Part shown: positions 1 to 64,000 of the stretch, one piece after another
Numbering within the stretch: position 1 is the first letter of the stretch
How the letters are laid out: the number at the start of each line of letters is the position of its first letter
Sequence record: OZ317122.1
Strand: one strand, 5' to 3'
Length of the DNA stretch: 64,000 bases
Source of the DNA: a phage
The notes under the pieces: model-generated
What the model saw: the letters and a program-made list of their open reading frames with translations, nothing else
What the model was told of the DNA's origin: nothing
Databases searched by the model: none
Made by a program: the position numbers and the translations under genes

Positions 1-60
1 GCCAGAGTTAATAGTAGCGAAATTTTTAAGCAGAGCAGTAGTATCTTTAGACAGTTTCAT
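1..60 (-). CDS. 45: DNA polymerase sliding clamp gp45, first 20 codons only (gene continues beyond window start)
   Basis: Reverse complement of 1-60 translates MKLSKDTTALLKNFATINSG with ATG at 58-60; matches remembered T4 gp45 N-terminus. Confidence 0.75.
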   Translation of the reverse strand, partial: MKLSKDTTALLKNFATINSG

Positions 61-115
61 GTAATTTCCTTCAATTCAAATGAGATTTAATTTTATAACT
101 AATTTAATAAAGCAA

Positions 116-505
116 TTAACGATTAAAATCAGCCGCAATTGTTTCCGCAACAATTTGAGCAGCAACAATTAGACGTTCATCTGCATTACCGCAATAATCA
201 TCTTCAAGACGTTCACCACATGAAGTCATAATAAATTTAGCACCGGCGTTTAGGGATTCTGTAGTATGTTTGCGCATTAGTTCAATCCATTTATTACTTA
301 CTTCACGATCGATAGCTTCATAATACGCATGACGAGCAGGTGCAGATTTAATTTTGTTCTGAATAACTTCCATTGCGTTATCAGAAAGAGACAAAACCCA
401 TGCTCGACGAATTTTATTTTGGTTTTGTGGATTTGATTCAGAACGCACGTGTTTTGGCTGAATATCTTTTACATCAACAGTATAATTCACAGTAATTTTA
501 GTCAT
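116..505 (-). CDS. rpbA: RpbA-like RNA polymerase-binding protein (129 aa)
   Basis: ATG at 503-505; size and position between genes 45 and 46 as in T4; assigned by synteny, not motif. Confidence 0.45.
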
Positions 506-514
506 AATACACCT

Positions 515-706
515 TTAGTCATAATAATCAGTAACAGTCCAAGCTTCATTTCTATTGGACATTATTTTTGTATATTCTGCTTTAAATGCATTCCTAAGCA
601 TAGATTCAGTAACTATATGCTCTTCATTAGAAAAATTATTTCTCAGAATATATCGTTTTATTTCAGGAATAGTTAATAGATGCTGTCCGGTTGAATATTC
701 TGCCAC
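515..706 (-). CDS. hypothetical small protein (45.2 position)
   Basis: 63-aa ORF on the early-gene strand between rpbA-like gene and gene 46. Confidence 0.4.
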   Translation of the reverse strand: MAEYSTGQHLLTIPEIKRYILRNNFSNEEHIVTESMLRNAFKAEYTKIMSNRNEAWTVTDYYD

Positions 707-757
707 AATTCCTCCGTATAAATATGTTTATCACTCGCTGTATCAAAAGGATATGTT

Positions 758-1474
758 ATGAATTATAAACTAATTTATGAAAAGTTAATCTCTAATGCTA
801 AATCTCGAAAACTTGATTGCTATACTGAATCTCATCACATTATACCACGCTGTTTAAATGGCAGCGATGATGCTTCAAACTTAGTAGATTTAACACCAGA
901 AGAGCACTATGTAGCTCATCAACTTTTAGTAAAAATTTATCCTTCTGAACCAAAATTAGTCTATGCTGCTAACATGATGACAGTTTCCACGAAATACGCT
1001 AAACGCAACAATAAAACTTTCGGTTGGATTCGTCGTAAACTCTGGGAAATAGAAAAGAATAAAGAATTCTCCCAGGAGACACGAAAGAAAATGTCTGATG
1101 CAGTAGCTAATAAAGCAAGACTAACTTGTCCTCATTGCGGTAAGTCTGGATTAAGTGGGAATATGAATCGTTGGCATTTTGATAACTGCCCAAATCACCC
1201 TAATCCTAAAGTTAGACCACCAATGTCTAAAGAACATAGAAATAATATCTCAAACGGGCTTAAAGCAATCGTTCTTGAAGAAACATCCTGCGAATTCTGC
1301 GGAATGATAGGCAAGAAATGCGTTATCGCAGCGCATAGAAATTTCTGCAAGAAAAATCCAAATGGACGCAAGAAAACTGAAAAGACTGGTACTTGCGTCC
1401 ACTGTGGTAAAGTTACCACTTTCGGAAATTTATCAAGATGGCATAATGATAACTGTAAATATAAACCTAGCTAA
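758..1474 (+). mobile_element. freestanding HNH homing endonuclease with three C-terminal Cys-rich repeats
   Basis: HNH motif SHHIIPRC...NLVDLTPEEHYVAH; repeats CPHCGK...RWHFDNC and CVHCGK...RWHNDNC; opposite strand to neighbours; 3' end overlaps gene 46 stop. Confidence 0.75.
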
Positions 1475-3155
1475 TCTTAGCTAAACTAAATCTACCAACT
1501 TTTTCCATTTGAATATGCTGACCATATTCTTGTGGGTCATGGTCTTTATGCGAAATTATGAAGAAGTTGGTATCCTTCAAACCATCTAAAATTTTAGCTA
1601 CATTTTTAATACCTTCAGCATCAAATGCACCGTCATACACTTCATCAAGAAATAAACAACTTATTTTAACACCTGAAACTTTTTCAGCAATATCACGCCA
1701 AGTAAATAAAAGAGCAATATCAATTCGCGCTTTTTCACCTTGACTGAATGAAGCATAACTAAAATCTTCACGACCACGGGATTTAATTGTCTCATTAAAT
1801 TCTTCATCTAATGTAAACACATAATCCGCTTCCATTATTTTAAGATAATGGTTAATCTGCTTATTAAATAATGGAATGTACTTTTTAATAATAGCACCTT
1901 TAATACCAGAATCTTTGAGCATATCAGTCAAAATTCCTCGGTGGTATTTTTCCATTACTAAATTAGTTTTTGTCTTAACAATTTTATCAAGTTCTTCTTG
2001 AAGCAGTGCTATTTCATCAGCATGGTCAATAAACTCAGAAGATGCTTTTTCTATAGCCGCTTTAACCTTTTTAGCTTTATCTACTGCTGCGATCAGAGAT
2101 TGCTTTTTATTGCGAATATCATTTGCTAACGACTGTTGGGTTTTAATATTATCTCGGTATTCATCAACAAGAACTTTTAAATTATCACGATGTGTTGAAA
2201 GCTGTTCAAACGAATGCGTACATTCAGAAACTTTATCTTTAATTTTAGAAACAACTTTATCACCGGAACTTAATTGTGACAAGCAGGTTGGACATAATCC
2301 ACCTTCGTGATACATATTAATGACTTTATTATACGAGTCAATTTTTGATTTAATTAAAACTGCTTCTTGACCGATTTTATTAAATGCATCAGTCGGGTCT
2401 TCGTCTAAAACAATATTAACTAATCTTTCATTAGCTTCTTCTATTTCCGATTTTAGCGTTCTAGCTTCTTTTGCCAAATCATCATACATATTTTGCAGAC
2501 GAGTAAGGTTGTCACCCGTTAATTTTTTCTGGCGTTCAACGTTATCATTATATATTTTAATTTGTTGGATAATACTATCTTTTTTAACATCAAGCACTTG
2601 GTTTTGTGAATTTAATTCGCGTATTAGTGCTTTATTAAGCTTATCCATTTCAGCTAATGTTCCTACCTCAAGCAAGTCTTCCACAAGCTTTCTTCGCGCA
2701 GGGGTCGACAAACCCATGAAAGGGGTATACCCTGCTGTACCAAGGACAACAATCTGCTTGAAACTGGCATATGACATTCCGATAAGCTGTTCAAATTCTG
2801 CTTGGAAATCTTTACTGCTGGCAGATTCATTAAGACGTGTACCGTTAACGGTGATTTCGAAAACGTTCGGTTTTTGTCCTCTTTTGATATAGTACTTTTT
2901 CTCATCATATTCCATCCACAGTTCAACTAAAAGTTCTTTCTTATTTGTGCTGTTTATTAATTGACCTTTCTTTACATCACGAAATGGCTTGCCAAAAAGC
3001 CCAAATGTGATGGCTTCTAACATAGTAGACTTACCACCACCATTTCGTCCAGTAATAAGAGTTTTTTGAACCTTATCTAATTGAATGTCAATAGGATTTC
3101 CACCTACTGACATTATATTTTGGTACCTAACTCGGTTTAGTTTAAAATTCTTCAC
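1467..3155 (-). CDS. 46: recombination nuclease subunit gp46 (Rad50/SbcC-like ATPase)
   Basis: 562-aa ORF; Walker A GRNGGGKST; long coiled-coil middle; CPTC zinc hook; first codon GTG. Confidence 0.9.
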   Translation of the reverse strand: MKNFKLNRVRYQNIMSVGGNPIDIQLDKVQKTLITGRNGGGKSTMLEAITFGLFGKPFRDVKKGQLINSTNKKELLVELWMEYDEKKYYIKRGQKPNVFEITVNGTRLNESASSKDFQAEFEQLIGMSYASFKQIVVLGTAGYTPFMGLSTPARRKLVEDLLEVGTLAEMDKLNKALIRELNSQNQVLDVKKDSIIQQIKIYNDNVERQKKLTGDNLTRLQNMYDDLAKEARTLKSEIEEANERLVNIVLDEDPTDAFNKIGQEAVLIKSKIDSYNKVINMYHEGGLCPTCLSQLSSGDKVVSKIKDKVSECTHSFEQLSTHRDNLKVLVDEYRDNIKTQQSLANDIRNKKQSLIAAVDKAKKVKAAIEKASSEFIDHADEIALLQEELDKIVKTKTNLVMEKYHRGILTDMLKDSGIKGAIIKKYIPLFNKQINHYLKIMEADYVFTLDEEFNETIKSRGREDFSYASFSQGEKARIDIALLFTWRDIAEKVSGVKISCLFLDEVYDGAFDAEGIKNVAKILDGLKDTNFFIISHKDHDPQEYGQHIQMEKVGRFSLAKIS

Positions 3156-3415
3156 AAAAGATTCCTTTTAATGTATCTTTTAGACCATTCTATCATATCA
3201 TCATAATCTAAAAAGTATTCATCAAATTCAGCCATGCAAACAACACCTTGTGCTGTTTTTGATGTAATATAAATTATTCCAACATATCTAGAATCTTCTT
3301 CGGTATAATCAATGTTTGCTATGAATTCATCATTAATGTCAAATGTCGAAAACTTCACAGTATGCATCCTTAATACAAGATACGGCCATATCTCGCAATG
3401 ATTTAGGTGTGTCAT
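3152..3415 (-). CDS. hypothetical protein (46.1 position)
   Basis: 87-aa ORF, ATG start, overlaps gene 46 start. Confidence 0.45.
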   Translation of the reverse strand: MTHLNHCEIWPYLVLRMHTVKFSTFDINDEFIANIDYTEEDSRYVGIIYITSKTAQGVVCMAEFDEYFLDYDDMIEWSKRYIKRNLL

Positions 3416-3602
3416 TATCTAAAATGTTGAAGTTAAAAGATACAGCCCAATCTGTACAGACCGTAACTTTTTTAATACAATTATCTTCAACCTCTAGCGG
3501 TTCAAACCAATATTCAATAATTTCTTTATGCCCAATATCATCTTTTACTTCACATTCAAAATGCTGACTCATCATAACATTTTTAAATTCATCAAAAGTC
3601 AT
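3339..3602 (-). CDS. hypothetical protein (46.2 position)
   Basis: 87-aa ORF, ATG overlapping gene 47 stop. Confidence 0.45.
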   Translation of the reverse strand: MTFDEFKNVMMSQHFECEVKDDIGHKEIIEYWFEPLEVEDNCIKKVTVCTDWAVSFNFNILDNDTPKSLRDMAVSCIKDAYCEVFDI

Positions 3603-4618
3603 TGTGTTGCCTCTACATATAACTGATTTGCATATTGAATAAGTGCTTCACGGTCAGAATCAGTGATGTCTGGAATTGCATTAATGTATTCTTCCATCAA
3701 CGTCTGAAGAGATTGAACTTCAACTTCTTCACTGTCATCTGACTCGACAGAGTTATCAATCTTTGACACAACTCGTAATGAATGCACAACTTTTTCTAGT
3801 TCAGATTCGAACTTCGTCAGATTTTTGTCTACTTCAGTTACTATAACACGTACTGATAGATTTGTAAAATCTTTATAGTCAATTTTTCCTTTAAATGGAT
3901 AATGAATTCTACGATGCCAGGTAGTATTGTTTGGAATAAATTCCATTCGTTCTGTTTCTGTATCAAACATCCAGAACCCACGAGGGTCATTCTCGTCACC
4001 TGCAGTTAGTGTCCATGGTGTCCCAATATATCTGACGTTAGCAGCCTCAGAGATAGTATGGAAGTGACCAGACCACACCTCTTTATAAGTCTTAAGGAAA
4101 TCAGGTTCAAGACCGTGAGATTTCATTCCTTTATAAAAATAAAATCCATTCAGTTCCCAGTGACCAACACAAAAAGAAGCAGATGAAGTTTTGATGTGCT
4201 CAAGAATTTCACCAGTATTTTCTTCACACATCCAAGGAATTAAATCAATTAAACATCCGTCAAAATCTACTGTAGTAGGCTTATCATATACTTTAACATT
4301 AGGATATTTAGCCAAAAGCTCAGTAGAGGCATTTGGAGTTAAAGTATTTTTAAAGTGCATATCATGGTTTCCTACAACAGTATGTAGGGTAATACCAGCA
4401 TCATCAAGCATTTGAACTATTTCACGAGCGAACTCCATAGTTTTGTGTGTGATTGCTTTTCGCACATCAAAAATATCACCGTATTGAATCCAGGTAGTAA
4501 TTCCATTTTTCTTAGAATATTCTATTGCTTGTTTAATTCCATCCAACTGAATGGATTGAATCCACTCATCATCGGCTTTAACGCCTAAATGCCAATCACC
4601 TAAATTTAAAATTTTCAT
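3599..4618 (-). CDS. 47: recombination nuclease subunit gp47 (Mre11/SbcD-like phosphoesterase)
   Basis: 339 aa; N-terminal metallophosphatase motifs LGDWHLG, GDIFD, GNHD. Confidence 0.9.
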   Translation of the reverse strand: MKILNLGDWHLGVKADDEWIQSIQLDGIKQAIEYSKKNGITTWIQYGDIFDVRKAITHKTMEFAREIVQMLDDAGITLHTVVGNHDMHFKNTLTPNASTELLAKYPNVKVYDKPTTVDFDGCLIDLIPWMCEENTGEILEHIKTSSASFCVGHWELNGFYFYKGMKSHGLEPDFLKTYKEVWSGHFHTISEAANVRYIGTPWTLTAGDENDPRGFWMFDTETERMEFIPNNTTWHRRIHYPFKGKIDYKDFTNLSVRVIVTEVDKNLTKFESELEKVVHSLRVVSKIDNSVESDDSEEVEVQSLQTLMEEYINAIPDITDSDREALIQYANQLYVEATQ

Positions 4619-4756
4619 ATATCAAGAACCGTCATTGAAATGCAAAATAAAATTATTGAAATAAACCCATCTGGCGTGCTAAAGAACCCAATCCAACATG
4701 CTCTAGTGAATAGATAAAATGCAAGAAAAAGTATCACATATCCAAGAAATATCATT
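4616..4756 (-). CDS. small hydrophobic protein (46 aa), below ORF-track cutoff
   Basis: ATG at 4754-4756, stop overlaps gene 47 ATG (ATGA); mostly hydrophobic. Confidence 0.3.
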
Positions 4757-4777
4757 ATATCAAACTCCGTATAAAGC

Positions 4778-4800
4778 TAAAGGGCCGAAGCCCTTTATTT
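4778..4800 (-). terminator. GC hairpin with CGAA/UUCG loop directly after a-gt stop
   Basis: aaagggccgaagcccttt overlapping a-gt stop; moderately U-rich tail on minus strand. Confidence 0.4.
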
Positions 4801-5997
4801 TGTAATAATGTCAAACTGTTCTTTAAAGCAGAAGCTTGAATCTTGATGCTGATACAAAAATTCATAAGCTTTTTCGCGTTCACGGTCATAAAGAGTTCGG
4901 TCAGATGACAGTTCTTTAATACGTTCAAATGTTGATTCCATGTCATTTTCATCAAACCAAATGATACCGCTATCATGCGAGGTCAAAGGAGTATTATCAA
5001 CACGGAATTTTAAATTTTCGCCAGTAGATTTCCAAAATACCGGAATTGTTCCACATGCACCAAGCTCGAGATGAGTATATTCTAAAGAACGTTGTAGATA
5101 TTTTTTGTCCAACTTACTCAGCTGATAACCAAATCCGGATTTACTCATGCGTTCAAGCATTTCGCTATTTACATAACGGTCAAGAATTTGCGTTGGCAAA
5201 TTAGGAGCAATTTTAATTTGGTCTACTTGATGAAGACGATAATACTCGTATGGAATTCCTTTTTCTTTAATAGGAATGAACGCTGGAGAACGTTCCAGAC
5301 CTTCCATAATAGTACTTAGTCCTGCAGGTTTAAGATGTTTTTCATGAAAATCAAACATCTGATAAAAACCTTTCCATGTAGTCGTACGACCAATCCAACG
5401 GTTGATATTCATGTTAATTTCAGAAACATCTTTCCAGTAGGTTGACCGAACCTTCGCAATATCCATAGGAGGCTGAAAGTTATATACGGTCGGTGCTTCT
5501 TCAATATCATCAAACAGAGAAACTGTTTCTGGATACCATTCTTTCATCAGAACTTTATTAAAATCACCATTATCAGAATGGCTAAAAATAACATCAGCTC
5601 GACGAACAGTTTCTTCTAATCCCAAATTTCGGCGCAAAGAAAGAGAAGAATGGTCATGTTGATAAACTACAACACGAACAGAAGGTTTAATGTTATCAAT
5701 AATTTTTTTATAGTTATTAATAGTGTCTTCTTCAACCGAAGTAGCAGGAACTGAATTGATAATTAGAATATCACAATCATTTACCAGCTTAAGTGTTTTA
5801 TCGTATTCTTTTGCTAATAAAACCGGAATTGAAAATGATTTATAATCATGCGCACAATTACGAGTAAATGATTTATCTTTAGCATAAACCAAAGTTACTT
5901 CATGACCATTTTTAATAAACCAATCACGTTGCTCGAGTGAGAATTTTGTTACACCACAACCTTCAAGACCTCGAGCCATAAAAATACATACTTTCAT
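4795..5997 (-). CDS. a-gt: DNA alpha-glucosyltransferase
   Basis: 400 aa; N-terminus and overall sequence match remembered T4 alpha-glucosyltransferase. Confidence 0.85.
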   Translation of the reverse strand: MKVCIFMARGLEGCGVTKFSLEQRDWFIKNGHEVTLVYAKDKSFTRNCAHDYKSFSIPVLLAKEYDKTLKLVNDCDILIINSVPATSVEEDTINNYKKIIDNIKPSVRVVVYQHDHSSLSLRRNLGLEETVRRADVIFSHSDNGDFNKVLMKEWYPETVSLFDDIEEAPTVYNFQPPMDIAKVRSTYWKDVSEINMNINRWIGRTTTWKGFYQMFDFHEKHLKPAGLSTIMEGLERSPAFIPIKEKGIPYEYYRLHQVDQIKIAPNLPTQILDRYVNSEMLERMSKSGFGYQLSKLDKKYLQRSLEYTHLELGACGTIPVFWKSTGENLKFRVDNTPLTSHDSGIIWFDENDMESTFERIKELSSDRTLYDREREKAYEFLYQHQDSSFCFKEQFDIITK

Positions 5998-6063
5998 TTA
6001 ATATCCTCTTTGTTTTGGTTTATTTTACCAAAAATTTATAAAGCAATATAGGAGCCGAAGCTC

Positions 6064-6237
6064 CTATCCACATAATACGCCATACAGAGGCTCGTTAGAA
6101 CTTTTAAATTTTATGCGCTTATATTTTATAGTTCCTTCTGCTTTAGCTTTATCATGAGACTCTTTAAAGCGTCTCATCATTTCCTCTTTAGAGGAACGAA
6201 TTTTATTATAATCTATTTCAGAAGTCTGGGTGTTCAT
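6064..6237 (-). CDS. small basic protein (57 aa), below ORF-track cutoff
   Basis: ATG 6235-6237, TAG 6064-6066; hand-translated from reverse complement. Confidence 0.3.
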   Translation of the reverse strand: MNTQTSEIDYNKIRSSKEEMMRRFKESHDKAKAEGTIKYKRIKFKSSNEPLYGVLCG

Positions 6238-6240
6238 CTT

Positions 6241-6444
6241 TCATAACTGCCACCATTTTTTGACTTGATAAGAATCAACCCACACTTTCATATTGGGGTC
6301 TGCTCTTACAATAGGAGGATTAACTTCTTTAATTGAACTATCATGGTATTCTTTTTCAGAAATTTTCACACAAAGATGACCATTCAAAGATTCAGTAAAT
6401 CCTGCATTAATTTTAAGACGCTTGAATTTTACGTGTGTAAGCAT
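6241..6444 (-). CDS. hypothetical protein
   Basis: ORF-track ORF trimmed to first ATG (track start is TTG). Confidence 0.4.
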   Translation of the reverse strand: MLTHVKFKRLKINAGFTESLNGHLCVKISEKEYHDSSIKEVNPPIVRADPNMKVWVDSYQVKKWWQL

Positions 6445-6730
6445 CAATCATATCCTCAATCTGCGATCTAGTAGTCTTCCAAAGAATACTGATGAGTTCA
6501 TCGTTATATGGCTGTTTCAGAATATCCCGACTTTTCTTGATAGCATATTCGTATTGAGCAAAATTATTGTTTTCAGCTGCGATCTGAGCGTGCTTATAAA
6601 GACGATTCAGTTCGCGTTTGTTTTTAGACAATACCTTATTTGCTTTTCTTTCTGCTTCAAGACGGTTCTTTTCTTCAATAGAAGAAATAAGCTTTTCCAC
6701 TTCATCATTAATTTCGGGTTTATCAGTCAT
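6413..6730 (-). CDS. hypothetical coiled-coil protein
   Basis: 105-aa ORF, ATG start. Confidence 0.45.
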   Translation of the reverse strand: MTDKPEINDEVEKLISSIEEKNRLEAERKANKVLSKNKRELNRLYKHAQIAAENNNFAQYEYAIKKSRDILKQPYNDELISILWKTTRSQIEDMIDAYTRKIQAS

Positions 6731-6731
6731 A

Positions 6732-6950
6732 TTATTTCTCTAATATAAAATAAAAATCATCATCTGTTAAATGATACCGATAGTTTAATTCTACACCATT
6801 AGATTTAAAAGCGGTATCATACGGATTTTCTGGATCAATATCAATGTCAAGAGCTAAAACTTCCCTGAGATACATTTTAAGTAAATAGGGAATAGCTTCA
6901 ACTTCAGGTATTTCTTCCAAGAATCCGGAGAGGTTAATCGTTAGCCTCAT
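6732..6950 (-). CDS. hypothetical protein
   Basis: 72-aa ORF immediately downstream of gene 55. Confidence 0.4.
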
Positions 6951-7491
6951 ATAAAAAATCCAAACTAGGAGAATCGTCTACAACACTTTTCTTTTCAGCC
7001 CCCGGTGTTCTATAGGTTGATTCTTCGTAATGCGTCATTTTATCGTAGATGTCTTGAATAAAAGTTTCATCTACTAACGCAACCATATCGTCGTCACGAC
7101 TGTCATAGACATTGTGAACGAAGTAACTATATTTCTTTGCAACTTCCTTACGTTCTTTTTTAATACGTTGGACAAATGCATTAAAACAAGCTTGAGTTAT
7201 ATACGCATGTGGGTTTTTATATTTCGTTTCATCAAAATTGTGAAGCCCCTTAATAGAAGCTTCTATACCATCTGCAATCATTTCTTGTTTCCAAGACTGG
7301 GTGTATCCTGAAAAGTTGAAACGTTTAGATAAGCCTTCTGCAATAAGCATAATGGCTAATCCGATAGTATCATTCTGACGAACTACTTTATTTGGGTCTT
7401 TATTATTTGCTAATTCTGTTTTCCAATCAATAATAGCTTGTAAAAGCTCTTTATTGTTTACGTAATTATATTTAGGCTTAGTTTCTGACAT
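6934..7491 (-). CDS. 55: late-transcription sigma factor gp55
   Basis: Trimmed to ATG at 7489-7491 ([13 protein letters not shown]...); 185 aa as in T4 gp55. Confidence 0.85.
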
Positions 7492-7569
7492 TTTCACCTC
7501 TTAGCTCAATTCATAGATCTATTATATCATAATATTTGAAGATCTATCTTAAAGCATAGAGGATATCAG

Positions 7570-7839
7570 TTATCTAAGTAAGCAGTATGCTTGGAACACT
7601 TTCTCCATCATCTTTTTAAATTCATGAATATCTATGTAATGATCATTAATATCAGCGCGATATAAAAAGTCTAAAAACTTTTTATGGGTATTAGAATATT
7701 TACTTCCAGTTAATTCAGAAACATGGCTTTCCCAATATCCAACACCAGTTTTATTTGGGAAAAATGAAATTTTCATGTATTGGTCAACATAGAAAATACC
7801 AAAATTTTCAATAGCAATAGAAATATTAATTAATTTCAT
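7570..7839 (-). CDS. hypothetical protein
   Basis: 89-aa ORF, ATG start. Confidence 0.4.
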   Translation of the reverse strand: MKLINISIAIENFGIFYVDQYMKISFFPNKTGVGYWESHVSELTGSKYSNTHKKFLDFLYRADINDHYIDIHEFKKMMEKVFQAYCLLR

Positions 7840-8051
7840 ACATTCATCAACTTAGCCGCTTCAAGAGCTGCATCTAGTGAATCAAATTGGTCAACATATT
7901 CAATCAATTCGCCGTAATTGGCATATAACCACCATTGGCTAAATTCATACTCAAGGATGAATCCGTTTCCTTCAATTTGAGTTAAACCAATGCCATTTGT
8001 ATTTACTTCATATCCAGCAAGACGCAAATCGTTAATAAGAGCTTCGTTCAT
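7836..8051 (-). CDS. hypothetical acidic protein
   Basis: 71-aa ORF, overlapping stop/start with neighbour. Confidence 0.4.
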   Translation of the reverse strand: MNEALINDLRLAGYEVNTNGIGLTQIEGNGFILEYEFSQWWLYANYGELIEYVDQFDSLDAALEAAKLMNV

Positions 8052-8053
8052 AA

Positions 8054-8380
8054 TTATACCTTAGTAATTTTCAGGTCTGCAAATTTTTTCTTACGTTGAT
8101 TTTTCATGCGACGAATAGTTTTATCGGAAATTTCATGCTTTTGATAAGCTTTAGATTCTACACCAAAAGCTTTAACATCAAATTCTGACAAGATATATTG
8201 AACCAACAATTCACGGACAGTATTGCGTCCAATCTTCTGATCATTCTGTTTCATCGTCTGATGAAGCTCTTTTTCCCATTTATCCAAAATTTGAGGAGTT
8301 ACAATATCGCCTTTTTCTAGCAAAGAAACTACTTTATCATATGCGTAAGAATTGATGGCGTTTTTAATTTGAATAGTCAT
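8054..8380 (-). CDS. hypothetical protein
   Basis: 108-aa ORF, ATG start. Confidence 0.45.
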   Translation of the reverse strand: MTIQIKNAINSYAYDKVVSLLEKGDIVTPQILDKWEKELHQTMKQNDQKIGRNTVRELLVQYILSEFDVKAFGVESKAYQKHEISDKTIRRMKNQRKKKFADLKITKV

Positions 8381-8415
8381 ACATTATCCTCAATTACGTT
8401 AAAATTTTATTATCC

Positions 8416-8434
8416 AAAAAGGGCCGAAGCCCTT
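8416..8434 (-). terminator. hairpin terminator (gggccgaagccc stem-loop plus T-run on minus strand)
   Basis: Minus-strand RNA: hairpin followed by UUUUU; sits just after stop of 8433..8633. Confidence 0.5.
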
Positions 8435-8633
8435 AGCTAAACTTTTTGGCACCCTTCCAGCCTTCGTACATCATTGCGACTGACAATGACAAAGCTCCTT
8501 CACATGCTGCATACTTATTATTCCAGAACCAATTTAGAAAAACTTCATCCTCAATACCATTGTGTTTCATGTTCTGGAAAAATTTGGCGCGTTCTTCAGC
8601 AATTCGCTGCGATAATTTAGATTCAGGATTCAT
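8433..8633 (-). CDS. hypothetical protein
   Basis: 66-aa ORF, ATG start. Confidence 0.4.
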   Translation of the reverse strand: MNPESKLSQRIAEERAKFFQNMKHNGIEDEVFLNWFWNNKYAACEGALSLSVAMMYEGWKGAKKFS

Positions 8634-8765
8634 TTAAATTTCCCAATTACCATTTTCATCAATAAATTTAATCCAGTCATTTACTGACCACTTAGTTGTA
8701 TCACCTTTTGGAGTAACATTTAAAATATATAGCCCTTGCTTAAAAAGCATTCGTTTGATATTCAT
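8634..8765 (-). CDS. hypothetical small protein (43 aa)
   Basis: Trimmed to ATG at 8763-8765 preceded by GAGGAAA ribosome-binding site; removes overlap with upstream gene. Confidence 0.3.
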   Translation of the reverse strand: MNIKRMLFKQGLYILNVTPKGDTTKWSVNDWIKFIDENGNWEI

Positions 8766-8772
8766 ATTTTCC

Positions 8773-9066
8773 TCAGCTGTAACGATAGCACTCGTTTGAT
8801 TTACGTTTAGCAACTCGTTGAGAAATATTATAATCAAAATCATCGTCAATGTAAACTGATTTTTTCAACTTTCTTACTTCACCACGTAATTGACGATTCA
8901 ATTCATTCTTAACCTCTGAATCAACACCTCGCATACGTCGCCATTTATCTGAGCGAAAAATGTTTTCAACCATATCTTTATGACTTACACCATCAGGAGC
9001 TTTACGCTTTCCGAAATAGTCATAATCACGCACTTTTAAGTCTTTACGACGATACGTTTTACCCAT
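8773..9066 (-). CDS. hypothetical basic protein
   Basis: ORF-track ORF trimmed from GTG to ATG at 9064-9066 (AAGGAAA upstream). Confidence 0.4.
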   Translation of the reverse strand: MGKTYRRKDLKVRDYDYFGKRKAPDGVSHKDMVENIFRSDKWRRMRGVDSEVKNELNRQLRGEVRKLKKSVYIDDDFDYNISQRVAKRKSNECYRYS

Positions 9067-9241
9067 GGAGTTTAATTTCCTTAGCAACTGAACTAAATGC
9101 AGCACGATCGCAAATCATGCGTTTATGTAACTTGAGTATAATATAGCAAACTTCAAAACTATTTACATGAGTAACACGAACAGCATTACCATTAATGAGA
9201 TAATACTGTCCCTTTTTAATTTCTTTATCAACCATAACCAT
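9059..9241 (-). CDS. hypothetical protein
   Basis: 60-aa ORF, ATG start, first gene after early promoter at 9268..9320. Confidence 0.4.
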   Translation of the reverse strand: MVMVDKEIKKGQYYLINGNAVRVTHVNSFEVCYIILKLHKRMICDRAAFSSVAKEIKLHG

Positions 9242-9267
9242 ATCAATTCCTCAAAGGCAATTCATAT

Positions 9268-9320
9268 GTTAATAATACCACAGTTTGAGCTCGTTGTAAA
9301 CAACTTTGTGAAAATTATTT
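9268..9320 (-). promoter_or_regulatory. T4-type early promoter (GTTTAC -35, TATTAT -10)
   Basis: Minus strand: GTTTAC, 18-nt spacer, tggTATTAT; shares the conserved gtaaacaactttgtgaaa plus-strand signature. Confidence 0.5.
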
Positions 9321-9399
9321 TAGGGAATGATAAGAAGGGAACGATAGCTTAGAATGGTAATATACAGAATGTGAGAAAGAAGGACCCAGAGGGCCCGTC

Positions 9400-9723
9400 T
9401 TAGTCTTCTATGATATCTCTATCATATCCAAGTGAAATGAGAGTTTCTTTGAAGTGTTTAATGTTCTTTTGTCTAGAATCATTAATGAAAATGACTGGAT
9501 AACGAATGTTAAGAGATGTGAATCCAGCGCGTTTAGCAAGAGATACAATCAGCGGACGATCATACTCAATCTTACCGTTATTTGTAAGAACTTTATAGAA
9601 AGTAAAAGGAGCATTGAGCTCCTTTAGAAGTTTTGTAACTGATTGACATCCAGGACAACGACCTACTTCTTCGGGGATGCCATAGATTTCAATCTTATTC
9701 TTTAAGTTCGAGTTTTGTTCCAC
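9400..9723 (-). CDS. nrdH: glutaredoxin-like protein (NrdH-like)
   Basis: CPGC redox motif; no in-frame ATG near N-terminus, so GTG at 9721-9723 with AAGGA upstream proposed as start. Confidence 0.5.
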   Translation of the reverse strand: MEQNSNLKNKIEIYGIPEEVGRCPGCQSVTKLLKELNAPFTFYKVLTNNGKIEYDRPLIVSLAKRAGFTSLNIRYPVIFINDSRQKNIKHFKETLISLGYDRDIIED

Positions 9724-10006
9724 GAGAAATAATTCCTTGATAAGCCCAGTATGGCGGGTTAACAGAATCCTCACCAGAGTTTTCTTCAGGAAAATAAACC
9801 TGGATAACGAAGCCGGATTCATCAAAGGTGAAATAAGTAGTAGGCAGTTCACCTAACAAATCGGCACGAGCGTTGATTTCTTCGAGGTCTTGTTCACGTC
9901 CAGCCCAGAAGCTTGGGTTCAGACTACATTCATAGAAATAATAGTCATTACCGAACATATCAAAACCATTCCAACTCTCTACTACATACCGCTCAAAACT
10001 AATCAT
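9695..10006 (-). CDS. hypothetical acidic protein
   Basis: 103-aa ORF, ATG start. Confidence 0.45.
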   Translation of the reverse strand: MISFERYVVESWNGFDMFGNDYYFYECSLNPSFWAGREQDLEEINARADLLGELPTTYFTFDESGFVIQVYFPEENSGEDSVNPPYWAYQGIISRGTKLELKE

Positions 10007-10008
10007 AA

Positions 10009-10224
10009 TTAAGCCTTTTTATCAAGAACAGCATTCAGCTTGTTAGTAATTTTATCCAGACGCTCATTAAACTCACTAGAAGATAATCCCTTTTCTGGAG
10101 AAATTAAACTAATCACGAAAAATATAGCAATAAAAGGAATAAGGAAAATAGCTCCAACTGCCATAAACAGAAAGAATGTTACAGTTGTAAGAAAATCAGC
10201 TAAACCTTTACGAAATTTATACAT
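10009..10224 (-). CDS. small membrane protein
   Basis: 71 aa with hydrophobic helix LTTVTFFLFMAVGAIFLIPFIAIFFVISLI. Confidence 0.45.
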   Translation of the reverse strand: MYKFRKGLADFLTTVTFFLFMAVGAIFLIPFIAIFFVISLISPEKGLSSSEFNERLDKITNKLNAVLDKKA

Positions 10225-10339
10225 ATTTTACCCTTAATTAATTAACCAAGCATTGATAAGCACTAAACTATATTGGGAATAAAATTCTGGACCAAAATGA
10301 AAAATCATATCATTTATAGTATCCATAATGTAATTCAGT

Positions 10340-10810
10340 TTAATCATGTTTCCACACCCCATCGGTATTTGACCAAAGTCGCTGATTATCTGATCCTCGC
10401 CACAGCTTTTTAGTCGGAAGATTTTTCTCATACTTCCCATCAATAATAACATCAACATATTTAAGCATTTCTAGCTGTTTAATATCTTCAAACTTATATC
10501 CTGTCCACAACCAAATGCTTTTATTGGGATAAAGATTTTTAATAGTTTGAACCACAGAGTGAATCACGTCTCTGTTATCAGGATAAAGAGGGTCTCCTCC
10601 AGTTATAGTTAATCCTTCTATATAATCATTATTCAAACATTCAATTAATTGTTCTAGTGTTTCACCAGTGAATGGAACGCCATTTCTAGCGTTCCATGTT
10701 GATTTATTATAACACCCTTCACATTTATGCAAACAACCTGTAACGAAAAGAACGACCCTGCATCCAGGGCCATTCACAAAATCGCAAGGATAAAATCTAT
10801 CATAATTCAT
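10340..10810 (-). CDS. nrdG: anaerobic ribonucleotide reductase activating enzyme (radical SAM)
   Basis: 156 aa; CLHKCEGCYN cluster; ATG overlaps nrdD stop (ATGA). Confidence 0.85.
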   Translation of the reverse strand: MNYDRFYPCDFVNGPGCRVVLFVTGCLHKCEGCYNKSTWNARNGVPFTGETLEQLIECLNNDYIEGLTITGGDPLYPDNRDVIHSVVQTIKNLYPNKSIWLWTGYKFEDIKQLEMLKYVDVIIDGKYEKNLPTKKLWRGSDNQRLWSNTDGVWKHD

Positions 10811-12679
10811 TGGTGTTTAACCCTATGCATGATTTCTTTATTTTTGCCGAGATTAAATCCACGTTCGTTCGGATTTCCCAAATAACCACAAGTTCTTCTT
10901 ATTGTGTTCATCTTTTTAGGATCAGTTTCTCCACAAATAGAACAAACAAACCCGTTTTCAGTAGGAGTCATTTCATGGGTACTTCCACACGTAAAACATT
11001 TATCTACTGGCATGTTAACACCAAAATAATCTAAATGTTGTGCAGCATAATCCCAGACAGCCTCAAGACCTTTTAGGTTATTTTTCATATCAGGAAGTTC
11101 AACATAAGAAATGTGACCACCTGTCGCAATGAAATGATATGGCGCTTCACGAGAAATTTTTTCAAACGGAGTAATATTTTCTTCTACTGAAACGTGGAAA
11201 CTATTAGTGTACCAGCCTTTATCGGTAACATCTTTTACACTTCCATATTTTTCTGTATCAAGTTTACAGAAGCGATAACAAAGGTTTTCAGCAGGAGTCG
11301 AATATAAACTAAAAGCAAATCCAGTTCTTTCAGTCCACTGTTTAAGATGAGCATTCATTTTAGTTAAAATTTCTTGTCCAATATCACGACCGACAAGAAT
11401 ATTCAATTCGTGAATACCAATGTATCCTAGGGACACTGAACTTCTACCATTTTTAAATAACTCAATTATATCGTCATCAGGTTTAAGACGAACCCCGAAT
11501 GCACCTTCTTGGTAAAGAATAGGAGCAACAGTCGCTTTAACTCCTTTTAAGGAACTAATTCTACACATCAAGGCTTCAAAGCACAGATCCATTCGTTCAT
11601 TAAATAGCTCAACAAATTTCTGTTCATTGAACTGTGTTCCAATATAAGAATCTAATGCGATACGAGGAAGATTCAGTGTTACAACACCGAGATTATTACG
11701 TCCATCAAGAATTTCATTACCAGTCGAATCTTTCCATACGCTCAAGAAACTACGGCAGCCCATCGGAGAAACAGGAATAGATGAACCAGTGATAGCTTTA
11801 TTGTTCTTAGCTGAAATAATATCAGGATACATCCTTTTGCTTGCACACTCTAGAGCAAGCTGCTTAATATCATAGTTCGGATCGTCTTTATAAAGATTAA
11901 CACCTTCTTCAACGAACATAACAAGCTTAGGGAAAATAGGAGTTATCCCATCACGACCGAGACCTTTAATACGATTTTTCAGAATTGCTTTCTGAATCAT
12001 TCGTTCAGTCCAGTCAGTTCCCGTACCAAATGTAATTGTTACAAAAGGTGTTTGCCCGTTTGAACTAAAGAGAGTATTTACTTCATATTCATAAGCTTGA
12101 AATGCATCGTATACGTCTTTTTCTGTTTTAGATTGAGCATAATTCAACGCATCGGCGATTTGCCATTTTTCTGCATCCTCAATATGTTTTGCATAGGTGC
12201 GTTTAACATAAGGAGAAAGTACTTTATCTACATTCGCAAAAGTCGTTCCGCCGTATTGGTGAGAAGCAACCTGTGCAGTAATTTGTGCCATAATTGCAGT
12301 AGCAACGCCAATTGATTTAGGAGTTTCAATCTGTGCATTACCTAGCTTAAATCCGTTTTCAAGCATTCCTTTTAAATCTACTAAACAACAATTAGTAAAT
12401 GGAAGAGCAGGGGAATAATCAATATCATGGAAATGAATAATTCCGCTTTCATGCGCTTTCATAATAAAAGTAATCAATATCATGGAAATGAATAATTCCG
12501 CTTTCATGCGCTTTCATAATAAAAGACGGGACCATATTTTTGGCAATGTGTTTAGACACAATACCAGCCATAAGGTCCCGTTGAGTTGGAAAAACACGAG
12601 AATCTTTATTAGCATTCTCGTTTAAAAGGTCTTTATTAGTTTTATGAATCAATCCTTCAATTTCTTTTTCAATTGTCAT
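10807..12679 (-). pseudogene. nrdD: anaerobic ribonucleotide reductase nrdD, frameshifted by a 55-bp tandem duplication
   Basis: 76-aa N-terminal ORF (12449..12679) and 566-aa ORF (10807..12507) share duplicated peptide FIMKAHESGIIHFHDIDY; removing one copy gives one 605-aa frame ending in glycyl-radical and Zn-ribbon motifs. Confidence 0.85.
12416..12525. repeat. perfect 55-bp tandem direct duplication (12416..12470 and 12471..12525)
   Basis: taatcaatatcatggaaatgaataattccgctttcatgcgctttcataataaaag occurs twice back to back; 55 is not a multiple of 3. Confidence 0.95.
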
Positions 12680-13149
12680 TTTAAACTCTTTCTAAGCTGC
12701 TTCTTAAATGAAGCTATTAACTGTGTTTTGGTGTCAGATTCATTATATTCAAATCCTCTTTGAAGCATCTCGGCCATCATTTCCTCTTTTCCTAAACGAG
12801 AAAATTCCTTTGATTTATCTCCAACAAAGTTAGGGTGAATATTATTTTGGGTGTAATCGGATTTTAAATAAGTAAGTAAATTTTCTAACCATTCAAGATA
12901 ATCAACACCTTGTCCCTTTAAGCCAGAACGATTAAATTTATGCTTCATTTGACCTTCTGCGGCATTGCAGAGATTACAAAGCAATCCACGTATCTTTCCT
13001 GCTTTTGGTCCATTTAATTCATGGTCATGGTCGAGGTGATTAGCTTGAACATCAGGATTTAGTTCTCGTTGGCAAATTAAGCATTTACCGTTTTGTGCAT
13101 TATAAAATTTTTGTTTTTCTTCTTTGTATAATTTGCCAGTCAATAACAT
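12676..13149 (-). CDS. 49: endonuclease VII (Holliday junction resolvase)
   Basis: 157 aa; MLLTGKLYKEEKQKF..., zinc motif CLICQ and HLDHDHE; matches remembered T4 gp49. Confidence 0.9.
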   Translation of the reverse strand: MLLTGKLYKEEKQKFYNAQNGKCLICQRELNPDVQANHLDHDHELNGPKAGKIRGLLCNLCNAAEGQMKHKFNRSGLKGQGVDYLEWLENLLTYLKSDYTQNNIHPNFVGDKSKEFSRLGKEEMMAEMLQRGFEYNESDTKTQLIASFKKQLRKSLK

Positions 13150-13191
13150 AATAAAACCCTTACCTTAAATAGATAAGGGTATTTATTATTT

Positions 13192-13368
13192 TTAAGTATT
13201 GTAAAACATTCGATGCAATCGTTTATACTGTCGAATCATCTTTTTAGTAGGACGAGAATAGGTTCCTACGCAAGTGGTCATATGAGGGTCCGTAGAATGT
13301 CCTTTAATAAAAAGTTTCCAAACCTTACCGCCATTTAACTTTTCAGTATAAACCAATTCGGTTTTCAT
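13192..13368 (-). CDS. small protein (58 aa) whose C-terminus repeats that of the pin-like protein
   Basis: Hand-translated; ends ...KMIRQYKRLHRMFYNT, compare pin-like ...QKIRQYKRLHQMFYNT. Confidence 0.35.
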   Translation of the reverse strand: MKTELVYTEKLNGGKVWKLFIKGHSTDPHMTTCVGTYSRPTKKMIRQYKRLHRMFYNT

Positions 13369-13450
13369 TAAAATGTCCTGTCAGAAAAAGAATTTTGAGT
13401 TTTTTCAAGTATTGTAAAACATTTGATGCAATCGCTTATATTGCCGAATC
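13194..13450. repeat. 44-bp imperfect direct repeat, copies at 13194..13237 and 13407..13450
   Basis: aagtattgtaaaacatt(c/t)gatgcaatcg(t/c)ttata(c/t)tg(t/c)cgaatc; 4 mismatches in 44. Confidence 0.8.
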
Positions 13451-13890
13451 TTTTGGTCAGAAAAAGAAATTTGAGTTTCAAGCCATTCAATGTACTCTGC
13501 GGCAGCTTGCATCAGGTTACCTTCATAGCCATCGTTATTTTCTTGCGCAGCTAATTTAGCTAATGCATATGAAATACGTTCACCTTGAAAAGCGGCTTTA
13601 GGCTTCTGAACATCTTGGCTAGTTCTCTCTACAACTTCCTCGATTTCACCATTTTCAACGGATTCAGTATTCCACAAACACCAATACGTAATTGGCTTAT
13701 CATAGATGTTAATAATTTTTCCATCAGAAAGTTCAATTTCAATAATTCCAGTGTCAGGCTCTATATCATCTTCACATTCTTTTGCAAGTTCACGAACTTT
13801 AAAGACAGTACCTGCACTAAGTTCCGGCCAGTAATTACACAGCCCTGTATCAGCACGATTAATTCTAAACCACTTATCTACTGTAATCAT
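13405..13890 (-). CDS. pin: Pin-like protein (T4 Lon protease inhibitor position)
   Basis: 161 aa from ATG at 13888-13890 (track start is TTG); assigned by size and position between 49 and nrdC. Confidence 0.5.
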   Translation of the reverse strand: MITVDKWFRINRADTGLCNYWPELSAGTVFKVRELAKECEDDIEPDTGIIEIELSDGKIINIYDKPITYWCLWNTESVENGEIEEVVERTSQDVQKPKAAFQGERISYALAKLAAQENNDGYEGNLMQAAAEYIEWLETQISFSDQKIRQYKRLHQMFYNT

Positions 13891-14012
13891 GTCCCATCTC
13901 CATATCAATTAAGTCATTTATCGTTGGTTCATTATATACTGTTTCTTCATCAGTGTAAACCGGTTCTTCCGGCTCTGGCTCTACAGTTTCCCATCTAGCC
14001 GCCCACCAAGGT

Positions 14013-14183
14013 TTAACCCCGAAGCTTATTAAGTTCTTCATAATCAATCCAGGATTCTAATCCTGATGGCAAATCAGATTCAATTTCCCAAAGAAGCTCT
14101 TCAATTTTCTGAAGACGATCTAGTTCTTCGGCTGGAATAGTAACCATTGACGGAGCTCGTGATACATTAATATCGTAAATCAT
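14013..14183 (-). CDS. small acidic protein (56 aa), below ORF-track cutoff
   Basis: ATG 14181-14183, TAA 14013-14015; fills gap between 14186..14401 and pin-like gene. Confidence 0.3.
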   Translation of the reverse strand: MIYDINVSRAPSMVTIPAEELDRLQKIEELLWEIESDLPSGLESWIDYEELNKLRG

Positions 14184-14185
14184 AT

Positions 14186-14401
14186 TTACCCCAATTTAAC
14201 CATACAATCGCCGTATTTCCACTTAGAAATAGACTTTTCACCATTAGAATAATAAACTTCGAGTTTAGCACGATTATTTTTAATTTGAATAACCTTGGCT
14301 GTCATCAAAGTTCCATACCCATAATAAACTGCAACTTCATCACCTACATATACCGCGCTTCCGCGGTAATCATGAATATAGTCAGTTCCTTCGAGCATCA
14401 T
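14186..14401 (-). CDS. hypothetical protein
   Basis: 71-aa ORF; ATG overlaps nrdC stop. Confidence 0.45.
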   Translation of the reverse strand: MMLEGTDYIHDYRGSAVYVGDEVAVYYGYGTLMTAKVIQIKNNRAKLEVYYSNGEKSISKWKYGDCMVKLG

Positions 14402-14661
14402 TTAAAATATTCTCGCAGTTGGTCAAATCCACCAATATGACTTCCATCAGGAGCAAATACCTGAGGCATTGTCAAGCCGATTTGAGTATCACGACCTAGT
14501 TTAGTCAGAAGCTCAGCGATTTTCTCATCATCAAAAACACCTTTTTCCGGCATAATGTTGATAAATTCAAACGGCTGTTTCTTCACAGTCAAAAGACGTT
14601 TTGCATTATCGCAATACACACATTTATGGATGTTGCTATCATAACCATATACTTTAAACAT
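14398..14661 (-). CDS. nrdC: glutaredoxin/thioredoxin NrdC
   Basis: 87 aa; MFKVYGYDSNIHKCVYCDNAKRLL... with CVYC motif; matches remembered T4 NrdC. Confidence 0.9.
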   Translation of the reverse strand: MFKVYGYDSNIHKCVYCDNAKRLLTVKKQPFEFINIMPEKGVFDDEKIAELLTKLGRDTQIGLTMPQVFAPDGSHIGGFDQLREYFK

Positions 14662-14662
14662 A

Positions 14663-14905
14663 TTATTCCTTAATTCCTAGTACTTGTTTAAAAGTCTCGT
14701 CGTAATCAAGACTTTGGCCCGTTTGTTCTTTATGTTTGTATATAATATCACTTACTTCTGATAGCATATTTTTATATGAACGAGTTAAAGCAGATTTAAG
14801 CACGCTGTATCTATCAGGAAATTTACCATGTTCATTATAATAAGCTATTGCTAATTCACGGACTGCCTTTTCAGCAGTCTCCATATATTCTTTACGCTTT
14901 GTCAT
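14663..14905 (-). CDS. hypothetical protein
   Basis: Trimmed to ATG at 14903-14905. Confidence 0.4.
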
Positions 14906-15206
14906 TTTCTTCTCGGTCAAATCGGTGTTTACAATGGCGACATTTATAACGAAGAATACTAGTCTGCCAATGAATCAATTGAACCTGTTCAGTTCCACAT
15001 TCAGGGCAATTAGGAACGTTTTTAGAAGCCCTTTCACGACGTTCAACCATGACCATTACAGAATCCCAATTAACAGGAGGGCTATAATCATCACAACCAT
15101 AAATCTTTCCACGCATTTCCATATCATCTTCCTCACCAGCCATAATAATTTTAATTAGACTAGAATTACTTGAAGCTGCAATGTCTTCTAATAGACGCTT
15201 TTTCAT
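14892..15206 (-). CDS. zinc-ribbon protein
   Basis: 104 aa; CPECG ... CRHCKH Cys pairs. Confidence 0.45.
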
Positions 15207-16132
15207 TTCAATACCTCAATAGCATTACGTAAACCATTTGCTTTTGCATTAAGAGCTTTTAACAATTTGGTGTGTTCTGCAATTTGGGCTTCAACTTCAA
15301 TCAAACGGGCATTGAGATATTCACGTTCTTCACTCAGATTATCAACCTTTTCTACTTTAGGCTCTTTTACAACTGTCTTATATGTATTAGGGTTCTTCAG
15401 TTTAATTAGAATGCGTGAACTGTATAACATTGAACCATTATCTTCGGTTTCGTCATACATTTCCACTACGTCCATAATTTTTAACATCATGCGGAGTTTA
15501 TAAGACAACGAACGAATAGTTTTGTTGTGCTTATTAATTTCTTTAGCTGTCATGGTGCCAAGATTACGTGAGTAATAATAAGGAACCTGGATATTAATTA
15601 ATACTGATGAACCACCTGGCTTGTGTGTTACTTCATCAGCAATAACCCAGTCCTTAACATGAACTGTATTTGTACGGTCATCGCCCGCGGTAAATAGTTT
15701 GCGAGCATGCTTAAAAAGCATATTCACTTGGTCATTGAATTGACAAGCAAATTTATCAGCAAATTTAGTTTCAGGAATGGTAGAAAACCAATCAGCCAAA
15801 TGAGTCTTTTTAACATCATTAACAATAGTAAATTCAACCAAATCGGTTATAGATGTCTCAGATTTAATGAAGCTCGGCTTCATAAAGTTTTTAATGTTCT
15901 CATGAGCTACAGTAGAAGATAACATACGAGAACGTTTAAACCATTCAAGCAAATTGCCTAACGAATGAGAATAAGCGTTTTGAGTATCTTTACAGATATG
16001 ATTTTCCTGACCAACATATTGAAGGAAATCACGAAGAATATTATTGATTACTGCTCTGTGCCCGATCTGATAATTACGGTGTTTAGTAATAAGACTGTCA
16101 AAATAATCAATATAATGTTTACGAGTTTTCAT
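15203..16132 (-). CDS. coiled-coil-tailed protein, paralog family member 1
   Basis: 309 aa; starts MKTR; C-terminal heptad-rich tail [42 protein letters not shown]. Confidence 0.5.
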   Translation of the reverse strand: MKTRKHYIDYFDSLITKHRNYQIGHRAVINNILRDFLQYVGQENHICKDTQNAYSHSLGNLLEWFKRSRMLSSTVAHENIKNFMKPSFIKSETSITDLVEFTIVNDVKKTHLADWFSTIPETKFADKFACQFNDQVNMLFKHARKLFTAGDDRTNTVHVKDWVIADEVTHKPGGSSVLINIQVPYYYSRNLGTMTAKEINKHNKTIRSLSYKLRMMLKIMDVVEMYDETEDNGSMLYSSRILIKLKNPNTYKTVVKEPKVEKVDNLSEEREYLNARLIEVEAQIAEHTKLLKALNAKANGLRNAIEVLK

Positions 16133-16184
16133 ATTCTTCTCACTTGGTTAATGGTTTATACTCCGAGCCATCCTTGGCTTTAAA

Positions 16185-17186
16185 TTACTTAATTAACTGT
16201 AAAGCTTGTTCAAGACGATCAAGACGATTAACGGATTCTTCCCAAATCTTTTTAGCCTGCTCATATTCTTTCTGCGCTTTATTAGAAATTTCTAGAACTT
16301 CTTTATAAGCTTTTTCTAGTGCAATAACTTCTGGACGAATTTCTACTGGTTCAGGCGAATCGTCAAGACATTCCATTAGTTCCTCAAGGGTAGTTTCTTC
16401 TTTAGGAGTATTCACAATTTCATCACATTTTTGTTGGTAAATTTCTTTATCAGTCGGTGAGTACGCACACTTTACTTCACGGAGACTAACTACAATTTTA
16501 TATCCTTCCCAACCGCATATATTCTTAAAAGGATAAGTATGAATATTTTCTACTGTTTCCATACAAAGTAATGCGGTCTCTAACTGACGAGTTATATCAC
16601 TAGCAATTGAGAAAAATTTATTAATGTTCTTTTGATTAGCTTCTGGTGTAAAAAATTCATAATTCACAAAAATAGCTGCTTTATTTTTATCAAGTTCATA
16701 TTCTTTTATGATAATCATATCAGAAGCCAAAGGATGAATTTGACGATAATCGCCATAACATAATTTAGAAGCTGATTTTAGAATTTGCTTCTTGAAAAGT
16801 CTAAAATTACTAATCCAACGACGAGTAAAAATATTCTCAGGGTCTTCTTTATTATTAAGATGATAAGAATTAACATCACCGAACCAACTGTATCCTACTA
16901 CATCTTTGGTTCGTTTAATTTCTTTCCCAAAATTACTAAGAATATCTTGATTAACTAAATATGAAAGAAGACGAGAACCTTTAAAAGTTTCCTTAATATC
17001 ATCTTTATATTCGCGACTAGAAATTTTATGAACTTCATGAATAAATTTGCTTGAAGAAACAATACTTGCATCAATATTATTGAGCCATTGATTGATAATG
17101 GAAAGAACGCTATTTTGGCCAAACATCGGTATAGCTTTATCATCAATAACGCTATTGAATGATTTGATATATTCGTTACGAGTCAT
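16185..17186 (-). CDS. coiled-coil-tailed protein, paralog family member 2
   Basis: Trimmed to ATG at 17184-17186; central motif RRWISNFRLFKKQILKSASKL; coiled-coil tail. Confidence 0.5.
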   Translation of the reverse strand: MTRNEYIKSFNSVIDDKAIPMFGQNSVLSIINQWLNNIDASIVSSSKFIHEVHKISSREYKDDIKETFKGSRLLSYLVNQDILSNFGKEIKRTKDVVGYSWFGDVNSYHLNNKEDPENIFTRRWISNFRLFKKQILKSASKLCYGDYRQIHPLASDMIIIKEYELDKNKAAIFVNYEFFTPEANQKNINKFFSIASDITRQLETALLCMETVENIHTYPFKNICGWEGYKIVVSLREVKCAYSPTDKEIYQQKCDEIVNTPKEETTLEELMECLDDSPEPVEIRPEVIALEKAYKEVLEISNKAQKEYEQAKKIWEESVNRLDRLEQALQLIK

Positions 17187-17243
17187 ATTAATCTCCTCAG
17201 TAGAAAGTAAGAACATTATACCACATCCTTGTGGCAAAGTAAA

Positions 17244-18263
17244 CTAGTTTAGTGCATTTAGTGCATTGTTCAGTTTAGAACGTTGCTTCGTAAGATTTTT
17301 GACTTTTTCTTGAGCTTTTTCTAGCATCTTTTCAGCTTCTAACACTTCATTAGTTGCTTTAACGAGTTCATCATCTACTGCCTTAAGAGACTTCTCAATC
17401 GCGTCAGCGTGCCATTTTTCTACAGGTTTAAAATTTGAATTTTCAGTAGGAAGAAAACTCACTTTATTAAGTTTACATGCATCTATATTGCTTGAGCTAT
17501 ACATCCAAAATTTAGGATCGTTTGATGAGCAATTAGATAAATTTAAGTTATCTTGCACTTCCTGCTTTTTCTCTTGCGGGACTTCATCCTTTCTCAAAAA
17601 ATCGTATTTAAATGAAACGATCATATCAAGTTCATACGTTGTTGTATGTTCCCAATTTCGCTCAAAATGAGGTAAAATCTTAGACTGAACAGCGGCAACA
17701 ACATCCATATACTTAAACGCTTCTGTCAACTGTGATTTAAGGCATTCACAAATTGAAAGAGAATTTTTTGTATTAGGTTTAAAGCTAATTCGTGCAGTTC
17801 TATTATTTTCTTTTAATGGTCTTACTTCCATCTGAAGAGTATAACCATCAAATTTCAGGTTCTTTAAGTTAATGTCAGAACCTTTTAATCGACTAGCCGT
17901 CGACAAAATTTGTTTTAATTGTTTACGGAATAGAGCAATAAATCTCCATTCAAGACGGTAATGATTTGGATTAAAAAATCCTGTTGATAAATCAACCTTA
18001 CTCTGACCAACGCCTTGAACAAATAGAGGATTTTTATAATCAATAGTTTTACAGAAATCGGTGAGCTGTTCGCGAGCAGTCATTTGCGTAATATATCCAG
18101 CTTTATCAAAATGTCGCAGCCATTCACTGCTATTCATATACTTAAAGTGAATGGAACTATTAACTCTATCAGGGTCTAAATTATTTTGGCACAAAAATGT
18201 CATAACATCACGAGTATAACTGGCATTACGAACCATATCTTCAATTTGAGAACGAGTTTTCAT
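17244..18263 (-). CDS. coiled-coil-tailed protein, paralog family member 3
   Basis: 339 aa; starts MKTR; central motif LEWRFIALFRKQLKQILSTASRL; coiled-coil tail. Confidence 0.5.
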   Translation of the reverse strand: MKTRSQIEDMVRNASYTRDVMTFLCQNNLDPDRVNSSIHFKYMNSSEWLRHFDKAGYITQMTAREQLTDFCKTIDYKNPLFVQGVGQSKVDLSTGFFNPNHYRLEWRFIALFRKQLKQILSTASRLKGSDINLKNLKFDGYTLQMEVRPLKENNRTARISFKPNTKNSLSICECLKSQLTEAFKYMDVVAAVQSKILPHFERNWEHTTTYELDMIVSFKYDFLRKDEVPQEKKQEVQDNLNLSNCSSNDPKFWMYSSSNIDACKLNKVSFLPTENSNFKPVEKWHADAIEKSLKAVDDELVKATNEVLEAEKMLEKAQEKVKNLTKQRSKLNNALNALN

Positions 18264-18271
18264 GGTGTTCC

Positions 18272-19159
18272 TTAAGATTTAAGTAAATCAACAATTTTAA
18301 TTAACTTTTCACGCTCAGATTTAGCTTTACTACTCAATCCAGATAGTCTGAAAATTTCATCATCATATTGTTGAATAGAAATATTCAGCTCTTCAATCTG
18401 TTTATTAAAATAATCAATTTGTTCAGAATGTTTTTCGTTACTACGAACTGGTACAGGTTTTGTAGGCAATTTAGTTGAACTGGATTCATCCGGGCGATAA
18501 ATTAAAATACAATTTGAACCAATCGGGCATTTAGCACCAGACACATATTCTAGTGTTCCAGCTTCTTTTAAAACTTCAAAAGCTAAACAAAGATGATGAC
18601 CCATATTGACATAATCTGTAGAGTGAGCTCTGATGTAATAATCATCTCCACGAGTACTAAATTTAAAGCATTTAAGGTCTTCTGTATTATTGGTCTTAAA
18701 AATCATTTGTTTATCTAGACCTTTAGCTAATCGAGCGCCTAATGCTAATAATCGTCGTTGATTTTCCCACAAATCCGCAATCATTTGGTCAAATGATAAT
18801 TTCGGCATTAGTCGACCATAAAGGTCATATCCTTTATTATAATTGCGAAGGATTTCACTCGCATTAATACGAGACAACGCTCCAATTTTATTAAGGGCTT
18901 TCATGATGCGATTAGATAAACCCATTCCAGATCCGTTTGTTCGTTGCAAATGTTTATCTAACCCAAACCCAATATCAACTTTAAATTTATCTAAAATTTC
19001 AGCATGAACATCTCTGTCAATAACATTCAAATCCAAAGTTGGGTTAAATCTATGAAAAAATTTATCTGGCTCTCCACGACGAAGTACAGTCCATTCATTT
19101 AATTTTTTATTAACTAAAGATTTAATTACTGCATTGACATTATTAATTACTACTGACAT
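18272..19159 (-). CDS. coiled-coil-tailed protein, paralog family member 4
   Basis: Trimmed to ATG at 19157-19159; weaker central motif LWENQRRLLALGARLAKGL; coiled-coil tail. Confidence 0.5.
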   Translation of the reverse strand: MSVVINNVNAVIKSLVNKKLNEWTVLRRGEPDKFFHRFNPTLDLNVIDRDVHAEILDKFKVDIGFGLDKHLQRTNGSGMGLSNRIMKALNKIGALSRINASEILRNYNKGYDLYGRLMPKLSFDQMIADLWENQRRLLALGARLAKGLDKQMIFKTNNTEDLKCFKFSTRGDDYYIRAHSTDYVNMGHHLCLAFEVLKEAGTLEYVSGAKCPIGSNCILIYRPDESSSTKLPTKPVPVRSNEKHSEQIDYFNKQIEELNISIQQYDDEIFRLSGLSSKAKSEREKLIKIVDLLKS

Positions 19160-19166
19160 ATTTTCC

Positions 19167-19574
19167 TCACTCAATTTCAATTTTACTAAATATACAGAAT
19201 AAGATGGAACAGACTATATAAGCACCACACACAGATTGAACTAATACCATTCCAAAGAACCAAACAATATTATCAAACAATGTCTGTTTTACGTCGAAAG
19301 GACGTAAACTTACAGTAATATTATCGCCTTTTTCTATTGATGAATACATCTCTGGTGAAATATATTCACTAAATCTATAACCGTCTTTGAGTTCATATAC
19401 GGCAATAAACGATAAACTAGACCCCTTTCCTTGAGTTCCTGTAAGGGTATTAACTACAGTAACATCATAATCTTTATAATGCATATAATCATTAATTGCG
19501 TAATAACCATATGCAATTGCTATACATAAACAACATATCAATAAATTCAATCTTTTAATTATCAACTGTTTCAT
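19167..19574 (-). CDS. membrane protein with N- and C-terminal hydrophobic helices
   Basis: 135 aa; LLICCLCIAIAYGYYAI and FFGMVLVQSVCGAYIVCSILFCIF. Confidence 0.45.
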   Translation of the reverse strand: MKQLIIKRLNLLICCLCIAIAYGYYAINDYMHYKDYDVTVVNTLTGTQGKGSSLSFIAVYELKDGYRFSEYISPEMYSSIEKGDNITVSLRPFDVKQTLFDNIVWFFGMVLVQSVCGAYIVCSILFCIFSKIEIE

Positions 19575-19629
19575 AATAATCTCAATTAAAAGGGCTTAGA
19601 ACCATTATACCATCCTTGGTATAAAGCGG

Positions 19630-20157
19630 TTATGCGAGTACCGTCTTTAACCGTTCTTCAAACTTCCGAAGAGTATTCTGGCGTTCAGCTCTTTGCTTTT
19701 TGTAAGTTTCAATACGCTCTGAAATGAGAGTGTATCGTTCATTTACTGATTCTTTCATAAAATCAGGAATTTCACGAGAAGCTTTAATCTCATCAAATTT
19801 ATCAATAACAGCTTGCTCTTCAGCAATTAAGTTATCATACATCAAAATATCTTTCTTGATGAACTCAATATCTTCTTGAGTTACACGAGATAATTTAGAT
19901 GCTTTATCCTTTTTGTACTGTTCGTTAGTATCACGAGACCAGTGTAATGTACGATTTTTATTCGTATTCTTGTAAATTTCTACAATACCAATCTCATCGA
20001 TAATAACGATCCAATTCCAACGAGATTTGTAAATTTGTCCTCCGTCAACCGTGATTTCACCTCCGATTGAGATGTCATTAAAGAACTTACTTTGTGCTTC
20101 AGATTTAAATTTACCATCGTTGTAATTTACCAGGTTGAAAATATCTTTAGCGTTCAT
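19630..20157 (-). CDS. hypothetical protein with C-terminal coiled coil
   Basis: Trimmed to ATG at 20155-20157 (GGAGG upstream); track N-terminus is translated promoter. Confidence 0.5.
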   Translation of the reverse strand: MNAKDIFNLVNYNDGKFKSEAQSKFFNDISIGGEITVDGGQIYKSRWNWIVIIDEIGIVEIYKNTNKNRTLHWSRDTNEQYKKDKASKLSRVTQEDIEFIKKDILMYDNLIAEEQAVIDKFDEIKASREIPDFMKESVNERYTLISERIETYKKQRAERQNTLRKFEERLKTVLA

Positions 20158-20179
20158 TTTGTGTTCCTCCGTAGTTGAT

Positions 20180-20225
20180 AGTTGTATAGTACCACAGAGG
20201 AACAGTCTTGTAAACAACTAAAAGA
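20180..20225 (-). promoter_or_regulatory. T4-type early promoter
   Basis: Plus strand gttgatagttgtatagtacca...gtaaacaac; minus strand reads GTTTAC, spacer, TACTATACAACTATCAAC. Confidence 0.55.
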
Positions 20226-20532
20226 AACTTCTTTCACAATTTTTTCCACTGAACCACGCGCTCACTGCTTTCTTAGTCTCAGGAGCAGTGTTATCCATAA
20301 ACCATTCAAAGGCAGCCTTTTTATGATTCTGGAGGGCTTCTCGGGCTTTAATCTGCTCACGGTCTATTAACACTAACATATGAGCCTTTCTTGTCACCAG
20401 GGGCTTCTTATGATTTTTTGAATACTCCCAATCATTTGTCCATCGCATCGTTGTTGCGAATTGAAGTACAGCTTCCTTAATCTTAGTTTCGTAAATTTCA
20501 CGAGCCTTTGAGTATAACATCATTACCTCCAT
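20218..20532 (-). CDS. hypothetical protein
   Basis: 104-aa ORF, ATG start. Confidence 0.45.
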   Translation of the reverse strand: MEVMMLYSKAREIYETKIKEAVLQFATTMRWTNDWEYSKNHKKPLVTRKAHMLVLIDREQIKAREALQNHKKAAFEWFMDNTAPETKKAVSAWFSGKNCERSFF

Positions 20533-20623
20533 TTACCAGTTTAATTCTAGTCATCTTTTTGATGGCAGTCCCATATAATCTATTTCTGAACTGCCTTTTT
20601 GTCTTAGAAGGCCTCTTATGAAT

Positions 20624-21591
20624 TTATTTCAGAAGAGTAACCGTAGCGATTTCTTCCCAACCGTTTTTGTCGGTCATAATGAAGTCAGCAAGATAAAGAG
20701 CAGTACGCAGTGAAACATTACGTAAACGGTTAACATTGACTTTCATCCATGATAATGCTTTATAAGTTTCTTCATCAGAAAGACCGCGCTTTTGCATCAT
20801 GTCGGTTGAAAGAATAACATCTTCAACCCTGACCATAATTTCTTCATTAGTGTGAACACCCAAATCTAAATAAACTGAGCGGGACACTAATGCTTGTAAA
20901 TGTGGAGCAAGTTTAGTACCACGGTCTAATTCGCGGTCAATATCAACGTTTGTGATAAAAACAATCGTTCCTTTAAATTCAAACTCACGCTCAATGCCTT
21001 TTTCTTCTAAGTAAGAAGATGCAGTGCTCCAGCAGACTTTACGGGTCTCTCCAGTGTCCAGAGCAGCTTTCAGAAGATTAAGAATGTCCATATCAGAGAA
21101 AACATCCACATCATCAATCAAAAGGACAGAATTCTCTTCACGATTATTCCAGAGCTGCTCATAAAGACCGATACCTGAGATTTTACCATTAATGCTTTTA
21201 TACTCAATGTATCCAATATCATTTGCTTTATTTAAAGCTTTATCTAAAGAATACGTTTTACCAATACCCGCCGCACCAGAGATAATTAATGAACGAATGT
21301 TTCCGTTAATAATACCATTCGTCATCATTCCCATAACATTAAATCTTTTATTAATGCGGGTTTTCATATCTTCATATGATTCTTTAACTTCTTCAACTTT
21401 TACACCATCATATGAAATGTCTGATTTGTAAACCCAAACACCGCGACGCTTACCGTCAATTTCAACAAAAACTTTACCATCTCCTTGTGCATCCACCGGA
21501 GCATTATCTGGGAACCATTCGCCTAAGAGCTCAAAAGTTCCAGAGATTTCTTTACCAAAGTAGATACCCTTATTGATAGTTACAGTTTTCA
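20624..21591 (-). CDS. P-loop ATPase (AAA-like), 322 aa
   Basis: Walker A GAAGIGKT, Walker B VLLIDDVD; trimmed to ATG at 21589-21591 downstream of promoter (GGAG upstream). Confidence 0.6.
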
Positions 21592-21619
21592 TTTTATTCT
21601 CCAAATCCGTATCAGTTGA

Positions 21620-21680
21620 TAGTTGTATAGTACCATAAAGCTTTATGCTTGTAAACCGTTTTGTGAAAAATTTTTGAAAT
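21620..21680 (-). promoter_or_regulatory. T4-type early promoter
   Basis: agttgatagttgtatagtacca...gtaaaccgttttgtgaaaaa signature between terminator and ATPase gene. Confidence 0.55.
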
Positions 21681-21706
21681 AAAAAAAGGGAGCCCGAAGG
21701 CTCCCT
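21681..21706 (-). terminator. rho-independent terminator
   Basis: Minus-strand RNA gggagccuucgggcuccc followed by 7 U; directly after stop of 21708..22721. Confidence 0.7.
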
Positions 21707-21707
21707 A

Positions 21708-22721
21708 TCATTTATAATAACTTCGGTGGTTTTCAAGATAGACCTTCTCAAGGAAGTCATCCCAGAAACCCATGTCTACTTTTTGCTGCATACCGTTCTT
21801 AGAAGCTTCAGTAGATGCTGCTTCTACTTGATCGACCACATCTTCCAAAAACTCTTGAACGGTTTTAAATGGATGTTTACCCAACTTCACGTCGAGAATA
21901 AATGGAGCGTCTTGAAGTGGATAGACTAAGTCGCCAGTTTTGTAAATTTCCAATAGTTGGAGTCCACCACGGCAAGCATGACTCAAAGCTTTCCAGTCAA
22001 TACCTTCATTGGCTTCGGCCTTACGAGCACGTTCACCGTATTCAGCATCTAATTTATTCAGTGACTGCTTAAGCTCAATAAGAGAAAGCGTTGTCTGATA
22101 TTTACGACCCAACACTGTGTAGAACGTTTGTGGGCCTGTTTTCTCATGATTATGGAACACCCATTCACAGAATTCGTTTTCTGGAAGACGATGCTTAATA
22201 TCTTCAACTTTAGTACGACGCTGCTTAATGGAACCGTCTTCTTGGTAATCAACCCATTGCTCAGGGATTTGATTAACTACTTTCAATACATCACGCAATG
22301 CGGCCAAACGAGAACCCTTAACACCATATTTAGAAGCTTGCTTGCGGACATATCCTAAATAGGATTTCATGTTAGTCGTATAAAAACGAGAACGATTGTC
22401 TTGAATAAACTTCCATACATCAGGCAAATCTGATTTAACCACTAGCTCAGGTGGAGTGTGAAGCATATCCAACGCTACAGTTTCACCATCTGCTGCTAAT
22501 TTAAAGAAATATTTAAGACTGTATAGTTCATGGTCAATATCATCTTTAGTGTTTTTAGATGATGTGTTGTTAGTGTTTTTACTCATGTGCTCTTTGACAT
22601 TTCCGATAAGAATATCGCGAGCAGGAGGAACAAAGATTTCTTTAAAATCGACATCAGATTCTGGTGTAGAAGTTCCATAAAGATGACTACCAAAATAACT
22701 TTTCATTACTGTTTTCATCAT
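21708..22721 (-). CDS. nucleotidyltransferase-fold protein, 337 aa
   Basis: N-terminal GSHLYGTSTPESDVD (GS-x10-DxD) then downstream acidic residue in ALDML. Confidence 0.55.
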   Translation of the reverse strand: MMKTVMKSYFGSHLYGTSTPESDVDFKEIFVPPARDILIGNVKEHMSKNTNNTSSKNTKDDIDHELYSLKYFFKLAADGETVALDMLHTPPELVVKSDLPDVWKFIQDNRSRFYTTNMKSYLGYVRKQASKYGVKGSRLAALRDVLKVVNQIPEQWVDYQEDGSIKQRRTKVEDIKHRLPENEFCEWVFHNHEKTGPQTFYTVLGRKYQTTLSLIELKQSLNKLDAEYGERARKAEANEGIDWKALSHACRGGLQLLEIYKTGDLVYPLQDAPFILDVKLGKHPFKTVQEFLEDVVDQVEAASTEASKNGMQQKVDMGFWDDFLEKVYLENHRSYYK

Positions 22722-23179
22722 TCAGCCTTATATTCAATAACAGGACACACTTTAGCTTTACGAGCTTTTAAAAATTCGACGATAATAGATTTCTTGGGTT
22801 GAATAGGAGGTAAACCTTTATACGCCCTATCAATATTTTCTACATGTAAAGCATAATCCTTTTTCCATTTATAATCTTTATATTTTTCATGCAGTTGTGC
22901 AGGAATAACAAATGAACCAATAATAAGTAAAATAAGCAAAATGGCAAGTATAAATGCTGATGGAATAAGAGTCCATAAACTACCAAAAATAAGCCATTTC
23001 TGTATGATTTCTGCACAGATAATAGTTAGACCTGCGAGTATAGTACATCCGAAAAAAGAAACGAAAAATGTAGGGATAACAATAGACCAAAAGTATGCAC
23101 ACAGTGTCTTAGGTCGTTTCCATTCGTCGTTAAACAGTTTGAATAATTTATAGTGCCAAGAGTTTTCATTAATAATCAT
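22718..23179 (-). CDS. multi-pass membrane protein
   Basis: 153 aa with three hydrophobic segments. Confidence 0.45.
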   Translation of the reverse strand: MIINENSWHYKLFKLFNDEWKRPKTLCAYFWSIVIPTFFVSFFGCTILAGLTIICAEIIQKWLIFGSLWTLIPSAFILAILLILLIIGSFVIPAQLHEKYKDYKWKKDYALHVENIDRAYKGLPPIQPKKSIIVEFLKARKAKVCPVIEYKAE

Positions 23180-23181
23180 AA

Positions 23182-23703
23182 TTATCCTTTCATTGAAGGT
23201 GTAACAGTTGTTAAATACTTAATCATAGCTTCAGCTTCTGATTTTGATAATGAAATTTCTCCATTGTTTTGACGAATAGAAATAAAATCCGGATGACGGT
23301 CACCACCAGCTTTTAAAACACACATATAAGTATCAGTTTCATCTTCAATATCTGAAATGATTGAAGCAGTTCCACATGAATGTGGTTTTTGATAAATCAA
23401 TACAGCTTTTCTTCCACCGTTTGACTGCTCATAAACTTTTAACACATCAAACAAATCGCTTCTTTTATCAATAGCTAAGATGTTGTTTTCATCTTCAATA
23501 TTAAATCCTTCGGATACTTCATAAAGTGTCACCCATAAATCACCAATATCAATAACAGCGTTCACTTTTCCATGACTTTCAAGAGCATTACAAATTTTCT
23601 TAATTTCATCATAACTCATTTTAATAATATCATCTCCTTGAATAAGGAAGATGTCATTTTTAAATTCAACACGAATTAAACCACTTCCACTTGAAATAAA
23701 CAT
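23182..23703 (-). CDS. hypothetical protein, paralog A of tandem pair
   Basis: C-terminus KSEAEAMIKYLTTVTPSM resembles KDEAIALKTYLDSVIPTM of next gene. Confidence 0.45.
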   Translation of the reverse strand: MFISSGSGLIRVEFKNDIFLIQGDDIIKMSYDEIKKICNALESHGKVNAVIDIGDLWVTLYEVSEGFNIEDENNILAIDKRSDLFDVLKVYEQSNGGRKAVLIYQKPHSCGTASIISDIEDETDTYMCVLKAGGDRHPDFISIRQNNGEISLSKSEAEAMIKYLTTVTPSMKG

Positions 23704-23709
23704 ATTTCC

Positions 23710-24243
23710 TCACTTTGAAATCATAGTTGGAATGACAGAATCGAGATAAGTCTTTAGCGCAATAGCTTCGTCTTTGGTAAATGTGACAATATACGATCGA
23801 AAATCATCAATTTGACGAATAGTTAAGACATCACCATCTTCATAGCATTTTGATACGTTTAAAACAGTTTCATCATTCTGATTGCAAGCGTTAGTAATAA
23901 TAGCATTGCAATTTTTGAGCCATTTTAAACTATGTTTTCTTTCATTAGAATAATAAAAATATTTAATCTTATCTATAAAACTATCCCAATGGATAACTGA
24001 TAAACACATTGACTCACTTTTAATATTAAATCCTGGGCATGAAGAATAAAAATGAATTTTGTGCTCATCATTGATGCTTACTATTTTATCAGTATAAGGA
24101 TATTCAATTTGGGTTAAATGAATGATTTCACTAGGCGTAAAATATAGCATATCGTCTTCTTGTGTCAAACGATACATATTATTTACTTTTTCTATAGCTA
24201 ATTCACCAAAAAGCGGACTAACTTCTAATACTAATCGTTTCAT
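23710..24243 (-). CDS. hypothetical protein, paralog B of tandem pair
   Basis: Trimmed to ATG at 24241-24243 (track start is GTG). Confidence 0.45.
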   Translation of the reverse strand: MKRLVLEVSPLFGELAIEKVNNMYRLTQEDDMLYFTPSEIIHLTQIEYPYTDKIVSINDEHKIHFYSSCPGFNIKSESMCLSVIHWDSFIDKIKYFYYSNERKHSLKWLKNCNAIITNACNQNDETVLNVSKCYEDGDVLTIRQIDDFRSYIVTFTKDEAIALKTYLDSVIPTMISK

Positions 24244-24397
24244 ATTGATTCTCTTCGACTCACCCACAATTACATACTCCTTTGAATAATATCAATAATG
24301 TTGTTCACCAGATTATAAGTAAACATTGGATAATTATATTGAATCATCACATACACAACAAACAAAACTTTCATTCTCTTCTCCTTGGCAGTTGACA

Positions 24398-24440
24398 AGA
24401 TTACTATATCATAACCTTGCCAACTTGTAAACCATTAAAT
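24398..24440 (-). promoter_or_regulatory. early-promoter-like motif
   Basis: Minus strand GTTTAC, about 17 nt, TATAGT; weaker match than other copies. Confidence 0.35.
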
Positions 24441-24597
24441 GACGTTTTCAATAAAATTCTGAAGCTTTGTGTGAGCATCAACCATGATTTTCATTTCTTC
24501 CTTTGCGAAAGCTGTACCTCTTTCCCTAGCAGAATACTCATAGTCAGAAACTGCATTAGCATATTCTTCAATTAGCTTCATTAAAAACATCTGCTTT
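24424..24597 (-). CDS. small protein (57 aa), below ORF-track cutoff
   Basis: Hand-translated MKTEKQMFLMKLIEEY...; 3' end overlaps the promoter-like motif. Confidence 0.25.
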
Positions 24598-24792
24598 TCA
24601 GTTTTCATTATTCCACCTAATCATTTCAAGATATTGAACTAACTTAGCTTTGGATTTATCCAAATCCTTTTTAGCTGCTTCTATACCATCGTATGAGTAT
24701 CCTTCACAATGCTCAACTGCTAATTGATATGAATCTATTTCAACATCACGTGCTAATTTAATAATTTTTTCAAACTGTTCACGTGTTAGCAT
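24598..24792 (-). CDS. hypothetical protein
   Basis: 64-aa ORF, ATG start. Confidence 0.4.
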   Translation of the reverse strand: MLTREQFEKIIKLARDVEIDSYQLAVEHCEGYSYDGIEAAKKDLDKSKAKLVQYLEMIRWNNEN

Positions 24793-24794
24793 AC

Positions 24795-24998
24795 TTAAAC
24801 TCTCGTATTATGATCGATAATTTCATCAAGAAACATATCTAAAGCTTCTACAGCATTATCAACTTTAGCTTCAAATTTTTCAATACCTTTATTTGCAATG
24901 CCTGCCGAAAACCAAGCAAAGTCACTAAGTTCCTCATCTGCTTTGCGAATTAAAGCTACCAATTCTTTAATTTTATCTGCTTGTTCAATTCTAGTCAT
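24795..24998 (-). CDS. hypothetical protein
   Basis: Trimmed to ATG at 24996-24998 (track start is GTG). Confidence 0.4.
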   Translation of the reverse strand: MTRIEQADKIKELVALIRKADEELSDFAWFSAGIANKGIEKFEAKVDNAVEALDMFLDEIIDHNTRV

Positions 24999-25186
24999 TA
25001 TTCCACCACATATGAAAGAGAGAATATTGCACACGCCATATGAGTTGCAGCTTCATCACACATATCATAACGTTTCTTAAGAAGTTCTACAAGTTCTTCA
25101 CTAGTAACTTCATCCATGTCGACGAAAAAATCACCATTAATGATGACGTAGATATTTCCTTCTTGATTAAGTGCTTCAATTTTCAT
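24998..25186 (-). CDS. hypothetical protein
   Basis: Trimmed to ATG at 25184-25186 with AAGAGGAGAA upstream; track N-terminus overlaps promoter. Confidence 0.4.
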
Positions 25187-25207
25187 GATGTTCTCCTCTT
25201 TATCCGA

Positions 25208-25262
25208 TAGTTGTATAGTATCACAGCTCAAATGGAAAGTAAACCGGTAAAATGAAAAAAGT
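25208..25262 (-). promoter_or_regulatory. T4-type early promoter
   Basis: gatagttgtatagtatcac...gtaaaccgg signature. Confidence 0.5.
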
Positions 25263-25281
25263 CTCCCGAAGGAGACTAATG
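25258..25281 (-). terminator. rho-independent terminator
   Basis: Minus-strand RNA agucuccuucgggagacu followed by UUUUUU. Confidence 0.7.
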
Positions 25282-25668
25282 TTATTCGAGGGAAAGAAGA
25301 TATTTACTCTGGTAAAACATCCCAGTAATATCATCTATCGTGCTTTGAATGGCTGGAGGCATTTCTTTATAAATGCTGTTAGATTGGTCTAGTATGCGAT
25401 CAATCATTTTAATTGTGTCAGTAGGAAGTTTACTGGCATCTGGAATAGAAGGCGTGTATTTTCTACCAGAATACCCCAAATATTGCTCACCAAATTTATC
25501 AATCAAATCTGGCAACTCAGAGAAAATAAAATCGTATGCTTTGTGTCTAGCATAACTTTTAGTTTCAAAATGCGCAGAATGAAAATAAGCTTGTGCAGCC
25601 ATTAATAAACCTAAGTATTCATCTGCCTTTGAAGGTTTTCCACTTTGTGAAAAGTCGCTGAATTTCAT
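25282..25668 (-). CDS. hypothetical protein (rI.-1 position)
   Basis: 128-aa ORF downstream of rI. Confidence 0.45.
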
Positions 25669-25958
25669 TCAGTCTCCAATTTAATGTTCATAATTCTAGC
25701 GTATGATTGTGCCATCTCCGCGCCTCGCTCTATACATTCAAAATCGGAAGAGCACGGGTCATTTTTATAAGTCGTTCGCATAAAACTATAGAACTGTTCA
25801 GATGATTCTACGCTTTTGTTTTCAAAAAGCATATAAACGTGTCTAATACCAGATTCCATAAATTTATCAAAATGAGGATCGACATTCGCTTCAATTGGTG
25901 GAGATAAAGCAAACGCTAATCCTAGCATGGCAAATAGTGCCGTTGCTTTTAAGGCCAT
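25665..25958 (-). CDS. rI: lysis-inhibition protein RI (secreted)
   Basis: 97 aa; MALKATALFAMLGLAF... signal-anchor; matches remembered T4 RI. Confidence 0.8.
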   Translation of the reverse strand: MALKATALFAMLGLAFALSPPIEANVDPHFDKFMESGIRHVYMLFENKSVESSEQFYSFMRTTYKNDPCSSDFECIERGAEMAQSYARIMNIKLETE

Positions 25959-25987
25959 AAAGGCCTCCTATCATTTTTGTCCTGTAT

Positions 25988-26182
25988 TTACTTTATGCCG
26001 ATGCACGGCCTTAACTTTATCAAGGTATTTTCAAAATTTCGCAATCTAGTATAGTCTGCCGGAGATTGGTTGAGTGATACTTCTCGACGCAAAGCTGAAA
26101 TGATATTTCCAACTTCCCTACGAATTTCATCTAATTGAAGCACAGTAAGATTGCGAAGTTGCTTTTCAGTTAATTGTAGCAT
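25988..26182 (-). CDS. hypothetical protein (rI.1 position)
   Basis: 64-aa ORF. Confidence 0.4.
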
Positions 26183-26224
26183 ATATACCCCTTTAGTTAG
26201 ATAAACCTATTTATAACTTTTGCA

Positions 26225-26806
26225 CTAACCGAGCTTTTTAGTTAATTCATTCCAATGTTTTCTACACAAAGAAACATAAATTTCATCACCAATACAGATT
26301 TGATTACCTTCTTTAACTGGTGTTCCATCTTCCGTTAATCGAGCTGTCATAATCGCTTTTTTACCGCAATGACAAACCGCCTTTAGTTCAATAAGTTTAT
26401 CTGCAATCGCTAAAAGTTCTTTAGAACCTTCAAACAATTTTCCAGCGAAATCAGTCCTTAATCCATAAGCCATAACAGGAACATTATATGTATCAACAAT
26501 TCGACTTAATTGATGCACCTGTTCAGTTTTTAAAAACTGAGCTTCATCTACAAATACGCAATGAATATCTTTTTGTGCTTCAGCCCATTTATAGAACTCG
26601 AAAATATCCATATCATCTGTAATAATATTTGCTTCCTGCCTAATTCCAATGCGAGAAACGACTTCACAGACAGAATCGCGAGTATCAATAGCAGGCTTAA
26701 GAACTAATACACCCATTCCGCGTTCTTTATAATTATGTGCAGCAGTCAAAAGAGAAGCAGATTTTCCAGCATTCATTGCTGCGTAAGTAAAAATTAAACT
26801 CGCCAT
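26225..26806 (-). CDS. tk: thymidine kinase
   Basis: 193 aa; P-loop AMNAGKS; C-terminal zinc Cys pairs CHCGKK ... C; TK1-type. Confidence 0.9.
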   Translation of the reverse strand: MASLIFTYAAMNAGKSASLLTAAHNYKERGMGVLVLKPAIDTRDSVCEVVSRIGIRQEANIITDDMDIFEFYKWAEAQKDIHCVFVDEAQFLKTEQVHQLSRIVDTYNVPVMAYGLRTDFAGKLFEGSKELLAIADKLIELKAVCHCGKKAIMTARLTEDGTPVKEGNQICIGDEIYVSLCRKHWNELTKKLG

Positions 26807-26815
26807 ATCACCTTC

Positions 26816-27001
26816 TTAAAGCATATTCACATAAGCTATTAATTCGTTTTCTTTCTTATCAAACCGATCAGCAAATTCTTCTTGCTGTTCGGGAGATAGC
26901 GGGCCGTATTCATCATAAAAGGTGTTTGCTTCTGTATGCTCATCTAGAAGTTCATGGATAAGCTCAAACAATTTATCTTTTTGTTCTTTACTCAGACTCA
27001 T
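26816..27001 (-). CDS. hypothetical acidic protein (tk.1 position)
   Basis: 61-aa ORF, ATG start. Confidence 0.45.
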   Translation of the reverse strand: MSLSKEQKDKLFELIHELLDEHTEANTFYDEYGPLSPEQQEEFADRFDKKENELIAYVNML

Positions 27002-27171
27002 ATATTAATTTCCAGGAGTTTTAAAATAATTCGCTTTTGCTTAAATATTTCCATAGTTAAATGACCAGTATCTTTTTGACCGATTCCAATGGCAAAACCT
27101 TTATTAACAGCGAGTTCAATTAAATTATCAAGCTCACGTAACACTTCATACTGTAACTCAAAACTATTCAT
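26998..27171 (-). CDS. small protein (57 aa), below ORF-track cutoff
   Basis: Hand-translated MNSFELQYEVLRELDNLIELAVNKGFAIG...; stop overlaps next ATG. Confidence 0.3.
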   Translation of the reverse strand: MNSFELQYEVLRELDNLIELAVNKGFAIGIGQKDTGHLTMEIFKQKRIILKLLEINI

Positions 27172-27380
27172 TTCGGTTTACCTTCTTTAACGAAATCTGG
27201 ATAAGGATAAAATCCCGAATAAAATCCTTCACCTTTATGATTGATGCATCCTTTATTAGAACAATAGCACCAATAATCGAAATCACAAGCCATTTCATCG
27301 TTGCATAAAGCAAAAACAACTGGCCATTTACACTTTTCACAATGGGCATTTTTAAGAATACTAGTTTGGCTCATAACCAT
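27168..27380 (-). CDS. Cys-rich small protein
   Basis: 70 aa with CEKCKW, CNDEMAC, CYC, C...H clusters. Confidence 0.45.
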   Translation of the reverse strand: MVMSQTSILKNAHCEKCKWPVVFALCNDEMACDFDYWCYCSNKGCINHKGEGFYSGFYPYPDFVKEGKPK

Positions 27381-27598
27381 GTAACCTTTAAGCAGTATTC
27401 TTCTACATGCTGTTTACGACCTTTCTTATCAATAAAGGTATATTCAACGAATGTTCCAATGTAGTCTTTATCTACATCATGCGGACTATTAATTGGACAT
27501 TTAGTACGGCAAATGCGTTCCCATTGACGAATAATTACTGCCTTATTCTTTGGGTCATATGGATGTGGATAATGTATATTCATAATAACGGTTCCCAA
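27371..27598 (-). CDS. hypothetical protein
   Basis: 75-aa ORF. Confidence 0.45.
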   Translation of the reverse strand: MGTVIMNIHYPHPYDPKNKAVIIRQWERICRTKCPINSPHDVDKDYIGTFVEYTFIDKKGRKQHVEEYCLKVTWL

Positions 27599-28047
27599 TC
27601 AACAATCACAATTTCTAATTTAGAGGAATATGTATCTAAAATCCCCTCAATAATATCCCAGTTCCCTTTACCTATGCCTGCACCAATCCTAGGCATATAG
27701 ATTGTAGGTTTAATCAGTTTATTTTCACCAAACTCATTTAATTCTAACATACAATTCATTAAAGCGGAATACTCAAAATTTGGCCCTGGTTGAAATTGAG
27801 TATAAAGGTTGAAGCAATACGCTTTATGAGTCCTAAAGTATTTTTCATAGACTGAGTAAGAACCGAGTTTAGTTACATCACCCCATTCAGTCTGTAATTT
27901 ATCAGCTTCCAAAATTTTAGGGAAAGCTTTGGTTAATTGACCCGCTACGCCTGAACCCATAGTATGAAAACAATTGCATCCATGCGCAATATTTTTACCT
28001 TCAGCGAAAAGGGCGACAATATCGCCCTTGATATATTTTACAATCAT
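27580..28047 (-). CDS. macro-domain protein (ADP-ribose binding/processing), tk.4 position
   Basis: 155 aa; glycine-rich HGCNCFHTMGSGVAGQL and later GAGIG, typical macro-domain phosphate-binding loops. Confidence 0.6.
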   Translation of the reverse strand: MIVKYIKGDIVALFAEGKNIAHGCNCFHTMGSGVAGQLTKAFPKILEADKLQTEWGDVTKLGSYSVYEKYFRTHKAYCFNLYTQFQPGPNFEYSALMNCMLELNEFGENKLIKPTIYMPRIGAGIGKGNWDIIEGILDTYSSKLEIVIVDWEPLL

Positions 28048-28385
28048 CTAGTACTCAATCCTCGATTATAAGAATCTACCAAACGGTCAACCATTGAATG
28101 ACAAGCGGCTTTATCTTTCTCCTCCGCAACTGAACATTCTAAGGTATTCCACTTTTTAGCATATCGTTTTAATAATGTATCGTTTTTGTATCTGCTTGAT
28201 TTATCTCTTTCTCCGTCTTTATATGCATATATTAATTTCTGCGCAAATTCAGCTTGGCATGCTTTATTTTTCCCACAATAATCTGCCGCAGTGCGATTTA
28301 CATATTCTCTAATTTCAGTATATGATGTATCTGCTAACGCAGAAAATGAAATTAATCCTATACATAAAACCAAAATTTTAGTCAT
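28044..28385 (-). CDS. secreted small protein (vs position)
   Basis: 113 aa with N-terminal signal peptide MTKILVLCIGLISFSALA. Confidence 0.4.
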   Translation of the reverse strand: MTKILVLCIGLISFSALADTSYTEIREYVNRTAADYCGKNKACQAEFAQKLIYAYKDGERDKSSRYKNDTLLKRYAKKWNTLECSVAEEKDKAACHSMVDRLVDSYNRGLSTR

Positions 28386-28923
28386 TTACTATTTCCAAAA
28401 GTTTATTATTTTTAAGGTAATTAGCCTTTTCTAGGACTTCAGAAGCATATTTAGAACCTGCTTTAACATTCCATCCCGAATTATAAGAGGATATTGCTTT
28501 TCTTATATCGCCCTTATGTATATTTAACCAATAAGAAAGTTCAATGTACGCCCAGGAAGCTGAATTGGACCGTTTATTCAACATTCTTTTTATTTCAGCA
28601 TCGGTCATATTATAACCAAGTTCCTTAACTCTTGCTCGCATAGTAGGCAAATAATTTTGGAACATTCCATAAGCGTGATGCTTTGGTTTAGATTTTAAAT
28701 TAACTCCGCCAGAGCTTTCTTGCCATAAAATAGCAGCCATTATATGACCTAATCCGCTCTTGTGGATATTTTTGTGTGTTTTATATTTTCCATCCTTAGA
28801 AAATTGTTCCCCGAATTGATACGCGTAACGCATGTTATCGAGTTGGACATTACTGAAAGTATGCTCGGAGCTATGTGCCATCATTGAAATGGCCAATAGA
28901 CCAGCGAGTAGTGCTTTTCTCAT
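28378..28923 (-). CDS. secreted lytic transglycosylase-like protein (vs.1 position)
   Basis: Signal peptide; SLT-like motifs WQESSGG, AYGMFQ, SYNSG. Confidence 0.6.
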   Translation of the reverse strand: MRKALLAGLLAISMMAHSSEHTFSNVQLDNMRYAYQFGEQFSKDGKYKTHKNIHKSGLGHIMAAILWQESSGGVNLKSKPKHHAYGMFQNYLPTMRARVKELGYNMTDAEIKRMLNKRSNSASWAYIELSYWLNIHKGDIRKAISSYNSGWNVKAGSKYASEVLEKANYLKNNKLLEIVND

Positions 28924-28930
28924 GCTTACC

Positions 28931-29392
28931 TCATTGAGTTTTAATTACTGCTTTAGAAGCCTTTCCTGGTAAACGACGACTATTGATAATTGCCATCCTG
29001 CATTGAAGCGACGGGTCTTTGAACTTCGCATTAGGTTTACAAACTGTAAATCCAAGCCAAAGATTTCCATCTGTGATTTCTAAACGTCCAGGACGGTATT
29101 CAACCCCATCAATAAAATCCTCATCAATGTCAGGACGCGGAGGCATACTCAGGAATTCATTAACTTCTAAAACATGGTCTTTTATTTTGTGGAATAATTC
29201 AAAAACATATGTCTCATCAATCTCCCGTTGAATTGCACGATCAAGAAGATGCTGAGAATATTTTAGATGAAACGATGAGACCCCTGCTGCTTTTGATGCC
29301 TCACGAATCTCATTGTTAATTTGACGAAACTCCGACTCAAAATGACGACGAAGCTTATTTCGACGGATAAAAACTTCTGTATTGATAGTCAT
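28931..29392 (-). CDS. regB: endoribonuclease RegB
   Basis: 153 aa; MTINTEVFIRRNKLRRHFESEF...; matches remembered T4 RegB. Confidence 0.8.
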   Translation of the reverse strand: MTINTEVFIRRNKLRRHFESEFRQINNEIREASKAAGVSSFHLKYSQHLLDRAIQREIDETYVFELFHKIKDHVLEVNEFLSMPPRPDIDEDFIDGVEYRPGRLEITDGNLWLGFTVCKPNAKFKDPSLQCRMAIINSRRLPGKASKAVIKTQ

Positions 29393-29417
29393 GTTGTTCT
29401 CCTCTTAACTGATAGAA

Positions 29418-29470
29418 AAATTATACCACAGTCAAGAGGAAAAGTAAACAGTTATTCTTTAAATCTAATC
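29418..29470 (-). promoter_or_regulatory. T4-type early promoter upstream of regB
   Basis: Minus strand GTTTAC, spacer, tggTATAAT. Confidence 0.55.
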
Positions 29471-29730
29471 AATTTATTCATAGACTTTGAAACTTCTGCA
29501 CGAACCTCATGTAGATTTTTGAGCTGTTCAAGACGCTGCGTATAGTAAGCAATTTCATCTTCTTCGAGACAGTCCTGTGAATCTTCTTTAAGATACCGTG
29601 CATAGTCCTGGAAAGCGTTACGGACTACTTCCTGGAAGTCATCAAGACTTTGAATTTTCTTAGGAGCAGCAGACACACGACGAGGGGCAGTATAATACTC
29701 ATAACCAAACCCTGCGCTTAATTGAGCCAT
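29452..29730 (-). CDS. hypothetical protein (vs.3 position)
   Basis: Trimmed to ATG at 29728-29730, overlapping upstream stop. Confidence 0.4.
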
Positions 29731-29996
29731 TAGTATTTTTCCTCTGGTTGGAACACAGCACGACAAGCCCACATACTGGCTTCTTTGAGTTTCGTTTTAG
29801 CAATAGCTAACTGATCGAGGCTTTCAGCATAATTCTTCGCGAGTTCAAAGTCTTCGCAATTATCTAGTGCTTCCCAGAATTCATCATATAAAGCATCAAA
29901 GATAAGTCCTAAACGAACTTCAGCGTCTTTAATAGCATTTACTTTACCGATTTTTTCGTCGGTATGTGGCTTATAACCTTTAATATCTTCAATCAT
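29730..29996 (-). CDS. small acidic protein at vs.4 position, candidate Acb2-like cyclic-nucleotide sponge
   Basis: 88 aa from ATG at 29994-29996; assigned only by gene order between regB and denV (fourth of six vs-position ORFs). Confidence 0.4.
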
Positions 29997-30210
29997 ATTT
30001 GACTTCCTCACCAGTACATAAATCGTATTCAACTAAACGAATAGGTTCATGAATGCCATATCCCTGAACAGAAATTTCTGTCGTAGGATAAATTCCACTA
30101 ATATCACCCATATTCCACGCTTCATTAAATTGCTGTTCGCCTGAATTACTAAACCACTCGGCGAAAGCATTTAGCACATCTTCAGAACCTTCAATAATTA
30201 TCTTTGCCAT
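29989..30210 (-). CDS. hypothetical acidic protein (vs.5 position)
   Basis: 73-aa ORF, ATG start. Confidence 0.45.
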   Translation of the reverse strand: MAKIIIEGSEDVLNAFAEWFSNSGEQQFNEAWNMGDISGIYPTTEISVQGYGIHEPIRLVEYDLCTGEEVKYD

Positions 30211-30572
30211 TACAAACTCTCGGTGAAGGTACGAGCGATAACGTCGCGCTGCTGTTCCGGAGTCAGAGAGTTAAAGCGAACTGCATAACCGGATACACGG
30301 ATGGTCAGCTGCGGATATTTTTCCGGATGCTTAACTGCATCTTCCAGAGTTTCACGACGCAGAACGTTAACGTTCAGGTGTTGACCACCTTCAATTTTAA
30401 CTGTAGGCTGTTGCTCAATTTCAATTTCACGGGCATGCAAACCATAGAAAATTTCTGGGTCTACAAAAGAGTCCTCTTTAAAGGTTTTAGAGACAATAAT
30501 TCGTGCTTGAATACCATCTTCAAAATAAATAGTACCTTTATGTGTGCCTTCAAGAATTTGATATGCTTTCAT
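30210..30572 (-). CDS. autonomous glycyl-radical cofactor protein (GrcA/YfiD-like)
   Basis: C-terminal [61 protein letters not shown] with RVSGY glycyl-radical signature. Confidence 0.85.
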
Positions 30573-30578
30573 ATAACC

Positions 30579-30908
30579 TCAATTAGAAAATAAATTTATC
30601 CAAGATTGTTCTTTAATTAAAAATGGCTCAGAATCATATGCCATTAAACTCTGTGTGATTAGTTCTTTAAAAGGCCCATCAATAAATTCCATGGTAAAAT
30701 ATGGAATTTTATTCATTAGCCGTGCATTAGGAGCCGTGCACAAAACTCTGCATCCTTTGAATACGCCTTTTTGTAATTTGTATTGCTTGGGATAAAATTC
30801 GCTCAAAATGTTATTTTTTGCCAAAATTTCAAAATGATTCACCAATTTATTTTTAATAGTTTTTGGCGAAAAATAAAGATATTCGAAAAGCTGAGTGTCT
30901 GTCATCAT
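30579..30908 (-). CDS. hypothetical protein (vs.7 position)
   Basis: Trimmed to ATG at 30906-30908 overlapping upstream stop; ATG at 30959 is an alternative. Confidence 0.4.
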   Translation of the reverse strand: MMTDTQLFEYLYFSPKTIKNKLVNHFEILAKNNILSEFYPKQYKLQKGVFKGCRVLCTAPNARLMNKIPYFTMEFIDGPFKELITQSLMAYDSEPFLIKEQSWINLFSN

Positions 30909-31444
30909 TGCATTCCGATTACGAAAAACTGTGGACGAGTAATACCACCAATGCAACATTTAATATTACAGCAGCAGTGTACAGTGTCAATATGGACACT
31001 ATAAATCTTATCCATATCAGGAGATTTGACAGGCTCATCAATTATATACAAAATTCGCGAAAGTGATAAACCTCTGAACTTGCTTCCTTTATTACCAATA
31101 AAACTGCGCACAGAATCAGTAAATAAACGAAAACGTATATCATCATTAGAATAACGCGAAAATTCCTTTTTAATATTATCTGCGGAAATTTTAGCGTAAG
31201 CTGAAGTATTAGAAAGAACAATAACTGTTCCACCGTCATACAACCAATTAGCGGCAAAATTAGTTACTGCAGTTGATTTACCAGATTGACGCCCACCATC
31301 TAGTCGAAGTGTGCAATACTGTTTAAGTAAGTCTTCAAATGGTGGGATATAATCGTTTTTACAAATTTCTTCTACTCTAGCATTAGAATGGTGTGTAAAA
31401 GCATTCATCAGGGATAGATAAGGACCAGTTAAAAATGTTCTCAT
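30905..31444 (-). CDS. P-loop NTPase-like protein (vs.8 position)
   Basis: 179 aa; Walker A-like GGRQSGKST; C-terminal Cys cluster HCCCNIKCC. Confidence 0.45.
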   Translation of the reverse strand: MRTFLTGPYLSLMNAFTHHSNARVEEICKNDYIPPFEDLLKQYCTLRLDGGRQSGKSTAVTNFAANWLYDGGTVIVLSNTSAYAKISADNIKKEFSRYSNDDIRFRLFTDSVRSFIGNKGSKFRGLSLSRILYIIDEPVKSPDMDKIYSVHIDTVHCCCNIKCCIGGITRPQFFVIGMQ

Positions 31445-31590
31445 TTTTGTTCTCTCTAGGTTTGGGCCATTCCATGGCGCATGAATTGTCCATTTCTGTA
31501 TTTACCCATTACCGCACTTGGGCTCGACCTTATTACAGGTTGGCGGGAATCCCTCACAGAATCATGAGGTCCAGGTTATTCCCATGTTAT

Positions 31591-32007
31591 TTAAATGTAA
31601 ATATTTTTGCCGTAATACTTATACCAGTGTGGCTTCATTAAAATTTTTTCATCGAGTCGTTGTTGACTCAACTTAATAGCTGATTTGCATGGATTATAAT
31701 CATTTTTCCATTCTACTGGAATATCGCTGATGTCAGGAACTTCAGTATCTTTTATACTGAACCCGCGTTTTAAGCATTCCGTTATAATGTCCGATTGACG
31801 CTTTCGCAAAAATTCTAACTTATCGTAAAAGAAAGTAACATGACCAGAACCTAAAATAAATTTAGAAGATATTTTAAAATCTTTAACGCGCTTACCGTTT
31901 GCCACATGCTTACGAACTATACCAAAAACACGCGGCAATTCACGGTATTCTGCGATTAAATGTTGATCAGCAAGTTCAGATACTAAAGTCAAATTAATAC
32001 GAGTCAT
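31591..32007 (-). CDS. denV: endonuclease V (pyrimidine-dimer DNA glycosylase)
   Basis: 138 aa; [17 protein letters not shown]...; matches remembered T4 endo V. Confidence 0.85.
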
Positions 32008-32021
32008 TTTATCCCTCCAAG

Positions 32022-32597
<576 letters not shown>

Positions 32598-33053
32598 TTA
32601 AAAGAGGCTGTTCATTATTCGGTAAAGTGAAGGACCCATCACATATTGCCACTGAGTACGAGGAATAAGAGCAAAAGCATCCATCTCTGGAATCATAACG
32701 CCATCTTTATTTTCAAAATAAGACTCGCAATGGCAATTTCTAAACATCTCATGCTCTACTGGAATCGTATAATAAAATAACTGTAAGTCTTTATTACTAG
32801 AATATTTAAATACACCTAGGTCTTCTAGAAGGTCTGGATTATAATTGCTAAAACCGGTCTCTTCTAAGCATTCTCTTTTTGCAGCTTCCAGTGCATTCAA
32901 ATCAGAACTTTCTACGCGGCCCTTTGGAATATCCCAGCGATGTGCCATCATTCCAGGCTTACGAGAACCAGTAACCCGACCCATAAATAAATCTTTATCT
33001 TCTGTCATAAAGATAATACCAGCTGATAGTGTTTTCATTTTAATTTCCTGCAT
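32598..33053 (-). CDS. nudE: Nudix hydrolase
   Basis: Nudix box GRVESSDLNALEAAKRECLEETGF. Confidence 0.75.
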   Translation of the reverse strand: MQEIKMKTLSAGIIFMTEDKDLFMGRVTGSRKPGMMAHRWDIPKGRVESSDLNALEAAKRECLEETGFSNYNPDLLEDLGVFKYSSNKDLQLFYYTIPVEHEMFRNCHCESYFENKDGVMIPEMDAFALIPRTQWQYVMGPSLYRIMNSLF

Positions 33054-33523
33054 TCAGTGATAAAGTTATTTAAATTTTGAGTATATTTCTTTTCATCAAA
33101 AATCTTTTGTTGTCTGCGTAAACGCCATGGCATTTCAATGAACATACGCCATATTCCTGATAATACTGCTGCTGTAAAAATATTAACAAGTATAGTTAAA
33201 AGAACCCAATCTCCTATTCTGTCCATTGGATTTTTTATAAAAAAGTAAAATACGAACGATGATATAGGAAGACTAATGATATACCACAGAAGAACCTTCT
33301 TATCTGTGAACCAATCAGCATTCGTTAACTTAGCGCGACCGTTTTGAATACATACGAACTTATCATCTGTTACAGTAAATGGCTTAGCTGCTTGATATCC
33401 CATTCTAAACTCCCTAATCAACAAATTTTTCATATCTTCGGAACAACCATTCCAGTCAACTCTATCAACTGAAATGCCATCGTCCCCATCATCTAAATCA
33501 TACCAGCGAGTTTTTAAAATCAT
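33035..33523 (-). CDS. membrane protein
   Basis: 162 aa with two hydrophobic helices. Confidence 0.45.
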   Translation of the reverse strand: MILKTRWYDLDDGDDGISVDRVDWNGCSEDMKNLLIREFRMGYQAAKPFTVTDDKFVCIQNGRAKLTNADWFTDKKVLLWYIISLPISSFVFYFFIKNPMDRIGDWVLLTILVNIFTAAVLSGIWRMFIEMPWRLRRQQKIFDEKKYTQNLNNFITECRKLK

Positions 33524-33882
33524 TTAATTTTCCTACAATCACTCACAAACTCTTCCATTGATTCTTTTTCAATATAAGACATATAGCTATTATATTCCTT
33601 TAATTGTATTTTGTAATCCTTTTTTCTTTGCCAATTTATTTTAAAATTATCATAATGAAAATATAACATGGTACCAAAGAATGAAAATAATGAAATCGCT
33701 ATAGTAAAACGAAGTTCACTCCAAACCTCTGTTATAATTACTGTGCCGTCGATATTTAAAATAAAACAGTCAATTAACAATCCAATAAGACTACCCGCAA
33801 GAGCTGTAAATACTGATACAGCAAGAATTAATAGTGCCTCTGGAAACGAATATTTGACTTTATTTAGTTTTGGCTTTTGCAT
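33520..33882 (-). CDS. membrane protein
   Basis: 120 aa with two hydrophobic helices. Confidence 0.45.
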   Translation of the reverse strand: MQKPKLNKVKYSFPEALLILAVSVFTALAGSLIGLLIDCFILNIDGTVIITEVWSELRFTIAISLFSFFGTMLYFHYDNFKINWQRKKDYKIQLKEYNSYMSYIEKESMEEFVSDCRKIK

Positions 33883-34256
33883 CGTGATTCCTTAACAAAT
33901 TTCATAATTTCATCAAATTCATACATATCTAGCTTAAGCTGGTGTTCCTTTTTAATCTTTTTACACTGAGCTTTCCAATCACGTACACGTTTACGATAAT
34001 GTCTTCCTTGATACCAGTATCCTACCCAATTTACGGGTACTAATAAAAGTGGAACTATTAATGGAAGAATTAGCATTAACACAAGTATTTCGCCAGAATC
34101 AATATCAGTCATAACATCTAAAACACCTCCAATAATCAATAGAATTACAAATGATATGAGTATAACAGGACCTATTAACACATCAGTAGAAATTATCTGA
34201 CGCTTTGGTTCATACTTCACAGGTTTACTTGGAAGGTATAGTGATGGTTTTGACAT
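33864..34256 (-). CDS. membrane protein
   Basis: Trimmed to ATG at 34254-34256; two hydrophobic helices. Confidence 0.45.
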   Translation of the reverse strand: MSKPSLYLPSKPVKYEPKRQIISTDVLIGPVILISFVILLIIGGVLDVMTDIDSGEILVLMLILPLIVPLLLVPVNWVGYWYQGRHYRKRVRDWKAQCKKIKKEHQLKLDMYEFDEIMKFVKESRCKSQN

Positions 34257-34839
34257 ATTCTCTACATTCCTTAACAAATTTTTCTAGTAATAAATCACTT
34301 TCAAAATTGGGATTTTCTACAAATTTATCAAAAAGATCATCAACAATAGTTAAGATATTCTTTTTACTAAGAATACGTTTATTTTCATGCTTCGTTTCAG
34401 AATCAACTATAAGAGTAAAGAAATATTTCTTGCCCTGAAATTTTACAGTAGTATCAATATAAAATAAATTTGACTTTTGTAAATTACGTTTAAACCATGC
34501 GTCACTTAAACTATAAACACCGAGATAATCAAAATCGTCGTTTAAATAACAAACCGTCCATTCAGGAGAAATGAAATCAGTAAATTCAACATCAAAATCA
34601 CACGTCAATGAATGAATTGATTCAATACTGTTAATGAGTATTCCAGGACGTATTAAAGACTTTTTACCTCTAGAAAATCTTCCGGAAAGGCTTTCATCAG
34701 TTTCATATGAAGACCCCCAATAGTAATTACGTCCTTCTGCCATGCGTTTAAGAGCATTTAGTAATTGGTCTGGAACATCAACCTGTCTTTGGAACTCTTC
34801 AAACATTGAATTGAAATCACTTTGCATTTTCATTTTCAT
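34225..34839 (-). CDS. hypothetical protein
   Basis: 204-aa ORF, ATG start. Confidence 0.45.
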   Translation of the reverse strand: MKMKMQSDFNSMFEEFQRQVDVPDQLLNALKRMAEGRNYYWGSSYETDESLSGRFSRGKKSLIRPGILINSIESIHSLTCDFDVEFTDFISPEWTVCYLNDDFDYLGVYSLSDAWFKRNLQKSNLFYIDTTVKFQGKKYFFTLIVDSETKHENKRILSKKNILTIVDDLFDKFVENPNFESDLLLEKFVKECREYVKTITIPSK

Positions 34840-34858
34840 TCCTATTTACTCCAAGTAT

Positions 34859-34880
34859 AAGGGGCCGAAGCCCCTTATCA
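34859..34880 (-). terminator. GC hairpin (ggggccgaagcccc) directly after stop of 34881..35474
   Basis: Stable CGAA-loop hairpin but no clear U-run; may be an RNA-stability element. Confidence 0.35.
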
Positions 34881-35474
34881 TTATTTCAGAGAATTAATGT
34901 ATTCCTGAACATCGGCAGAGGTAGTTTCAACCCCAGAAATATTACCGTTAAAGGTTTCAACTCGAGCAAGGGTATCTTCAATATCAACCTTAGTCAGTGC
35001 TGCAATTTCAACTACATCATCGGCAGTACTAATTCCAAGGGCATTTGCTGCACGAGTTTCACGGATATATTCCAATTTAACCGCAAGTTCTTGACGAGCA
35101 TCATCTAACTCAACTACTTTCTTGGCGATTTCAATTCGCATTTCAGCATAACCGTCAGCCTTAGTAGTCAACTGCTCAGCTGTTCGACGATATAGTAAAC
35201 CGAGTTTAGCATGCATTGTTACATCTTGGCCTTCGGAAAGAAGTTTACGAATTTCACGCTCTTTTGATTCGGCCTGTCGATTCTTTTCGATAACAAGTTC
35301 ACGAATACGTTTTTCTTCGTTAATAGATTTAACAGAAGCAGTTTTTAGATCTTTAATTTTATCAAGTAGTTTTGCTGCTGCAGCAGTATACTGTTCTTCG
35401 ACAGATAGATTTTTAGCCATAGCAGAACCAAGTTTAGTGCGAATAAACTCAACAATTTTCTTCAGTGTGTTCAT
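34881..35474 (-). CDS. coiled-coil protein, possibly PspA/IM30-like
   Basis: 197 aa, predominantly helical heptads; DTLARVETF segment weakly recalls PspA. Confidence 0.4.
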
Positions 35475-35517
35475 AGTATTTCCTTAGGTTAATTGAGATT
35501 TAAAATCCATGAGAGTA

Positions 35518-35694
35518 TTATACTCCGGATAGTTTGTAAACTATTTCAACATCGCCTTTTGCTGCTTTATAACCTTCAGCCCAAGATACAACCGAGTTTT
35601 TATCCGAAGATTCAAATTCTGGCATTGGGCTTTCGCCAATGTTCACGCAGTATGTTTCTTCATTTTCGTCGAACCAAATAATTAAAGTAGTCAT
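35518..35694 (-). CDS. small acidic protein (58 aa), below ORF-track cutoff
   Basis: Hand-translated MTTLIIWFDENEETYCVNIGESPMPEF... Confidence 0.3.
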   Translation of the reverse strand: MTTLIIWFDENEETYCVNIGESPMPEFESSDKNSVVSWAEGYKAAKGDVEIVYKLSGV

Positions 35695-35763
35695 TTATTT
35701 CTCCGTTTTCTGTATTTGTTTTGATAAGTCTATAATAACACCGTCCTTGGCGTTTGTACACAA

Positions 35764-36027
35764 TTATTTCATATTATTGAAATATTCTTCTGCGATTTCA
35801 TCGTTATCATGGTAAACTTTAGAAGACAGTTTAACATAACCTTCAGCAGTGAACATGTTAATCACAACCTTTACAGTATACCACTGACCATCTTCATTAC
35901 CCATTACTGCATAGGTTTCAAACATCGGATGGTCAGGACCGATAACTTTAATATCATTCACTGTACGACCGAAATCTTCTGAAACACATTTCATAAAGAA
36001 GTTGAACAGTTCGCCGTAATTATCCAT
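35764..36027 (-). CDS. hypothetical protein
   Basis: Trimmed to ATG at 36025-36027 (GGAGA upstream). Confidence 0.45.
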   Translation of the reverse strand: MDNYGELFNFFMKCVSEDFGRTVNDIKVIGPDHPMFETYAVMGNEDGQWYTVKVVINMFTAEGYVKLSSKVYHDNDEIAEEYFNNMK

Positions 36028-36064
36028 TTCATTCTCCAAGTTGTTTTTGTATCAGTAGTTGATA

Positions 36065-36115
36065 GTTGTATAGTACCATGGAAGAACAGGGATGTAAACA
36101 GTTTTGTGAAAAAAT
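36065..36115 (-). promoter_or_regulatory. T4-type early promoter
   Basis: gttgatagttgtatagtaccatgg...gtaaacagttttgtgaaaaaa signature. Confidence 0.6.
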
Positions 36116-36231
36116 TTTTTAAAAAGTTTTAGGGAATTCTAGGGCAGGGAGGGGCAATTAAAAGATAGGATAATATATTATAAAGGGTAGAAACTAAATG
36201 ATGTCTAGAGAGGCCCGGAAAGGCCTAGATA

Positions 36232-36261
36232 CCAAAAAGCCCCAACCTTTTGGTCGGGGCT
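36232..36261 (-). terminator. rho-independent terminator
   Basis: Minus-strand RNA gccccgaccaaaagguuggggc followed by UUUUU; near-identical to 36790..36819. Confidence 0.7.
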
Positions 36262-36268
36262 AAGAATG

Positions 36269-36742
36269 TTATTTGATTTGTTTAGCAGACCAAATGCGGT
36301 CTTTAATAATTTTTTGGATGTCTTCAACATACTCAAGAGAGTGAACATGTGGGTTATCTTTGAAACTATAAGCACGAGCTAGCTTTTGGCCTTCAGTTTT
36401 GATTACTAAAAGCTCTTTAAGGATAGCTTCATATTTGGAGATAATTCCTTTAACAATATTTTTCTCTTGTGTGACTTTAGGATCTGCTTTAGGAGCAGGT
36501 TTACCTGAAGCCTTTGCAAAAGCAGCTCCAGTAGCAACTAAACTTTTCCAAGCCATACTAACTGCATTCCCTGTAAATCCTTCGGCTTTCATATCACGAG
36601 CAAATTGGAATCGTGATTCATCGGAAGCATCTTTATAGGAATATTTACCCGCGGCAATGGCAGCTTTTGCAACAGCTTGAATTTCAGTGCTAGATGCTTC
36701 ATTTAACACCGCTTCATTTAAAAATTGAGTATATGATTTCAT
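36269..36742 (-). CDS. internal-protein-like capsid-targeted protein (157 aa)
   Basis: N-terminus MKSYTQFLNE resembles T4 internal-protein leader with LxE protease-site motifs; own late promoter; flanked by terminators. Confidence 0.55.
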   Translation of the reverse strand: MKSYTQFLNEAVLNEASSTEIQAVAKAAIAAGKYSYKDASDESRFQFARDMKAEGFTGNAVSMAWKSLVATGAAFAKASGKPAPKADPKVTQEKNIVKGIISKYEAILKELLVIKTEGQKLARAYSFKDNPHVHSLEYVEDIQKIIKDRIWSAKQIK

Positions 36743-36778
36743 CTTATTTCCTGTTTTAATTCGGGGTTTTAATATACT

Positions 36779-36786
36779 TATTTATA
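36779..36786 (-). promoter_or_regulatory. late promoter TATAAATA
   Basis: Plus-strand tatttata about 37 nt upstream of ATG at 36742. Confidence 0.6.
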
Positions 36787-36789
36787 CTA

Positions 36790-36819
36790 AAAAGCCCCAA
36801 CCTTTCGGTCGGGGCTAAG
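36790..36819 (-). terminator. rho-independent terminator ending the tRNA/stable-RNA transcription unit
   Basis: Minus-strand RNA gccccgaccgaaagguuggggc followed by UUUUU. Confidence 0.7.
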
Positions 36820-36820
36820 C

Positions 36821-37131
36821 CTTGCGGCAACCTTGTCGGGGTTCCACCTGCTAAGGCAAGTGTTTGTACGAAACGCCGGGATTCGAACCCGGTTATTAAG
36901 CAGTTGACGCTACTCAATATTTTTAAAAGGCCATATCTCGACCATATCCGAACGTTCCGTCAAAAACGCTACTCGGCTTACGGCAAAGATATTTCCTCGA
37001 ATCGATAATTCGGTGCGCCGTTTCTGCTGTGATATAAGGGGACATTAACAAAACATAAAGATTTATTAATACCAGTCCTTAAACAGGGAACATCAGTCCG
37101 ACGACTTGCCGGTAGCGACCCGGCTTCTTGT
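36821..37131 (-). ncRNA. candidate stable RNA region between tRNA-Arg and terminator, containing a tRNA-like T-arm
   Basis: No ORF; minus-strand ccgggTTCGAATcccgg with pairing flanks cggaacg/cgtttcg but no proper anticodon arm. Confidence 0.3.
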
Positions 37132-37207
37132 CTGGTCGAGGCAGTAGGGATCGAACCTACGACCCAGGACTTAGAAGGTCCTTGCTCTTCCTTCTGAGCT
37201 ATGCCTC
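37132..37207 (-). tRNA. tRNA-Arg (anticodon TCT)
   Basis: Cloverleaf: acceptor CGAGGCA/TGCCTCG, anticodon loop CTTCTAA, T-arm GTAGGTTCGATCCCTAC, CCA encoded. Confidence 0.85.
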
Positions 37208-37211
37208 GTAT

Positions 37212-37286
37212 TTGGCGGACGTGATAGGATTCGAACCTATAACCAATCGCTTAACAGGCGATCGCTCTGCCATTGAGCTACACATC
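37212..37286 (-). tRNA. tRNA-Asn (anticodon GTT)
   Basis: D-stem GCTC/GAGC, anticodon stem ATCGC/GCGAT with loop CTGTTAA, T-arm ATAGGTTCGAATCCTAT, CCA encoded. Confidence 0.8.
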
Positions 37287-37290
37287 CAAA

Positions 37291-37377
37291 TTGGTGGGGA
37301 GTGGTGGAGTCGAACCACCCGAGTCGCAATGACAATGGATTTACAGTCCACACCGCTACCTCTACGGGATAACTCCC
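37291..37377 (-). tRNA. tRNA-Tyr (anticodon GTA), long variable arm
   Basis: Anticodon stem GTGGA/TCCAT with loop CTGTAAA; T-arm GGTGGTTCGACTCCACC; 87 nt; D-arm pairing less clean. Confidence 0.7.
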
Positions 37378-37387
37378 CAAATTAATT

Positions 37388-37462
37388 TGGTGGCCCTGGG
37401 TGGAATTGAACCACCATCTGGCGATTATGAGTCGCTTGCTTGAACCTTCCAGCTACAGGGCC
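37388..37462 (-). tRNA. tRNA with CAT anticodon (Met or lysidine-type Ile, as T4 tRNA-Ile)
   Basis: Anticodon loop CTCATAA; T-arm GGTGGTTCAATTCCACC; CCA encoded. Confidence 0.8.
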
Positions 37463-37463
37463 T

Positions 37464-37539
37464 TGGTGCTGATTGACGGAATCGAACCGCCGACCTTCTC
37501 ATTACAAGTGAGTTGCTCTACCTACTGAGCTAAATCAGC
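37464..37539 (-). tRNA. tRNA-Thr (anticodon TGT)
   Basis: D-arm TAGCTCAGTAGGTAGAGC, anticodon loop CTTGTAA, T-arm GGCGGTTCGATTCCGTC. Confidence 0.85.
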
Positions 37540-37544
37540 AAAAC

Positions 37545-37634
37545 TGGCGGAGGCGATAGGATTTGAACCTATGAGTCGCCGGAGCGACTGCCGGTTTTCA
37601 AGACCGGTGCATTAAACCACTCTGCCACGCCTCC
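37545..37634 (-). tRNA. tRNA-Ser (anticodon TGA), long variable arm
   Basis: Anticodon stem CCGGT/ACCGG with loop CTTGAAA; long variable arm; T-arm ATAGGTTCAAATCCTAT. Confidence 0.85.
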
Positions 37635-37636
37635 AG

Positions 37637-37710
37637 TCTCCGTGGCAGGATTTGAACCTACGACATTCTGCTCCCAAAGCAGACGCTCTACCAAACTGAG
37701 CTACACGAAG
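37637..37710 (-). tRNA. tRNA-Pro (anticodon TGG), 3' CCA not encoded
   Basis: Anticodon loop TTGGGAG; acceptor CTTCGTG/CACGGAG; only 2 nt separate it from tRNA-Ser. Confidence 0.8.
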
Positions 37711-37720
37711 TAAATTAAAT

Positions 37721-37794
<74 letters not shown>

Positions 37795-37799
37795 AAATT

Positions 37800-37886
37800 T
37801 GGTGCGAGAAGTGGGACTCGAACCCACAAGGAAATCATTCCGCAGCATTTTAAGTGCTGTGCCTTTACCAATTTGACCATTCTCGC
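37800..37886 (-). tRNA. tRNA-Leu (anticodon TAA), long variable arm
   Basis: Anticodon stem CAGCA/TGCTG with loop CTTAAAA; T-arm GTGGGTTCGAGTCCCAC. Confidence 0.85.
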
Positions 37887-37892
37887 GCTATA

Positions 37893-38501
37893 TTATTTAT
37901 TACGTGAAAAAGACTGTTCTATCAATTCTGGACACTTTCGTTCTATCCATTTTCTAGCTTTTTGTGGGCTTATACCTATTATTTTAGCAGCTTTACTAAC
38001 CCATCCAAATTTAGAATAATCGATTTTAACTAATTCTTCGTAAATTTCATCAGTTAAAATCTTTTCATTAATATTTACCAGTAAATGATATAATTTATTA
38101 TCATTAGCAATTTTAATGAATCTTTTATAGTTTCCGCCTTTACTTAAACCTAATGAAGTAATTGCAGATGATATAGTAGCCGAATTTAATAGTGCGTTTA
38201 AAATTTCTTCATCACTAACATTATAACGCTTTCTATTATTTTTAATATTTTTACCAGCAAAAGTATCAGTTTGCGAATGGCAATTTGGACATAATAATCT
38301 TAAATTTGATTTAAGATGATTTTTGTTATTTCCATCAATATGGTCTAATTGTAGAACAATATGCTTATTTTGCCATTTTGAAATTTTACAAATTGCACAC
38401 TCATATGGAAAAATATTTTCTTTTATTATTTTGTCTTTTAGCTTTCCTGTACTAAAATTTGGATGTTTTCCTTCAAAAATTTCAGCTAATTTAGTATCCA
38501 T
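37893..38501 (-). mobile_element. freestanding HNH homing endonuclease adjacent to tRNA cluster
   Basis: HNH/zinc motif LDHIDGNNKNH...LRLLCPNCH; trimmed to ATG at 38499-38501; stop 7 nt from tRNA-Leu. Confidence 0.7.
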
Positions 38502-38611
38502 AATATGATTCCCAATTATTAACAAAGGCTCTTAAGCAAGAACCCTTGATGATAGAGGGTATTAATCAGTGCGATATGAGTTAATAATAACAAATAATTC
38601 TTAAAGCATAT

Positions 38612-38902
38612 TTACCATTTATAATAATAATACATATTTACGATGCATTCAAGACCCAAAGGATTCTTGAAAATATCATATTCAAGAGGACCTTTTTCTG
38701 TTTCAATAAAGAAATCAAAATTTACTGTATTAAATTTACGTTCTTCCTTCACTAATTTAACTTGAGAAGATGAACGGTCAATGTAAACCTTTTCAACTTC
38801 AAAACATGTTAAAATGCCATAATCATTAATCAAAGCTTTAGCCGCGTCTTGATCATATTTATATCCATTTTCAATGGATGATACTTTCGCATAAAGAATC
38901 AT
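38612..38902 (-). CDS. hypothetical protein
   Basis: 96-aa ORF, ATG start. Confidence 0.4.
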   Translation of the reverse strand: MILYAKVSSIENGYKYDQDAAKALINDYGILTCFEVEKVYIDRSSSQVKLVKEERKFNTVNFDFFIETEKGPLEYDIFKNPLGLECIVNMYYYYKW

Positions 38903-38904
38903 TA

Positions 38905-39303
38905 TCAGCCTTCATCAACAATAGTGTGAGTATTAGCATTTACGATTTGCCACCAATCAAAGCGATTAGAATCCATCGGTTTGTTTTCATTTTCTTTGAT
39001 AATGTCACGGAGTTCATCTTCAGAGAATGCTTTAGCAATTAAATCGGTATACCCACCACGGGGATAATAATTATCACCTGCAAACAAAAGGAAATTTACC
39101 TTCCCGGAAGCAACATATGCTTCCTTAGGATACTTGTTTCCTGCGTGGTCAACCACTTCAATATAACGGTAAGGAATATCGGTTCTTTCAACCCATTGCC
39201 ATGCCGCCGCAGGGGAATCGAAAGCATCTACACCTAAACGATTATCTTCATCTTTAGACGGATTATTTTCGTAATCCGCATATACATAATATTCAACGTT
39301 CAT
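38905..39303 (-). CDS. hypothetical acidic protein
   Basis: 132-aa ORF, ATG start. Confidence 0.45.
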   Translation of the reverse strand: MNVEYYVYADYENNPSKDEDNRLGVDAFDSPAAAWQWVERTDIPYRYIEVVDHAGNKYPKEAYVASGKVNFLLFAGDNYYPRGGYTDLIAKAFSEDELRDIIKENENKPMDSNRFDWWQIVNANTHTIVDEG

Positions 39304-39488
39304 TATTCACCTTTAGAAATTTTATCCATAACAATAGCAATTAAACCAATTAAAAATGCTACTACAAGTGAAAACACATTTTCTGCTGTAGTCAATAATC
39401 CACATATAAATCCAACAAACATTGAAAAACTAAAAGCGGAAGCAGAAATTGCAATAGCAACATTTCGAATTAATTCACAACGTTTCAT
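39303..39488 (-). CDS. small membrane protein
   Basis: 61 aa, two hydrophobic helices. Confidence 0.45.
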   Translation of the reverse strand: MKRCELIRNVAIAISASAFSFSMFVGFICGLLTTAENVFSLVVAFLIGLIAIVMDKISKGE

Positions 39489-39507
39489 TTTATTCTCCTC
39501 AGTAGTA

Positions 39508-39560
39508 GATAGGGTAATAGTATCACTACCCTATCTAAAAGTAAACTTATTTTTTACGAA
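39508..39560 (-). promoter_or_regulatory. T4-type early promoter with -10 region inside a 7-bp inverted repeat
   Basis: gataggg taatagtatcacta ccctatc then gtaaac at 39541. Confidence 0.5.
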
Positions 39561-39780
39561 AAATTGATTTATTTTCTGCTGCCCATTTTTCAATAACTGC
39601 AGCAGGACCAGTAACAACAATTTTATCACCGTAATCTTCTGCGGCGAGTTGACCGAAATTATCTAATGCATCACGAAGAACTCCATGAGGCATTTCACCC
39701 ATTTTATCTTTCTTGCCAGTGTAAATAAACTCAACTTTTACATCAGCAGTTTCAGCAATAAATTCTTGGTAAGTTTTCAT
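39547..39780 (-). CDS. internal-protein-like capsid-targeted protein (77 aa)
   Basis: Starts MKTYQEFIAE, the canonical T4 internal-protein leader with IAE protease-site motif. Confidence 0.6.
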   Translation of the reverse strand: MKTYQEFIAETADVKVEFIYTGKKDKMGEMPHGVLRDALDNFGQLAAEDYGDKIVVTGPAAVIEKWAAENKSIFRKK

Positions 39781-39807
39781 TTTGATTTCCATTTGGTTTT
39801 GTTTTGA

Positions 39808-39865
39808 TAGGGTAATAGTATCACAACTAAAACCCTATGTAAACAACTTTGTGAAATTATTTTAA
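39808..39865 (-). promoter_or_regulatory. T4-type early promoter
   Basis: atagggtaatagtatcacaactaaaaccctat then gtaaacaactttgtgaaattattttaaatc. Confidence 0.5.
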
Positions 39866-40114
39866 ATCTTCTAATCGTTTCTTCATCTTAGAACCATTTT
39901 TAGCAATTTCTCCTGCATCGGAGCATAATGCTAAAAGTGCTTTAACTTTAGTTTGGTCTCCTTTAAAAGATGAAGGATCGACCGCAGCAGCAAGTTCTTT
40001 AATACGAGAGAAAAGACGCTCAGCTTCAGCTAAAGCCATTCCAAGCTTTACTTCCATACCGTGGGAAGATTCAGTGATAGTAGTTTTTGTAGCAAACTCT
40101 TTGAAAGTTTTCAT
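39857..40114 (-). CDS. internal-protein-like capsid-targeted protein (85 aa)
   Basis: Starts MKTFKEFATKTTITE; AGGAAA ribosome-binding site. Confidence 0.55.
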   Translation of the reverse strand: MKTFKEFATKTTITESSHGMEVKLGMALAEAERLFSRIKELAAAVDPSSFKGDQTKVKALLALCSDAGEIAKNGSKMKKRLEDLK

Positions 40115-40139
40115 TTTTATTTTCCTAATTAATTTTGAT

Positions 40140-40872
<733 letters not shown>

Positions 40873-40873
<1 letters not shown>

Positions 40874-41598
40874 TATAGTACCTTTAGTGTATTTTTAATT
40901 TTAGAAAAAAGTTCTTCAAGAGAACCATCGTTTGTAATTACTAAATCGCCATCACGAATTGGCAATCCAGCTTCTGTAATATGTGTATCATTGGATTTTT
41001 GACCAGGACGAACTACATGAATTACTGTAGCACCCATCGCCCTAGCCGCATCCATTTCATGATCTTGACGGGTATCAGGAACGATATAATAATCATAACC
41101 TGAGTTAAATTTATCAAGATAATCTAAAGCAAATAATTTTACCCAGTACATGCGGTCGAAGTTATTAACAATCAAATCCGTACCTAGGGCTTGCATCAGA
41201 CGACGGACTGACCATTGATCTTCAATATTATTTATAACGTCAATAATCTTGTTAAATGCTACGGAATTAACTGATTCTTGTCCTTCGTCATCAAAAACAA
41301 ACACACCTTTAATTGGGCTTTTACCACTAAGATAGCAAAATGCTTGTTCCATAATCGTGATTACTTCTAATTTAGTTAGATTTAAATTAGTCTCACGATC
41401 ATAGTCAATTCCTTCAAACTCTTTACGAGTTAAGCAAGGATAGTCGGTATTTGCTGCAAATACTCCCCATGCATAAGCCAATGCATCCTTAATAGGACCA
41501 GCAAGTTGGTATTTAACTGCAGAATAATTGCTCATGATAAAATCAGCAGTAGTATCTTTTCCACTACGCTTTACACCGCTTAAAAAGATTAGTTTCAT
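40873..41598 (-). CDS. 1: deoxynucleoside monophosphate kinase gp1
   Basis: 241 aa; P-loop GVKRSGKDT; size and synteny as T4 gene 1. Confidence 0.85.
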
Positions 41599-41647
41599 AT
41601 GTTTCTCCTCAAATTTAGTTAAAATTATAACACATGAAACTGAAGCA

Positions 41648-42178
41648 TTAAACTTCCGCTATAATTTTTCCATCTTTTTCTACTTGAAAATACGTATAAG
41701 GAATCGTTGCTGTACATACTAAAGCCGGGTCTGAATCTTCTGTGTAGCTAAATTCTACTTCAGACAGGTCAGAAACCCAAGGCTTATAAAAATTTATTGA
41801 CATCACGATTTCAGTTTTGCTATTATCTAAAATGTAAAGCGTAATGTATTCAGGACCTGTTTTTTGGGCAGTATTTTCACCTGTAAGATAGTTGCTAGTT
41901 CCTAGCATCCATTCATACATTCCTATCCATGACTTAAGTTCTTCATCAACTATAAATCTCACGATGAGTGGATCGTACTCAAATGTAGCACCTGGACGTT
42001 GTGCTCGGCCCAGTCCAAACGGCCCAGTCACGGTATCAGTAACAGGTATTCTAATTCCTGGAATAGGAACTGACTGAGCATTTAAAGTAAAAGCAGATGT
42101 AGTATTACTATGTGGTATTGATACTACAAAGTTAGTTGTATTTGCTTGGTTAAAAATTTGTTGCAGTGCTTGCGACAT
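41648..42178 (-). CDS. 3: tail completion/sheath stabiliser gp3
   Basis: Trimmed to ATG at 42176-42178 (GAGGA upstream), 176 aa as T4 gp3. Confidence 0.7.
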   Translation of the reverse strand: MSQALQQIFNQANTTNFVVSIPHSNTTSAFTLNAQSVPIPGIRIPVTDTVTGPFGLGRAQRPGATFEYDPLIVRFIVDEELKSWIGMYEWMLGTSNYLTGENTAQKTGPEYITLYILDNSKTEIVMSINFYKPWVSDLSEVEFSYTEDSDPALVCTATIPYTYFQVEKDGKIIAEV

Positions 42179-42284
42179 ATATTCCTCATAATGCTTTATA
42201 ACTGTTGGTGGTATAATGGGTCTAAGTCCCTTCCATTCAATTCCATTTAGAACAAACAACAGAAAAGAATGGAAGATAATAGAA

Positions 42285-43109
42285 TTAGATATTTGACCAG
42301 ACTTTGTTTGCAGAGAAACGTTTTCCTTTTGAAACGAACTGCTGAAGTGGCATTAACACAACGTTCGCCCAGTCTTTCGGGGCGATTTCAACAAGGCTAC
42401 CCATAATATTACCAGGTATATATGCCTTAATCATTTGGTCTGCACCCCTAAATCCTTTCACTTGACTCCAATCAATTTTTAATTTCGTTTTATTAGTAAT
42501 AGTAGGTGTATTTGAATATTGCTTTAAAAGCTCTTCTAGGAATTGCTGGCGAGCTTTAGGTGGAATATAGTGCAAGTTCAATCCGTACATTAAATTATGC
42601 TTACCTAAACCAAGGTAAATTATCAAAGGAAATTTATCCCAGTAAGGAAGAGTTTCCTTGTGTTTAGCATCATAAGCAAAAGCATATATTCGTCCCGGCT
42701 GCGGGCGAACAACTTTATGTCCTTTTACTTGCTTAATAGTTTCAGCAAACCACTTTCTGGTTTTATTATTAATTGCTGCGCCTTCATTACGAATTTTATC
42801 GCGCAATGTTTGTCTGAATGAATTTATCATAAGCAGTTGTCTTTCTTGCTTATTGAGTTTATTCATTGGTTTTGATTCAAGCTTTTGAATCTTTTCAGCC
42901 GTTTTAATTCCTGAAGCATATTTTGACATTGCTGAAGTAAACGTAGAGTATTTGATTCCTCTTTCTTCAGCAAATTGCTTTCCGGTCATTCCTTTTGCTT
43001 TGGCCTTTTTATATTCAAGACCTATCTGAATCCATTTCTTTTCGTTTAATGATTGCTTAACCTTTGGAACTTGGGGAGTGCTTTCATTAATTATTTGAAA
43101 AATAGCCAT
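42285..43109 (-). CDS. 2: DNA end-protector protein gp2
   Basis: 274 aa, size and synteny as T4 gp2. Confidence 0.75.
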
Positions 43110-43561
43110 TATGCCCCCTTAAAGCCAAGAGCTCGTAATCCATCTTCTGTTAAAATTCTAAATTTTATTCCACGCTTTTCAGCTAAAGCTTGAGCTGCTT
43201 TCCATTTGTCAGTATTAACGGAATATGTATAAATTTCATTCATAAATCTTTTCTTCGCTGCAGTTGTTAGATGTGCTGGTTTAACTGGTGGTTGTGTTTC
43301 TTTTTTAGGTTTTATTTCAATAAAAAATTCTTGTCCAGAAGAATCTTTCATCCAAATATCCATGAAGTATCTACGTTTTTTCCCTTCTGCATTACAAAAA
43401 TAAGGAATTACTGCTGTTTCACTACCCCATGCAATAATTTCTGGATTTTTATCTAACCATTCAAAAAAGAATTTTTCCCAATTTGATCTATACGTAATTT
43501 TTTTAGGGTCACCTCTATACTTTGATATATTTTTAGGAACCCATTTTCCAGAATATGCCAT
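43109..43561 (-). CDS. 4: head completion protein gp4
   Basis: 150 aa, size and synteny as T4 gp4; late promoter upstream. Confidence 0.75.
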
Positions 43562-43572
43562 TGGATTCTCCT

Positions 43573-43580
43573 TATAAATA
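43573..43580 (+). promoter_or_regulatory. late promoter TATAAATA for gene 53
   Basis: Exact TATAAATA about 30 nt upstream of gene 53 ATG. Confidence 0.6.
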
Positions 43581-43587
43581 GATAATA

Positions 43588-43595
43588 TATTTATA
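43588..43595 (-). promoter_or_regulatory. late promoter TATAAATA for gene 4 (divergent)
   Basis: Plus-strand tatttata about 27 nt upstream of gene 4 ATG. Confidence 0.55.
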
Positions 43596-43608
43596 AACAG
43601 GAGGGCCC

Positions 43609-44199
43609 ATGCTCTTTACATTTTTTGATCCGATTGAATATGCGGCCAAAACGGTGAATAAAAACGCGCCGACTATTCCTATGACAGATATTTTTAGAAA
43701 CTATAAAGACTATTTTAAACGCGCTCTTGCGGGATACCGCTTACGTACTTATTATATCAAAGGTTCACCACGCCCGGAAGAATTAGCAAATACTATATAT
43801 GGAAATCCACAGTTGTATTGGGTTTTATTGATGTGTAATGATAATTATGACCCGTATTATGGATGGATTACTTCACAAGAAGCAGCTTATCAAGCATCTA
43901 TACAAAAATACAAAAATGTAGGTGGAGACCAAATAGTATATCATGTGAATGAGAACGGTGAAAAATTTTATAATTTAATATCATACGATGATAATCCATA
44001 TGTTTGGTATGATAAAGGTGATAAAGCTAGAAAATATCCTCAATATGAAGGAGCACTTGCTGCTGTTAATACGTATGAAGATGCTGTTCTTGAAAATGAA
44101 AAACTTCGTCAAATAAAAATAATAGCAAAATCAGACATTAATTCATTTATGAACGACCTTATACGTATAATGGAGAAATCTTATGGAAATGATAAGTAA
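43609..44199 (+). CDS. 53: baseplate wedge protein gp53
   Basis: 196 aa, AGGAGG ribosome-binding site; size and synteny. Confidence 0.8.
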   Translation: MLFTFFDPIEYAAKTVNKNAPTIPMTDIFRNYKDYFKRALAGYRLRTYYIKGSPRPEELANTIYGNPQLYWVLLMCNDNYDPYYGWITSQEAAYQASIQKYKNVGGDQIVYHVNENGEKFYNLISYDDNPYVWYDKGDKARKYPQYEGALAAVNTYEDAVLENEKLRQIKIIAKSDINSFMNDLIRIMEKSYGNDK

Positions 44200-45910
44200 T
44201 AACCTTAATTGGTTTGTTGGTGTTGTTGAAGATAGAATGGACCCATTAAAATTAGGTCGTGTTCGTGTTCGTGTGGTTGGTCTGCATCCACCTCAAAGAG
44301 CACAAGGCGATGTAATGGGTATTCCAACTGAAAAATTACCATGGATGTCAGTTATTCAACCTATAACTTCTGCAGCAATGTCTGGAATTGGAGGTTCTGT
44401 TACTGGACCGGTAGAAGGAACTAGAGTTTATGGTCATTTTTTAGACAAATGGAAAACTAACGGAATTGTCCTTGGCACGTATGGTGGAATAGTTCGCGAA
44501 AAACCGAATAGACTTGAAGGATTTTCTGACCCAACTGGGCAATATCCTAGACGTTTAGGAAATGATACTAATGTATTAAACCAAGGCGGAGAAGTAGGAT
44601 ATGATTCGTCTTCTAACATTATCCAAGATAGTAACTTAGACACTGCAATAAATCCCGATGATAGACCACTATCAGAGATTCCAACCGATGATAATCCAAA
44701 TATGTCAATGGCTGACATGCTTCGCCGTGATGAAGGATTAAGACTAAAAGTTTATTGGGATACTGAAGGATATCCGACAATTGGTATTGGTCATCTTATC
44801 ATGAAGCAGCCAGTTCGTGATATGGCTCAAATTAATAAAGTTTTATCAAAACAAGTTGGTCGTGAAATTACTGGAAACCCAGGTTCTATTACGATGGAAG
44901 AGGCGACGACTTTATTTGAACGTGATTTGGCTGATATGCAACGGGACATTAAATCACATTCTAAAGTAGGACCAGTCTGGCAAGCTGTCAACCGTTCTCG
45001 TCAAATGGCGTTAGAAAATATGGCATTTCAAATGGGTGTTGGCGGTGTAGCTAAATTTAACACAATGTTAACTGCTATGTTAGCCGGAGATTGGGAAAAA
45101 GCATATAAAGCCGGTCGTGATTCATTGTGGTATCAACAAACAAAAGGCCGTGCATCCCGTGTTACCATGATTATTCTTACGGGGAATTTGGAATCATATG
45201 GTGTTGAAGTGAAAACCCCAGCTAGGTCTCTATCAGCAATGGCTGCTACTGTAGCTAAATCTTCTGACCCGGCTGACCCTCCTATTCCAAATGACTCGAG
45301 AATTTTATTCAAAGAACCAGTTTCTTCATATAAAGGTGAATATCCTTATGTGCATACAATGGAAACTGAAAGCGGACATATTCAGGAATTTGATGATACT
45401 CCTGGGCAAGAACGATACAGATTAGTTCATCCGACTGGAACTTATGAAGAAGTATCACCGTCAGGAAGAAGAACAAGAAAAACTGTCGATAATTTGTATG
45501 ATATAACCAACGCTGATGGTAATTTTTTGGTAGCCGGTGATAAAAAGACTAACGTCGGTGGATCAGAAATTTATTACAACATGGATAATCGTCTTCACCA
45601 AATAGATGGAAGCAATACAATATTTGTACGTGGCGATGAAACTAAGACAGTTGAAGGCAATGGAACTATCCTAGTTAAAGGTAATGTTACTATTGTAGTT
45701 GAAGGTAATGCTGACATTACAGTTAAAGGAGATGCTACCACTTTAGTTGAAGGAAATCAAACTAACACAGTAAATGGAAATCTTTCTTGGAAAGTTGCTG
45801 GGACAGTTGATTGGGACGTTGGTGGTGATTGGACAGAAAAAATGGCATCTATGAGTTCTATTTCATCTGGTCAATACACAATTGATGGATCGAGGATTGA
45901 CATTGGCTAA
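44183..45910 (+). CDS. 5: baseplate hub/tail lysozyme gp5
   Basis: 575 aa; OB-fold N-terminus, lysozyme domain (DEGLRLKVYWDTEGYPTIGIGH), beta-helix VEGN repeats. Confidence 0.95.
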   Translation: MEMISNNLNWFVGVVEDRMDPLKLGRVRVRVVGLHPPQRAQGDVMGIPTEKLPWMSVIQPITSAAMSGIGGSVTGPVEGTRVYGHFLDKWKTNGIVLGTYGGIVREKPNRLEGFSDPTGQYPRRLGNDTNVLNQGGEVGYDSSSNIIQDSNLDTAINPDDRPLSEIPTDDNPNMSMADMLRRDEGLRLKVYWDTEGYPTIGIGHLIMKQPVRDMAQINKVLSKQVGREITGNPGSITMEEATTLFERDLADMQRDIKSHSKVGPVWQAVNRSRQMALENMAFQMGVGGVAKFNTMLTAMLAGDWEKAYKAGRDSLWYQQTKGRASRVTMIILTGNLESYGVEVKTPARSLSAMAATVAKSSDPADPPIPNDSRILFKEPVSSYKGEYPYVHTMETESGHIQEFDDTPGQERYRLVHPTGTYEEVSPSGRRTRKTVDNLYDITNADGNFLVAGDKKTNVGGSEIYYNMDNRLHQIDGSNTIFVRGDETKTVEGNGTILVKGNVTIVVEGNADITVKGDATTLVEGNQTNTVNGNLSWKVAGTVDWDVGGDWTEKMASMSSISSGQYTIDGSRIDIG

Positions 45911-45944
45911 TATACTTCCAATGAGCGCTGATTTAGGAGAATCC

Positions 45945-46439
45945 ATGGAAGGTTCTTCTATCGACGTCACCTTTACCGCTCAATTAGAAACAGGTGAAAC
46001 GTTAGTATCTATAAATATAACTAGTTACGAAGAAACTCCTGGGGTTTTAGTAGAAGAAAATCGCTTATACGGAACATATGAATCTGTGTTTGGATTTGGA
46101 AATGACGCGTTGAAATATCGTTTAGGCGATGAATTTAAAACTGCTGCTTCATGGGAAGAACTTCCTACTGATTCTGATACTCAGTTGTATTTATGGAAAG
46201 CTCCTCAAAACCTCCAGAAGACATTCACTTACGAAGTAACATTAATATATGACTACCAAGAACAAAGTGAATCTGGAGGTTCTGGCAGTAATTCTAGGTC
46301 ATCTTCTGATACTACTGAACCGACAGGTCCTCCTGCTCCAGTAAGAAAAACTCTCGTTAAAAATTATACTAAAACTATAGTTGGAAATTGGAGTCGTTGG
46401 GCTAATAAATTAAGAAGCTATGTGTATGAGAGGTCATAG
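45945..46439 (+). CDS. gp5.1-like protein
   Basis: Start set at ATG 45945 with AGGAGA upstream; ORF track starts earlier at 45882. Confidence 0.5.
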
Positions 46440-46733
46440 ATGTCAGGATTAAGTTATGATAAATGTGTTACTGCTGGTCATGAAGCGTGGCCTCCAACAG
46501 TTGTGAATGCTACACAAAGTAAAGTATTCACTGGAGGAATTGCTGTTCTCGTAGCAGGTGATCCAATTACAGAACATACAGAAATTAAAAAGCCATATGA
46601 AACACATGGCGGAGTGACACAACCCAGAACTTCTAAGGTATATGTCACTGGAAAGAAAGCTGTTCAAATGGCTGATCCAATATCATGCGGTGATACTGTG
46701 GCTCAGGCATCATCTAAAGTATTCATTAAATAG
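46440..46733 (+). CDS. 5.4: spike-tip PAAR-like protein gp5.4
   Basis: 97 aa; size and position after gene 5/5.1. Confidence 0.7.
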
Positions 46734-46741
46734 GATTTAAA

Positions 46742-48724
46742 ATGGCAAATACCCCTGTAAATTATCAATTAACAAGAACAGCAAATGCTATTCCCGAGAT
46801 ATTCGTCGGGGGTACATTTGCTGAAATAAAACAAAACCTCATTGAATGGCTTAATGGCCAAAATGAATTTTTGGATTATGATTTTGAAGGCTCAAGATTA
46901 AACGTTCTGTGTGACCTTTTAGCTTATAATACATTGTACATTCAACAGTTTGGTAATGCTGCTGTGTATGAAAGCTTTATGCGTACTGCTAACTTACGAA
47001 GTTCAGTTGTTCAAGCTGCACAAGATAACGGATATTTACCTACTTCAAAATCCGCTGCGCAGACCGAAATTATGTTAACATGCACCGACGCATTGAATAG
47101 GAATTACATTACTATTCCTCGCGGAACTCGCTTTTTAGCATATGCAAAAGATACTTCTGTTAATCCATATAACTTCGTTTCTACCGAAGACGTTATTGCT
47201 ATTCGTGATAAAAATAACCAATATTTTCCGCGTTTAAAATTGGCCCAGGGACGTATAGTAAGAACTGAAATCATTTATGATAAATTAACACCTATTATCA
47301 TTTATGATAAAAATATTGATAGAAACCAGGTTAAATTATACGTTGATGGAGCAGAATGGATTAACTGGACAAGAAAGTCAATGGTTCATGCTGGTTCTAC
47401 ATCGACAATTTACTACATGCGTGAAACTATTGATGGAAATACTGAATTCTATTTTGGTGAAGGTGAAATTTCTGTTAATGCTTCTGAAGGAGCTTTGACC
47501 GCTAATTATATCGGAGGTCTTAAACCTACTCAGAACTCTACGATTGTTATTGAGTACATCAGTACTAATGGTGCTGACGCGAACGGAGCAGTCGGATTTT
47601 CATACGCAGATACATTAACAAATATAACTGTCATCAATATTAATGAAAATCCAAACGATGACCCAGATTTTGTTGGGGCAGATGGCGGCGGTGATCCAGA
47701 AGATATTGAGCGTATCCGCGAATTGGGTACTATTAAACGCGAAACCCAGCAACGCTGCGTAACTGCGACTGACTATGATACATTCGTTTCAGAGAGATTT
47801 GGTTCTATTATTCAAGCAGTTCAGACTTTCACTGATTCTACTAAACCTGGTTATGCATTTATTGCTGCTAAACCTAAATCAGGTCTGTATTTAACTACTG
47901 TACAGCGTGAAGATATTAAAAATTATCTCAAAGACTATAATTTAGCTCCTATTACGCCATCAATTATTTCTCCTAATTATCTTTTTATTAAGACTAATTT
48001 AAAAGTCACATATGCTTTAAATAAGCTGCAAGAATCCGAACAGTGGCTCGAAGGTCAAATAATTGATAAAATTGATCGTTATTATACCGAAGACGTAGAA
48101 ATTTTTAATTCATCTTTCGCTAAATCTAAGATGTTGACATATGTAGATGATGCAGATCATTCTATCATTGGCTCATCAGCGACAATTCAAATTGTTCGTG
48201 AAGTACAAAACTTCTATAAAACGCCTGAAGCAGGTATTAAATACAATAATCAAATAAAAGATCGTTCTATGGAATCTAATACGTTTTCATTTAATTCTGG
48301 ACGAAAGGTTGTAAATCCTGATACTGGTTTAGAAGAAGATGTATTATATGATGTTCGTATAGTATCAACAGACCGAGATTCTAAAGGAATTGGTAAAGTT
48401 ATTATTGGTCCATTTGCTTCTGGCGATGTTACAGAAAATGAAAACATTCAGCCATATACAGGCAATGATTTTAATAAATTAGCAAATTCTGATGGACGCG
48501 ACAAATACTATGTTATCGGTGAAATAAATTATCCGGCTGACATGATTTATTGGAATATCGCTAAAATTAATTTAACATCTGAAAAATTTGAGGTTCAGAC
48601 TATTGAATTATATTCTGACCCAACCGATGATGTTATCTTTACCCGTGATGGTTCACTGATTGTATTTGAAAATGATTTACGTCCGCAATACTTAACTATC
48701 GATTTGGAGCCTATATCACAATGA
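46742..48724 (+). CDS. 6: baseplate wedge protein gp6
   Basis: 660 aa, as T4 gp6. Confidence 0.85.
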   Translation: MANTPVNYQLTRTANAIPEIFVGGTFAEIKQNLIEWLNGQNEFLDYDFEGSRLNVLCDLLAYNTLYIQQFGNAAVYESFMRTANLRSSVVQAAQDNGYLPTSKSAAQTEIMLTCTDALNRNYITIPRGTRFLAYAKDTSVNPYNFVSTEDVIAIRDKNNQYFPRLKLAQGRIVRTEIIYDKLTPIIIYDKNIDRNQVKLYVDGAEWINWTRKSMVHAGSTSTIYYMRETIDGNTEFYFGEGEISVNASEGALTANYIGGLKPTQNSTIVIEYISTNGADANGAVGFSYADTLTNITVININENPNDDPDFVGADGGGDPEDIERIRELGTIKRETQQRCVTATDYDTFVSERFGSIIQAVQTFTDSTKPGYAFIAAKPKSGLYLTTVQREDIKNYLKDYNLAPITPSIISPNYLFIKTNLKVTYALNKLQESEQWLEGQIIDKIDRYYTEDVEIFNSSFAKSKMLTYVDDADHSIIGSSATIQIVREVQNFYKTPEAGIKYNNQIKDRSMESNTFSFNSGRKVVNPDTGLEEDVLYDVRIVSTDRDSKGIGKVIIGPFASGDVTENENIQPYTGNDFNKLANSDGRDKYYVIGEINYPADMIYWNIAKINLTSEKFEVQTIELYSDPTDDVIFTRDGSLIVFENDLRPQYLTIDLEPISQ

Positions 48725-51700
48725 CAGTAAAAGCACCTTCAGTCACTAGTCTCAGAATTTCCAAGTTATCCGCAAATCAGGTGCAAGTACGCTGGGATGA
48801 CGTTGGTGCTAATTTCTACTATTTTGTAGAAATCGCTGAGACAAAAACAGACTCGGGGGAAAATCTCCCGAGTGATCAATATCGTTGGATTAATTTAGGA
48901 TATACAGCAAACAATAGTTTCTTTTTTGATGATGCTGATCCACTAACATCATACATCATTAGAGTAGCTACAGCTGCACAAGATTTTGAGCAATCTGATT
49001 GGGTTTATACGGAAGAGTTTGAAACTTTTGCTACGAATGCTTACACATTTCAAAACATGATTGAAATGCAATTAGCCAATAAATTCATTCAGGAAAAATT
49101 TACTCTTAACAATTCTAATTATGTCAATTTTAATAATGACACTATAATGGCTGCATTGATGAATGAATCGTTCCAATTCAGCCCATCATATGTTGATGTT
49201 TCATCAATCAGTAATTTTATTATTGGTGAAAATGAGTATCATGAAATACAAGGTTCCATTCAGCAAGTATGTAAGGATATTAACCGAGTTTATTTGATGG
49301 AATCAGAAGGGATTCTATATCTTTTTGAGCGTTATCAACCCGTGGTTAAAGTATCTAATGATAAAGGACAAACCTGGAAAGCTGTGAAGCTCTTCAATGA
49401 CCGTGTAGGATATCCTTTATCTAAGACAGTATATTACCAATCTGCGAACACAACATACGTCCTAGGATACGACAAGATTTTCTATGGCCGTAAATCGACT
49501 GACGTTAGATGGTCAGCAGATGATGTCAGATTCAGTTCGCATGATATAACATTTGCTAAACTTGGCGACCAGTTACATTTAGGATTTGATGTAGAAATCT
49601 TTGGTACTTATGCGACTTTACCAGCGAATGTATATCGTATAGCTGAAGCCATTACTTGTACGGATGATTATATCTATGTTGTTGCCAGAGATAAAGTTAG
49701 ATATATAAAAACGAGTAATGCACCTATAGATTCTGACCCGTTATCACCAACATACTCGGAAAGACTTTTTGAACCTGATACAATGACTATAACTGGAAAT
49801 CCTAAAGCAGTATGCTATAAAATGGATTCTATCGGTGATAAAGTTTTTGCTCTTATTATTGGTGAAGTTGAAACATTAAATGCCAATCCGAGAACTTCAA
49901 AAATAATTGATTCTGCTGATAAAGGAATATATGTTTTAAATCATGACGAAAAAACATGGAAAAGAGTTTTCGGTAATACCGAAGAAGAAAGAAGACGTAT
50001 TCAACCTGGATACGCAAACATGTCAACTGACGGTAAATTAGTTTCTCTGTCTTCGAGTAATTTTAAATTTTTAAGTGATAATGTTGTTAATGACCCTGAA
50101 ACTGTAGCAAAATATCAGTTAATCGGTGCCGTTAAATATGAATTTCCTCGTGAATGGTTAGCTGATAAGCATTATCATATGATGGCATTTATAGCGGATG
50201 AAAAATCTGATTGGGAGACTTTTACTCCTCAACCAATGAAATACTACGCAGAACCGTTCTTTAATTGGTCTAAAAAATCTAACACACGCTGTTGGATAAA
50301 CAACTCTAATAGAGCTGTAGTAGTTTATGCTGATTTAAAATACACTAAAGTTATAGAAAATATTCCGGAAACATCACCAGATAGATTAGTTCATGAATAC
50401 TGGGATGATGGTGATTGTACGATAGTAATGCCAAATGTTAAATTCACGGGATTTAAAAAATATGCGTCTGGGATGCTTTTTTATAAATCTTCTGGTGAAA
50501 TAATTTCTTATTATGATTTTAACTATCGTGTGAGAGATACAGTAGAAATTATTTGGAAGCCGACTGGAGTATTTTTAAAAGCATTTTTACAAAACCAAGA
50601 GCATGAGACTCCTTGGTCGCCAGAAGAAGAGCATGGATTAGCTGACCCTGATTTAAGACCATTAATTGGCACAATGATGCCTGATTCTTATTTGTTGCAG
50701 GATTCGAATTTTGAGGCATTTTGTGAAGCATATATTCAATATCTTTCTGACGGATACGGAACTCAGTATAATAATTTACGAAATTTAATTCGTAATCAGT
50801 ATCCACGAGAAGAGCATGCGTGGGAATATTTGTGGTCAGAGATATATAAAAGAAACATTTATTTAAATGCTGACAAACGTGATGCTGTTGCAAGATTTTT
50901 TGAATCACGTAGTTATGATTTTTATTCTACTAAAGGAATTGAAGCATCATACAAATTTCTTTTTAAAGTTCTTTATAATGAAGAAGTTGAAATTGAAATT
51001 GAATCTGGAGCTGGTACTGAATATGATATAATCGTTCAATCTGATTCTTTGACTGAGGATTTAGTAGGACAAACGATTTATACAGCTACAGGAAGATGTA
51101 ATGTTACTTATATAGAAAGAAGTTATTCTAATGGTAAATTGCAATGGACCGTGACTATACATAATCTTTTGGGGCGTTTAATAGCAGGGCAAGAAGTTAA
51201 AGCAGAAAGACTTCCTAGTTTTGAAGGCGAAATTATTCGTGGGGTTAAAGGAAAGGATTTGCTTCAAAATAATATAGACTATATTAATAGAAGTCGATCA
51301 TATTATGTAATGAAAATTAAATCCAATTTACCTTCTTCTCGTTGGAAATCTGACGTTATTCGTTTTGTTCATCCAGTAGGATTTGGATTTATAGCAATCA
51401 CGCTTTTAACTATGTTTATTAATGTCGGTTTAACTCTTAAACACACAGAGACAATAATTAATAAATATAAAAACTACAAATGGGATTCTGGATTGCCTAC
51501 TGAATATGCTGATAGAGTAGCTAAATTAACTCCAACTGGCGAAATTGAACATGATTCAGTAACAGGAGAAGCAATTTATGAACCTGGCCCAATGGCTGGT
51601 GTAAAATATCCTCTTCCTGATGACTATAATGCTGAAAATAATAATTCAATATTTCAAGGTCAATTGCCTTCTGAACGACGCAAGTTAATGAGTCCTCTAT

Positions 51701-51819
51701 TTGACGCATCTGGAACAACATTTGCACAGTTTAGGGATTTAGTTAATAAACGTCTAAAAGATAATATAGGAAATCCAAGAGACCCTGAAAATCCAACACA
51801 GGTTAAAATAGATGAATGA
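48721..51819 (+). CDS. 7: baseplate wedge protein gp7
   Basis: 1032 aa, as T4 gp7. Confidence 0.85.
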   Translation: MTVKAPSVTSLRISKLSANQVQVRWDDVGANFYYFVEIAETKTDSGENLPSDQYRWINLGYTANNSFFFDDADPLTSYIIRVATAAQDFEQSDWVYTEEFETFATNAYTFQNMIEMQLANKFIQEKFTLNNSNYVNFNNDTIMAALMNESFQFSPSYVDVSSISNFIIGENEYHEIQGSIQQVCKDINRVYLMESEGILYLFERYQPVVKVSNDKGQTWKAVKLFNDRVGYPLSKTVYYQSANTTYVLGYDKIFYGRKSTDVRWSADDVRFSSHDITFAKLGDQLHLGFDVEIFGTYATLPANVYRIAEAITCTDDYIYVVARDKVRYIKTSNAPIDSDPLSPTYSERLFEPDTMTITGNPKAVCYKMDSIGDKVFALIIGEVETLNANPRTSKIIDSADKGIYVLNHDEKTWKRVFGNTEEERRRIQPGYANMSTDGKLVSLSSSNFKFLSDNVVNDPETVAKYQLIGAVKYEFPREWLADKHYHMMAFIADEKSDWETFTPQPMKYYAEPFFNWSKKSNTRCWINNSNRAVVVYADLKYTKVIENIPETSPDRLVHEYWDDGDCTIVMPNVKFTGFKKYASGMLFYKSSGEIISYYDFNYRVRDTVEIIWKPTGVFLKAFLQNQEHETPWSPEEEHGLADPDLRPLIGTMMPDSYLLQDSNFEAFCEAYIQYLSDGYGTQYNNLRNLIRNQYPREEHAWEYLWSEIYKRNIYLNADKRDAVARFFESRSYDFYSTKGIEASYKFLFKVLYNEEVEIEIESGAGTEYDIIVQSDSLTEDLVGQTIYTATGRCNVTYIERSYSNGKLQWTVTIHNLLGRLIAGQEVKAERLPSFEGEIIRGVKGKDLLQNNIDYINRSRSYYVMKIKSNLPSSRWKSDVIRFVHPVGFGFIAITLLTMFINVGLTLKHTETIINKYKNYKWDSGLPTEYADRVAKLTPTGEIEHDSVTGEAIYEPGPMAGVKYPLPDDYNAENNNSIFQGQLPSERRKLMSPLFDASGTTFAQFRDLVNKRLKDNIGNPRDPENPTQVKIDE

Positions 51820-52816
51820 TTCAAGTGTTATCTATCGTGCGATAGTTACTTCAAAATTTAGAACAGAAAAAATGTTGAATTTTTATAATTCAATTGGGAG
51901 TGGTCCGGATAAAAACACTATCTTTATCACATTTGGAAGATCAGAACCGTGGTCATCAAATGAAAATGAGGTGGGCTTTGCCCCACCTTATCCAACCGAT
52001 TCTGTATTAGGCGTAACTGACATGTGGACGCATATGATGGGAACAGTAAAAGTTCTTCCATCAATGCTTGATGCTGTTATTCCTCGCAGAGATTGGGGAG
52101 ATACTAGATATCCGGATCCATACACATTTAGAATTAACGATATTGTAGTGTGTAACTCAGCTCCTTACAACGCTACTGAATCAGGCGCAGGCTGGTTAGT
52201 ATATCGTTGTTTAGATGTTCCTGATACCGGAATGTGTTCAATAGCATCTTTAACTAATAAGGATGAATGCCTCAAATTAGGCGGAAAATGGACTCCTTCT
52301 GTTAGGTCAATGACTCCTCCTGAAGGTCGAGGAGATGCGGAAGGAACAATCGAACCTGGAGACGGATATGTTTGGGAATATCTTTTTGAGATTCCGCCCG
52401 ATGTATCTATAAATAGATGCACAAATGAATATATCGTAGTTCCTTGGCCTGAGGAATTAAAAGAAGACCCAACTAGATGGGGGTATGAAGATAATCTCAC
52501 TTGGCAGCAAGATGATTTTGGGTTAATTTATCGTGTTAAAGCTAATACAATTCGTTTTAAAGCATATTTAGATTCAGTTTATTTTCCTGAAGCTGCATTG
52601 CCGGGAAATAAAGGATTTAGACAAATATCAATAATCACGAATCCTCTTGAAGCTAAAGTTCATCCAAATGATCCAAACGTTAAAGCTGAAAAGGATTATT
52701 ATGATCCAGAAGATTTAATGAGGCATTCGGGCGAAATGATTTATATGGAAAATAGGCCACCTATTATCATGGCAATGGATCAGACAGAAGAAATCAATAT
52801 TCTGTTTACATTTTAA
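51812..52816 (+). CDS. 8: baseplate wedge protein gp8
   Basis: 334 aa, as T4 gp8. Confidence 0.85.
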   Translation: MNDSSVIYRAIVTSKFRTEKMLNFYNSIGSGPDKNTIFITFGRSEPWSSNENEVGFAPPYPTDSVLGVTDMWTHMMGTVKVLPSMLDAVIPRRDWGDTRYPDPYTFRINDIVVCNSAPYNATESGAGWLVYRCLDVPDTGMCSIASLTNKDECLKLGGKWTPSVRSMTPPEGRGDAEGTIEPGDGYVWEYLFEIPPDVSINRCTNEYIVVPWPEELKEDPTRWGYEDNLTWQQDDFGLIYRVKANTIRFKAYLDSVYFPEAALPGNKGFRQISIITNPLEAKVHPNDPNVKAEKDYYDPEDLMRHSGEMIYMENRPPIIMAMDQTEEINILFTF

Positions 52817-52823
52817 ATTAAGG

Positions 52824-52846
52824 GAGCCCATGGGCTCCCTTTTTCT
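52824..52846 (+). terminator. rho-independent terminator after gene 8
   Basis: gggagcccatgggctccc followed by TTTTT. Confidence 0.65.
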
Positions 52847-52847
52847 T

Positions 52848-52855
52848 TATAAATA
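52848..52855 (+). promoter_or_regulatory. late promoter TATAAATA for gene 9
   Basis: Exact TATAAATA about 25 nt upstream of gene 9 ATG. Confidence 0.6.
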
Positions 52856-52879
52856 CTATAAACTCATAAGGAAACCGCT

Positions 52880-53746
52880 ATGTTCATTCAAGAACCAAAG
52901 AAATTGATTGATACCGGCGAAATTGGTAACGCTTCTACTGGTGATATCTTATTCGACGGTGGTAATAAAATTAATAGTGATTTTAACGCAATTTATAATG
53001 CGTTTGGCGATCAGCGTAAAATGGCAGTAGCAAATGGCACTGGAGCAGATGGTCAAATTATCCATGCTACTGGATATTATCAAAAGCACTCTATCGCGGA
53101 GTACGCAACTCCAGTGAAAGTTGGCACTAGACATGATATTGATACCTCTACTGTAGGTGTTAAAGTTATTATTGAAAGAGGAGAACTTGGCGATTGTGTT
53201 GAATTCATTAACTCTAATGGATCAATATCAGTTACTAATCCTTTAACGATTCAGGCTATTGATTCAATTAAAGGCGTTTCAGGTAATTTAGTAGTAACTA
53301 GTCCATATAGTAAAGTTACTTTACGTTGTATTTCATCTGATAATTCTACGTCGGTTTGGAATTATTCTATTGAAAGTATGTTTGGTCAAAAGGAATCACC
53401 GGCCGAAGGTACATGGAATATTTCTACATCTGGGTCAGTTGACATTCCATTGTTTCATCGTACTGAATATAACATGGCTAAATTGTTAGTTACATGCCAA
53501 TCAGTAGATGGAAGAAAAATTAAAACGGCAGAAATAAATATTCTTGTAGATACTGTTAATTCAGCGGTCATTTCTTCTGAATATGCTGTCATGCGGGTTG
53601 GAAATGAAACAGAAGAAGACGAAATCGCTAATATTGCATTTAGTATTAAAGAAAATTATGTAACGGCAACTATAAGTTCTTCAACTGTCGGTATGAGAGC
53701 AGCAGTTAAAGTTATCGCTACGCAGAAAATCGGGGTGGCTCAATAA
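52880..53746 (+). CDS. 9: long-tail-fibre attachment protein gp9
   Basis: 288 aa; MFIQEPKKLIDTGEIGNASTGDILFDGGNKINSDF matches remembered T4 gp9. Confidence 0.85.
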   Translation: MFIQEPKKLIDTGEIGNASTGDILFDGGNKINSDFNAIYNAFGDQRKMAVANGTGADGQIIHATGYYQKHSIAEYATPVKVGTRHDIDTSTVGVKVIIERGELGDCVEFINSNGSISVTNPLTIQAIDSIKGVSGNLVVTSPYSKVTLRCISSDNSTSVWNYSIESMFGQKESPAEGTWNISTSGSVDIPLFHRTEYNMAKLLVTCQSVDGRKIKTAEINILVDTVNSAVISSEYAVMRVGNETEEDEIANIAFSIKENYVTATISSSTVGMRAAVKVIATQKIGVAQ

Positions 53747-55551
53747 TGAAACAAAATATTAATATCGGTAATGTTGTTGATGATGGTACCGGTGACTACC
53801 TGCGTAAAGGTGGTATAAAAATAAATGAAAACTTTGATGAACTTTATTATGAACTTGGCGATGGAGATGTTCCATATTCAGCCGGTGCCTGGAAAACTTA
53901 TAATGCTTCATCCGGTCAAACATTAAAAGCTAAGTGGGGAAAATCATACGCTATTAATACCTCTTCTGGAAGAGTAACTTTACAACTTCCTAAAGGAACT
54001 GTTAATGATTATAATAAAGTAATTAGAGCTAGGGATGTATTTGCAACATGGAACATTAATCCAGTTACTTTAGTAGCTGCTTCTGGGGATACAATTAAAG
54101 GGTCGTCATCGTCAGTTGAAATTAATATTCAATTTAGTGATTTAGAGCTCGTTTATTGTGCTCCAGGACGTTGGGAATATGTCAAAAACAAACAAATTGA
54201 CAAAATTATTAGTTCAGATATTAGTAATGTAGCACGTAAAGAATTTTTAGTCGAAGTTCAAGGACAAACAGACTTTTTAGATGTTTTCCGCGGAACTAGC
54301 TATAATGTTAATAACATCCGAGTAAAACACCGCGGTAATGAATTATATTATGGCGATGTATTTAGTGAAAACAGTGACTTTGGCTCTCCTGGGGAAAATG
54401 AAGGAGAATTGATTCCTCTTGATGGATTTAATATTAGGTTAAGACAGCCTTGTAATATTGGTGACACTGTTCAAATTGAAACATTTATGGATGGTATATC
54501 ACAATGGAGAAGTTCATATACAAGACGCCAAATAAAAGTATTAGATTCAAAATTAACGTCAAAAACTTCTTTAGAAGGAAGTATTTACGTTACTGATTTA
54601 TCAACAATGAAATCAATTCCATTCTCTGCATTTGGATTAATTCCTGGAGAACCTATTAATCCTAATTCTCTTGAAGTTCGTTTTAATGGAATTTTACAAC
54701 AACAAGCTGGAACAGCAGGATATCCTCTGTTTTTGTGTGAAGGAGCTAGTTCAGATACACAAGAAGGTTGTATATCTCTTGGTGGTGAATGGAAAGAATC
54801 AAACACAGATTATTCTATAGAATATGAAGATGGAAAACCTACCAGTCTTTTATTTGATAGAAAATTTGAATCAGGCGATATAATCGTTATAACGTGGTTC
54901 AATAATGATTTAGGAACTCTTTTAGAAAAAGATGACATTATTGAATTAACGGATGACCGTTATGTTAGCAAAGGATCATCTACCGAAGTTACTGGTGATG
55001 TAGCCTTAACGGATTTTGATAAAATCGGTTGGCCAAATGTTGAAAAAGTTGATTCTTATACTAGAACGTATAATTCAATATCATCTATTTTCGATAGCAT
55101 TTATCCTGTAGGTTCAATTTATGAAAATGCTATAAATCCAAATAATCCGGCGACTTATATGGGATTTGGTTCATGGAAATTATTTGGTAAAGGACAGGTT
55201 TTAGTAGGATGGAATGATGATGTTACGGATCCAAACTTTGCTTTAAACAATAATGATTTAGATTCTAGCGGAAATCCTTCACATACTGCCGGTGGAACAG
55301 TTGGAACAACAACAGTGACACTTGAGAATGCAAATCTTCCTGCAACTAAAACCGACGAAAGAGTTTTAATTGAAGACGAAAACGGATCAGCTATTATTGG
55401 AGGTTGCCAATATGACCCAGATGAAACTGGTCCTATATATACAAAATATCGTGAAGACTACGCAACAACAAACTCTTCACATACTCCTCCTGCTAATATT
55501 AGTAATATTCAACCGTCTATTACTGTATACCGTTGGATAAGGATTGCATAA
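53746..55551 (+). CDS. 10: baseplate wedge/short-fibre attachment protein gp10
   Basis: 601 aa (T4 gp10 is 602); synteny. Confidence 0.8.
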
Positions 55552-56210
55552 TGAGTTTACTTAATAATAAAGCGGGAGTTATTTCCCGCTTAGCAGATTT
55601 TCTTGGTTTTAGAACTAAGAAAAATGATATTTCGGTTATGAATAATCAGCCAGTAGGCGCTGTAACAATTTCACAAATAGCAAAAGGTTTTTATGACCCA
55701 AATGTAGAATCTGCTATCAATGATGTTAGAAATATGGCAGAGCAACAGGTTGGAGCTGTATTAGTTAATATAAGCGGCGTATCTCCTACTGGCGTGCAAC
55801 AAACAGACTATTGGTCATTTGAAGGAACCGTTACTGATACTTCAGTCAAATCAGGTGACCCAGTTATTGTTAACATGTTTGGTATTCCAGTTAAAGCTAC
55901 TAATGGAATGACTTCAATTGAATTTACTAGTGCCGTTAGAATAGCTCTACAGGAAATGGTTGTAAAATTTATTGCAATTGATTCATTTGAAGACCATCCT
56001 ACCATAGGAAATAAAATACAAGTTAAGTATTTAGATAACCAAGAACATATCTTAGAACAATACTCTGATAAAGGAATTACTTTCAAACAGGAAATAATTT
56101 CTCCTTCTAAACCTGGGTATGGAACTTGGCAATTATTAGGTGCGCAAACTGTTACGCTAGATAGTCACACACAACCTACAGTATTTTATTATTTTGAGAG
56201 AGTAGCATGA
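55551..56210 (+). CDS. 11: baseplate wedge protein gp11
   Basis: Start moved to ATG 55551 overlapping gene 10 stop; 219 aa as T4 gp11. Confidence 0.8.
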
Positions 56211-57757
56211 GTAACAATACATATCAGCACGTATCAAATGAATCAAAATATGTTAAATTCGATCCTACTGGATCGAATTTTCCTGGCACTGTTACGACAG
56301 TACAGTCTGCATTATCAAAAATAAGTAATATCGGCGTAAATGGTATTCCTGATGCAACTATGGAAGTTAAAGGAATAGCAATGATTGCGTCAGAGCAAGA
56401 GGTTTTAGATGGAACTAATAATTCTAAAATCGTTACACCAGCTACATTAGCAACAAGATTATTGTATCCAAATGCTACTGAAACTAAATATGGTTTAACG
56501 CGTTATTCAACAAATGAAGAAACATTAAAAGGCTCAGATAATAATTCATCAATAACACCACAAAAACTGAAATACCACACTGACGATGTGTTCAAAAATA
56601 GATATTCGTCTGAGTCATCAAACGGGGTTATTAAAATATCATCTACACCTGCAGCTTTGGCTGGAGTTGATGATACTACTGCGATGACTCCGCTAAAAAC
56701 CCAAAAACTTGCAATAAAATTAATTTCGCAAATAGCTCCTTCAGAAGACACTGCAACAGAATCGGTGAGAGGAGTAGTTCAATTATCTACTGTTGCACAA
56801 ATTCGTCAAGGAACTCTCCGCGAAGGATATGCAATTTCCCCGTATACCTTTATGAATTCTGTTGCAACACATGAATATAAGGGTGTTATACGCCTAGGAA
56901 CGCAGACTGAAATTAATAATAATTTGGGTGGTGTTGCAGTAACAGGTGAAACACTAAATGGTCGAGGAGCTACCGGTTCTATGCGTGGAGTAGTTAAATT
57001 AACGACGCAAGCCGGTATTGCCCCTGAAGGTGATAGCTCTGGAGCATTAGCATGGAACGCAGATGTAATTAATACTCGTGGTGGACAAACTATTAATGGT
57101 TCTTTAAATTTAGACCATCTTACAGCAAATGGAATTTGGTCACGCGGTGGAATGTGGAAAAATGGCGATCAACCTGTTGCCACTGAAAGATATGCGTCCG
57201 AACGAGTTCCGGTTGGAACTATTATGATGTTTGCGGGTGATTCAGCACCTCCAGGTTGGATTATGTGTCATGGTGGAACCGTGTCAGGTGACCAATTTCC
57301 TGATTATAGAAACGTAGTTGGAACAAGATTTGGTGGCGATTGGAATAATCCTGGCGTTCCTGATATGCGGGGTCTTTTCGTCAGAGGAGCCGGCACAGGC
57401 GGTCATATTTTAAATCAACGTGGACAAGATGGCTATGGAAAGGATAGACTGGGCGTAGGATGTGACGGAATGCATGTTGGTGGTGTTCAGGCACAACAAA
57501 TGTCATACCATAAACATGCTGGTGGTTGGGGTGAATATAACAGAAGTGAAGGCCCATTTGGCGCGTCAGTTTATCAAGGATATCTTGGAACTAGAAAATA
57601 TTCCGACTGGGATAATGCTTCATACTTCACTAATGATGGATTTGAATTAGGTGGACCGAGAGATGCTCATGGTACACTTAATCGTGAAGGATTAATTGGT
57701 TATGAAACTAGACCATGGAATATATCATTAAACTATATTATTAAAGTTCATTACTAA
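56207..57757 (+). CDS. 12: short tail fibre gp12
   Basis: 516 aa; position and N-terminus [13 protein letters not shown] as T4 gp12. Confidence 0.8.
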
Positions 57758-57766
57758 GGATTACAA

Positions 57767-59224
57767 ATGATTGAATTAAAAGAGTTACCTTTTGTTGATA
57801 GCGTTCCTGACGAAGGTCAGGAACGTATTTCATGGATTAAAAATGGTGAAGAAATATTAGGAGCTAGTACTAAGTATGGAAATGATGGATCAATGAATAG
57901 ACCAATTGTTTCCGTGTTTAAAAACGTCGAAGTTCTTGATGAAAATGTGGGAATTCTTAAAACTGCCATTGAAACATCACAGAAAGATATTAAAACAATT
58001 CAAGGAGTTTTAGATGTATCAGGAGATATAGAAGCACTATCGCAGATCAGTGTTAATAAAAATGACATATCAAATTTAAAGACACTTACTAATGAACACA
58101 CTGATATATTAACTGGAACTAATAATACAGTTGACAAAATTATTGCTGATATAGGTCCATTTAATGATGAAGAAAACTCTGTTTATAGAACAATTAGAAA
58201 TGATTTATTGTGGATTAAACAAGAACTAGGGCAATATTCTGGCCAAGACATTAACGGTCTTCCTGTTGTTGGTAATGCTAGCACAGGAATGAAACATAGA
58301 ATAATAACAAATAGTACATTATTATCTTCACAAGGCATTCGTTTAAGTGAATTAGAAAATAAATTTACTGAATCTGACGTAGGATCATTGACGGTTGAAG
58401 TTGGTAAATTACGCGATGAACTTGGTAATAAACCAGTAGATTTTGGACCAAATATTTATAATAGATTAAACACTATAGATGATAAACAAACTTTAATAAA
58501 TTCTGATATAGCAGAAATTAAATCTTCTATTGGATACCCAGAAAATGTTTCTATAATAACAGAAATTAATAATAACAAAAGTAGCATTGAATCTATTAAT
58601 AATGAATTAAATCAGAGTGAAGGTGTTAAACAGCGCTTAACGGCTATTGAAACTTCTATAGGTTCAGATGATATTCCTTCTAGTATTAAAGGAAAAATTA
58701 AAAATCACACAACTTCTATTGAGTCTTTAAACGGAATTGTTGGTGAAAACACTTCGTCTGGTTTAAGAGCGAATGTTTCGTGGTTAAATCAAATTGTTGG
58801 AACTGACTCCAGCGGAGGACAACCGTCTCCTTCTGGATCTCTATTAAATAAAGTTTCAGTGCTTGAAGGAGAAGTTTCAGTTTTAAACAATAATGTTCAA
58901 AATATACAAGTTGAAATAGGAAATAATAGAACAGGAATTAAAGGTCAAGTTATTGAACTTACTTCACTTATAAATGGAAATAATCCTGACGGATCAACTG
59001 TTGAAGAACGAGGATTAACTAATTCTATAAAAACGAATGAAACTAACATTGCGGCAGTCACGCATGAAGTAAATACAGCTAAAGACAATATATCCTCTTT
59101 ACAGAGCAGCGTTCAAGCTCTACAAGAAGCGGGTTATATTCCTGAAGCTCCAAAAGATGGCCAAGCTTACGTTCGTAAAGACGGCGAATGGGTACTACTT
59201 TCTACCTTTTTATCACCAGCATAA
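57767..59224 (+). CDS. wac: fibritin (whisker) Wac
   Basis: Coiled-coil repeats and C-terminal foldon [27 protein letters not shown]. Confidence 0.9.
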
Positions 59225-59227
59225 CAT

Positions 59228-59247
59228 GGGGCCGCAAGGCCCCAAAG
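59228..59247 (+). terminator. hairpin after wac
   Basis: ggggccgcaaggcccc followed by a weak T-run. Confidence 0.45.
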
Positions 59248-59255
59248 GATTTTAA

Positions 59256-60957
<1,702 letters not shown>

Positions 60958-60998
60958 TAAATATTATAAACTAATTAAAGCCCAGATTAGGAGAAATC

Positions 60999-64000
<3,002 letters not shown>

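Follow-up and report, generated by a model that had tools for sequence, protein, structure and literature searches.

An exact 55-bp tandem repeat that splits nrdD in a T4-like phage sequence is probably an untrimmed assembler overlap

The nrdD locus and its two open reading frames

The DNA analysed in this study (referred to below as the window) is a stretch of 64,000 nucleotides of the phage sequence record OZ317122.1, which represents a Tequatrovirus, i.e. a T4-like phage of Escherichia coli. The minus strand of the window carries nrdD, the gene for the anaerobic ribonucleotide reductase, in which a segment of 55 bp is present twice. As 55 equals 3 x 18 + 1, the duplication looks like a frameshift in this gene. 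The locus comprises the following features, given in window coordinates:

10807..12679, minus strand: the whole of nrdD, 1873 nt long as given and 1818 nt (605 codons and a stop) minus one copy of the repeat
12449..12679, minus strand: 76-aa ORF, composed of NrdD residues 1-70, six out-of-frame residues (FYYESA) and a UGA stop
10807..12507, minus strand: 566-aa ORF, composed of 13 spurious residues followed by NrdD residues 53-605
12416..12470: copy 1 of the repeat, 55 bp (TAATCAATATCATGGAAATGAATAATTCCGCTTTCATGCGCTTTCATAATAAAAG on the plus strand), located downstream in the mRNA (minus strand)
12471..12525: copy 2 of the repeat, 55 bp, located upstream in the mRNA and coding for NrdD residues about 52-70
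12457..12485: the new junction resulting from the duplication (...CATAATAAAAG/TAATCAATATC...), at which the end of an assembler contig is proposed to have been joined to its start

The 29-mer across the junction reads TTTCATAATAAAAGTAATCAATATCATGG, and the outer boundaries of the duplicated array are GGGGAATAATCAATATC and CATAATAAAAGACGGGACC. At the protein level, the truncated product would be recognizable by the peptide ...DIDYFYYESA and a frameshift product by ...FYYESAHESGIIHF....

The 76-aa ORF ends in ...FIMKAHESGIIHFHDIDYFYYESA, directly followed by the stop, and matches the Pfam family NRDD at its positions 1-53. The 566-aa ORF begins with MKAELFISMILITFIMKAHESGIIHFHDIDYSPAL... and matches NRDD at positions 28-562, as well as the Gly_radical domain. 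Both ORFs contain FIMKAHESGIIHFHDIDY; they share 59 nt, and no other element separates them. A preliminary description of this DNA, made from the letters alone, had already reported that nrdD is broken into 76-aa and 566-aa ORFs and that deletion of one copy yields a 605-aa protein with its glycyl-radical and ribbon motifs intact, and both statements were borne out by the ORF coordinates, the Pfam searches and an alignment with a T4 NrdD structure (PDB 1H78). When one copy is removed, the resulting protein of 605 aa matches NRDD over its full length together with Gly_radical, and is approximately 99% identical to the crystallised T4 NrdD (1H78 and related entries), with which it aligns over residues 1-605. 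Substitutions relative to the T4 enzyme are few, and the glycyl-radical motif RRTCGYLG and the CxxC...CxxC ribbon are aligned in the restored protein.

Anatomy of the 55-bp repeat

Tandem Repeats Finder identified 12416..12525 as a single array, with a period of 55, 2.0 copies, 100% matches and no indels. Direct string comparison of 12416..12470 with 12471..12525 revealed two identical 55-mers that abut without any spacer. The perfect tandem duplication first noted from a comparison by hand is thus confirmed at all bases.

The boundaries of the unit allow no sliding to either side: the base preceding the array is A, versus G as the last base of the unit, and the base following it is A, versus T as the first base. 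The array therefore consists of exactly two copies, with no partial third one, and the flanking microhomology is 0 bp on both sides. When random 55-mers of the window are joined to themselves, an extension of 0 bp is the commonest outcome (54%), and at least 2 bp are obtained in only about 18% of cases. The lack of flanking microhomology, as well as the identity of 55 with a standard assembler k-mer length, had been missed in the preliminary description.

The repeat is far beyond chance, the 29-nt junction stretch occurring once in the window and in none of 100 shuffles. It is the only exact tandem duplication with a period of 12-400 within the 64-kb window, and no other with a period of at least 11 was found in the window and approximately 365 kb of related T4-like DNA, the sole lesser case in the latter being one 10-bp repeat. 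Each 55-bp copy also holds a small natural tandem repeat, CGCTTTCATG x1.9 (12444-12462 and 12499-12517), which encodes the MKAHESG region; it is a normal part of the nrdD sequence and has no relation to the 55-bp period.

Genomic context

The best public match of the window over 25 kb is to phages fHoEco02 and fFiEco06 (97.6%), and the nrdD region is 99.9% identical to that of phages G29, G4500, AV119 and AV120; the window as such is absent from the collections searched. The gene order is canonical: gp46, gp47, a-gt ... nrdG, nrdD, gp49, pin, nrdC ... tRNAs ... baseplate genes ... gp17. Ten other proteins of the window were also searched for; four of them are absent from the collection and the remainder are common to many phages.

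Among the approximately 86 ORFs (at least 80 aa) shared with fHoEco02, NrdD alone is split. Three other ORFs were flagged in this comparison, and they represent two truncations at the window edges and a natural length variant of NrdC.2. A generally error-prone assembly was rejected as an explanation, since no other ORF of this set is frameshifted. With nrdD as the sole broken gene of this set and the repeat as the sole exact tandem duplication, the picture fits a single faulty join in an assembly that is clean elsewhere.

The NrdC.2 homologue (14892-15206, minus strand) has 104 aa, compared with 129 aa in fHoEco02 and several relatives, and its identity to the longer form is only about 80% over 99 residues. 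The short form is also present in three further loci (L001, L007 and L008), which identifies it as a natural allele and not an error.

In the window nrdD is devoid of an intron and nrdG directly follows it (10340-12679). In T4, nrdD is interrupted at the equivalent of 12087/12088 by a group I intron (1035 nt, with I-TevII), and mobC lies between nrdD and nrdG. Phage 132 (MZ417521) has an intact nrdD and, between nrdD and nrdG, a SegD-like gene that is missing from the window; for these two reasons it was rejected as the origin of the window sequence. Such differences (the nrdD intron, mobC and the SegD-like gene) are the usual mosaic presence or absence of homing elements.

A further observation concerns three genome-length T4-like metagenome contigs, which come from three independent assemblies; one is a scaffold, one a MEGAHIT k119 contig and one a SPAdes NODE contig. 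They all end 4.13-4.21 kb past the same side of the locus, at a site that corresponds to about 30260-30350 in the window, near vs.5/vs.6 and the ORF 30210..30572 (minus strand). No large repeat is visible in the window near this site. The shared opening site may reflect a polymorphic site, or a graph branch caused by resemblance to glycyl-radical genes of the host. At about 29730-30572 (minus strand), related loci encode a stand-alone Gly_radical domain protein of 120 aa (vs.6-like), downstream of which lie a 73-aa gene and then a gene for an 88-aa protein with the Pfam domain Acb2_Tad1_hairpin. The vs.6-like and Acb2_Tad1_hairpin genes both belong to the known accessory genes of T4-type phages and have nothing to do with the repeat.

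Relatives and public collections

All relatives examined have a single copy of the 55-bp segment. With a query of 2101 nt around nrdD, all 40 phage matches listed span 2046 nt, i.e. 55 fewer, and with a query of 181 nt all the phage matches listed span 126 nt. The 14 loci that were fetched, as well as T4, have one copy each. Ten genome or metagenome loci encode a 605-aa NrdD, and each of them, when aligned to the window, shows a break precisely at 12470/12471 and an overlap of 55 nt in the subject. The same break is seen with phage 132, fHoEco02, an IMG/VR contig, a metagenome contig and T4, and the 605-aa NrdD lies at the same position in the relatives. Minus one copy, the window reproduces the sequence of every relative examined.

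The junction itself was searched for in five collections (phages, IMG/VR, genome_contigs, metagenome_contigs and ecoli_genomes). A 50-nt junction query had no match among 50,697 phage records or 20,395 E. coli genome records; as this query comprises 25 nt from each side, genomes with a single copy are unable to seed a megablast hit. A 38-nt junction sequence was absent from IMG/VR, from 185,579 species genomes (genome_contigs) and from JGI metagenome contigs (metagenome_contigs). Neither the exact 76-aa product nor the exact 566-aa product is present in the exact-protein index of gene calls. A window-specific 40-mer located 300 nt from the junction was found in two relatives, one from IMG/VR and one from a metagenome, which are 96-98% identical and single-copy, and was not found in genome_contigs; a second 40-mer was not found in IMG/VR.

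Switch, bypass, frameshift and split-enzyme readings

A frame broken by two identical copies could in principle be a functional arrangement, i.e. an on/off switch operated by recombination, hopping of ribosomes over 55 nt as in T4 gene 60, a -2 frameshift, or an NrdD made in two pieces. We regard such an arrangement as highly improbable. Recombination between the copies would restore nrdD precisely, and the preliminary description had for this reason considered a reversible switch. This idea presupposes that the duplication is present in the phage, yet the junction was found in none of the five collections and the products of the two ORFs are not among the indexed gene calls. In one version of the switch the duplication would be physically present and metastable, with nrdD off in the sequenced majority and recombination restoring the gene under anaerobic need; full-length NrdD might then leak through a -2 slip at A_GCG_CAU_GA or through ribosome hopping. 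The likelihood of this version seems to us equally slight.

The motif A_GCG_CAU_GA precedes the 0-frame stop, and a -2 shift at this place would enter the frame of the 566-aa ORF. The 76-aa ORF ends with ...AGC GCA UGA (12449-12460, minus strand), where the Ala codon GCA overlaps a GCG located 2 nt upstream. This overlap, at which tRNA-Ala would slip by -2 from GCA to GCG before the UGA, is a sequence coincidence created by the duplication. Moreover, the product of such a frameshift would gain about 18 residues at positions 52-70 of a highly conserved enzyme.

Bypassing in gene 60 depends on take-off and landing codons that match, a stop directly behind the first of them, a take-off stem-loop and a nascent-peptide signal, and its take-off codon is GGA. 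At the present locus the first element is provided trivially, since every codon of the unit, GGA included, recurs 55 nt downstream. The codon after GGA, however, is AUU and not a stop, and the first in-frame stop (UGA) lies six codons past the junction. In addition, a 146-nt mRNA segment has a minimum free energy of -24.6 kcal/mol versus a shuffle mean of -24.7 kcal/mol (z = 0.04), and an equal or better fold is reached by 102 of 200 shuffles. Bypassing of the gene 60 type was rejected on the basis of codon context and folding, and with it the analogy that had been drawn, more speculatively, between the two genes; the insert is, besides, absent from the relatives examined.

The absence of the second copy from every relative examined also bears on all these readings, as it leaves nothing that could be considered selected or conserved. 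A two-piece enzyme would have the two ORFs as its parts, but the ATGs of the 566-aa ORF (12507, 12483 and 12462) have no Shine-Dalgarno-like motif upstream, and no homing-endonuclease gene separates the pieces at this site. A link to intron homing was also considered and rejected. The T4 nrdD intron and I-TevII homing site (12087/12088) lies about 330 nt from the repeat, and homing-associated repair is therefore not implicated.

A possible genuine duplication

The repeat might instead be a very recent spontaneous tandem duplication, arising by replication slippage or illegitimate recombination, that frameshifted nrdD and was tolerated during aerobic propagation. The duplication is, after all, present in the sequence as given, the perfect identity of its copies fits a very recent event, and a genuine duplication of 55 bp looks identical in a finished sequence. 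T4 nrdD is dispensable for aerobic laboratory growth, so that a genuine knock-out would be tolerated. A true duplication would be unstable, as recombination between the 55-bp copies restores the gene. It is also known that phages of the T4 type recombine readily and make duplications and deletions (Srikant et al., bioRxiv 10.1101/2022.04.14.488369).

Several observations make this explanation unlikely. T4 duplications and deletions are reported to form at microhomologies of 2-10 bp (6-10 bp in Srikant et al.), and a T4 duplication leaves one copy of the microhomology after the repeat (Srikant et al., bioRxiv 10.1101/2022.04.14.488369), whereas at the nrdD repeat the microhomology is 0 bp. The length of the unit equals an assembler k exactly, a coincidence to be expected about once in 100 for an arbitrary natural length. 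Across the approximately 365 kb of related DNA, no comparable natural duplication was found. The junction is missing from all five collections, and neither ORF product is among the indexed gene calls.

The proposed assembler-overlap explanation

The reading that we favour, with a probability of roughly 85%, is that the 55-bp repeat is an untrimmed overlap of contig ends produced at k = 55, and hence an artefact and not biology. An assembly artefact was one of the options listed in the preliminary description, and it is this option that the present results favour; the on/off switch and the gene 60 analogy offered next to it were left unsupported.

The second 55-bp copy would, according to this explanation, not be part of the phage genome. 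Genomes of T4-like phages are circularly permuted, and short reads derived from them give a circular graph. A de Bruijn assembler outputs such a graph as a linear contig, opened at an arbitrary point, whose first k bases equal its last k bases; with k = 55 the overlap would be exactly 55 bp, and the opening would have fallen within nrdD. If the contig was afterwards rotated, re-opened or wrapped around with the overlap left untrimmed, the sequence would read ...X[55-mer][55-mer]Y.... Alternatively, two graph-adjacent contigs sharing exactly k bases may have been concatenated, or the window may have been cut across the ends of a contig treated as circular. The result of an untrimmed join of this kind would be two perfect tandem copies that lack both a spacer and microhomology.

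By default, the largest k that SPAdes applies to reads shorter than 150 nt is usually 55, and so is that of metaSPAdes.

Overlaps of this kind have precedents in the literature. Terminal repeats in the CheckV paper accumulate at lengths of 55, 77 and 99 bp, i.e. at k-mer lengths, and it was pointed out there that, with a circular template, the assembler breaks the contig at a random place, leaving a repeat of k-mer length at both ends (PMC8116208). According to Ramsey et al. [quoted passage not shown] Had the trimming step been skipped in a workflow of this type, the former ends of the contig would meet as exactly ...X[55][55]Y.... Phage contigs with overlaps of 127 bp have also been published (PMC5923482), and the Phage Annotation Guide names terminal repeats in mid-sequence among the common submission errors (PMC8785237).

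The locus has several features expected of such an artefact: the copies are identical and adjacent, their length is a standard k, the genome is of a circularly permuted type, the relatives examined are single-copy and the junction was found in none of the five collections. The explanation is built on the anatomy of the repeat, its absence from the relatives examined, its uniqueness and the published cases; from these we infer that the source sequence passed through such a workflow. The window is co-linear and on the same strand with the T4 reference, its position 1 corresponding to approximately 31.8 kb of T4, the bearing of which depends on how the window was cut. This co-linearity with the T4 map fits a record that was re-opened to the T4 convention after assembly.

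Significance

If the repeat is an artefact, it is a matter of data quality only. The record then shows a broken nrdD and two spurious ORFs (76 and 566 aa), while the phage almost certainly has an intact 605-aa NrdD, and the genome length is 55 bp too long. Exact internal tandem duplications of length k (55, 77, 99 or 127) could serve as a cheap flag, obtainable from the letters alone, that marks untrimmed joins of contigs in the records of phages, plasmids and organelles, and should be filtered before "split genes" are scored. If the duplication is real, it is an ordinary loss-of-function mutation in a dispensable gene, and wider interest would follow only from a demonstrated switch or bypass.

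Comparison with known systems

The split nrdD resembles T4 gene 60, with its coding gap of 50 nt, in that matching codons flank a stretch of about 50 nt in a T4-type gene and that the frame is restored by skipping, here of 55 nt. It differs from gene 60 in having neither a stop after the take-off codon nor a take-off stem-loop (z = 0.04), and in that the "gap" repeats the neighbouring coding sequence and is missing from the relatives examined. In contrast to ribonucleotide reductases encoded by genes in pieces, no mobile endonuclease gene intervenes, and no Shine-Dalgarno-like motif provides the downstream part with a translation signal of its own.

Duplications formed at microhomologies in T4 (rII, genes 16-18 and dmd-tifA amplifications) share with the nrdD repeat their head-to-tail form, the T4-type genome and reversibility by homologous recombination, and the gene affected here is a dispensable one. 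The documented cases involve microhomologies of 2-10 bp, usually extend over hundreds of bases to kilobases and arose under selection, whereas the present repeat has 55 bp, a microhomology of 0 bp and no evident selective benefit.

The terminal overlap of assembler k-mer length (k = 55, 77, 99 or 127 for SPAdes and metaSPAdes) normally takes the form of direct repeats, one at either end of a contig, whereas here the copies are adjacent and located in the interior. Compared with the usual overlap, the interior position would require an extra step, namely rotation, re-opening, wrap-around or concatenation without trimming. In other respects the two are alike: the length is exactly k, the template is circularly permuted, the break point is arbitrary (here inside a gene), and the removal of one copy gives the sequence of the relatives examined.

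Follow-up and report, generated by a model that had tools for sequence, protein, structure and literature searches.

The nrdC.3 to nrdC.6 locus

The window analysed here (the whole 64,000-nucleotide stretch of DNA from sequence record OZ317122.1) is a T4-like (Tequatrovirus) genome. Its minus strand carries four adjacent genes that synteny and identity with T4 nrdC.3-.6 mark as orthologues of nrdC.3, nrdC.4, nrdC.5 and nrdC.6. We refer to their products as members 1 to 4, which fall into three families, A, B and C:

15203..16132, minus strand: member 1, nrdC.3 orthologue, 309 aa, family A (T4 synteny; phrog_1435, E 7.8e-116)
16185..17186, minus strand: member 2, nrdC.4 orthologue, 333 aa, family A (phrog_1435, E 1.8e-167)
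17215..17243, minus strand: T4-early-type promoter-like site, (G)TTTACT-17-TATAAT, in the spacer between nrdC.5 and nrdC.4, followed by the ribosome-binding site GAGGAG (consensus scan)
17244..18263, minus strand: member 3, nrdC.5 orthologue, 339 aa, family B (DUF7235, PF23882, E 1e-117)
18272..19159, minus strand: member 4, nrdC.6 orthologue, 295 aa, family C (phrog_2257, E 6.3e-153)

The original prediction had described these four consecutive open reading frames from the sequence, and its coordinates, lengths and every peptide quoted from them proved correct, as did the MKTR start that it noted for members 1 and 3. Member 2, whose 333 residues are counted from an ATG with GAGGAG upstream, starts MTR, and T2 and R3 are invariant throughout family A. 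The site before nrdC.4 is promoter-like by consensus match only, at 10 of 12 positions, both in the scan and on direct reading of the sequence. Family A corresponds to PF26897 ('Phage_T4_Y04OP') and phrog_1435, with PF26897 present on homologues of member 2; PF23882 covers positions 1-339 of member 3 with 393.4 bits (Pfam gathering cut-off 30); and PF26899 is carried by 105 homologues of member 4 (the phrog_2257 family). Member 2 is 93% identical to T4 NrdC.4. Member 3 is 89% identical to T4 NrdC.5 over its full length, and the gene order nrdC.4-nrdC.5-nrdC.6 is that of T4. The nrdC.5 allele of the window is fairly distinct: its closest match in the phage collection is 95.6% identical, and most are 90-95%.

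Relatedness of the four proteins

The predicted common architecture of these proteins is an N-terminal helical region, a helix pair that carries a shared motif, an alpha/beta subdomain built of two beta-hairpins round a long helix, a flexible linker, and an amphipathic, conserved helix with a heptad pattern, some 50 residues long. The AF2 model of member 2 has a pLDDT of 82.5. The central motifs lie as follows:

15674..15727, minus strand: member 1 motif VNMLFKHARKLFTAGDDR, residues 136-153 (lies opposite the member 2 motif in the nrdC.3 alignment)
16743..16823, minus strand: member 2 motif RRWISNFRLFKKQILKSASKLCYGDYR, residues 122-148, a helix pair (sequence, alignment, AF2 model)
17874..17954, minus strand: member 3 motif LEWRFIALFRKQLKQILSTASRLKGSD, residues 104-130 (hhalign to the member 2 motif)
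18713..18772, minus strand: member 4 motif LWENQRRLLALGARLAKGLD, residues 130-149 (nearly invariant in 33 homologues)

Judged by sequence, the paralogy of nrdC.3 and nrdC.4 is certain: members 1 and 2 match by BLASTP at 25% identity over 226 aa (E 1e-6), and hhalign comparison of the nrdC.3 and nrdC.4 profiles gives a probability of 97.9% and E 3.6e-13. The match between the motifs of members 2 and 3 is marginal when taken alone (BLASTP against nine proteins, 24 aa at 50% identity, E 0.07). At the profile level the heads of families A and B align over 144-251 columns with E 2e-6 to 5e-5 and probabilities of 68-90%. A metagenomic protein, P0234, bridges the two families: its head is A-type (E 1.5e-12) and its tail B-type (E 3.5e-11), which suggests modular exchange, and it aligns with family B over its full length (hhalign probability 95.6%). 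Paralogy of nrdC.5 with nrdC.3 and nrdC.4 is well supported by these profile alignments together with the bridging protein. Certain polar residues are conserved across the families, namely an Arg in motif 1 and K/R-L-x-x-G-x-D in motif 2, and, contrary to the stoichiometric mode of action proposed below, they could mark a common ligand or catalytic site.

The original prediction of four tandem paralogs with a shared central motif, clearest between members 2 and 3, thus stands on sequence and profile evidence for members 1-3, with the motif of members 2 and 3 significant by hhalign; for member 4 neither claim reaches significance in sequence, and its membership comes from predicted structure. 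It is unlikely, if by no means far-fetched, that nrdC.6 is not a paralog at all, its product being an alpha/beta protein of separate origin whose similar helical tail arose by convergence or through a tail-only exchange. Consistent with that possibility, hhalign comparisons of family C with A or B, including runs with secondary structure, were not significant (E 0.004-0.3, with 0.004-0.06 for member 4, probability at most 10%; reversed-profile controls E 0.3-0.8), the member 4 motif being set opposite the family A and B motifs without significance; HMM cross-hits between family C and the others did not exceed 10 bits; and A, B and C are kept as three separate Pfam families. Against it, hhalign, weak as its alignment is, sets equivalent elements opposite one another in collinear order over 112-160 columns, and the independent AF2 models of members 2 and 4 (pLDDT of member 4, 78.6; pTM 0.66-0.67) have their secondary-structure elements in the same order from the helix of motif 1 through to the tail. 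In Foldseek searches the member 2 model matches JS10 NrdC.6 with E 3.1e-5 and probability 1.00, though with TM-scores of only 0.37-0.43; the hits are reciprocal, and the member 2 and member 4 models match the same set of uncharacterised Straboviridae proteins. Homology of nrdC.6 to the other three is what these predicted structures suggest. In the databases A, B and C stand as unrelated families of unknown function; in this analysis profiles and the bridging protein connect A with B, and predicted structure connects C.

C-terminal tails

15206..15355, minus strand: member 1 tail, residues 260-309, heptad helix with the end ...LRNAIEVLK (a/d positions hydrophobic, 12/14; shuffles, 8/2000)
16188..16334, minus strand: member 2 tail, residues 285-333, one predicted helix (12/14; 2/2000)
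17247..17420, minus strand: member 3 tail, residues 282-339 (15/17; 0/2000)
18275..18436, minus strand: member 4 tail, residues 242-295, two predicted helices (12/15; 0/2000)

Each of the four proteins had been predicted to end in a heptad-rich helix, and this was borne out. A single heptad register runs unbroken over 50-58 residues in all four tails; composition-preserving shuffles (n=2000, counted when they reached the observed heptad score) seldom or never equalled it; and by C-terminal heptad score the four genes take ranks 1-4 among the window's 62 open reading frames with 120 aa or more. The AF2 predictions, which were of monomers of members 2 and 4, place helix H285-332 in the member 2 tail and helices H242-271 and H277-294, with a break at LSGLSS, in that of member 4. 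The pattern L-x-x-[AIV]-[LIV]-x-[LVA]-[LI]-[KN], in one common register, closes each of the four tails; it was derived post hoc and is matched by these 4 of 88 open reading frames and no others. Within each family the tail is one of the best conserved parts, and that of member 4 is highly conserved across its family (DDEIFRL, LLK). The middle of the member 2 tail is atypical, with Y/Y/W at a positions and A/A/S at d positions, and is not a canonical parallel coiled-coil core.

Copy number and alleles

Comparison across related phages shows that copy number varies: two to four copies occur in fixed order in Tequatrovirus, Dhakavirus and Mosigvirus, reduced sets being A-C or A-B-C, and Acinetobacter phage Acj61 has a tandem pair at the syntenic site. 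The genes nrdC.10 and nrdC.11 remain linked to the array, even in Acj61. The family extends to Straboviridae phages of Acinetobacter, Klebsiella, Erwinia and Serratia, with the locus conserved. Individual copies are also disrupted, nrdC.4 being split in phage G8 and nrdC.6 frameshifted in the T4 reference, and an nrdC.5-nrdC.3 fusion occurs.

In sequence comparisons nrdC.3 stands out as the divergence hot spot of the locus. Member 1 is 61.6% identical to T4 NrdC.3 in amino acids and 68.6% in nucleotides, while the flanking genes are 94-99% identical; its alleles fall into classes of at least 90%, 74-78% and about 60% identity, and very different alleles have been swapped in with the neighbours unchanged. 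Gene-wide dN/dS between the window and T4 (NG86) is 0.17-0.30, with dS about 1.0 for nrdC.3. These values lie below 1, so positive selection is not demonstrated and the arms-race selection originally proposed for the array finds no support in them. The diversity lies in old allele cassettes of nrdC.3 and in genes that were lost, fused or turned into pseudogenes.

Known and proposed anti-defence functions

The array had been described as an early-gene family of the host-interaction or anti-defence type with no assigned function. That last statement is out of date for member 3: T4 nrdC.5, which is termed an early gene, counteracts the sirtuin defence Dsr1, and, supplied alone on a plasmid, it lets a deletion mutant plate again on MG1655 that carries dsr1 (Srikant, Guegler and Laub, eLife 2022, PMC9391042). 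Dsr1 antagonism is thus established for the T4 allele, the only one tested, and member 3 is its orthologue, with the same map position, DUF7235 and 89% identity. The surrounding early, non-essential accessory locus shows the same kind of biology. The gene 49.2 product inhibits OLD (PMC13096335), nrdC.1 is anti-Septu, and Druantia III is inhibited by bas37_0203, which its position and length identify as the nrdC.8 orthologue (bioRxiv 10.1101/2025.11.20.689424). These three are small single-domain proteins with no sequence relation to the four genes detectable by BLASTP or hhalign; NrdC.8 is highly conserved and has a weaker heptad-like tail. The genes nrdC.3-.6 are non-essential in K-12, the laboratory host (bioRxiv 10.1101/2025.11.20.689424), and no defence target emerged for nrdC.3, nrdC.4 or nrdC.6 from the HIDEN-SEQ screens consulted. 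Since nrdC.5 disables a bacterial immune protein, the other three are good candidates for a similar job, and an anti-defence role is probable for them. The anti-defence reading of the array holds directly for nrdC.5, with inhibitory neighbours, and would extend to members 1, 2 and 4; most likely the four make up a family of immune inhibitors that is modular, expressed early and non-essential.

We found no published mechanism for the action of nrdC.5 on Dsr1 in the literature searched. On balance we lean, by a little, towards the following explanation as a whole. An ancestral accessory gene would have given rise to four tandem copies, now old and diverged, in T4-like phages, inside an early-transcribed immune-evasion island. 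Their products would act stoichiometrically, each paralog binding and blocking a different host immune protein, and would be made early, ahead of the late phage proteins able to trigger such immune proteins. Target specificity would come from the variable parts of the head, and the tail would oligomerise or dock the protein and so raise its avidity for oligomeric immune complexes. Both direct binding as the mechanism of nrdC.5, proposed by analogy, and oligomerisation through the tail are putative steps.

The tails might instead serve as a common docking tag rather than for self-association. All the paralogs would then plug into one partner, which could be part of the host machinery or a phage product, for instance the conserved AAA+ protein NrdC.10 or the nucleotidyltransferase NrdC.11 encoded close by, and the variable heads would be adaptors delivering different targets to it. 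We regard this as distinctly improbable. The register and end pattern common to all four tails, their conservation within each family at or above that of the head, the A-type head and B-type tail of P0234 and the persistent linkage of nrdC.10 and nrdC.11 are in keeping with it; yet between families the tails differ strongly except in the last ~10 residues, and nrdC.5 alone complements the T4 deletion mutant, in which nrdC.10 and nrdC.11 may have remained.

That complementation also bears on the quite unlikely idea that the four proteins are subunits of one hetero-oligomeric complex, assembled through the tails, with a single function. Adjacent, probably co-transcribed genes in fixed order and the shared register and end motif would suit such a complex, but plasmid-borne nrdC.5 by itself restores infection of dsr1-carrying cells, some related phages have only a pair (A-C) or a trio (A-B-C), natural pseudogenes occur, and highly divergent alleles take the place of nrdC.3 without change in the adjoining genes.

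Similarly little weight goes to the proteins being early decoys with a virion-like (tail-terminator-like) fold, oligomerised by their tails, that occupy the fold-recognising sensors of different immune receptors. Such decoys would fill the sensors ahead of the genuine late structural proteins; the TPR sensor family common to Dsr1, Avs7 and proteins with other effectors is one example of such sensors. NrdC.3, NrdC.4 and NrdC.6 would then be matched to other TPR-family or Avs-type sensors, and the allele classes of nrdC.3 would track different host receptor variants. We count the tail terminator/completion proteins (lambda gpU, T5 p142, Mu, SPP1 gp17-like, GTA) among the closest known systems.

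Comparison with known systems

A functional analogue of NrdC.5 is DSAD1 of phage SPbeta, which inhibits the sirtuin defence DSR2; in both cases a phage protein neutralises a SIR2-domain NADase with a virion-protein-recognising sensor. The T4 internal proteins IPI, IPII and IPIII, of which IPI and IPIII are anti-defence, are T-even accessory proteins that carry a short conserved module, the capsid-targeting sequence, on variable bodies. Their logic of a common module plus a variable body resembles that of nrdC.3-.6, to which they have no sequence relation; their module is a short N-terminal motif for virion packaging, whereas that of nrdC.3-.6 is a C-terminal heptad helix of ~50 residues in proteins predicted to have a whole fold in common.

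Even in T4, the best-studied of all phages, three of the four genes lack a known role. Placing NrdC.3/NrdC.4 and NrdC.6, the T4 orthologues of members 1, 2 and 4, in the same family as a proven antagonist of Dsr1 makes them specific, testable candidate inhibitors of other bacterial immune systems and suggests a reusable design, with a conserved scaffold and tail and variable surfaces. The locus is Straboviridae-wide and relevant to host-range prediction for therapeutic T4-like phages, for which nrdC.3 allele classes and copy number could act as markers.

It is highly improbable that the four are nucleotide-metabolism or redox accessories, as the GenBank label 'thioredoxin' in hundreds of phage records and the adjoining genuine glutaredoxin gene nrdC might imply, and we reject a thioredoxin or glutaredoxin identity: none of the four has a thioredoxin-family match in Pfam or NCBIfam, CxxC is absent from all four sequences, and the topology predicted by AF2 is different. 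The label follows the names nrdC.N, which record map position only, and we flag it as a widespread misannotation.

Identity of the four tandem genes

Comparison with the annotated T4 reference NC_000866, from which the gene names are taken, indicates that the four tandem ORFs are already known, named T4 genes. They and two associated features are as follows.

15203-16132, minus strand: member 1, nrdC.3
16185-17186, minus strand: member 2, nrdC.4
17244-18263, minus strand: member 3, nrdC.5
18272-19159, minus strand: member 4, nrdC.6
Directly upstream of nrdC.4: promoter-like site of the T4 early type, GTTTACT-17 bp-TATAAT
19630-20157, minus strand: nrdC.8, 528 nt, by position and length the orthologue of a Druantia III inhibitor

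The gene order is that of T4 (nrdC, nrdC.1, nrdC.2, nrdC.3-nrdC.6, then nrdC.7, whose product is a membrane protein, nrdC.8, nrdC.9 and nrdC.10), and the window is also T4-like in its GC content of about 0.33-0.36 and its minus-strand gene block. Many Tequatrovirus genomes are 97-98.5% identical to the 3978-bp region, which matched 657 phage records. Both PHROGs and Pfam class the four genes as families of unknown function. The coordinates, lengths and every peptide quoted in the original prediction are correct, and its choice of the shorter start codons is right; the family alignment of member 2 opens at MTRNEY and that of member 4 at MS..IN, and a GAGGAG ribosome-binding site lies upstream of the member 2 ATG.

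Several other features of the window were noted. The end of nrdC.3 is overlapped over 4 bp (ATGA) by nrdC.2 (14892-15206, minus strand), whose small product contains two CxxC pairs (CPEC...CRHC) and has weak Pfam matches to zinc-ribbon families. The listed first 56 residues of an nrdC.10-like AAA+ ORF (20624-21760, minus strand) are probably untranslated; its PHROG match starts only at residue 57, and within the N-terminal extension before it lies a strong GC-rich terminator hairpin (21687-21706). A cluster of nine tRNA genes (37133-37886, minus strand; Arg, Asn, Tyr, Met-type CAT, Thr, Ser, Pro, Gly and Leu) accounts for the GC bump at 36-38 kb; the set differs from T4's eight tRNAs, for example in including Tyr and Asn.

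Paralogy of NrdC.3, NrdC.4 and NrdC.5

Members 1 and 2 align by BLASTP with 25% identity across 226 residues (E 1e-6) and by hhalign with a probability of 97.9% (E 3.6e-13), and both fall in phrog_1435 and Pfam PF26897 ('Phage_T4_Y04OP'); by these sequence comparisons they are paralogs. The central motif proposed to link members 2 and 3 is marginal when taken alone (E 0.07), but profile-profile alignments of the globular heads are significant, with member 3 matching family A (the nrdC.3/nrdC.4 type) at E 2e-6 to 5e-5 over 144-251 head columns. The N-terminal M(K)TR is also common to member 3 and members 1 and 2, and member 3 is very likely a paralog of both.

An HMMER search of 1.84 billion representatives retrieved a metagenomic protein, P0234, that combines a family-A head (E 1.5e-12) with a tail of family B, the nrdC.5 type (E 3.5e-11), and that gives a full-length hhalign alignment with family B (probability 95.6%). 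It would have arisen as an evolutionary intermediate or else as a head/tail recombinant. Its gene (locus L008, 1817-2764; 315 aa) occurs once on a 3.8-kb metagenome contig, surrounded by small unknown genes. Apart from ATGAAAACTCGT, which encodes MKTR and is common to the starts of nrdC.3 and nrdC.5, only short chance DNA repeats were found between the copies; the duplications are old, with no trace of a recent one.

C-terminal helical tails

The predicted heptad-rich C-terminal helices were upheld by shuffling, by ranking among ORFs and by AlphaFold2 models. With periodicity scored in the best single register across the entire tail, hydrophobic residues occupy 12/14, 12/14, 15/17 and 12/15 of the a/d positions in members 1 to 4, and 8, 2, 0 and 0 of 2000 composition-preserving shuffles, respectively, reached the observed score. 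As an internal control the last 49 residues of all 62 window ORFs of at least 120 aa were scored, and the four genes took ranks 1 to 4. AlphaFold2 predicts one helix for the member 2 tail (residues 285-332) and two for that of member 4 (242-271 and 277-294). Aligned from the C terminus, the tails have a common register, with L at -9, A/I at -6, L/V/I at -5, L/I at -2 and K/N at -1; no other window ORF matches this pattern, and when the tails themselves were shuffled 6 of 20,000 versions did, figures that are descriptive only, since the pattern was read off these very sequences. Conservation within families is highest in the two motif helices and the tail, and the N terminus, beta region and linker are variable.

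Relationship of NrdC.6 to the other members

Member 4 had been thought to carry a weaker form of the shared motif. Its sequence similarity to families A and B is not significant by hhalign (E 0.004-0.3, with reversed-profile controls at 0.3-0.8), and addition of DSSP secondary structure to the alignment of family A with family C (the nrdC.6 type) brought only a marginal gain (E 0.024 local, 0.004 global). The weak alignments are nevertheless collinear and pair the two conserved motifs, placing G.LSR.NA..IL.NY with SRLLSYLVN.DIL..F and, at the second motif, NQRRLLALGARLA.G.D opposite ...ILKSA.KL..GD. In the models of members 2 and 4, which were predicted independently, the elements follow an identical order: motif-1 helices, a helix pair plus short helix, a beta-hairpin, a long helix, a beta-hairpin, the linker and the tail. 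In Foldseek searches of BFVD the member 2 model matched NrdC.3 (E 6.6e-8) and phage JS10 NrdC.6 (E 3.1e-5, probability 1.00, TM 0.37/0.43), and the models of members 2 and 4 retrieved the same uncharacterised 300-370 aa proteins from T4-like phages of Acinetobacter, Pectobacterium, Enterobacter, Klebsiella, Erwinia and Serratia. A search of solved structures by sequence returned only spurious designed helical repeats and ribosomal proteins, and an NCBIfam search gave no meaningful match. Convergence of member 4 would be compatible with the sequence scores, but we think it unlikely; the predicted structures make common ancestry of member 4 with members 1 to 3, although not proven, quite probable.

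Distribution and copy number

All loci examined keep the genes in the order nrdC.8 - C - B - A (- A), but their content differs.

Family content of the locus in different phages
Tequatrovirus: A, A, B, C
Dhakavirus, phage 212 and other viral-contig loci: A (nrdC.4 type), B, C
Mosigvirus MM02: A (nrdC.3 type), B, C
Mosigvirus ESCO47: A and C only

The family is narrow in distribution. A search of viral contigs for related loci found only 13, all T-even-like and with the gene order unchanged, and an HMMER profile search with family A against 1.84 billion representatives gave only 10 matches, all T4-like or fragments; bacterial and distant relatives were absent, as were direct matches to families B or C. 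The two Foldseek matches in Acinetobacter phage Acj61 (Twarogvirinae) agree in length with the adjacent genes p120 and p121, which lie between nrdC and nrdC.10 and both encode heptad tails. Elsewhere in its early region Acj61 has a further tandem pair, p076/p077 (locus L009, 14028-16322; 372 aa each), annotated in its record as copies of each other, and the phage also carries NAD-salvage genes (nicotinamide phosphoribosyltransferase and ribose-phosphate pyrophosphokinase).

Divergence and natural variants

Within Tequatrovirus nrdC.3 is a divergence hot spot, with 68.6% nucleotide identity to T4 (dS about 1.0, window versus T4) where its neighbours have 94-99%, and its allele classes have protein identities of at least 90%, 74-78% and about 60%. 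All four genes have gene-wide dN/dS values of 0.17-0.30; being below 1, these led us to reject positive selection at this level, so the arms-race selection originally proposed is undemonstrated, and the values point instead to old alleles exchanged by recombination, together with gene loss.

The T4 reference NrdC.6 (L001, 10067-10894) has 275 aa and has lost its entire helical tail by a frameshift after ...QIEEL, whereas the T4 annotation of the HIDEN-SEQ study gives nrdC.6 as 891 nt (bioRxiv 10.1101/2025.11.20.689424); either the strains differ or the reference sequence is in error. In phage vB_EcoM_G8 (L013, 7950-9030) nrdC.4 is broken into a 193-aa and a 158-aa ORF, which makes it a probable pseudogene; the 158-aa product ranks first among the BFVD matches of the member 2 model. 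NrdC.6 of Shigella phage Sf25 (P0122, 378 aa) contains an exact 83-residue internal tandem duplication (IRAHSTDYVNMGHH...NKQIEEL) that covers the second half of the alpha/beta subdomain and the tail start. Finally, P0120 (299 aa) is a natural fusion of a central portion of NrdC.5 with the C-terminal half of NrdC.3, the result of a deletion that took out nrdC.4 and parts of both neighbours.

Probable counter-defence function

The original prediction knew of no assigned function, but nrdC.5 already has one, against the sirtuin defence Dsr1: an evolved T4 clone with deletions was unable to infect ECOR17 owing to the sirtuin defence gene dsr1, and T4 nrdC.5, supplied by itself, let a deletion mutant plate again on MG1655 carrying dsr1 (PMC9391042; Srikant, Guegler and Laub, eLife 2022). 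According to a 2026 preprint (PMC12803255), the phage major capsid protein activates the TPR sensor that Dsr1 has in common with Avs7. Neighbouring genes, too, act against host defences: gp49.2 is an OLD inhibitor (PMC13096335), nrdC.1 a Septu inhibitor and bas37_0203 a Druantia type III inhibitor (bioRxiv 10.1101/2025.11.20.689424). The study last cited also classes nrdC.3 to nrdC.6 as non-essential for growth on E. coli K-12. By position and length in that study's supplementary gene table, bas37_0203 is the nrdC.8 orthologue. nrdC.8 is at least 99% identical across 403 phage records, in contrast to its variable neighbours. We did not count it as a fifth family member, since it has a weaker heptad-like tail but hhalign finds no link; a 175-aa protein of Klebsiella phage KPV15, a Foldseek match, showed no tie to NrdC.8 by tblastn.

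Literature searches turned up nothing about nrdC.3, nrdC.4 or nrdC.6 and no paper that groups the four genes in a single family. The link at family level between nrdC.3, nrdC.4, nrdC.5 and probably nrdC.6, with its common head-plus-tail architecture, appears to be new, and three orphan T4 genes therefore become concrete counter-defence candidates. The original observation was sound overall and its anti-defence guess largely right: NrdC.5 against Dsr1 is the sole demonstrated case, and the targets of NrdC.3, NrdC.4 and NrdC.6 are putative. The reading with most support is that the four form a modular family of immune inhibitors, early and dispensable, in which a conserved scaffold and tail would bear variable surfaces and each paralog would be directed at a different host defence protein, presumably by direct binding and perhaps with oligomerisation driven by the tail. 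A tail that acts as a docking tag for one shared partner would suit the common register but seems rather improbable, and a single hetero-oligomeric complex of the four proteins, which would have to accommodate the differing content of the loci, is less probable still. The 'thioredoxin' label commonly given to nrdC.3 to nrdC.8 (15203-20157) in hundreds of GenBank phage records is essentially excluded as a correct assignment, as nrdC.3-nrdC.6 and nrdC.8 have no thioredoxin-family match in Pfam or NCBIfam; its spread seems to go back to the names nrdC.N, which denote map position.

Follow-up and report, generated by a model that had tools for sequence, protein, structure and literature searches.

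A predicted Acb2 cyclic-dinucleotide sponge, orthologous to T4 Vs.4, encoded between regB and denV of a Tequatrovirus phage

Gene content of the regB-denV block

The window, i.e., the whole 64,000-nucleotide stretch of phage DNA analyzed here (OZ317122.1), comes from a Tequatrovirus. The 3.2-kb block around the gene under study, acb2 (T4 vs.4), shows 99.0-99.5% identity to many Tequatrovirus genomes, with Escherichia phage KarlGJung as the top match (~99.5%), and 486 records span at least 80% of it. Synteny was established by tblastn of the T4 reference proteins (annotation table of NC_000866) onto the window, which placed tk, vs, vs.1, regB, vs.3, vs.4, vs.5, vs.6, vs.7, vs.8, denV, e, and nudE in that order; identities to T4 are 95.5% for vs.4, 99.1% for vs.7, 78.1% for denV, 97.0% for e, and 95.4% for nudE, with those of regB, vs.3, and vs.6 given in Table 1. 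With regB, vs.3 to vs.8, and denV in the T4 order, regB and denV enclose exactly six genes, as had been claimed in an earlier reading made from the sequence alone (hereafter the sequence-only reading). That reading erred in counting the 88-aa frame as the fourth of the six: it sits between vs.3 and vs.5 and is thus the second from regB and the fifth in the direction of transcription.

Table 1. Coordinates of the features discussed in the text (positions in the window).
Feature	Coordinates	Strand	Description	Evidence
regB	28934..29392			99.3% identity to T4 (tblastn)
vs.3 homologue	29452..29730	-	92 aa from ATG 29730	98.9% to T4 Vs.3 over residues 1-92 at 29730..29455 (tblastn)
acb2 / vs.4 CDS	29730..29996	-	88 aa and TAA stop, ATG start; predicted cyclic-dinucleotide sponge	ORF, translation, homology
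vs.5 homologue	29989..30210	-	73 aa	end-to-end match to phrog_1986, E 2.7e-43; ORF list; DNA alignment with T4
GAGGA, Shine-Dalgarno-like	30005..30009	-	8 nt 5' of the acb2 ATG, within the 3' end of vs.5	
vs.6	30210..30572	-	120 aa; autonomous glycyl-radical cofactor GrcA/YfiD homologue	98.3% to T4
vs.8	30905..31444	-	179 aa	phrog_1488, full 177-position profile
denV (endonuclease V)	31591..32007 (tblastn match 31597..32007)	-		78% protein identity to T4
Acb1 / gene 57B	40191..40646	-		100% identical to T4 (tblastn)

Several neighbors of acb2 depart from the T4 record in ways that merit comment in their own right. In vs.5, the T4 reference carries a 1-nt deletion (TTTCG-CGAG versus TTTCGCCGAG here) that switches the frame after codon 17, and the T4 gene (compared piece 5382..5558) is annotated with just 58 aa, ending 36 nt upstream of vs.4. 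Given this deletion and the end-to-end fit of the 73-aa version to its PHROGs profile, the T4 reference vs.5 looks like a frameshifted or mis-sequenced form of the family's normal 73-aa gene. Whereas T4 vs.8 is annotated with 219 aa, the gene here encodes 179 aa; an indel of 7 nt (GCTTATA in T4) shifts the first 40 T4 codons into another frame. Even so, DNA-level conservation remains high over ~120 nt 5' of vs.8 (within 31445..31590). The stretch there (31440..31595, minus strand) is unusually G+C-rich for this phage and corresponds to the N-terminus of the longer vs.8 in the T4 annotation. A structured RNA was considered for this stretch and rejected, as Rfam gave no match at E-values up to 1 and the folding z-score (0.40) was no better than that of shuffled sequences; the Rfam search of the whole region 28900..32700 likewise found nothing. 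The vs.6 gene, two genes upstream of acb2, is labelled GrcA/YfiD in several relatives; as such it would supply the phage with its own replacement part for pyruvate formate-lyase damaged by oxygen. Finally, the 78% identity of the denV product to that of T4, amid flanking genes at 95-100%, suggests that this denV allele is a mosaic replacement.

Reading frame, start site, and junctions of acb2

The acb2 frame encodes an acidic 10.2-kDa protein (pI 4.64; 19 D+E versus 12 K+R), and the small acidic 88-aa gene that the sequence-only reading had called at this position is real, with an intact frame and full-length homologues. Its ATG is directly preceded by the context ...GGTGAGGAAGTCAAAT, and the Shine-Dalgarno-like GAGGA within it is the same in T4 and in phage 232Ecol030PP. 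The acb2 start and the vs.5 stop share 8 nt (ATGATTGA), an overlap that points to translational coupling, and the acb2 stop and the vs.3 ATG share a single nucleotide (TAATG), a junction also annotated in T4 and 232Ecol030PP. The three genes vs.5, acb2, and vs.3 thus probably form a tightly packed, translationally coupled chain. Scans of the region 28900..32700 returned promoter-like and terminator-like sites at about the numbers seen by chance, viz., 12 promoter-consensus matches versus 12.9 expected from shuffled sequences, with none assigned to acb2, and three terminator-like sites versus 2.3 expected, with no transcription unit assigned.

A decayed or mis-called frame, in which the gene would be non-functional or its true product would be a 100-aa version begun at a TTG, might be entertained on two grounds: the listed open reading frame runs up to a TTG at 30032 (29730..30032), and the neighboring vs.5 and vs.8 both carry frame-changing indels relative to T4. 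Yet nothing interrupts the 88-aa frame, which matches the protein crystallized from T4 collinearly from residue 1, and the TTG extension lies inside the coding sequence of vs.5 and receives no support from homologues. The GAGGA 8 nt upstream of the ATG at 29996, together with the alignment of residues 1-88 with T4 Vs.4, identifies this ATG as the true start, and the 100-aa frame was rejected. Relative to T4, acb2 has six synonymous and four non-synonymous changes (dN/dS 0.14) and is under purifying selection. Its product has full-length, uninterrupted tblastn matches in 1236 phage records, down to ~52% identity, which, along with the dN/dS, shows that the frame did not arise by chance; at least 57 phage records have it at 99% identity or more. 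The probability of a decayed or mis-called gene is accordingly close to negligible, and we proceed with the intact 88-aa product.

Identity of the 88-aa protein

The sequence-only reading had arrived at Acb2 from gene order alone, and direct comparisons with characterized Acb2 proteins, one of the checks that it had proposed, bear the assignment out. In a search against all PDB sequences, the protein aligns with T4 Vs.4 (PDB 7UQ2) without gaps and with 84 of 88 residues identical (95.5%; E 8.2e-54), followed by the groups of PaMx33 Acb2 structures typified by 8H2J and 8IXZ (E ~0.01), a weaker but specific match. It also hits the Pfam family PF24729 (Acb2_Tad1_hairpin, 'Acb2/Tad1, hairpin domain') over the full 58-position profile with 73.6 bits (E 1.5e-20), well above the gathering cut-off of 27 bits, and falls in phrog_717 of PHROGs (E 3.4e-32), the family by which Jenson et al. 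defined the Vs.4 homologues (PMC10097602). It is 100% identical to WZX06099.1 from phage 232Ecol030PP, which is annotated as 'anti-CBASS protein 2'. Homologues were detected by tblastn in 1240 phage records, 57 of them at ≥99% identity and 241 at 95-99%, with a tail that reaches 32% identity in phage HK639.

Together with the conserved functional residues described below, these matches indicate, with a probability that we put at roughly 0.93, that the 88-aa frame encodes the orthologue of T4 vs.4, now termed acb2 (anti-CBASS 2), and hence a predicted homohexameric cyclic-dinucleotide (CDN) sponge directed against CBASS. It is a known and already annotated gene, an ordinary copy of the well-studied T4 vs.4.

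Predicted fold

An AlphaFold2 model computed from the single sequence has two long antiparallel helices (residues 13-45 and 50-81; mean pLDDT 83.2). A Foldseek search of this model against the PDB recovered the chains of 7UQ2 first (E 1.5e-8) and then the Acb2 structures 8H2X and 8H2J (E 0.07-0.13). Structure prediction of the hexameric sponge fold, which the sequence-only reading had also proposed, thus gave for the protomer a helical hairpin with Vs.4 as its top structural match; the model is of a monomer, and it superposes on the 7UQ2 chains with a TM-score of ~0.55, whereas generic designed helical hairpins reach higher values, up to 0.75. The top rank of Vs.4/Acb2 is partly owed to sequence. 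Given the TM-score and the better superposition of generic hairpins, we regard the fold search as consistent with Acb2 and not as independent proof of it.

Functional residues and the four substitutions

The residue roles in T4 Vs.4 were defined by crystallography and mutagenesis (PMC10097602). The bases of cGAMP are held by stacking against Y8 and F82, with hydrogen bonds and salt bridges from Y8, H11, K23, and R79; S74 is near the ligand, T12 is a helix cap, and the hexamer interface is made up of L29, F33, A66, A73, and A77, mutation of which kills both oligomerization and binding; T12 and L60 were both recovered in a genetic screen (PMC10097602). In the protein studied here all six cGAMP contacts (Y8, H11, K23, S74, R79, F82) and all five interface residues are identical to T4, and T12 and L60 are retained as well.

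The four differences from T4 are E13D, C50F, F52L, and T64A, none of them at a published contact or interface residue. A family alignment of nine sequences, reaching down to 30% identity, has invariant columns at G7, Y8, N20, K23, M75, R79, and P84, with a variable part that spans approximately residues 36 to 64 and corresponds to the tip of the hairpin. Three of the four differences (C50F, F52L, and T64A) fall within this variable tip, and the remaining one, E13D, is conservative and lies beside the T12 helix cap.

The T64A change raises the issue of ligand range, as A64, along with F50 and L52, could in principle confer weak binding of cyclic trinucleotides (cA3/cAAG), by enlarging the occluded and crowded central pocket, or alter the discrimination against the Panoptes decoy 2',3'-c-di-AMP. 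T4 Acb2 itself binds neither cA3 nor cAAG; it has D61 at the column of PaMx33 R67, and the helix lining its pocket lacks a kink (PMC10312549). T64 belongs to a set of five T4 residues (Y37, A57, L60, D61, T64) that have been put forward as clashing with cA3 (PMC10312549), and the alanine seen here is also the residue at that column in PaMx33 Acb2, which binds cA3. Against this, Y37, A57, and L60 are the same as in T4, and D61 is kept where PaMx33 has its essential R67. Moreover, cA3 binding was also absent in a D61R version of T4 Acb2, a failure attributed to helix geometry, with the absence of a kink and a smaller pocket (PMC10312549), and for this reason we rate a changed ligand range as very unlikely. 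The retained Acb1 may in any case cover trinucleotide signals by degrading them. The broad-spectrum subtype that takes both CDNs and cyclic trinucleotides (PaMx33/JBD67 type) is recognized by Arg at the R67 column and Thr at the T74 column; here these columns are occupied by D61 and T68, respectively, placing the protein outside that subtype. As D61 and T68 are kept as in T4 Acb2, this Acb2 is expected, like that of T4, to bind no cyclic trinucleotides. Were the range nevertheless shifted, this allele would be a natural specificity variant within the Tequatrovirus Acb2 proteins.

Retargeting of the Acb2 fold to a signal outside CBASS, e.g., the Thoeris signal 3'cADPR, has a precedent in the ten Acb2 homologues that inhibit type I Thoeris, one of which binds 3'cADPR and not cGAMP (PMC12393519). 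The Thoeris-active homologues, however, belong to distant clades, and the protein here, with its 95.5% identity to T4 and all CDN contacts intact, is extremely improbable as a further case. The reading that best accommodates the residue data is thus a CDN sponge of the T4 type.

Proposed mechanism

By orthology with T4 Vs.4, we infer that the protein forms hexamers, binds ligand, and inhibits CBASS. Each 10.2-kDa chain would fold into a helical hairpin, and six chains would interlock into a hexamer with room for three cyclic dinucleotides, each bound where two chains meet, by analogy with the T4 protein. Y8 and F82 would stack on the ligand bases, with Y8, H11, K23, and R79 furnishing hydrogen bonds or salt bridges. 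By holding the signal without cleaving it, Acb2 would prevent the activation of CBASS effectors (the phospholipase CapV, for one), and with the effectors so starved the phage could complete its cycle. This scheme follows what has been reported for T4, namely a complex of one hexamer with three cGAMP molecules and a Kd for 3',3'-cGAMP of ~30 nM (PMC10097602), a separately determined cGAMP Kd of ~84 nM (PMC10312549), and a ~50-fold sensitization to CBASS upon knockout of vs.4 (PMC10097602, PMC10312549).

T4 Acb2 also binds the decoy 2',3'-c-di-AMP (~62 nM) and is both necessary and sufficient for triggering the Panoptes (OptSE) defense, and the F82C and Y8A mutations also abolish this triggering (PMC12657218). 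The ortholog here should share the liability, soaking up 2',3'-c-di-AMP and thereby triggering Panoptes, so that acb2 would be at once an anti-defense factor and a liability.

Acb1 and other features elsewhere in the genome

The window also encodes Acb1, as gene 57B (Table 1), so that, judged by homology, the phage has the full T4 anti-CBASS pair of Acb1 and Acb2. Since both are carried, the phage should evade many CBASS systems. 57A and gene 1 come after gene 57B, which the T4 RefSeq record still labels as 'RNA ligase'.

Further features were noted away from acb2. The window lacks the T4 internal-protein genes ipII and ipIII, with just 59 nt between denV and e (32008..32066), and ipI has no tblastn match in it either. 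The ipI slot by 57B (39547..40114, minus strand) has two small open reading frames of 81 and 85 aa, whose products begin with MEIKMKTYQEFIAE... and MKTFKEFATK..., respectively. These starts resemble the conserved capsid-targeting leader of the T4 internal proteins, a likeness by which the two frames would belong, as alternative versions, to the hypervariable set of internal proteins. The tRNA cluster (37133..37886, minus strand) has nine genes, viz., Arg, Asn, Tyr, Met-CAT, Thr, Ser, Pro, Gly, and Leu, versus eight in the T4 record (Arg, Ile, Thr, Ser, Pro, Gly, Leu, and Gln), where the homing endonuclease gene segB lies between them; relative to T4, Asn and Tyr are extra here, no Gln was called, and the tRNA genes are too closely spaced for segB to lie among them. 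A second lysozyme-like segment (44702..45199, plus strand) has 43% identity to T4 lysozyme e by tblastn and, going by the T4 map, is presumably the lysozyme domain of the baseplate hub protein gp5.

Implications

The proper label for this gene is acb2 (anti-CBASS protein 2), in place of the 'hypothetical protein' that the majority of the 1240 phage records with a homologue carry, and beyond correct annotation the finding matters little. While expected to evade many CBASS systems, the phage should be vulnerable to decoy defenses of the Panoptes type, which respond to Acb2. At ≥99% identity, 57 phage records share the natural T64A/C50F/F52L allele, which would be an inexpensive probe of the sponge's tolerance to change at the hairpin tip and in the central pocket.

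Comparison with known systems

The closest characterized relative is T4 Vs.4/Acb2 (7UQ2; Jenson et al., 2023, PMC10097602), which shares the length of 88 aa, the 95.5% identity, the slot between vs.3 and vs.5, and the TAATG junction. It differs from the present version in the four substitutions E13D, C50F, F52L, and T64A and in its upstream neighbor: vs.5 here has 73 aa and overlaps the acb2 start, whereas that of the T4 record has 58 aa and ends 36 nt upstream.

PaMx33 Acb2 (p26; 8H2J, 8H2X, 8IXZ; Huiting et al., 2023, as relayed in PMC10312549; Cao et al., PMC10312549) belongs to the same Pfam family and, in that account, has the hairpin fold and the hexameric sponge mechanism. It shares the tyrosine (Y8 here, Y11 in PaMx33), lysine (K23/K26), and R79-equivalent CDN contacts, as well as the alanine at position 64. 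In contrast, its identity to the present protein is ~30% over the aligned part, and its R67 and T74 bind cyclic trinucleotides in the central pocket, with D61 at the R67 column here.

Acb1, the product of T4 gene 57B, counters the same signaling pathway and is encoded in the same window, but is an enzyme of unrelated fold that degrades cyclic oligonucleotides, whereas Acb2 is a protein that sequesters them without cleavage. Tad1 (Thoeris anti-defense 1) has the Pfam 'Acb2/Tad1 hairpin' domain in common with Acb2 and likewise works as a sponge; it is larger and binds gcADPR in addition to CDNs and cyclic trinucleotides, in contrast to the Acb2 encoded here, which is predicted to be a plain hairpin with no extra domain.

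Follow-up and report, generated by a model that had tools for sequence, protein, structure and literature searches.

The locus studied here lies on the minus strand of a 64,000-nucleotide stretch of phage DNA (OZ317122.1, hereafter the window). The window comes from a Tequatrovirus and is 100% identical to vB_EcoM-fFiEco06 across this locus. Downstream of the small stable RNA genes rnaD and rnaC, it holds a stem-loop, a putative T4-type late promoter box, a single gene that we call A, a second stem-loop nearly identical to the first, and then the early-type promoter of e.8, which the ASO78A record labels as a T4 early promoter (Table 1). An earlier note made on this DNA had placed one gene between the two stem-loops, and the position of this gene is as described there.

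Table 1. Features of the interval between rnaD and e.8 in the window.
Feature	Position	Strand	Description
rnaD	about 37011-37131	-	Small stable RNA gene upstream of the cassette; coordinates transferred from T4/RB5 annotations
rnaC	about 36867-37005	-	Small stable RNA gene upstream of the cassette; coordinates transferred from T4/RB5 annotations
Hairpin copy 1	36784..36819	-	Upstream repeat unit; repeat search, terminator call, fold
Copy 1 stem-loop	36816..36793	-	AGCCCCGACC-GAAA-GGTTGGGGCT, then TTTTT
T4-type late promoter box	36779..36786	-	TATAAATA; 2 nt past the terminator T run, 36 nt before the gene A ATG
Shine-Dalgarno-like AGGAAA	36747..36752	-	4 nt before the gene A ATG; conserved in all Tequatrovirus A loci
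Gene A, internal-protein-like	36269..36742	-	ORF of 157 aa, pI 9.5 (basic), helical, phrog_2280 (unknown function)
Gene A leader, codons 1-15	36698..36742	-	MKSYTQFLNE-AVLNE-A; alignment with MKTYQEFIAE-A of T4 IPII/IPIII
Hairpin copy 2	36229..36264	-	Downstream repeat unit; repeat search, terminator call, fold
Copy 2 stem-loop	36261..36238	-	Loop AAAA, then TTTTTGGTAT
e.8 early-type promoter	36070..36098	-	TTTACA-17-TACTAT; downstream of hairpin copy 2
e.8	35764-36027		Next gene after hairpin copy 2

The stem-loop repeat and the putative promoter box

A repeat search identified two copies of a 36-nt unit, identical at 34 of the 36 positions. The duplicated terminator of the earlier note is therefore real, with small corrections: its first copy had been placed at 36232..36261, which is off by 3 nt (its 30-mer in fact spans 36235..36264), and just one of its two supposedly variable positions differs, a T/C in the loop. 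The 27-nt core AAAAGCCCCAACCTTYYGGTCGGGGCT matches at 36235-36261 and 36790-36816 only, and a search of the whole 64 kb that tolerated 3 mismatches revealed no further copy. Since the expectation over 100 shuffles was 0.00, a chance repeat was excluded.

Both copies were scored as terminator-like on the minus strand, with a 10-bp stem comprising 7 G-C pairs, a 4-nt loop, and TTTTT. RNA folding of 56-nt segments containing the hairpins gave -24.9 and -21.7 kcal/mol (z ~ -3.8). Hence, each copy has the G+C-rich stem, the short loop, and the T run of an intrinsic terminator, and they are located after rnaC and after gene A, respectively. The natural stem variants of Tequatrovirus (GA to AG, C to T) retain pairing through G-U wobble, and the TTCC variant of Mosigvirus, one of the lineage-specific variants that both copies share, puts internal mismatches into the stem. 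Both hairpins are annotated as terminators in NC_054919, and copy 1 is so annotated in the G4507 record. The orthologous hairpin of T4, present as a single copy, also follows rnaC, and transcription of the T4 tRNA cluster is known to terminate after the species I RNA gene (PMC2330249). Judging from these features, copy 1 is the predicted terminator of the tRNA-rnaD-rnaC transcription unit and copy 2 that of the gene A transcript, which would insulate e.8. Searches in Rfam revealed no family matching the hairpin, rnaC, or rnaD, and a scan of IMG/VR for the hairpin returned 5 loci, too few for a census.

The last bases of copy 1 (GTAT) overlap the late promoter box. The earlier note had reported this promoter, and the octamer is indeed there, at a conserved position. 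It is also found in this AT-rich window at the frequency expected by chance (13 occurrences, 10.6 +/- 3.2 expected), and its significance by itself was thus rejected. Hence, we base the promoter call on position and conservation across genera and not on the match itself. The exact box was found at the same position in 10 of the 10 Tequatrovirus A loci that we examined, and it also precedes a gene called C in HX01 and an A-like gene in KpV477. A 7/8 variant, AATAAATA, precedes the Mosigvirus A and a further gene, B. No -35/-10 pair was called on the minus strand at 36743-36790, where the box corresponds to the late-promoter consensus. Elsewhere in the window, at about 52826-52855, there is an unrelated hairpin combined with TATAAATA.

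Gene A, its leader, and its relation to genes B and C

The dN/dS of gene A is 0.01-0.06, and this strong purifying selection indicates that the gene is real. Like B (187 aa) and C, which occupy the same site in related phages, it begins with a leader of the T4 internal-protein (IP) type (MK[ST]Y..F[LI].E). The leaders read MKSYTQFLNE in A, MKTYAEFLTE in B, and MYTFNEFLAE in C, compared with MKTYQEFIAE in IPII and IPIII of T4, which bears out the earlier description of A as internal-protein-like. Such a start is rare: of the 610 ATG-to-stop frames in the window that encode 40 aa or more, only 3 have it, namely A, ip5, and ip6. The leader of A contains two [LI]-x-E motifs that are predicted gp21 protease sites, their L-N-E ending at residues 10 and 15, and the register at residue 10 is the same as in IPII, IPIII, and ip6. 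Gene A thus combines several traits of T4-type IPs: a leader of the capsid-targeting type, a predicted gp21 site, and polymorphism among close relatives. All three genes are named "hypothetical protein" in every source. In the papers covered, searches for the names ip7-9 and for the accession or locus names of these ORFs returned nothing relevant.

The remainder of the protein is less informative. Pfam scans of A, B, and C gave nothing significant, and comparisons of their mature parts with the named IPs (phrog_2280 versus phrog_5341 for IPIII and phrog_7857 for IPII) revealed no relationship. As membership among the IPs does not depend on homology in the mature portion, this does not exclude A from the group. 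The AlphaFold2 model of A is of moderate confidence (pLDDT 73, pTM 0.47), with a disordered leader. Foldseek searches with it against BFVD and PDB returned its own family or helical bundles (e.g., ferritin) without significance (E > 0.4), matches so uninformative that the fold allowed no inference on function.

Genes A, B, and C share an architecture made of the leader, a first domain, a Pro/Lys/Ala-rich linker, and a helical C-terminus. Each of them also matches phrog_2280 along its entire length (E 2e-60, 1e-53, and 1e-57, respectively). There is weak similarity between A and C (E 5e-5) and between B and C (E 0.026), and a DTPDLY motif connects the Klebsiella A-like proteins to C. These observations would fit the view that the three genes are diverged paralogues and that the hairpin repeat is the relic of a tandem duplication, in which unequal crossing-over copied a unit made of promoter, gene, and terminator. 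We find this origin unlikely. Direct and profile comparisons of A and B (BLASTP, hhalign) detected the leader alone, and B ends in a terminator whose stem is different. Moreover, the hairpin copies are near-identical whereas the genes are almost unalignable, which implies that the hairpins are considerably more recent than the genes or are undergoing homogenisation. In spite of the common PHROG, we do not claim homology of the mature proteins, for which there are only the leader and the weak A-C and B-C matches.

States of the site and breakpoints among related phages

In T4, T2, T6, RB5, and N2, there is one hairpin copy and no gene between rnaC and e.8. The window thus corresponds to T4 plus a unit of 555 bp. 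We analyzed the site in about 600-740 related genomes and found it empty, with A only, with B only, or with A followed by B. Gene A was found in 512 records, B in 165, and the contiguous A+B junction in 126, these census figures being partly estimates from 60-row samples. The share of empty sites was taken from the sampled rows, with 11 of the 60 evenly sampled records, natural isolates included. In Mosigvirus, either A or C lies behind the same hairpin, and Jiaodavirus has an A-like gene. The alignment with T-even genomes that the earlier note had proposed thus gives the outcome that it had predicted: the hairpin is kept and the content next to it varies (empty, A, B, A+B, or the C of Mosigvirus).

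The association of the hairpin, the T run, the late promoter box (exact or 7/8), and an IP-type gene is thus found in three genera. The divergence of A between them (~75% and ~50-58% identity) parallels that of the neighbouring core-like gene e.6 (88% and 61%). Given this parallel, and given the equivalent position of A in all three genera (Tequatrovirus, Mosigvirus, and Jiaodavirus), we regard it as probably ancestral at the rnaC/e.8 site, and the empty sites would be derived by loss. The reverse scenario is an ancestral empty site of the T4 type, in which A was gained through a hairpin-bearing mini-circle or through illegitimate insertion into the rnaC terminator, duplicating the hairpin. 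The excision of PeSL-flanked modules as mini-circles has been proposed to be reversible (PMC2839356), and the very low diversity of B (95-99% identity in the 165 records) fits a recent gain followed by spread. Yet the occurrence of A behind the same composite of hairpin and late promoter in three genera, with a divergence like that of its neighbour, makes a gain of A quite unlikely.

The ends of the A indel are always inside the hairpin, in both contexts, i.e., before e.8 and before B. The hairpin downstream of A leads into either the e.8 flank or the upstream sequence of B, and in genomes with B only, this same upstream sequence directly follows the rnaC hairpin. Only A is flanked by two copies of the same hairpin. 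Genes B and C are not so bounded downstream: B ends in a different stem, which has only GGGCTTTTT(G)GT in common with the hairpin, and C ends in an unrelated terminator, after which homology resumes at the early promoter of the next gene.

At least two haplotypes of the hairpin occur at empty sites. The single copy of N2 has an AGCC arm and a TTTTTAGTAT tail, which is the haplotype of the upstream copy of an A-bearing contig (L017), here fused to the e.8 flank. Those of T2, T6, and RB5 combine GACC with a G tail. The single copies of N2 and T4 look hybrid. The flanks group differently on the two sides. On the rnaC side, T2 differs at 2 of 248 nt from A+B phages, the distance between RB5 and the window is 2 nt, and that between T6 and a phage with B only is 4 nt; on the e.8 side, T2 groups with T4, T6, and RB5. 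The switches between flank haplotypes map to the hairpin region, in a comparison of few genomes with few informative sites between -219 and 0. Exchange boundaries therefore coincide with the hairpin.

This coincidence is expected regardless of the mechanism, because the boundaries of an indel mark the last homology. The suggestion of the earlier note that the repeat could serve as an exchange site is partly supported: it agrees with the boundaries of A, and it does not extend to B and C, which lack a matching hairpin downstream. A special role of the hairpin in recombination is not separated here from a simple effect of the heterology border. Such a border, or co-conversion driven by a homing endonuclease from the tRNA cluster, would yield similar patterns. 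The corresponding alternative is that the hairpins are merely insulating terminators and that the polymorphism arose by ordinary homologous recombination in the long conserved flanks during mixed infection, together with co-conversion by a homing endonuclease (SegB or the HNH gene). Breakpoints would then fall at the hairpin simply as the final stretch of homology ahead of a large heterology. Several observations favour this: T-even genomes are highly mosaic throughout the region, the haplotype classes on the rnaC side follow the variants of the tRNA cluster, the exchanges of B and C do not involve this hairpin at the downstream end, and an HNH endonuclease gene is located ~1.1 kb upstream in the window. 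In crosses of T4 with T2L, SegB leads to about 99.6% inheritance of the T4 tRNA region (PMC2330249). We still regard this alternative as somewhat unlikely, as it leaves unexplained the origin of an empty allele with a single, precisely hybrid hairpin, the existence of at least two empty-site haplotypes, one of them that of the upstream copy of an A-bearing genome, and the lineage-specific variants common to both copies (TTCC in Mosigvirus).

A proposed late-gene cassette and its relation to known systems

The reading that we favour, and consider reasonably probable, is that of a self-contained late-gene cassette at a polymorphic locus of the internal-protein type, just downstream of the tRNA/rnaD/rnaC operon. 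Copy 1 would stop the early/middle tRNA-rnaC transcript, and the abutting TATAAATA would direct late transcription of A by the gp55-modified RNA polymerase during prohead assembly. The leader would then send A into the prohead core, and the gp21 protease may cut it off after Glu10 and/or Glu15. Mature A (~142-147 aa, basic and helical) would be packaged with the DNA and later injected, and it probably counters a host defence, by analogy with Ip1-3 of T4. Copy 2 would stop the transcript of A ahead of the e.8 early promoter. The genetic unit would be the 555-bp module, with 36-nt direct repeats on its two sides. Through recombination between the copies, or slippage during replication, this module may be deleted so that one hybrid hairpin is left, as seen in T4, T2, T6, RB5, and N2, and the same short homology may set the boundary of the presence or absence of A beside B. 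Recombination in T4 requires less than 50 bp of homology, and ORFs flanked by PeSLs excise as mini-circles (PMC2839356). Several points weigh against the cassette reading: the octamer is no more frequent in the window than chance predicts, the 36-nt repeat is present only twice in the window, compared with the ~100-bp, many-copy PeSLs, the downstream ends of B and C lack this hairpin, and mature A has neither detectable similarity to known IPs nor an informative Pfam or fold match.

The closest known elements are the promoter-early (PeSL) and promoter-middle (PmSL) stem-loops of T4-type phages (Arbiol et al. 2010, PMC2839356; Comeau et al. 2014, PMC4122927). As in these systems, an intergenic terminator stem-loop is immediately upstream of a promoter, a small non-essential ORF lies between the copies in a plastic region, and the cassette is predicted to be transcriptionally insulated. 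Related genomes have a single (chimeric) element instead, here T4, T2, T6, RB5, and N2, and the G/C-tract stem is similar to the stem-loop type of RB49 and phi1. The differences concern the promoter, which here is the putative T4 late TATAAATA and not a sigma-70-like early or a Mot-dependent middle promoter, and the repeat, with 36 nt of homology and two copies in 64 kb instead of a dispersed family of ~100 bp. The shuffling concept itself, for PeSLs and PmSLs as for IP loci, is thus already published (PMC2839356, PMC4122927). The present case is a putative late-promoter variant, at a third locus of the IP type that was not annotated as such; the term "late promoter" is absent from both papers on these stem-loops. 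It extends the model of stem-loop/promoter shuffling from early and middle cassettes to a late-promoter cassette. The allelic series of empty, A, B, and A+B sites could be used to measure the effect of a short terminator repeat on gene loss and exchange.

Another point of comparison is provided by morons, which are phage genes that bring a promoter and a terminator of their own to a place between resident genes. The cassette resembles them in being an autonomous unit of promoter, gene, and terminator between two undisturbed resident transcription units. It differs from them in that the terminator is duplicated and marks the ends of the indel, and in its putative late expression in a lytic phage, not a prophage.

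T-even phages counter host defences first of all with injected internal proteins. In T4, Ip1, Ip2, and Ip3 are injected inhibitors, each of a distinct GmrSD type IV restriction enzyme (PMC12373910). Gene A matches them in its leader, in the register of the cleavage motif, and in being small, basic, and of accessory distribution, while mature A has no relationship to them in sequence or PHROG. Two polymorphic IP loci of T-even phages, ipI and ipII/ipIII, were described by Repoila et al. 1994, as related in later work (PMC12373910, PMC3012670, PMC4122927). According to these later accounts, the genes of the two loci are non-essential, resemble each other in the leader only, vary in number and identity between close relatives, and have basic products, all of which recalls the present site. 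The differences are that T4 IPs are described in two loci (PMC12373910), rnaC-e.8 being a third site, that the genes here are annotated as hypothetical only, and that the boundary consists of a terminator hairpin and a late promoter instead of the early-promoter/inverted-repeat motif of ipII/ipIII.

This leads to a more ambitious reading, which we put forward tentatively: rnaC-e.8 may be an unrecognised third T-even IP locus, whose injected A, B, and C proteins (phrog_2280) were lost by T4, T2, and T6 and are toggled by a PeSL-like element with a late promoter, a "promoter-late stem-loop". Under this reading, the three proteins would be new candidates for the inhibition of defences, GmrSD-type or other, and the hairpin would be a true recombination hot spot. 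Three more leader-bearing genes outside the two classical IP loci are now identified, in hundreds of natural genomes of Tequatrovirus, Mosigvirus, and Jiaodavirus. They are absent from the model phages and make a testable list of candidate anti-defence proteins. In the window itself, the classical loci show the same kind of shuffling: ipII/ipIII is empty, and ip5 and ip6 lie at ipI.

A gene between two copies of a terminator-like hairpin

The window comes from a Tequatrovirus, and Escherichia phage vB_EcoM-fFiEco06 matches its positions 35700-37200 at 100% identity. All genes of the cassette region are on the minus strand. Gene A stands between two copies of a terminator-like 36-nt unit, identical at 34 of 36 positions, whose core occurs exactly twice in the 64 kb (0.00 expected). 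Both copies have a G+C-rich 10-bp stem, a 4-nt loop, and a T run, and folding of the 56-nt segments around them gave -24.9 and -21.7 kcal/mol. The repeat-bracketed cassette described in the earlier note is thus confirmed; its coordinates were right except for the first copy, which was 3 nt off, and just one position differs in the 30-mer that it quoted.

Features of the cassette region and of the ipI locus, with positions in the window
Feature	Position	Strand	Remark
Nine tRNA genes	37886..37133	-	first in transcription order
rnaD and rnaC	about 37131..36867	-	transferred from T4 and RB5 annotations; after the tRNA genes
Hairpin copy 1	36819..36784	-	after rnaC
TATAAATA late-promoter box	36786..36779	-	after hairpin copy 1
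Shine-Dalgarno-like AGGAAA		-	between the TATAAATA box and gene A
Gene A, 157-aa ORF	36742..36269	-	
Hairpin copy 2	36264..36229	-	after gene A
e.8 early promoter, then e.8		-	downstream of hairpin copy 2
ip6	39547-39780	-	in the ipI locus
ip5	39857-40114	-	in the ipI locus

The earlier note also gave the gene a late promoter of its own. The TATAAATA octamer is where it was placed, but is not enriched in the AT-rich window (13 found for 10.6 +/- 3.2 expected), and the promoter assignment hence rests on position and conservation. In 10 of the 10 Tequatrovirus A loci examined, the exact octamer follows the hairpin, the T run, and 1-2 nt, and lies 35-40 nt before the ATG. The same layout precedes gene C in HX01 and the A-like gene in KpV477, and the box before gene B and before the Mosigvirus A gene is a 7/8 variant (AATAAATA). 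Hairpin, T run, late-promoter box, and a gene with an internal-protein (IP) type leader are thus conserved in three genera, with diverging sequence after the box; judged from this conservation, the regulatory composite of hairpin and putative late-promoter box is old. The sole other such composite in the window, at about 52826-52855 on the plus strand (AAGGGAGCCCATGGGCTCCCTTTTTCTTTATAAATA), is 24 nt before a 288-aa ORF and shows no sequence relationship with the rnaC hairpin.

Some annotations around the cassette deserve mention. Two 'hypothetical protein' CDS of GenBank MG781190 (window 36756-36920 and 36923-37066) overlie rnaC/rnaD and hairpin copy 1 and are probably spurious. The tRNA-like rnaC is labelled tRNA-Lys in the G4507 record (L023 1169-1262). 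Finally, an HNH endonuclease gene (phrog_14736, E 6e-124; window 37890-38507, ORF 37893-38525, minus strand) stands exactly where the near-identical fFiEco06 has tRNA-Gln. Homology to this phage ends at 37889 and restarts at 38508, and the gene, which is about 1.1 kb upstream of the cassette, is likely a homing-type insertion.

Gene content of the site in related phages

We sampled the 741 phage records matching the locus, and fetched and mapped examples of each configuration. In T4, the order is e.8, a single hairpin, and rnaC, with no gene between. Hence, the window corresponds to T4 plus a 555-bp unit that holds gene A with its putative late promoter and one hairpin copy. The site is likewise empty, with one hairpin from rnaC to e.8, in T2, T6, RB5, N2, and Ec3-ASingh. 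The same interval holds hairpin, TATAAATA, A, and hairpin in the window, G4507, ASO78A, and G8; hairpin, B (187-188 aa), and a different hairpin in ESh24 and Pu-Krd-SF2; and hairpin, A, hairpin, B, and B's own hairpin in ECML-134, PYps5T, TOPO13, ZN18, and phiE142. In other words, all four presence/absence combinations of A and B exist. In Mosigvirus, a variant of A stands behind the same hairpin in mobillu, and a third gene, C (208 aa), in HX01. The content behind a conserved hairpin therefore varies among T-even relatives, the outcome that the check proposed in the earlier note was to look for. In Jiaodavirus KpV477, the stem before the A-like gene is a different one and continues into the same TTTTTAGTATAAATA; this gene is split, leaving a 78-aa ORF (L011 1995-2231).

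Gene A was found in 512 records of the phage collection (382 at >=80% identity), B in 165, and C in 144. The contiguous junction of A end, hairpin, and B upstream sequence is present in 126 records, which leaves about 39 records with B only and about 256 with A only. Among 60 evenly sampled records, 11 had empty sites, and natural isolates (ACG-C40, SHFML-26, phi25-307) are among the phages with such sites.

Protein A shares about 75% identity with its Mosigvirus counterparts and about 50-58% with those of Klebsiella phages, in parallel with the neighbour gene e.6 (88% and 61%). From this parallel, A appears to be ancestral at the rnaC-e.8 site and the empty state derived. Gene B (e.g., L005 1169-1732) varies little, with 95-99% identity in 164 of 165 records against 50-100% for A across genera, which suggests that B was acquired recently and spread through Tequatrovirus.

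Proteins A, B, and C

The three proteins start alike (MKSYTQFLNE/A in A, MKTYAEFLTE/A in B, MYTFNEFLAE/T in C), with an [LI]-x-E motif that ends at residue 10, in the register of T4 IPII and IPIII (MKTYQEFIAE/A) and of ip6 in the window. The window has 610 reading frames from ATG to stop with 40 aa or more, and only A, ip5, and ip6 among them start in this way. All three proteins have a pI of 9.4-9.5, are called "hypothetical protein" in all sources, and are placed by PHROGs in phrog_2280, a family annotated as of unknown function. Pairwise and profile comparisons confirmed only the leader, plus weak A-C and B-C similarity. Gene A is under strong purifying selection (dN/dS 0.01-0.06). The AlphaFold2 model of A (pLDDT 73) is disordered in the leader, after which a Pro/Lys linker connects a helical N-domain to a long helical hairpin, and searches with A gave no informative Pfam or fold match. 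Homologues from Yersinia phage fHe-Yen9-01 and Klebsiella phage KP01 (P0053, P0054) conserve the A-type N-domain and differ in the C-terminal half, where they share a DTPDLY motif with gene C. This suggests domain-level mosaicism in this family.

Boundaries, exchange, and known cassette systems

The boundaries of A are inside the hairpin both before e.8 and before B: its downstream copy runs into the e.8 flank (…GGGGCTTTTTGGTATCTAGG) or into the sequence upstream of B (…GGGGCTTTTTAGTTTGAATCAC), and in B-only genomes the identical B-upstream sequence directly follows the rnaC hairpin. The terminator of B has a different stem (CCCTATC-TAAAT-GATAGGG) and the same 3' end, GGGCTTTTTGGTATCTAGG, so that just 9-12 nt are repeated around B. 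Gene C ends in an unrelated terminator, and the homology between A and C alleles of Mosigvirus restarts where the next gene has its GTTTAC early promoter. The idea that the duplicated terminator bounds cassette exchange, which restates a published concept, is thus largely supported: it fits A, but not the downstream ends of B and C.

The best-supported reading is that of a late-expressed internal-protein cassette insulated on each side by a putative intrinsic terminator. Hairpin copy 1 would also terminate the tRNA-rnaC operon; in T4, transcription of the tRNA cluster is presumed to stop after the species I RNA gene (PMC2330249). The copies are 36-nt direct repeats, and a homology of <50 bp suffices for T4-type recombination (Singer et al. 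1982, cited in PMC2839356). If the copies recombined, or if replication slipped between them, the module would be lost and one hybrid hairpin would stay behind, as in the empty genomes; the module would return by the reverse reaction or by a double crossover in the flanks. We infer termination at the hairpins and late transcription in vivo from sequence features. By its leader, A would be packaged, cleaved, and injected, and it may counter host defences, because of the analogy with Ip1-3, which are GmrSD inhibitors (PMC12373910).

The empty sites have different haplotypes. Those of T2, T6, and RB5 have a GACC arm and a TTTTTGGTAT tail, and that of N2 an AGCC arm and a TTTTTAGTAT tail. In N2, the e.8 flank is joined to exactly the haplotype that the upstream copy has in an A-bearing contig (L017). 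The single hairpin of Ec3-ASingh (L022, transcribed strand about 615-636) has a perfected AACC/GGTT stem and an inverted loop, TTTC in place of GAAA, as expected if the template was switched in a quasi-palindrome. The flanks are mosaics of haplotypes: T4, T2, T6, and RB5 form one group on the e.8 side, with N2 and Ec3-ASingh elsewhere. On the rnaC side, T2 differs by 2/248 nt from the A+B phages PYps5T, TOPO13, and ZN18, RB5 by 2 nt from the window, and T6 by 4 nt from the B-only Pu-Krd-SF2. Around the hairpin, the haplotypes switch in an interval from about -67 (a limit based on single informative sites; the robust limit is -219) to +17 to +30. Lineage variants are common to both hairpin copies (TTCC in Mosigvirus, GACC or AGCC in Tequatrovirus); in mobillu, TTCC in both copies (L009, transcribed strand about 1815-1836 and 2358-2379) creates an internal stem mismatch. 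This co-variation suggests conversion between copies or repeated exchange. In the main rival explanation, the hairpin only marks the edge of a heterology, at which crossovers and co-conversion tracts of homing endonucleases stop, in line with segB, which T4, T6, and Pu-Krd-SF2 have in their tRNA cluster, and with the HNH gene replacing tRNA-Gln in the window. Recombination at the hairpin and such an edge both fit the present data.

The logic of the cassette is that of the promoter-early and promoter-middle stem-loop cassettes (PeSL and PmSL) of T4-type phages (PMC2839356, PMC4122927) and of IP-locus shuffling, which is credited to Repoila et al. 1994. The differences from PeSL/PmSL are that the putative promoter is a late promoter, a term absent from both PeSL papers (PMC2839356, PMC4122927), that the repeated element is the terminator unit only, and that there are two copies only. 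Also, the rnaC-e.8 site is neither of the two loci said to hold the T4 IP genes (PMC12373910). The ipII/ipIII site is empty in the window phage (32008-32066, between e at 32067-32561 and denV at 31591-32007) and keeps one GTTTAC…CTAGAATTGTGA…TCACA early-promoter/inverted-repeat motif, of which T4 has three copies (before ipIII, ipII, and denV); the principle is the same as in the A cassette, with a different regulatory element. Two things are new: a form of the stem-loop cassette with a putative late promoter, and a locus of IP type that annotations do not name as one and that encodes three candidate injected proteins, none of them present in T4, T2, or T6. The IP set of the window phage (ip5, ip6, A) has no member in common with that of T4 (ipI, ipII, ipIII). 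In contrast to the late-promoter arrangement of A, ip6 and ip5 are each behind an early-type GTTTAC…TACTAT promoter overlapping a stem-loop, as in PeSL.

Follow-up and report, generated by a model that had tools for sequence, protein, structure and literature searches.

Three short open reading frames (ORFs) of a T4-like coliphage, a T2/T6-like Tequatrovirus, begin with what resembles the leader of the T4 internal proteins (IPs), which raises the question of whether they encode proteins that are packaged into the phage head and injected with the DNA to overcome host restriction, and whether any of them is new. In T4, Ip1, Ip2 and Ip3 are inhibitors of GmrSD type IV enzymes, each acting on a different one (PMC12373910), and the internal proteins as a group have been described as diverse defence proteins having only a capsid-targeting sequence (CTS) in common (PMC3012670). 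Based upon the evidence presented below, we consider it quite probable that all three ORFs are genuine T4-type internal protein genes, whose products are injected with the DNA and act against host restriction. Two of them, ip5 and ip6, are already known, while the third, which we refer to as orf157, is a candidate internal protein gene that lacks annotation and resides at a new site in the genome.

Identification of three leader-bearing genes

The window (i.e. the entire 64,000-nucleotide stretch of OZ317122.1 analysed here) originates from a T2/T6-like Tequatrovirus, and its positions 36000-40700 share 99.7% identity with fFiEco06 and PYPS2T and 97.9% with Bas37. The three ORFs of the original prediction are found precisely where it had placed them (36269-36742, 39547-39780 and 39857-40114), all on the minus strand and with exactly the N-termini it had quoted. 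Its assignment of these N-termini to the T4 internal protein leader is equally well supported. A six-frame scan for ATG-initiated ORFs of at least 30 aa that open with the pattern ^MK[ST][YF].[EQ]F yielded exactly three matches in the window and none in any of 100 shuffles of it, while the same pattern retrieved ipI, ipII and ipIII exactly from a 13-kb control locus of T4. Genome-wide, the CTS inventory consists of these three ORFs and one 54-aa ORF located elsewhere. As had also been proposed, each ORF encodes, among its first ~20 residues, an L/I-x-E motif with a small residue after it, namely IAE↓T in Ip6, ITE↓S in Ip5 and LNE↓A twice in orf157 (arrows mark the predicted cleavage sites). 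The mature portions were said to be unrecognizable and they proved to be so: Ip5, Ip6 and orf157 matched no family in a Pfam search, a PDB sequence search returned no relatives of the mature parts, and comparison with IPI*, Ip2 and Ip3 revealed no similarity past the leader. Similarity of the mature parts to IPI*, Ip2 or Ip3 is not truly a defining trait, since Ip1, Ip2 and Ip3 are mutually dissimilar as well.

Several steps can be envisioned for the function of these proteins. Following the T4 paradigm, the N-terminal CTS would direct the precursors to the scaffolding core inside the prohead, the prohead protease gp21 would make a single cut in each behind the L/I-x-E Glu, and the mature proteins would remain in the DNA-filled head to enter the cell together with the DNA. 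The CTS MKTYQEFIAE is itself in experimental use, and T4 packages foreign proteins that have been given no more than a CTS (PMC8442874, PMC3012670). Once inside the cell, the proteins would act immediately, prior to phage gene expression, as specific inhibitors of type IV restriction enzymes, modification-dependent enzymes that attack DNA containing hydroxymethyl- or glucosyl-hydroxymethyl-cytosine. This last step has been demonstrated for a single gene, and the preceding three are modelled upon T4.

Ip5 and Ip6 occupy the ipI slot

The ip6 gene (39547-39780, minus strand) encodes a 77-aa internal protein precursor, as judged from its ORF, its identity to Bas37_0260 (77/77 residues) and its match to PHROG 8111, 'internal virion protein' (E 1e-52). 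Although the ORF listing extends to an upstream ATG at 39792, a GGAA Shine-Dalgarno sequence is only found before the ATG at 39780, which is also the ip6 start annotated in relatives. Ip6 is present in 246 phage records, and that of T6 is 98.7% identical to the protein of the window. Its leader, MKTYQEFIAE, is identical to the CTS of T4 IPII and IPIII, and predicted cleavage after E10 would release a mature protein of ~67 aa with a predicted pI of 6.5, a near-neutral value that departs from the basic internal proteins of T4.

It is for Ip6 that a function has been reported. Genetic evidence from phage Bas37, which encodes the identical protein, has shown that Ip6 counters McrBC, since deletion of Bas37_0260 yields a McrBC-sensitive phage (HIDEN-SEQ preprint 2025, bioRxiv 10.1101/2025.11.20.689424). 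In the same preprint, insertions in Bas37_0260 were depleted ~30-fold on K-12 BW25113 relative to five UPEC strains, the text reports no such depletion on a delta-RM K-12 host, and the gene is non-essential in the reference library, with insertions at 15/15 TA sites. The original proposal of injected anti-restriction proteins is thereby supported for Ip6 and agrees with the literature on T4 Ip1-Ip3; for orf157 we infer such a role. In contrast, the novelty it had attached to these genes was overstated, as Ip5 and Ip6 were named in 1994 and bear internal protein annotations in the genomes of relatives, leaving only orf157 unannotated.

The second known gene, ip5 (39857-40114, minus strand), is identified from its ORF and its identity to Ip5 of RB15, and encodes an 85-aa internal protein precursor. 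The RB15 sequence, deposited in 1994, is 100% identical to that of the window. The Ip5 leader, MKTFKEFATKTTITE, is akin to the longer leader of IPI (MKTFKEF...ITE), and predicted cleavage at ITE↓S, after E15, would leave a mature protein of ~70 aa with a predicted pI of 9.2. The Bas37 ortholog, Bas37_0261, is likewise non-essential in the reference library, having been hit at 18/18 TA sites, and its insertions exhibit a log2FC of -2.09 (adj p <1e-5) on UPEC CFT073 in pooled transposon data as opposed to a clean deletion, with values of ~0 on four other UPEC strains, such that the defect is confined to CFT073 (bioRxiv 10.1101/2025.11.20.689424). On the basis of these fitness data, Ip5 would counter a barrier present in CFT073. 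Conceivably, this barrier could be a defence other than restriction, or the effect could be a polar or neighbourhood effect within the 57B-ip5-ip6 operon. The adjoining 57B/Acb1 gene, too, has an ortholog that is depleted on CFT073 (-1.56, adj p 0.003), the preprint pairs no CFT073 defence system with Ip5 (bioRxiv 10.1101/2025.11.20.689424), and the pooled nature of the data would be compatible with either explanation. However, ip5 is situated downstream of 57B under a promoter of its own, which means that an ip5 insertion cannot silence 57B. Furthermore, all of the characterized members of the group (Ip1, Ip2, Ip3 and Ip6) target type IV restriction enzymes, and RB15, which encodes Ip5 without IPI*, grows on a strain carrying the CT596 GmrSD, which restricts T2 (Table 3, PMC4437046). 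A cause unrelated to restriction is consequently somewhat unlikely, and we favor Ip5 as an anti-restriction protein.

Both genes reside in the T4 ipI slot between 57B and trna.4, in keeping with the expectation that internal protein loci are hypervariable cargo sites. The slot contains three copies of a PeSL-type repeat on the minus strand, recognized as a repeat family and, for the first two, through a promoter scan. The copy upstream of ip5 (40133-40203) comprises the early promoter TTTACA-17-TACTAT and a stem-loop, and matches the PST/T4 PeSL consensus TTTACW-N17-TAYWAT (PMC4122927); the upstream regions of ip5 and T4 ipI are identical. Another copy separates ip5 from ip6 (39802-39872), and a degenerate third copy (39504-39574), downstream of ip6 and before trna.4, retains 61% identity to the reference copy along with a stem-loop that is still readable in the sequence. 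The other classical locus, between denV and e, had been described as empty with only about 60 bp remaining, and this is indeed the case. On the minus strand, the denV-e junction measures 59 bp (32008-32066, with denV at 31591-32007 and e at 32067-32561), whereas the T4 interval of 1148 bp contains ipII and ipIII. Similarly, denV directly adjoins e in Bas37. The differing IP sets of related phages can be attributed to recombination-prone cassettes, with PeSL repeats in the ipI slot and direct repeats of a terminator hairpin at orf157.

The e.8-rnaC cassette of orf157

The orf157 gene (36269-36742, minus strand) encodes a 157-aa candidate internal protein, delimited from its ORF and its match to PHROG 2280, a family of unknown function (E 2e-60). 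It lies outside of both the 57B-trna.4 and denV-e IP loci and has a cassette of its own, flanked by e.8 and rnaC. Repeat and terminator scans of the minus strand identified two 36-nt direct repeats, 94% identical and spaced by 555 nt. The upstream copy (36784-36819) is an intrinsic terminator hairpin (10-bp stem, then a T run), which ends the tRNA/rnaD/rnaC unit, and the downstream copy (36229-36264) directly follows the orf157 stop codon. These hairpins delimit a 555-bp cassette that T4 lacks; in T4, the hairpin is present once, and both flanks of the cassette align to the e.8-rnaC gap. The cassette contains no PeSL element. Its T4-type late promoter, TATAAATA (36779-36786, minus strand), ends 36 nt upstream of the start codon, and the same sequence is kept 5' of the orthologs in Bas37, fD1, RB27 and Klebsiella phage phiKp_22, with AATAAATA at this position for the JK45 ortholog. 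It is a perfect promoter placed after a terminator and kept across genera.

The orf157 leader, MKSYTQFLNEAVLNE, has two LNE↓A sites, and predicted cleavage after E10 or E15 would yield a mature protein of 142-147 aa (~15.5 kDa, predicted pI 9.6), which is predicted to be all-helical with two domains and resembles IPII and IPIII in its basic charge. The gene is carried by 512 phage records, and the 60 matches listed are labelled 'hypothetical protein' or 'Phage protein' or have no annotation, none being called an internal protein. The leader and the cleavage Glu are kept in all full-length orthologs, among them proteins of Klebsiella and Yersinia phages with ~50% identity, and the Glu is invariant across the family alignment. 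Diverged orthologs begin with MKFKEFLAE↓A, MLEYSEFLKELFCE↓A or MLKFNEFLAE↓G, each combining the leader with an L/F/M-x-E site. Within the family, the N-terminal domain is kept, and different genera carry exchanged C-terminal halves. In an AF2 model (pLDDT 75), the leader is of low confidence and forms a segment set apart from, and ahead of, the folded domains. Foldseek against the PDB gave a best E of 1.3, a BFVD structure search returned only the protein's own family, a PDB profile search produced no match, and HMMER against 1.8 billion representatives found only T4-like phage proteins and Ig-repeat artefacts. No structural, enzymatic or housekeeping family was therefore matched in Pfam, PDB, Foldseek, BFVD or HMMER searches, including the structural or housekeeping families that would have spoken against the original prediction.

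Data from relatives provide further context. In phage fD1, the ortholog g140 (155/157 identical to orf157) was detected in purified virions at a strict LC-MS/MS threshold, and the IPI-like g146 was likewise flagged as particle-associated. This detection is weakly specific, as the same proteome flagged 672 host proteins as well as 113-137 of the 277 phage proteins, rIIB among them. In Bas37, the ortholog Bas37_0244 is non-essential in the reference library, with 29/34 TA sites hit (bioRxiv 10.1101/2025.11.20.689424), as would be expected of an accessory internal protein. Its insertions had no fitness effect on K-12 BW25113, CFT073, CFE299, CFE303, CFE331 or CFE336 (log2FC -0.30 to +0.39).

Some of these features could suggest that orf157 is packaged mainly as a bulk basic filler or DNA counter-ion that replaces the missing IPII and IPIII, rather than as an inhibitor of defence. 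The phage lacks ipII and ipIII, orf157 is the sole large basic CTS protein of the genome inventory and approaches IPII and IPIII in mature charge and mass, its dedicated late promoter is reminiscent of structural genes, and none of the six hosts reveals a host-specific phenotype. Nevertheless, the gene is dispensable in Bas37, and RB27 encodes orf157 alongside IpI and Ip4. In addition, the exchange of the C-terminal half next to a kept N-terminal domain looks more like target-driven diversification, and the abundant basic IPII and IPIII of T4 themselves proved to be specific GmrSD inhibitors, from which it follows that filler and inhibitor roles are not mutually exclusive. We therefore regard a principally bulk role as unlikely. 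That orf157 might instead be a late cytoplasmic protein, which is never encapsidated and owes its leader-like N-terminus to recombination or a shared translation-initiation region, would suit its position outside the classical IP loci in a different regulatory context, the lack of internal protein annotations among the matches listed and the weakly specific mass spectrometry, but is highly improbable given that the leader and L/F/M-x-E↓A site are kept in the protein despite strongly diverged DNA, that a CTS alone packages foreign proteins in T4 (PMC8442874; PMC3012670) and that the AF2 model sets the leader apart from the folded domains.

As an injected protein, orf157 would add to the class a member that had not been annotated before, encoded in a third separate cassette under its own late promoter. 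The e.8-rnaC site of Bas37 carries a second CTS gene, Bas37_0243, so that the site behaves as a third IP locus. It is tentatively possible, albeit short of being our expectation, that e.8-rnaC represents a third, unrecognized internal protein locus of the T-even phages and orf157 a modular injected effector against a defence that is new to internal proteins. If so, the locus would consist of a late-promoter cassette with a terminator hairpin, duplicated, at either end, and the effector would combine a conserved N-terminal three-helix domain, a Lys/Pro linker and an exchangeable C-terminal helical hairpin. As a separate observation, Bas37_0243 scores as essential, which hints at functionally important injected proteins in the e.8-rnaC locus.

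Comparison with known internal protein systems

Among the known systems, T4 IPI/IPI*, the inhibitor of the CT596 GmrSD, is the closest parallel to Ip5 and Ip6. It shares their slot and the sequence upstream of ip5, is similarly small and non-essential with the same predicted mode of action, and has the long leader type in common with Ip5. In contrast, T4 encodes one gene in this slot rather than two, there is no similarity past the leader, and IPI* targets GmrSD, whereas Ip6 targets McrBC. T4 IPII and IPIII (Ip2 and Ip3), which inhibit the ECOR21 and ECOR17 GmrSD variants, share an identical 10-residue CTS with Ip6 and basic mature parts with orf157, and are accessory and host-specific. Their mature parts are unrelated to those of the window proteins, their denV-e locus is empty in the window, and they are expressed from a PeSL early promoter as opposed to the late promoter of orf157.

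The Ip5 of RB15 and Ip6 (Repoila et al. 1994) are the same genes as ip5 and ip6 of the window, and Yersinia phage PST (IpV/IpVI) and fFiEco06 (ip5/ip6) exhibit the same ip5-ip6 arrangement. In RB15, Ip5 is instead partnered with Ip9, Ip7 and Ip8 rather than Ip6, which illustrates the shuffling of these cassettes. The McrBC inhibitor Bas37_0260 does not differ from Ip6 of the window at the protein level. Lastly, ip5 and ip6 are flanked by three repeats of the type that defines PeSL cassettes (Arbiol 2010; Comeau 2014), whereas the cassette of orf157 has two copies of an intrinsic terminator hairpin at its boundaries and carries a late promoter.

Three minus-strand ORFs with T4-type leaders

The original prediction placed three ORFs with the leaders of T4 internal proteins (IPs) at 36269-36742 (157 aa, hereafter orf157), 39547-39780 (77 aa) and 39857-40114 (85 aa), and all three are present there, on the minus strand, with the N-termini quoted. 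When the leader pattern ^MK[ST][YF].[EQ]F was required at the start of an ATG-initiated ORF, it had three matches across all six reading frames of the window, against none in 100 shuffles, and at the T4 control locus it recovered ipI, ipII and ipIII exactly. The assignment to T4-type leaders likewise holds, as the 77-aa ORF begins with MKTYQEFIAE, the very T4 capsid-targeting sequence (CTS) used in experiments (PMC8442874), while the leader of the 85-aa ORF is of the longer, IPI type and ends in ITE. The anticipated cleavage motif, L/I-x-E followed by a small residue, lies within 15 residues of the start in each protein, and the remainders proved as unrecognizable as claimed, with none of the three having a Pfam family or a solved structure by sequence. 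Between denV (31591-32007) and e (32067-32561), where T4 carries ipII and ipIII, there is a gap of just 59 bp, in agreement with the stated empty position. In the rest of fFiEco06, our proxy genome, the strict pattern yielded only one more CTS-like ORF, of 54 aa. This ORF, gp034 (18556-18720 of the fFiEco06 stretch L004, outside the window), adjoins the primase gene, is annotated as hypothetical and begins with MKTYKEFIKEDMVAGD, which resembles a CTS leader and contains an IKE motif.

Over the 4.7 kb around the IP genes, identity is 99.7% to Escherichia phage vB_EcoM-fFiEco06 and Yersinia phage PYPS2T and 97.9% to Escherichia phage KarlGJung (Bas37), all of them Tequatrovirus, and the window corresponds to fFiEco06 31127-95088. 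The minus-strand gene order is that of T4, namely 2, 3, 1, 57A, 57B, the ipI slot, trna.4-.2, a homing endonuclease, nine tRNAs, rnaD and rnaC, continuing after rnaC with orf157 and a T4-like series from e.8 to nudE, e and denV. Homologs of the T4 stable RNAs lie at 36867-37005 (rnaC, minus strand, 98.6% identity) and 37012-37128 (rnaD, minus strand, 85%); two ORFs overlapping them (36756-36917 and 36923-37051), which are CDS gp135 and gp136 in fFiEco06 and have their own PHROGs, are probably spurious. The nine tRNA genes (37133-37886) do not include tRNA-Gln, whose position in T4 and fFiEco06, directly after tRNA-Leu, is occupied by a 210-aa HNH-type homing endonuclease ORF (37893-38525, minus strand; weak Pfam HNH match), and the same insertion is found in Bas37. 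Within the e.1-e.8 accessory block, a 58-aa ORF (35518-35694, minus strand) stands as a small replacement at the position of the 111-aa T4 e.7; the Bas37 orthologs of e.6 and e.5 (0240 and 0239) are strongly depleted on strain CFT073 (log2FC -6.49 and -3.62). The alpha-glucosyltransferase is encoded at 4798-5997, and a beta-alpha-glucosyltransferase is attributed to the phage by proxy through fFiEco06 and Bas37; by the same proxy, the two enzymes indicate DNA modification of the T2/T6 type.

Ip5 and Ip6

The ORFs of the ipI slot are annotated as ip5 and ip6 in fFiEco06 and as ipV and ipVI in Yersinia phage PST, and the PHROGs matched by their products bear the names internal head protein and internal virion protein. 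Ip5 of phage RB15, whose GenBank entry, also containing Ip9, Ip7 and Ip8, dates from 1994, has the same sequence as the 85-aa protein (100% identity). Ip5-like proteins occur in 497 records, including a subfamily of <60% identity that, among the matches listed, adjoins gene e. The 77-aa protein, present in 246 phage records, shares 98.7% identity with a protein of T6. Three copies of a ~71-nt element flank the two genes, each of which contains a stem-loop and TTTACA-17-TACTAT, whose -10 is extended, and these fit the consensus published for the early promoter/stem-loop elements (PeSLs) of the T4/PST pair; modular shuffling at the IP locus is proposed to be PeSL-driven (PMC4122927). T4 ipI is preceded by exactly the sequence found upstream of ip5. 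As packaged and processed internal proteins, Ip5 and Ip6 are well supported, and we regard this assignment as very probable.

Internal proteins are packaged by means of their leader, cut once and injected with the DNA at ~1000 molecules (PMC8442874, PMC3012670). IPI* inhibits the GmrSD of CT596 (PMC4437046), IPIII is required for growth on ECOR17, and a 2025 paper found that Ip1, Ip2 and Ip3 each block a different GmrSD and no other, proposing type IV enzymes as the targets of all proteins from the two Ip loci (PMC12373910). According to the HIDEN-SEQ preprint of November 2025 (10.1101/2025.11.20.689424), disruption of bas37_0260 strongly reduces fitness on E. coli K-12 BW25113 but not on K-12 without McrA, McrBC and Mrr, and its clean deletion is specifically McrBC-sensitive. 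The bas37_0260 protein is identical to Ip6 of the window at 77/77 residues, and the supplementary table of the preprint, from which we took the fitness values of all three orthologs, gives it a mean insertion count of 8.4 on BW25113 versus 227-340 on five uropathogenic strains. Ip6 probably shields incoming, partly unglucosylated hmC DNA from McrBC; the protection was reported in a single preprint, albeit for an identical protein. The ortholog of ip5 (0261, 85/85 identical) is depleted on CFT073 (log2FC -2.09, adjusted p <1e-5), with values of -0.13 to +0.26 on CFE299, CFE303, CFE331 and CFE336. Ip5 probably counters a barrier specific to CFT073, for which a type IV enzyme would be the obvious candidate.

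Directly upstream of ip5, gene 57B (40188-40646, minus strand) encodes the anti-CBASS nuclease Acb1 (Pfam PF23474, E 2.7e-60), labeled 'RNA ligase' in the related RefSeq records of fFiEco06 and T4. Since 57B is Acb1 and its ortholog in Bas37 shows depletion on CFT073 as well (log2FC -1.56, adjusted p 0.003), the 57B-ip5-ip6 stretch is a small anti-defence island.

orf157 as a candidate internal protein

orf157 belongs to PHROG 2280 (unknown function) and was found by tblastn in 512 phage records; all 60 of the matches listed are 'hypothetical protein', 'Phage protein' or without annotation. Among 5.8 billion proteins and 1.8 billion cluster representatives, its relatives are confined to T4-like phages of Escherichia, Shigella, Salmonella, Yersinia and Klebsiella. 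Four long bacterial matches were rejected as Ig-repeat artefacts. They came from an exhaustive HMMER search (E 1e-4 to 1e-6) that scored long Ig/cadherin-repeat proteins, in which a short motif repeated 4-5 times inflates the E-values; tandem repeats can artificially raise the significance of whole-sequence E-values.

A leader followed by [L/F/M]-x-E and then [A/Q/G] is present in all full-length orthologs, for example (slash, predicted cleavage) MKTYNEFLMTE/A, MKSYAEFLTE/Q, MKFKEFLAE/A, MLEYSEFLKELFCE/A and MLKFNEFLAE/G, and the cleavage Glu is invariant across an eight-sequence alignment. The predicted mature protein (142 aa, 15.5 kDa) has a pI of 9.6, compared to 9.56 for T4 IPII and 9.65 for IPIII. 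An AlphaFold2 model from the same alignment (mean pLDDT 75) predicts a leader helix of low confidence (residues 4-12), followed by a domain of three helices (18-71), a disordered Lys/Pro linker (72-87) and, at 88-154, a long hairpin of helices. In Yersinia phage fHe-Yen9-01 and in Klebsiella phages, the orthologs align over the N-terminal 60% only and have different, longer C-terminal parts; orf157 is therefore modular.

orf157 forms a late unit that is complete in itself. After the terminator hairpin ending the tRNA/rnaD/rnaC transcript (36816-36793, minus strand) come a perfect late promoter, TATAAATA (36786-36779, minus strand), a Shine-Dalgarno sequence and the ORF, and the unit closes with the same hairpin in a second copy (36261-36238, minus strand). 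Terminator and TATAAATA are kept upstream of the orthologs in Bas37, fD1, RB27 and Klebsiella Jiaodavirus phiKp_22, and JK45 has AATAAATA in place of TATAAATA. In fD1, the ortholog g140 (155/157 identical) was particle-associated at the strict threshold of a virion LC-MS/MS study, which is weak support for packaging because roughly half of the phage proteins were flagged there (PMC8309999). The conserved leader and site, the late unit, the basic mature part and the detection of g140 all support an internal protein, and packaging of orf157 is likely. An anti-defence role is plausible, at somewhat below an even chance. The main rival is that the protein serves mainly in a bulk or DNA-associated role. 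The Bas37 ortholog of orf157 (0244, 154/157 identical) is non-essential, with 29/34 TA sites hit, and showed no significant fitness change on any strain in the table (log2FC -0.30 to +0.39).

Discussion

Earlier publications cover the internal-protein class and its loci as well as how these shuffle and the hypothesis of an anti-restriction function. The original prediction of new anti-defence effectors overstated the novelty of two of the three genes, which were already named and one of them functionally characterised. New is that the orf157 family is recognised as a CTS-bearing candidate internal protein, encoded at a third locus in a late-promoter cassette of its own. On Ip5 and Ip6 the window adds little, apart from a concrete lead to the importance of Ip5 on CFT073. 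Host immunity encounters internal proteins before any other phage molecule, and they help to determine the host range of the T-even phages used in therapy. Type IV restriction targets are now identified for four members (Ip1, Ip2, Ip3 and Ip6), so that any further CTS protein offers a ready tool for probing a restriction enzyme not yet characterised. The window also brings to notice the orf157 family, which is widespread, bears all sequence hallmarks of an internal protein and lies outside the counted IP loci.

The e.8-rnaC site holds an additional, unrelated 187-aa gene with the CTS leader MKTYAEFLTEAAK in Bas37 (Bas37_0243), contains other genes in JK45 and is empty in PST; with contents differing among phages, it behaves as a third variable internal-protein locus. 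Bas37_0243 (2768-3331 of the Bas37 stretch L002; absent from the window) adjoins the orf157 ortholog, has the leader MKTYAEFLTE/A and was scored 'Essential' in the HIDEN-SEQ reference library (1/48 TA sites hit), which is unexpected for an internal protein; in the passages searched of the preprint's main text (10.1101/2025.11.20.689424) we found no discussion of this. The two hairpins around orf157 form a 36-nt direct repeat (94% identity, spacing 555 nt), whereas T4 has a single copy. The 284-bp e.8-rnaC gap of T4 aligns to both flanks of the cassette with the hairpin common to both alignments, as would be expected had the orf157 cassette been gained or lost through recombination between the repeats.
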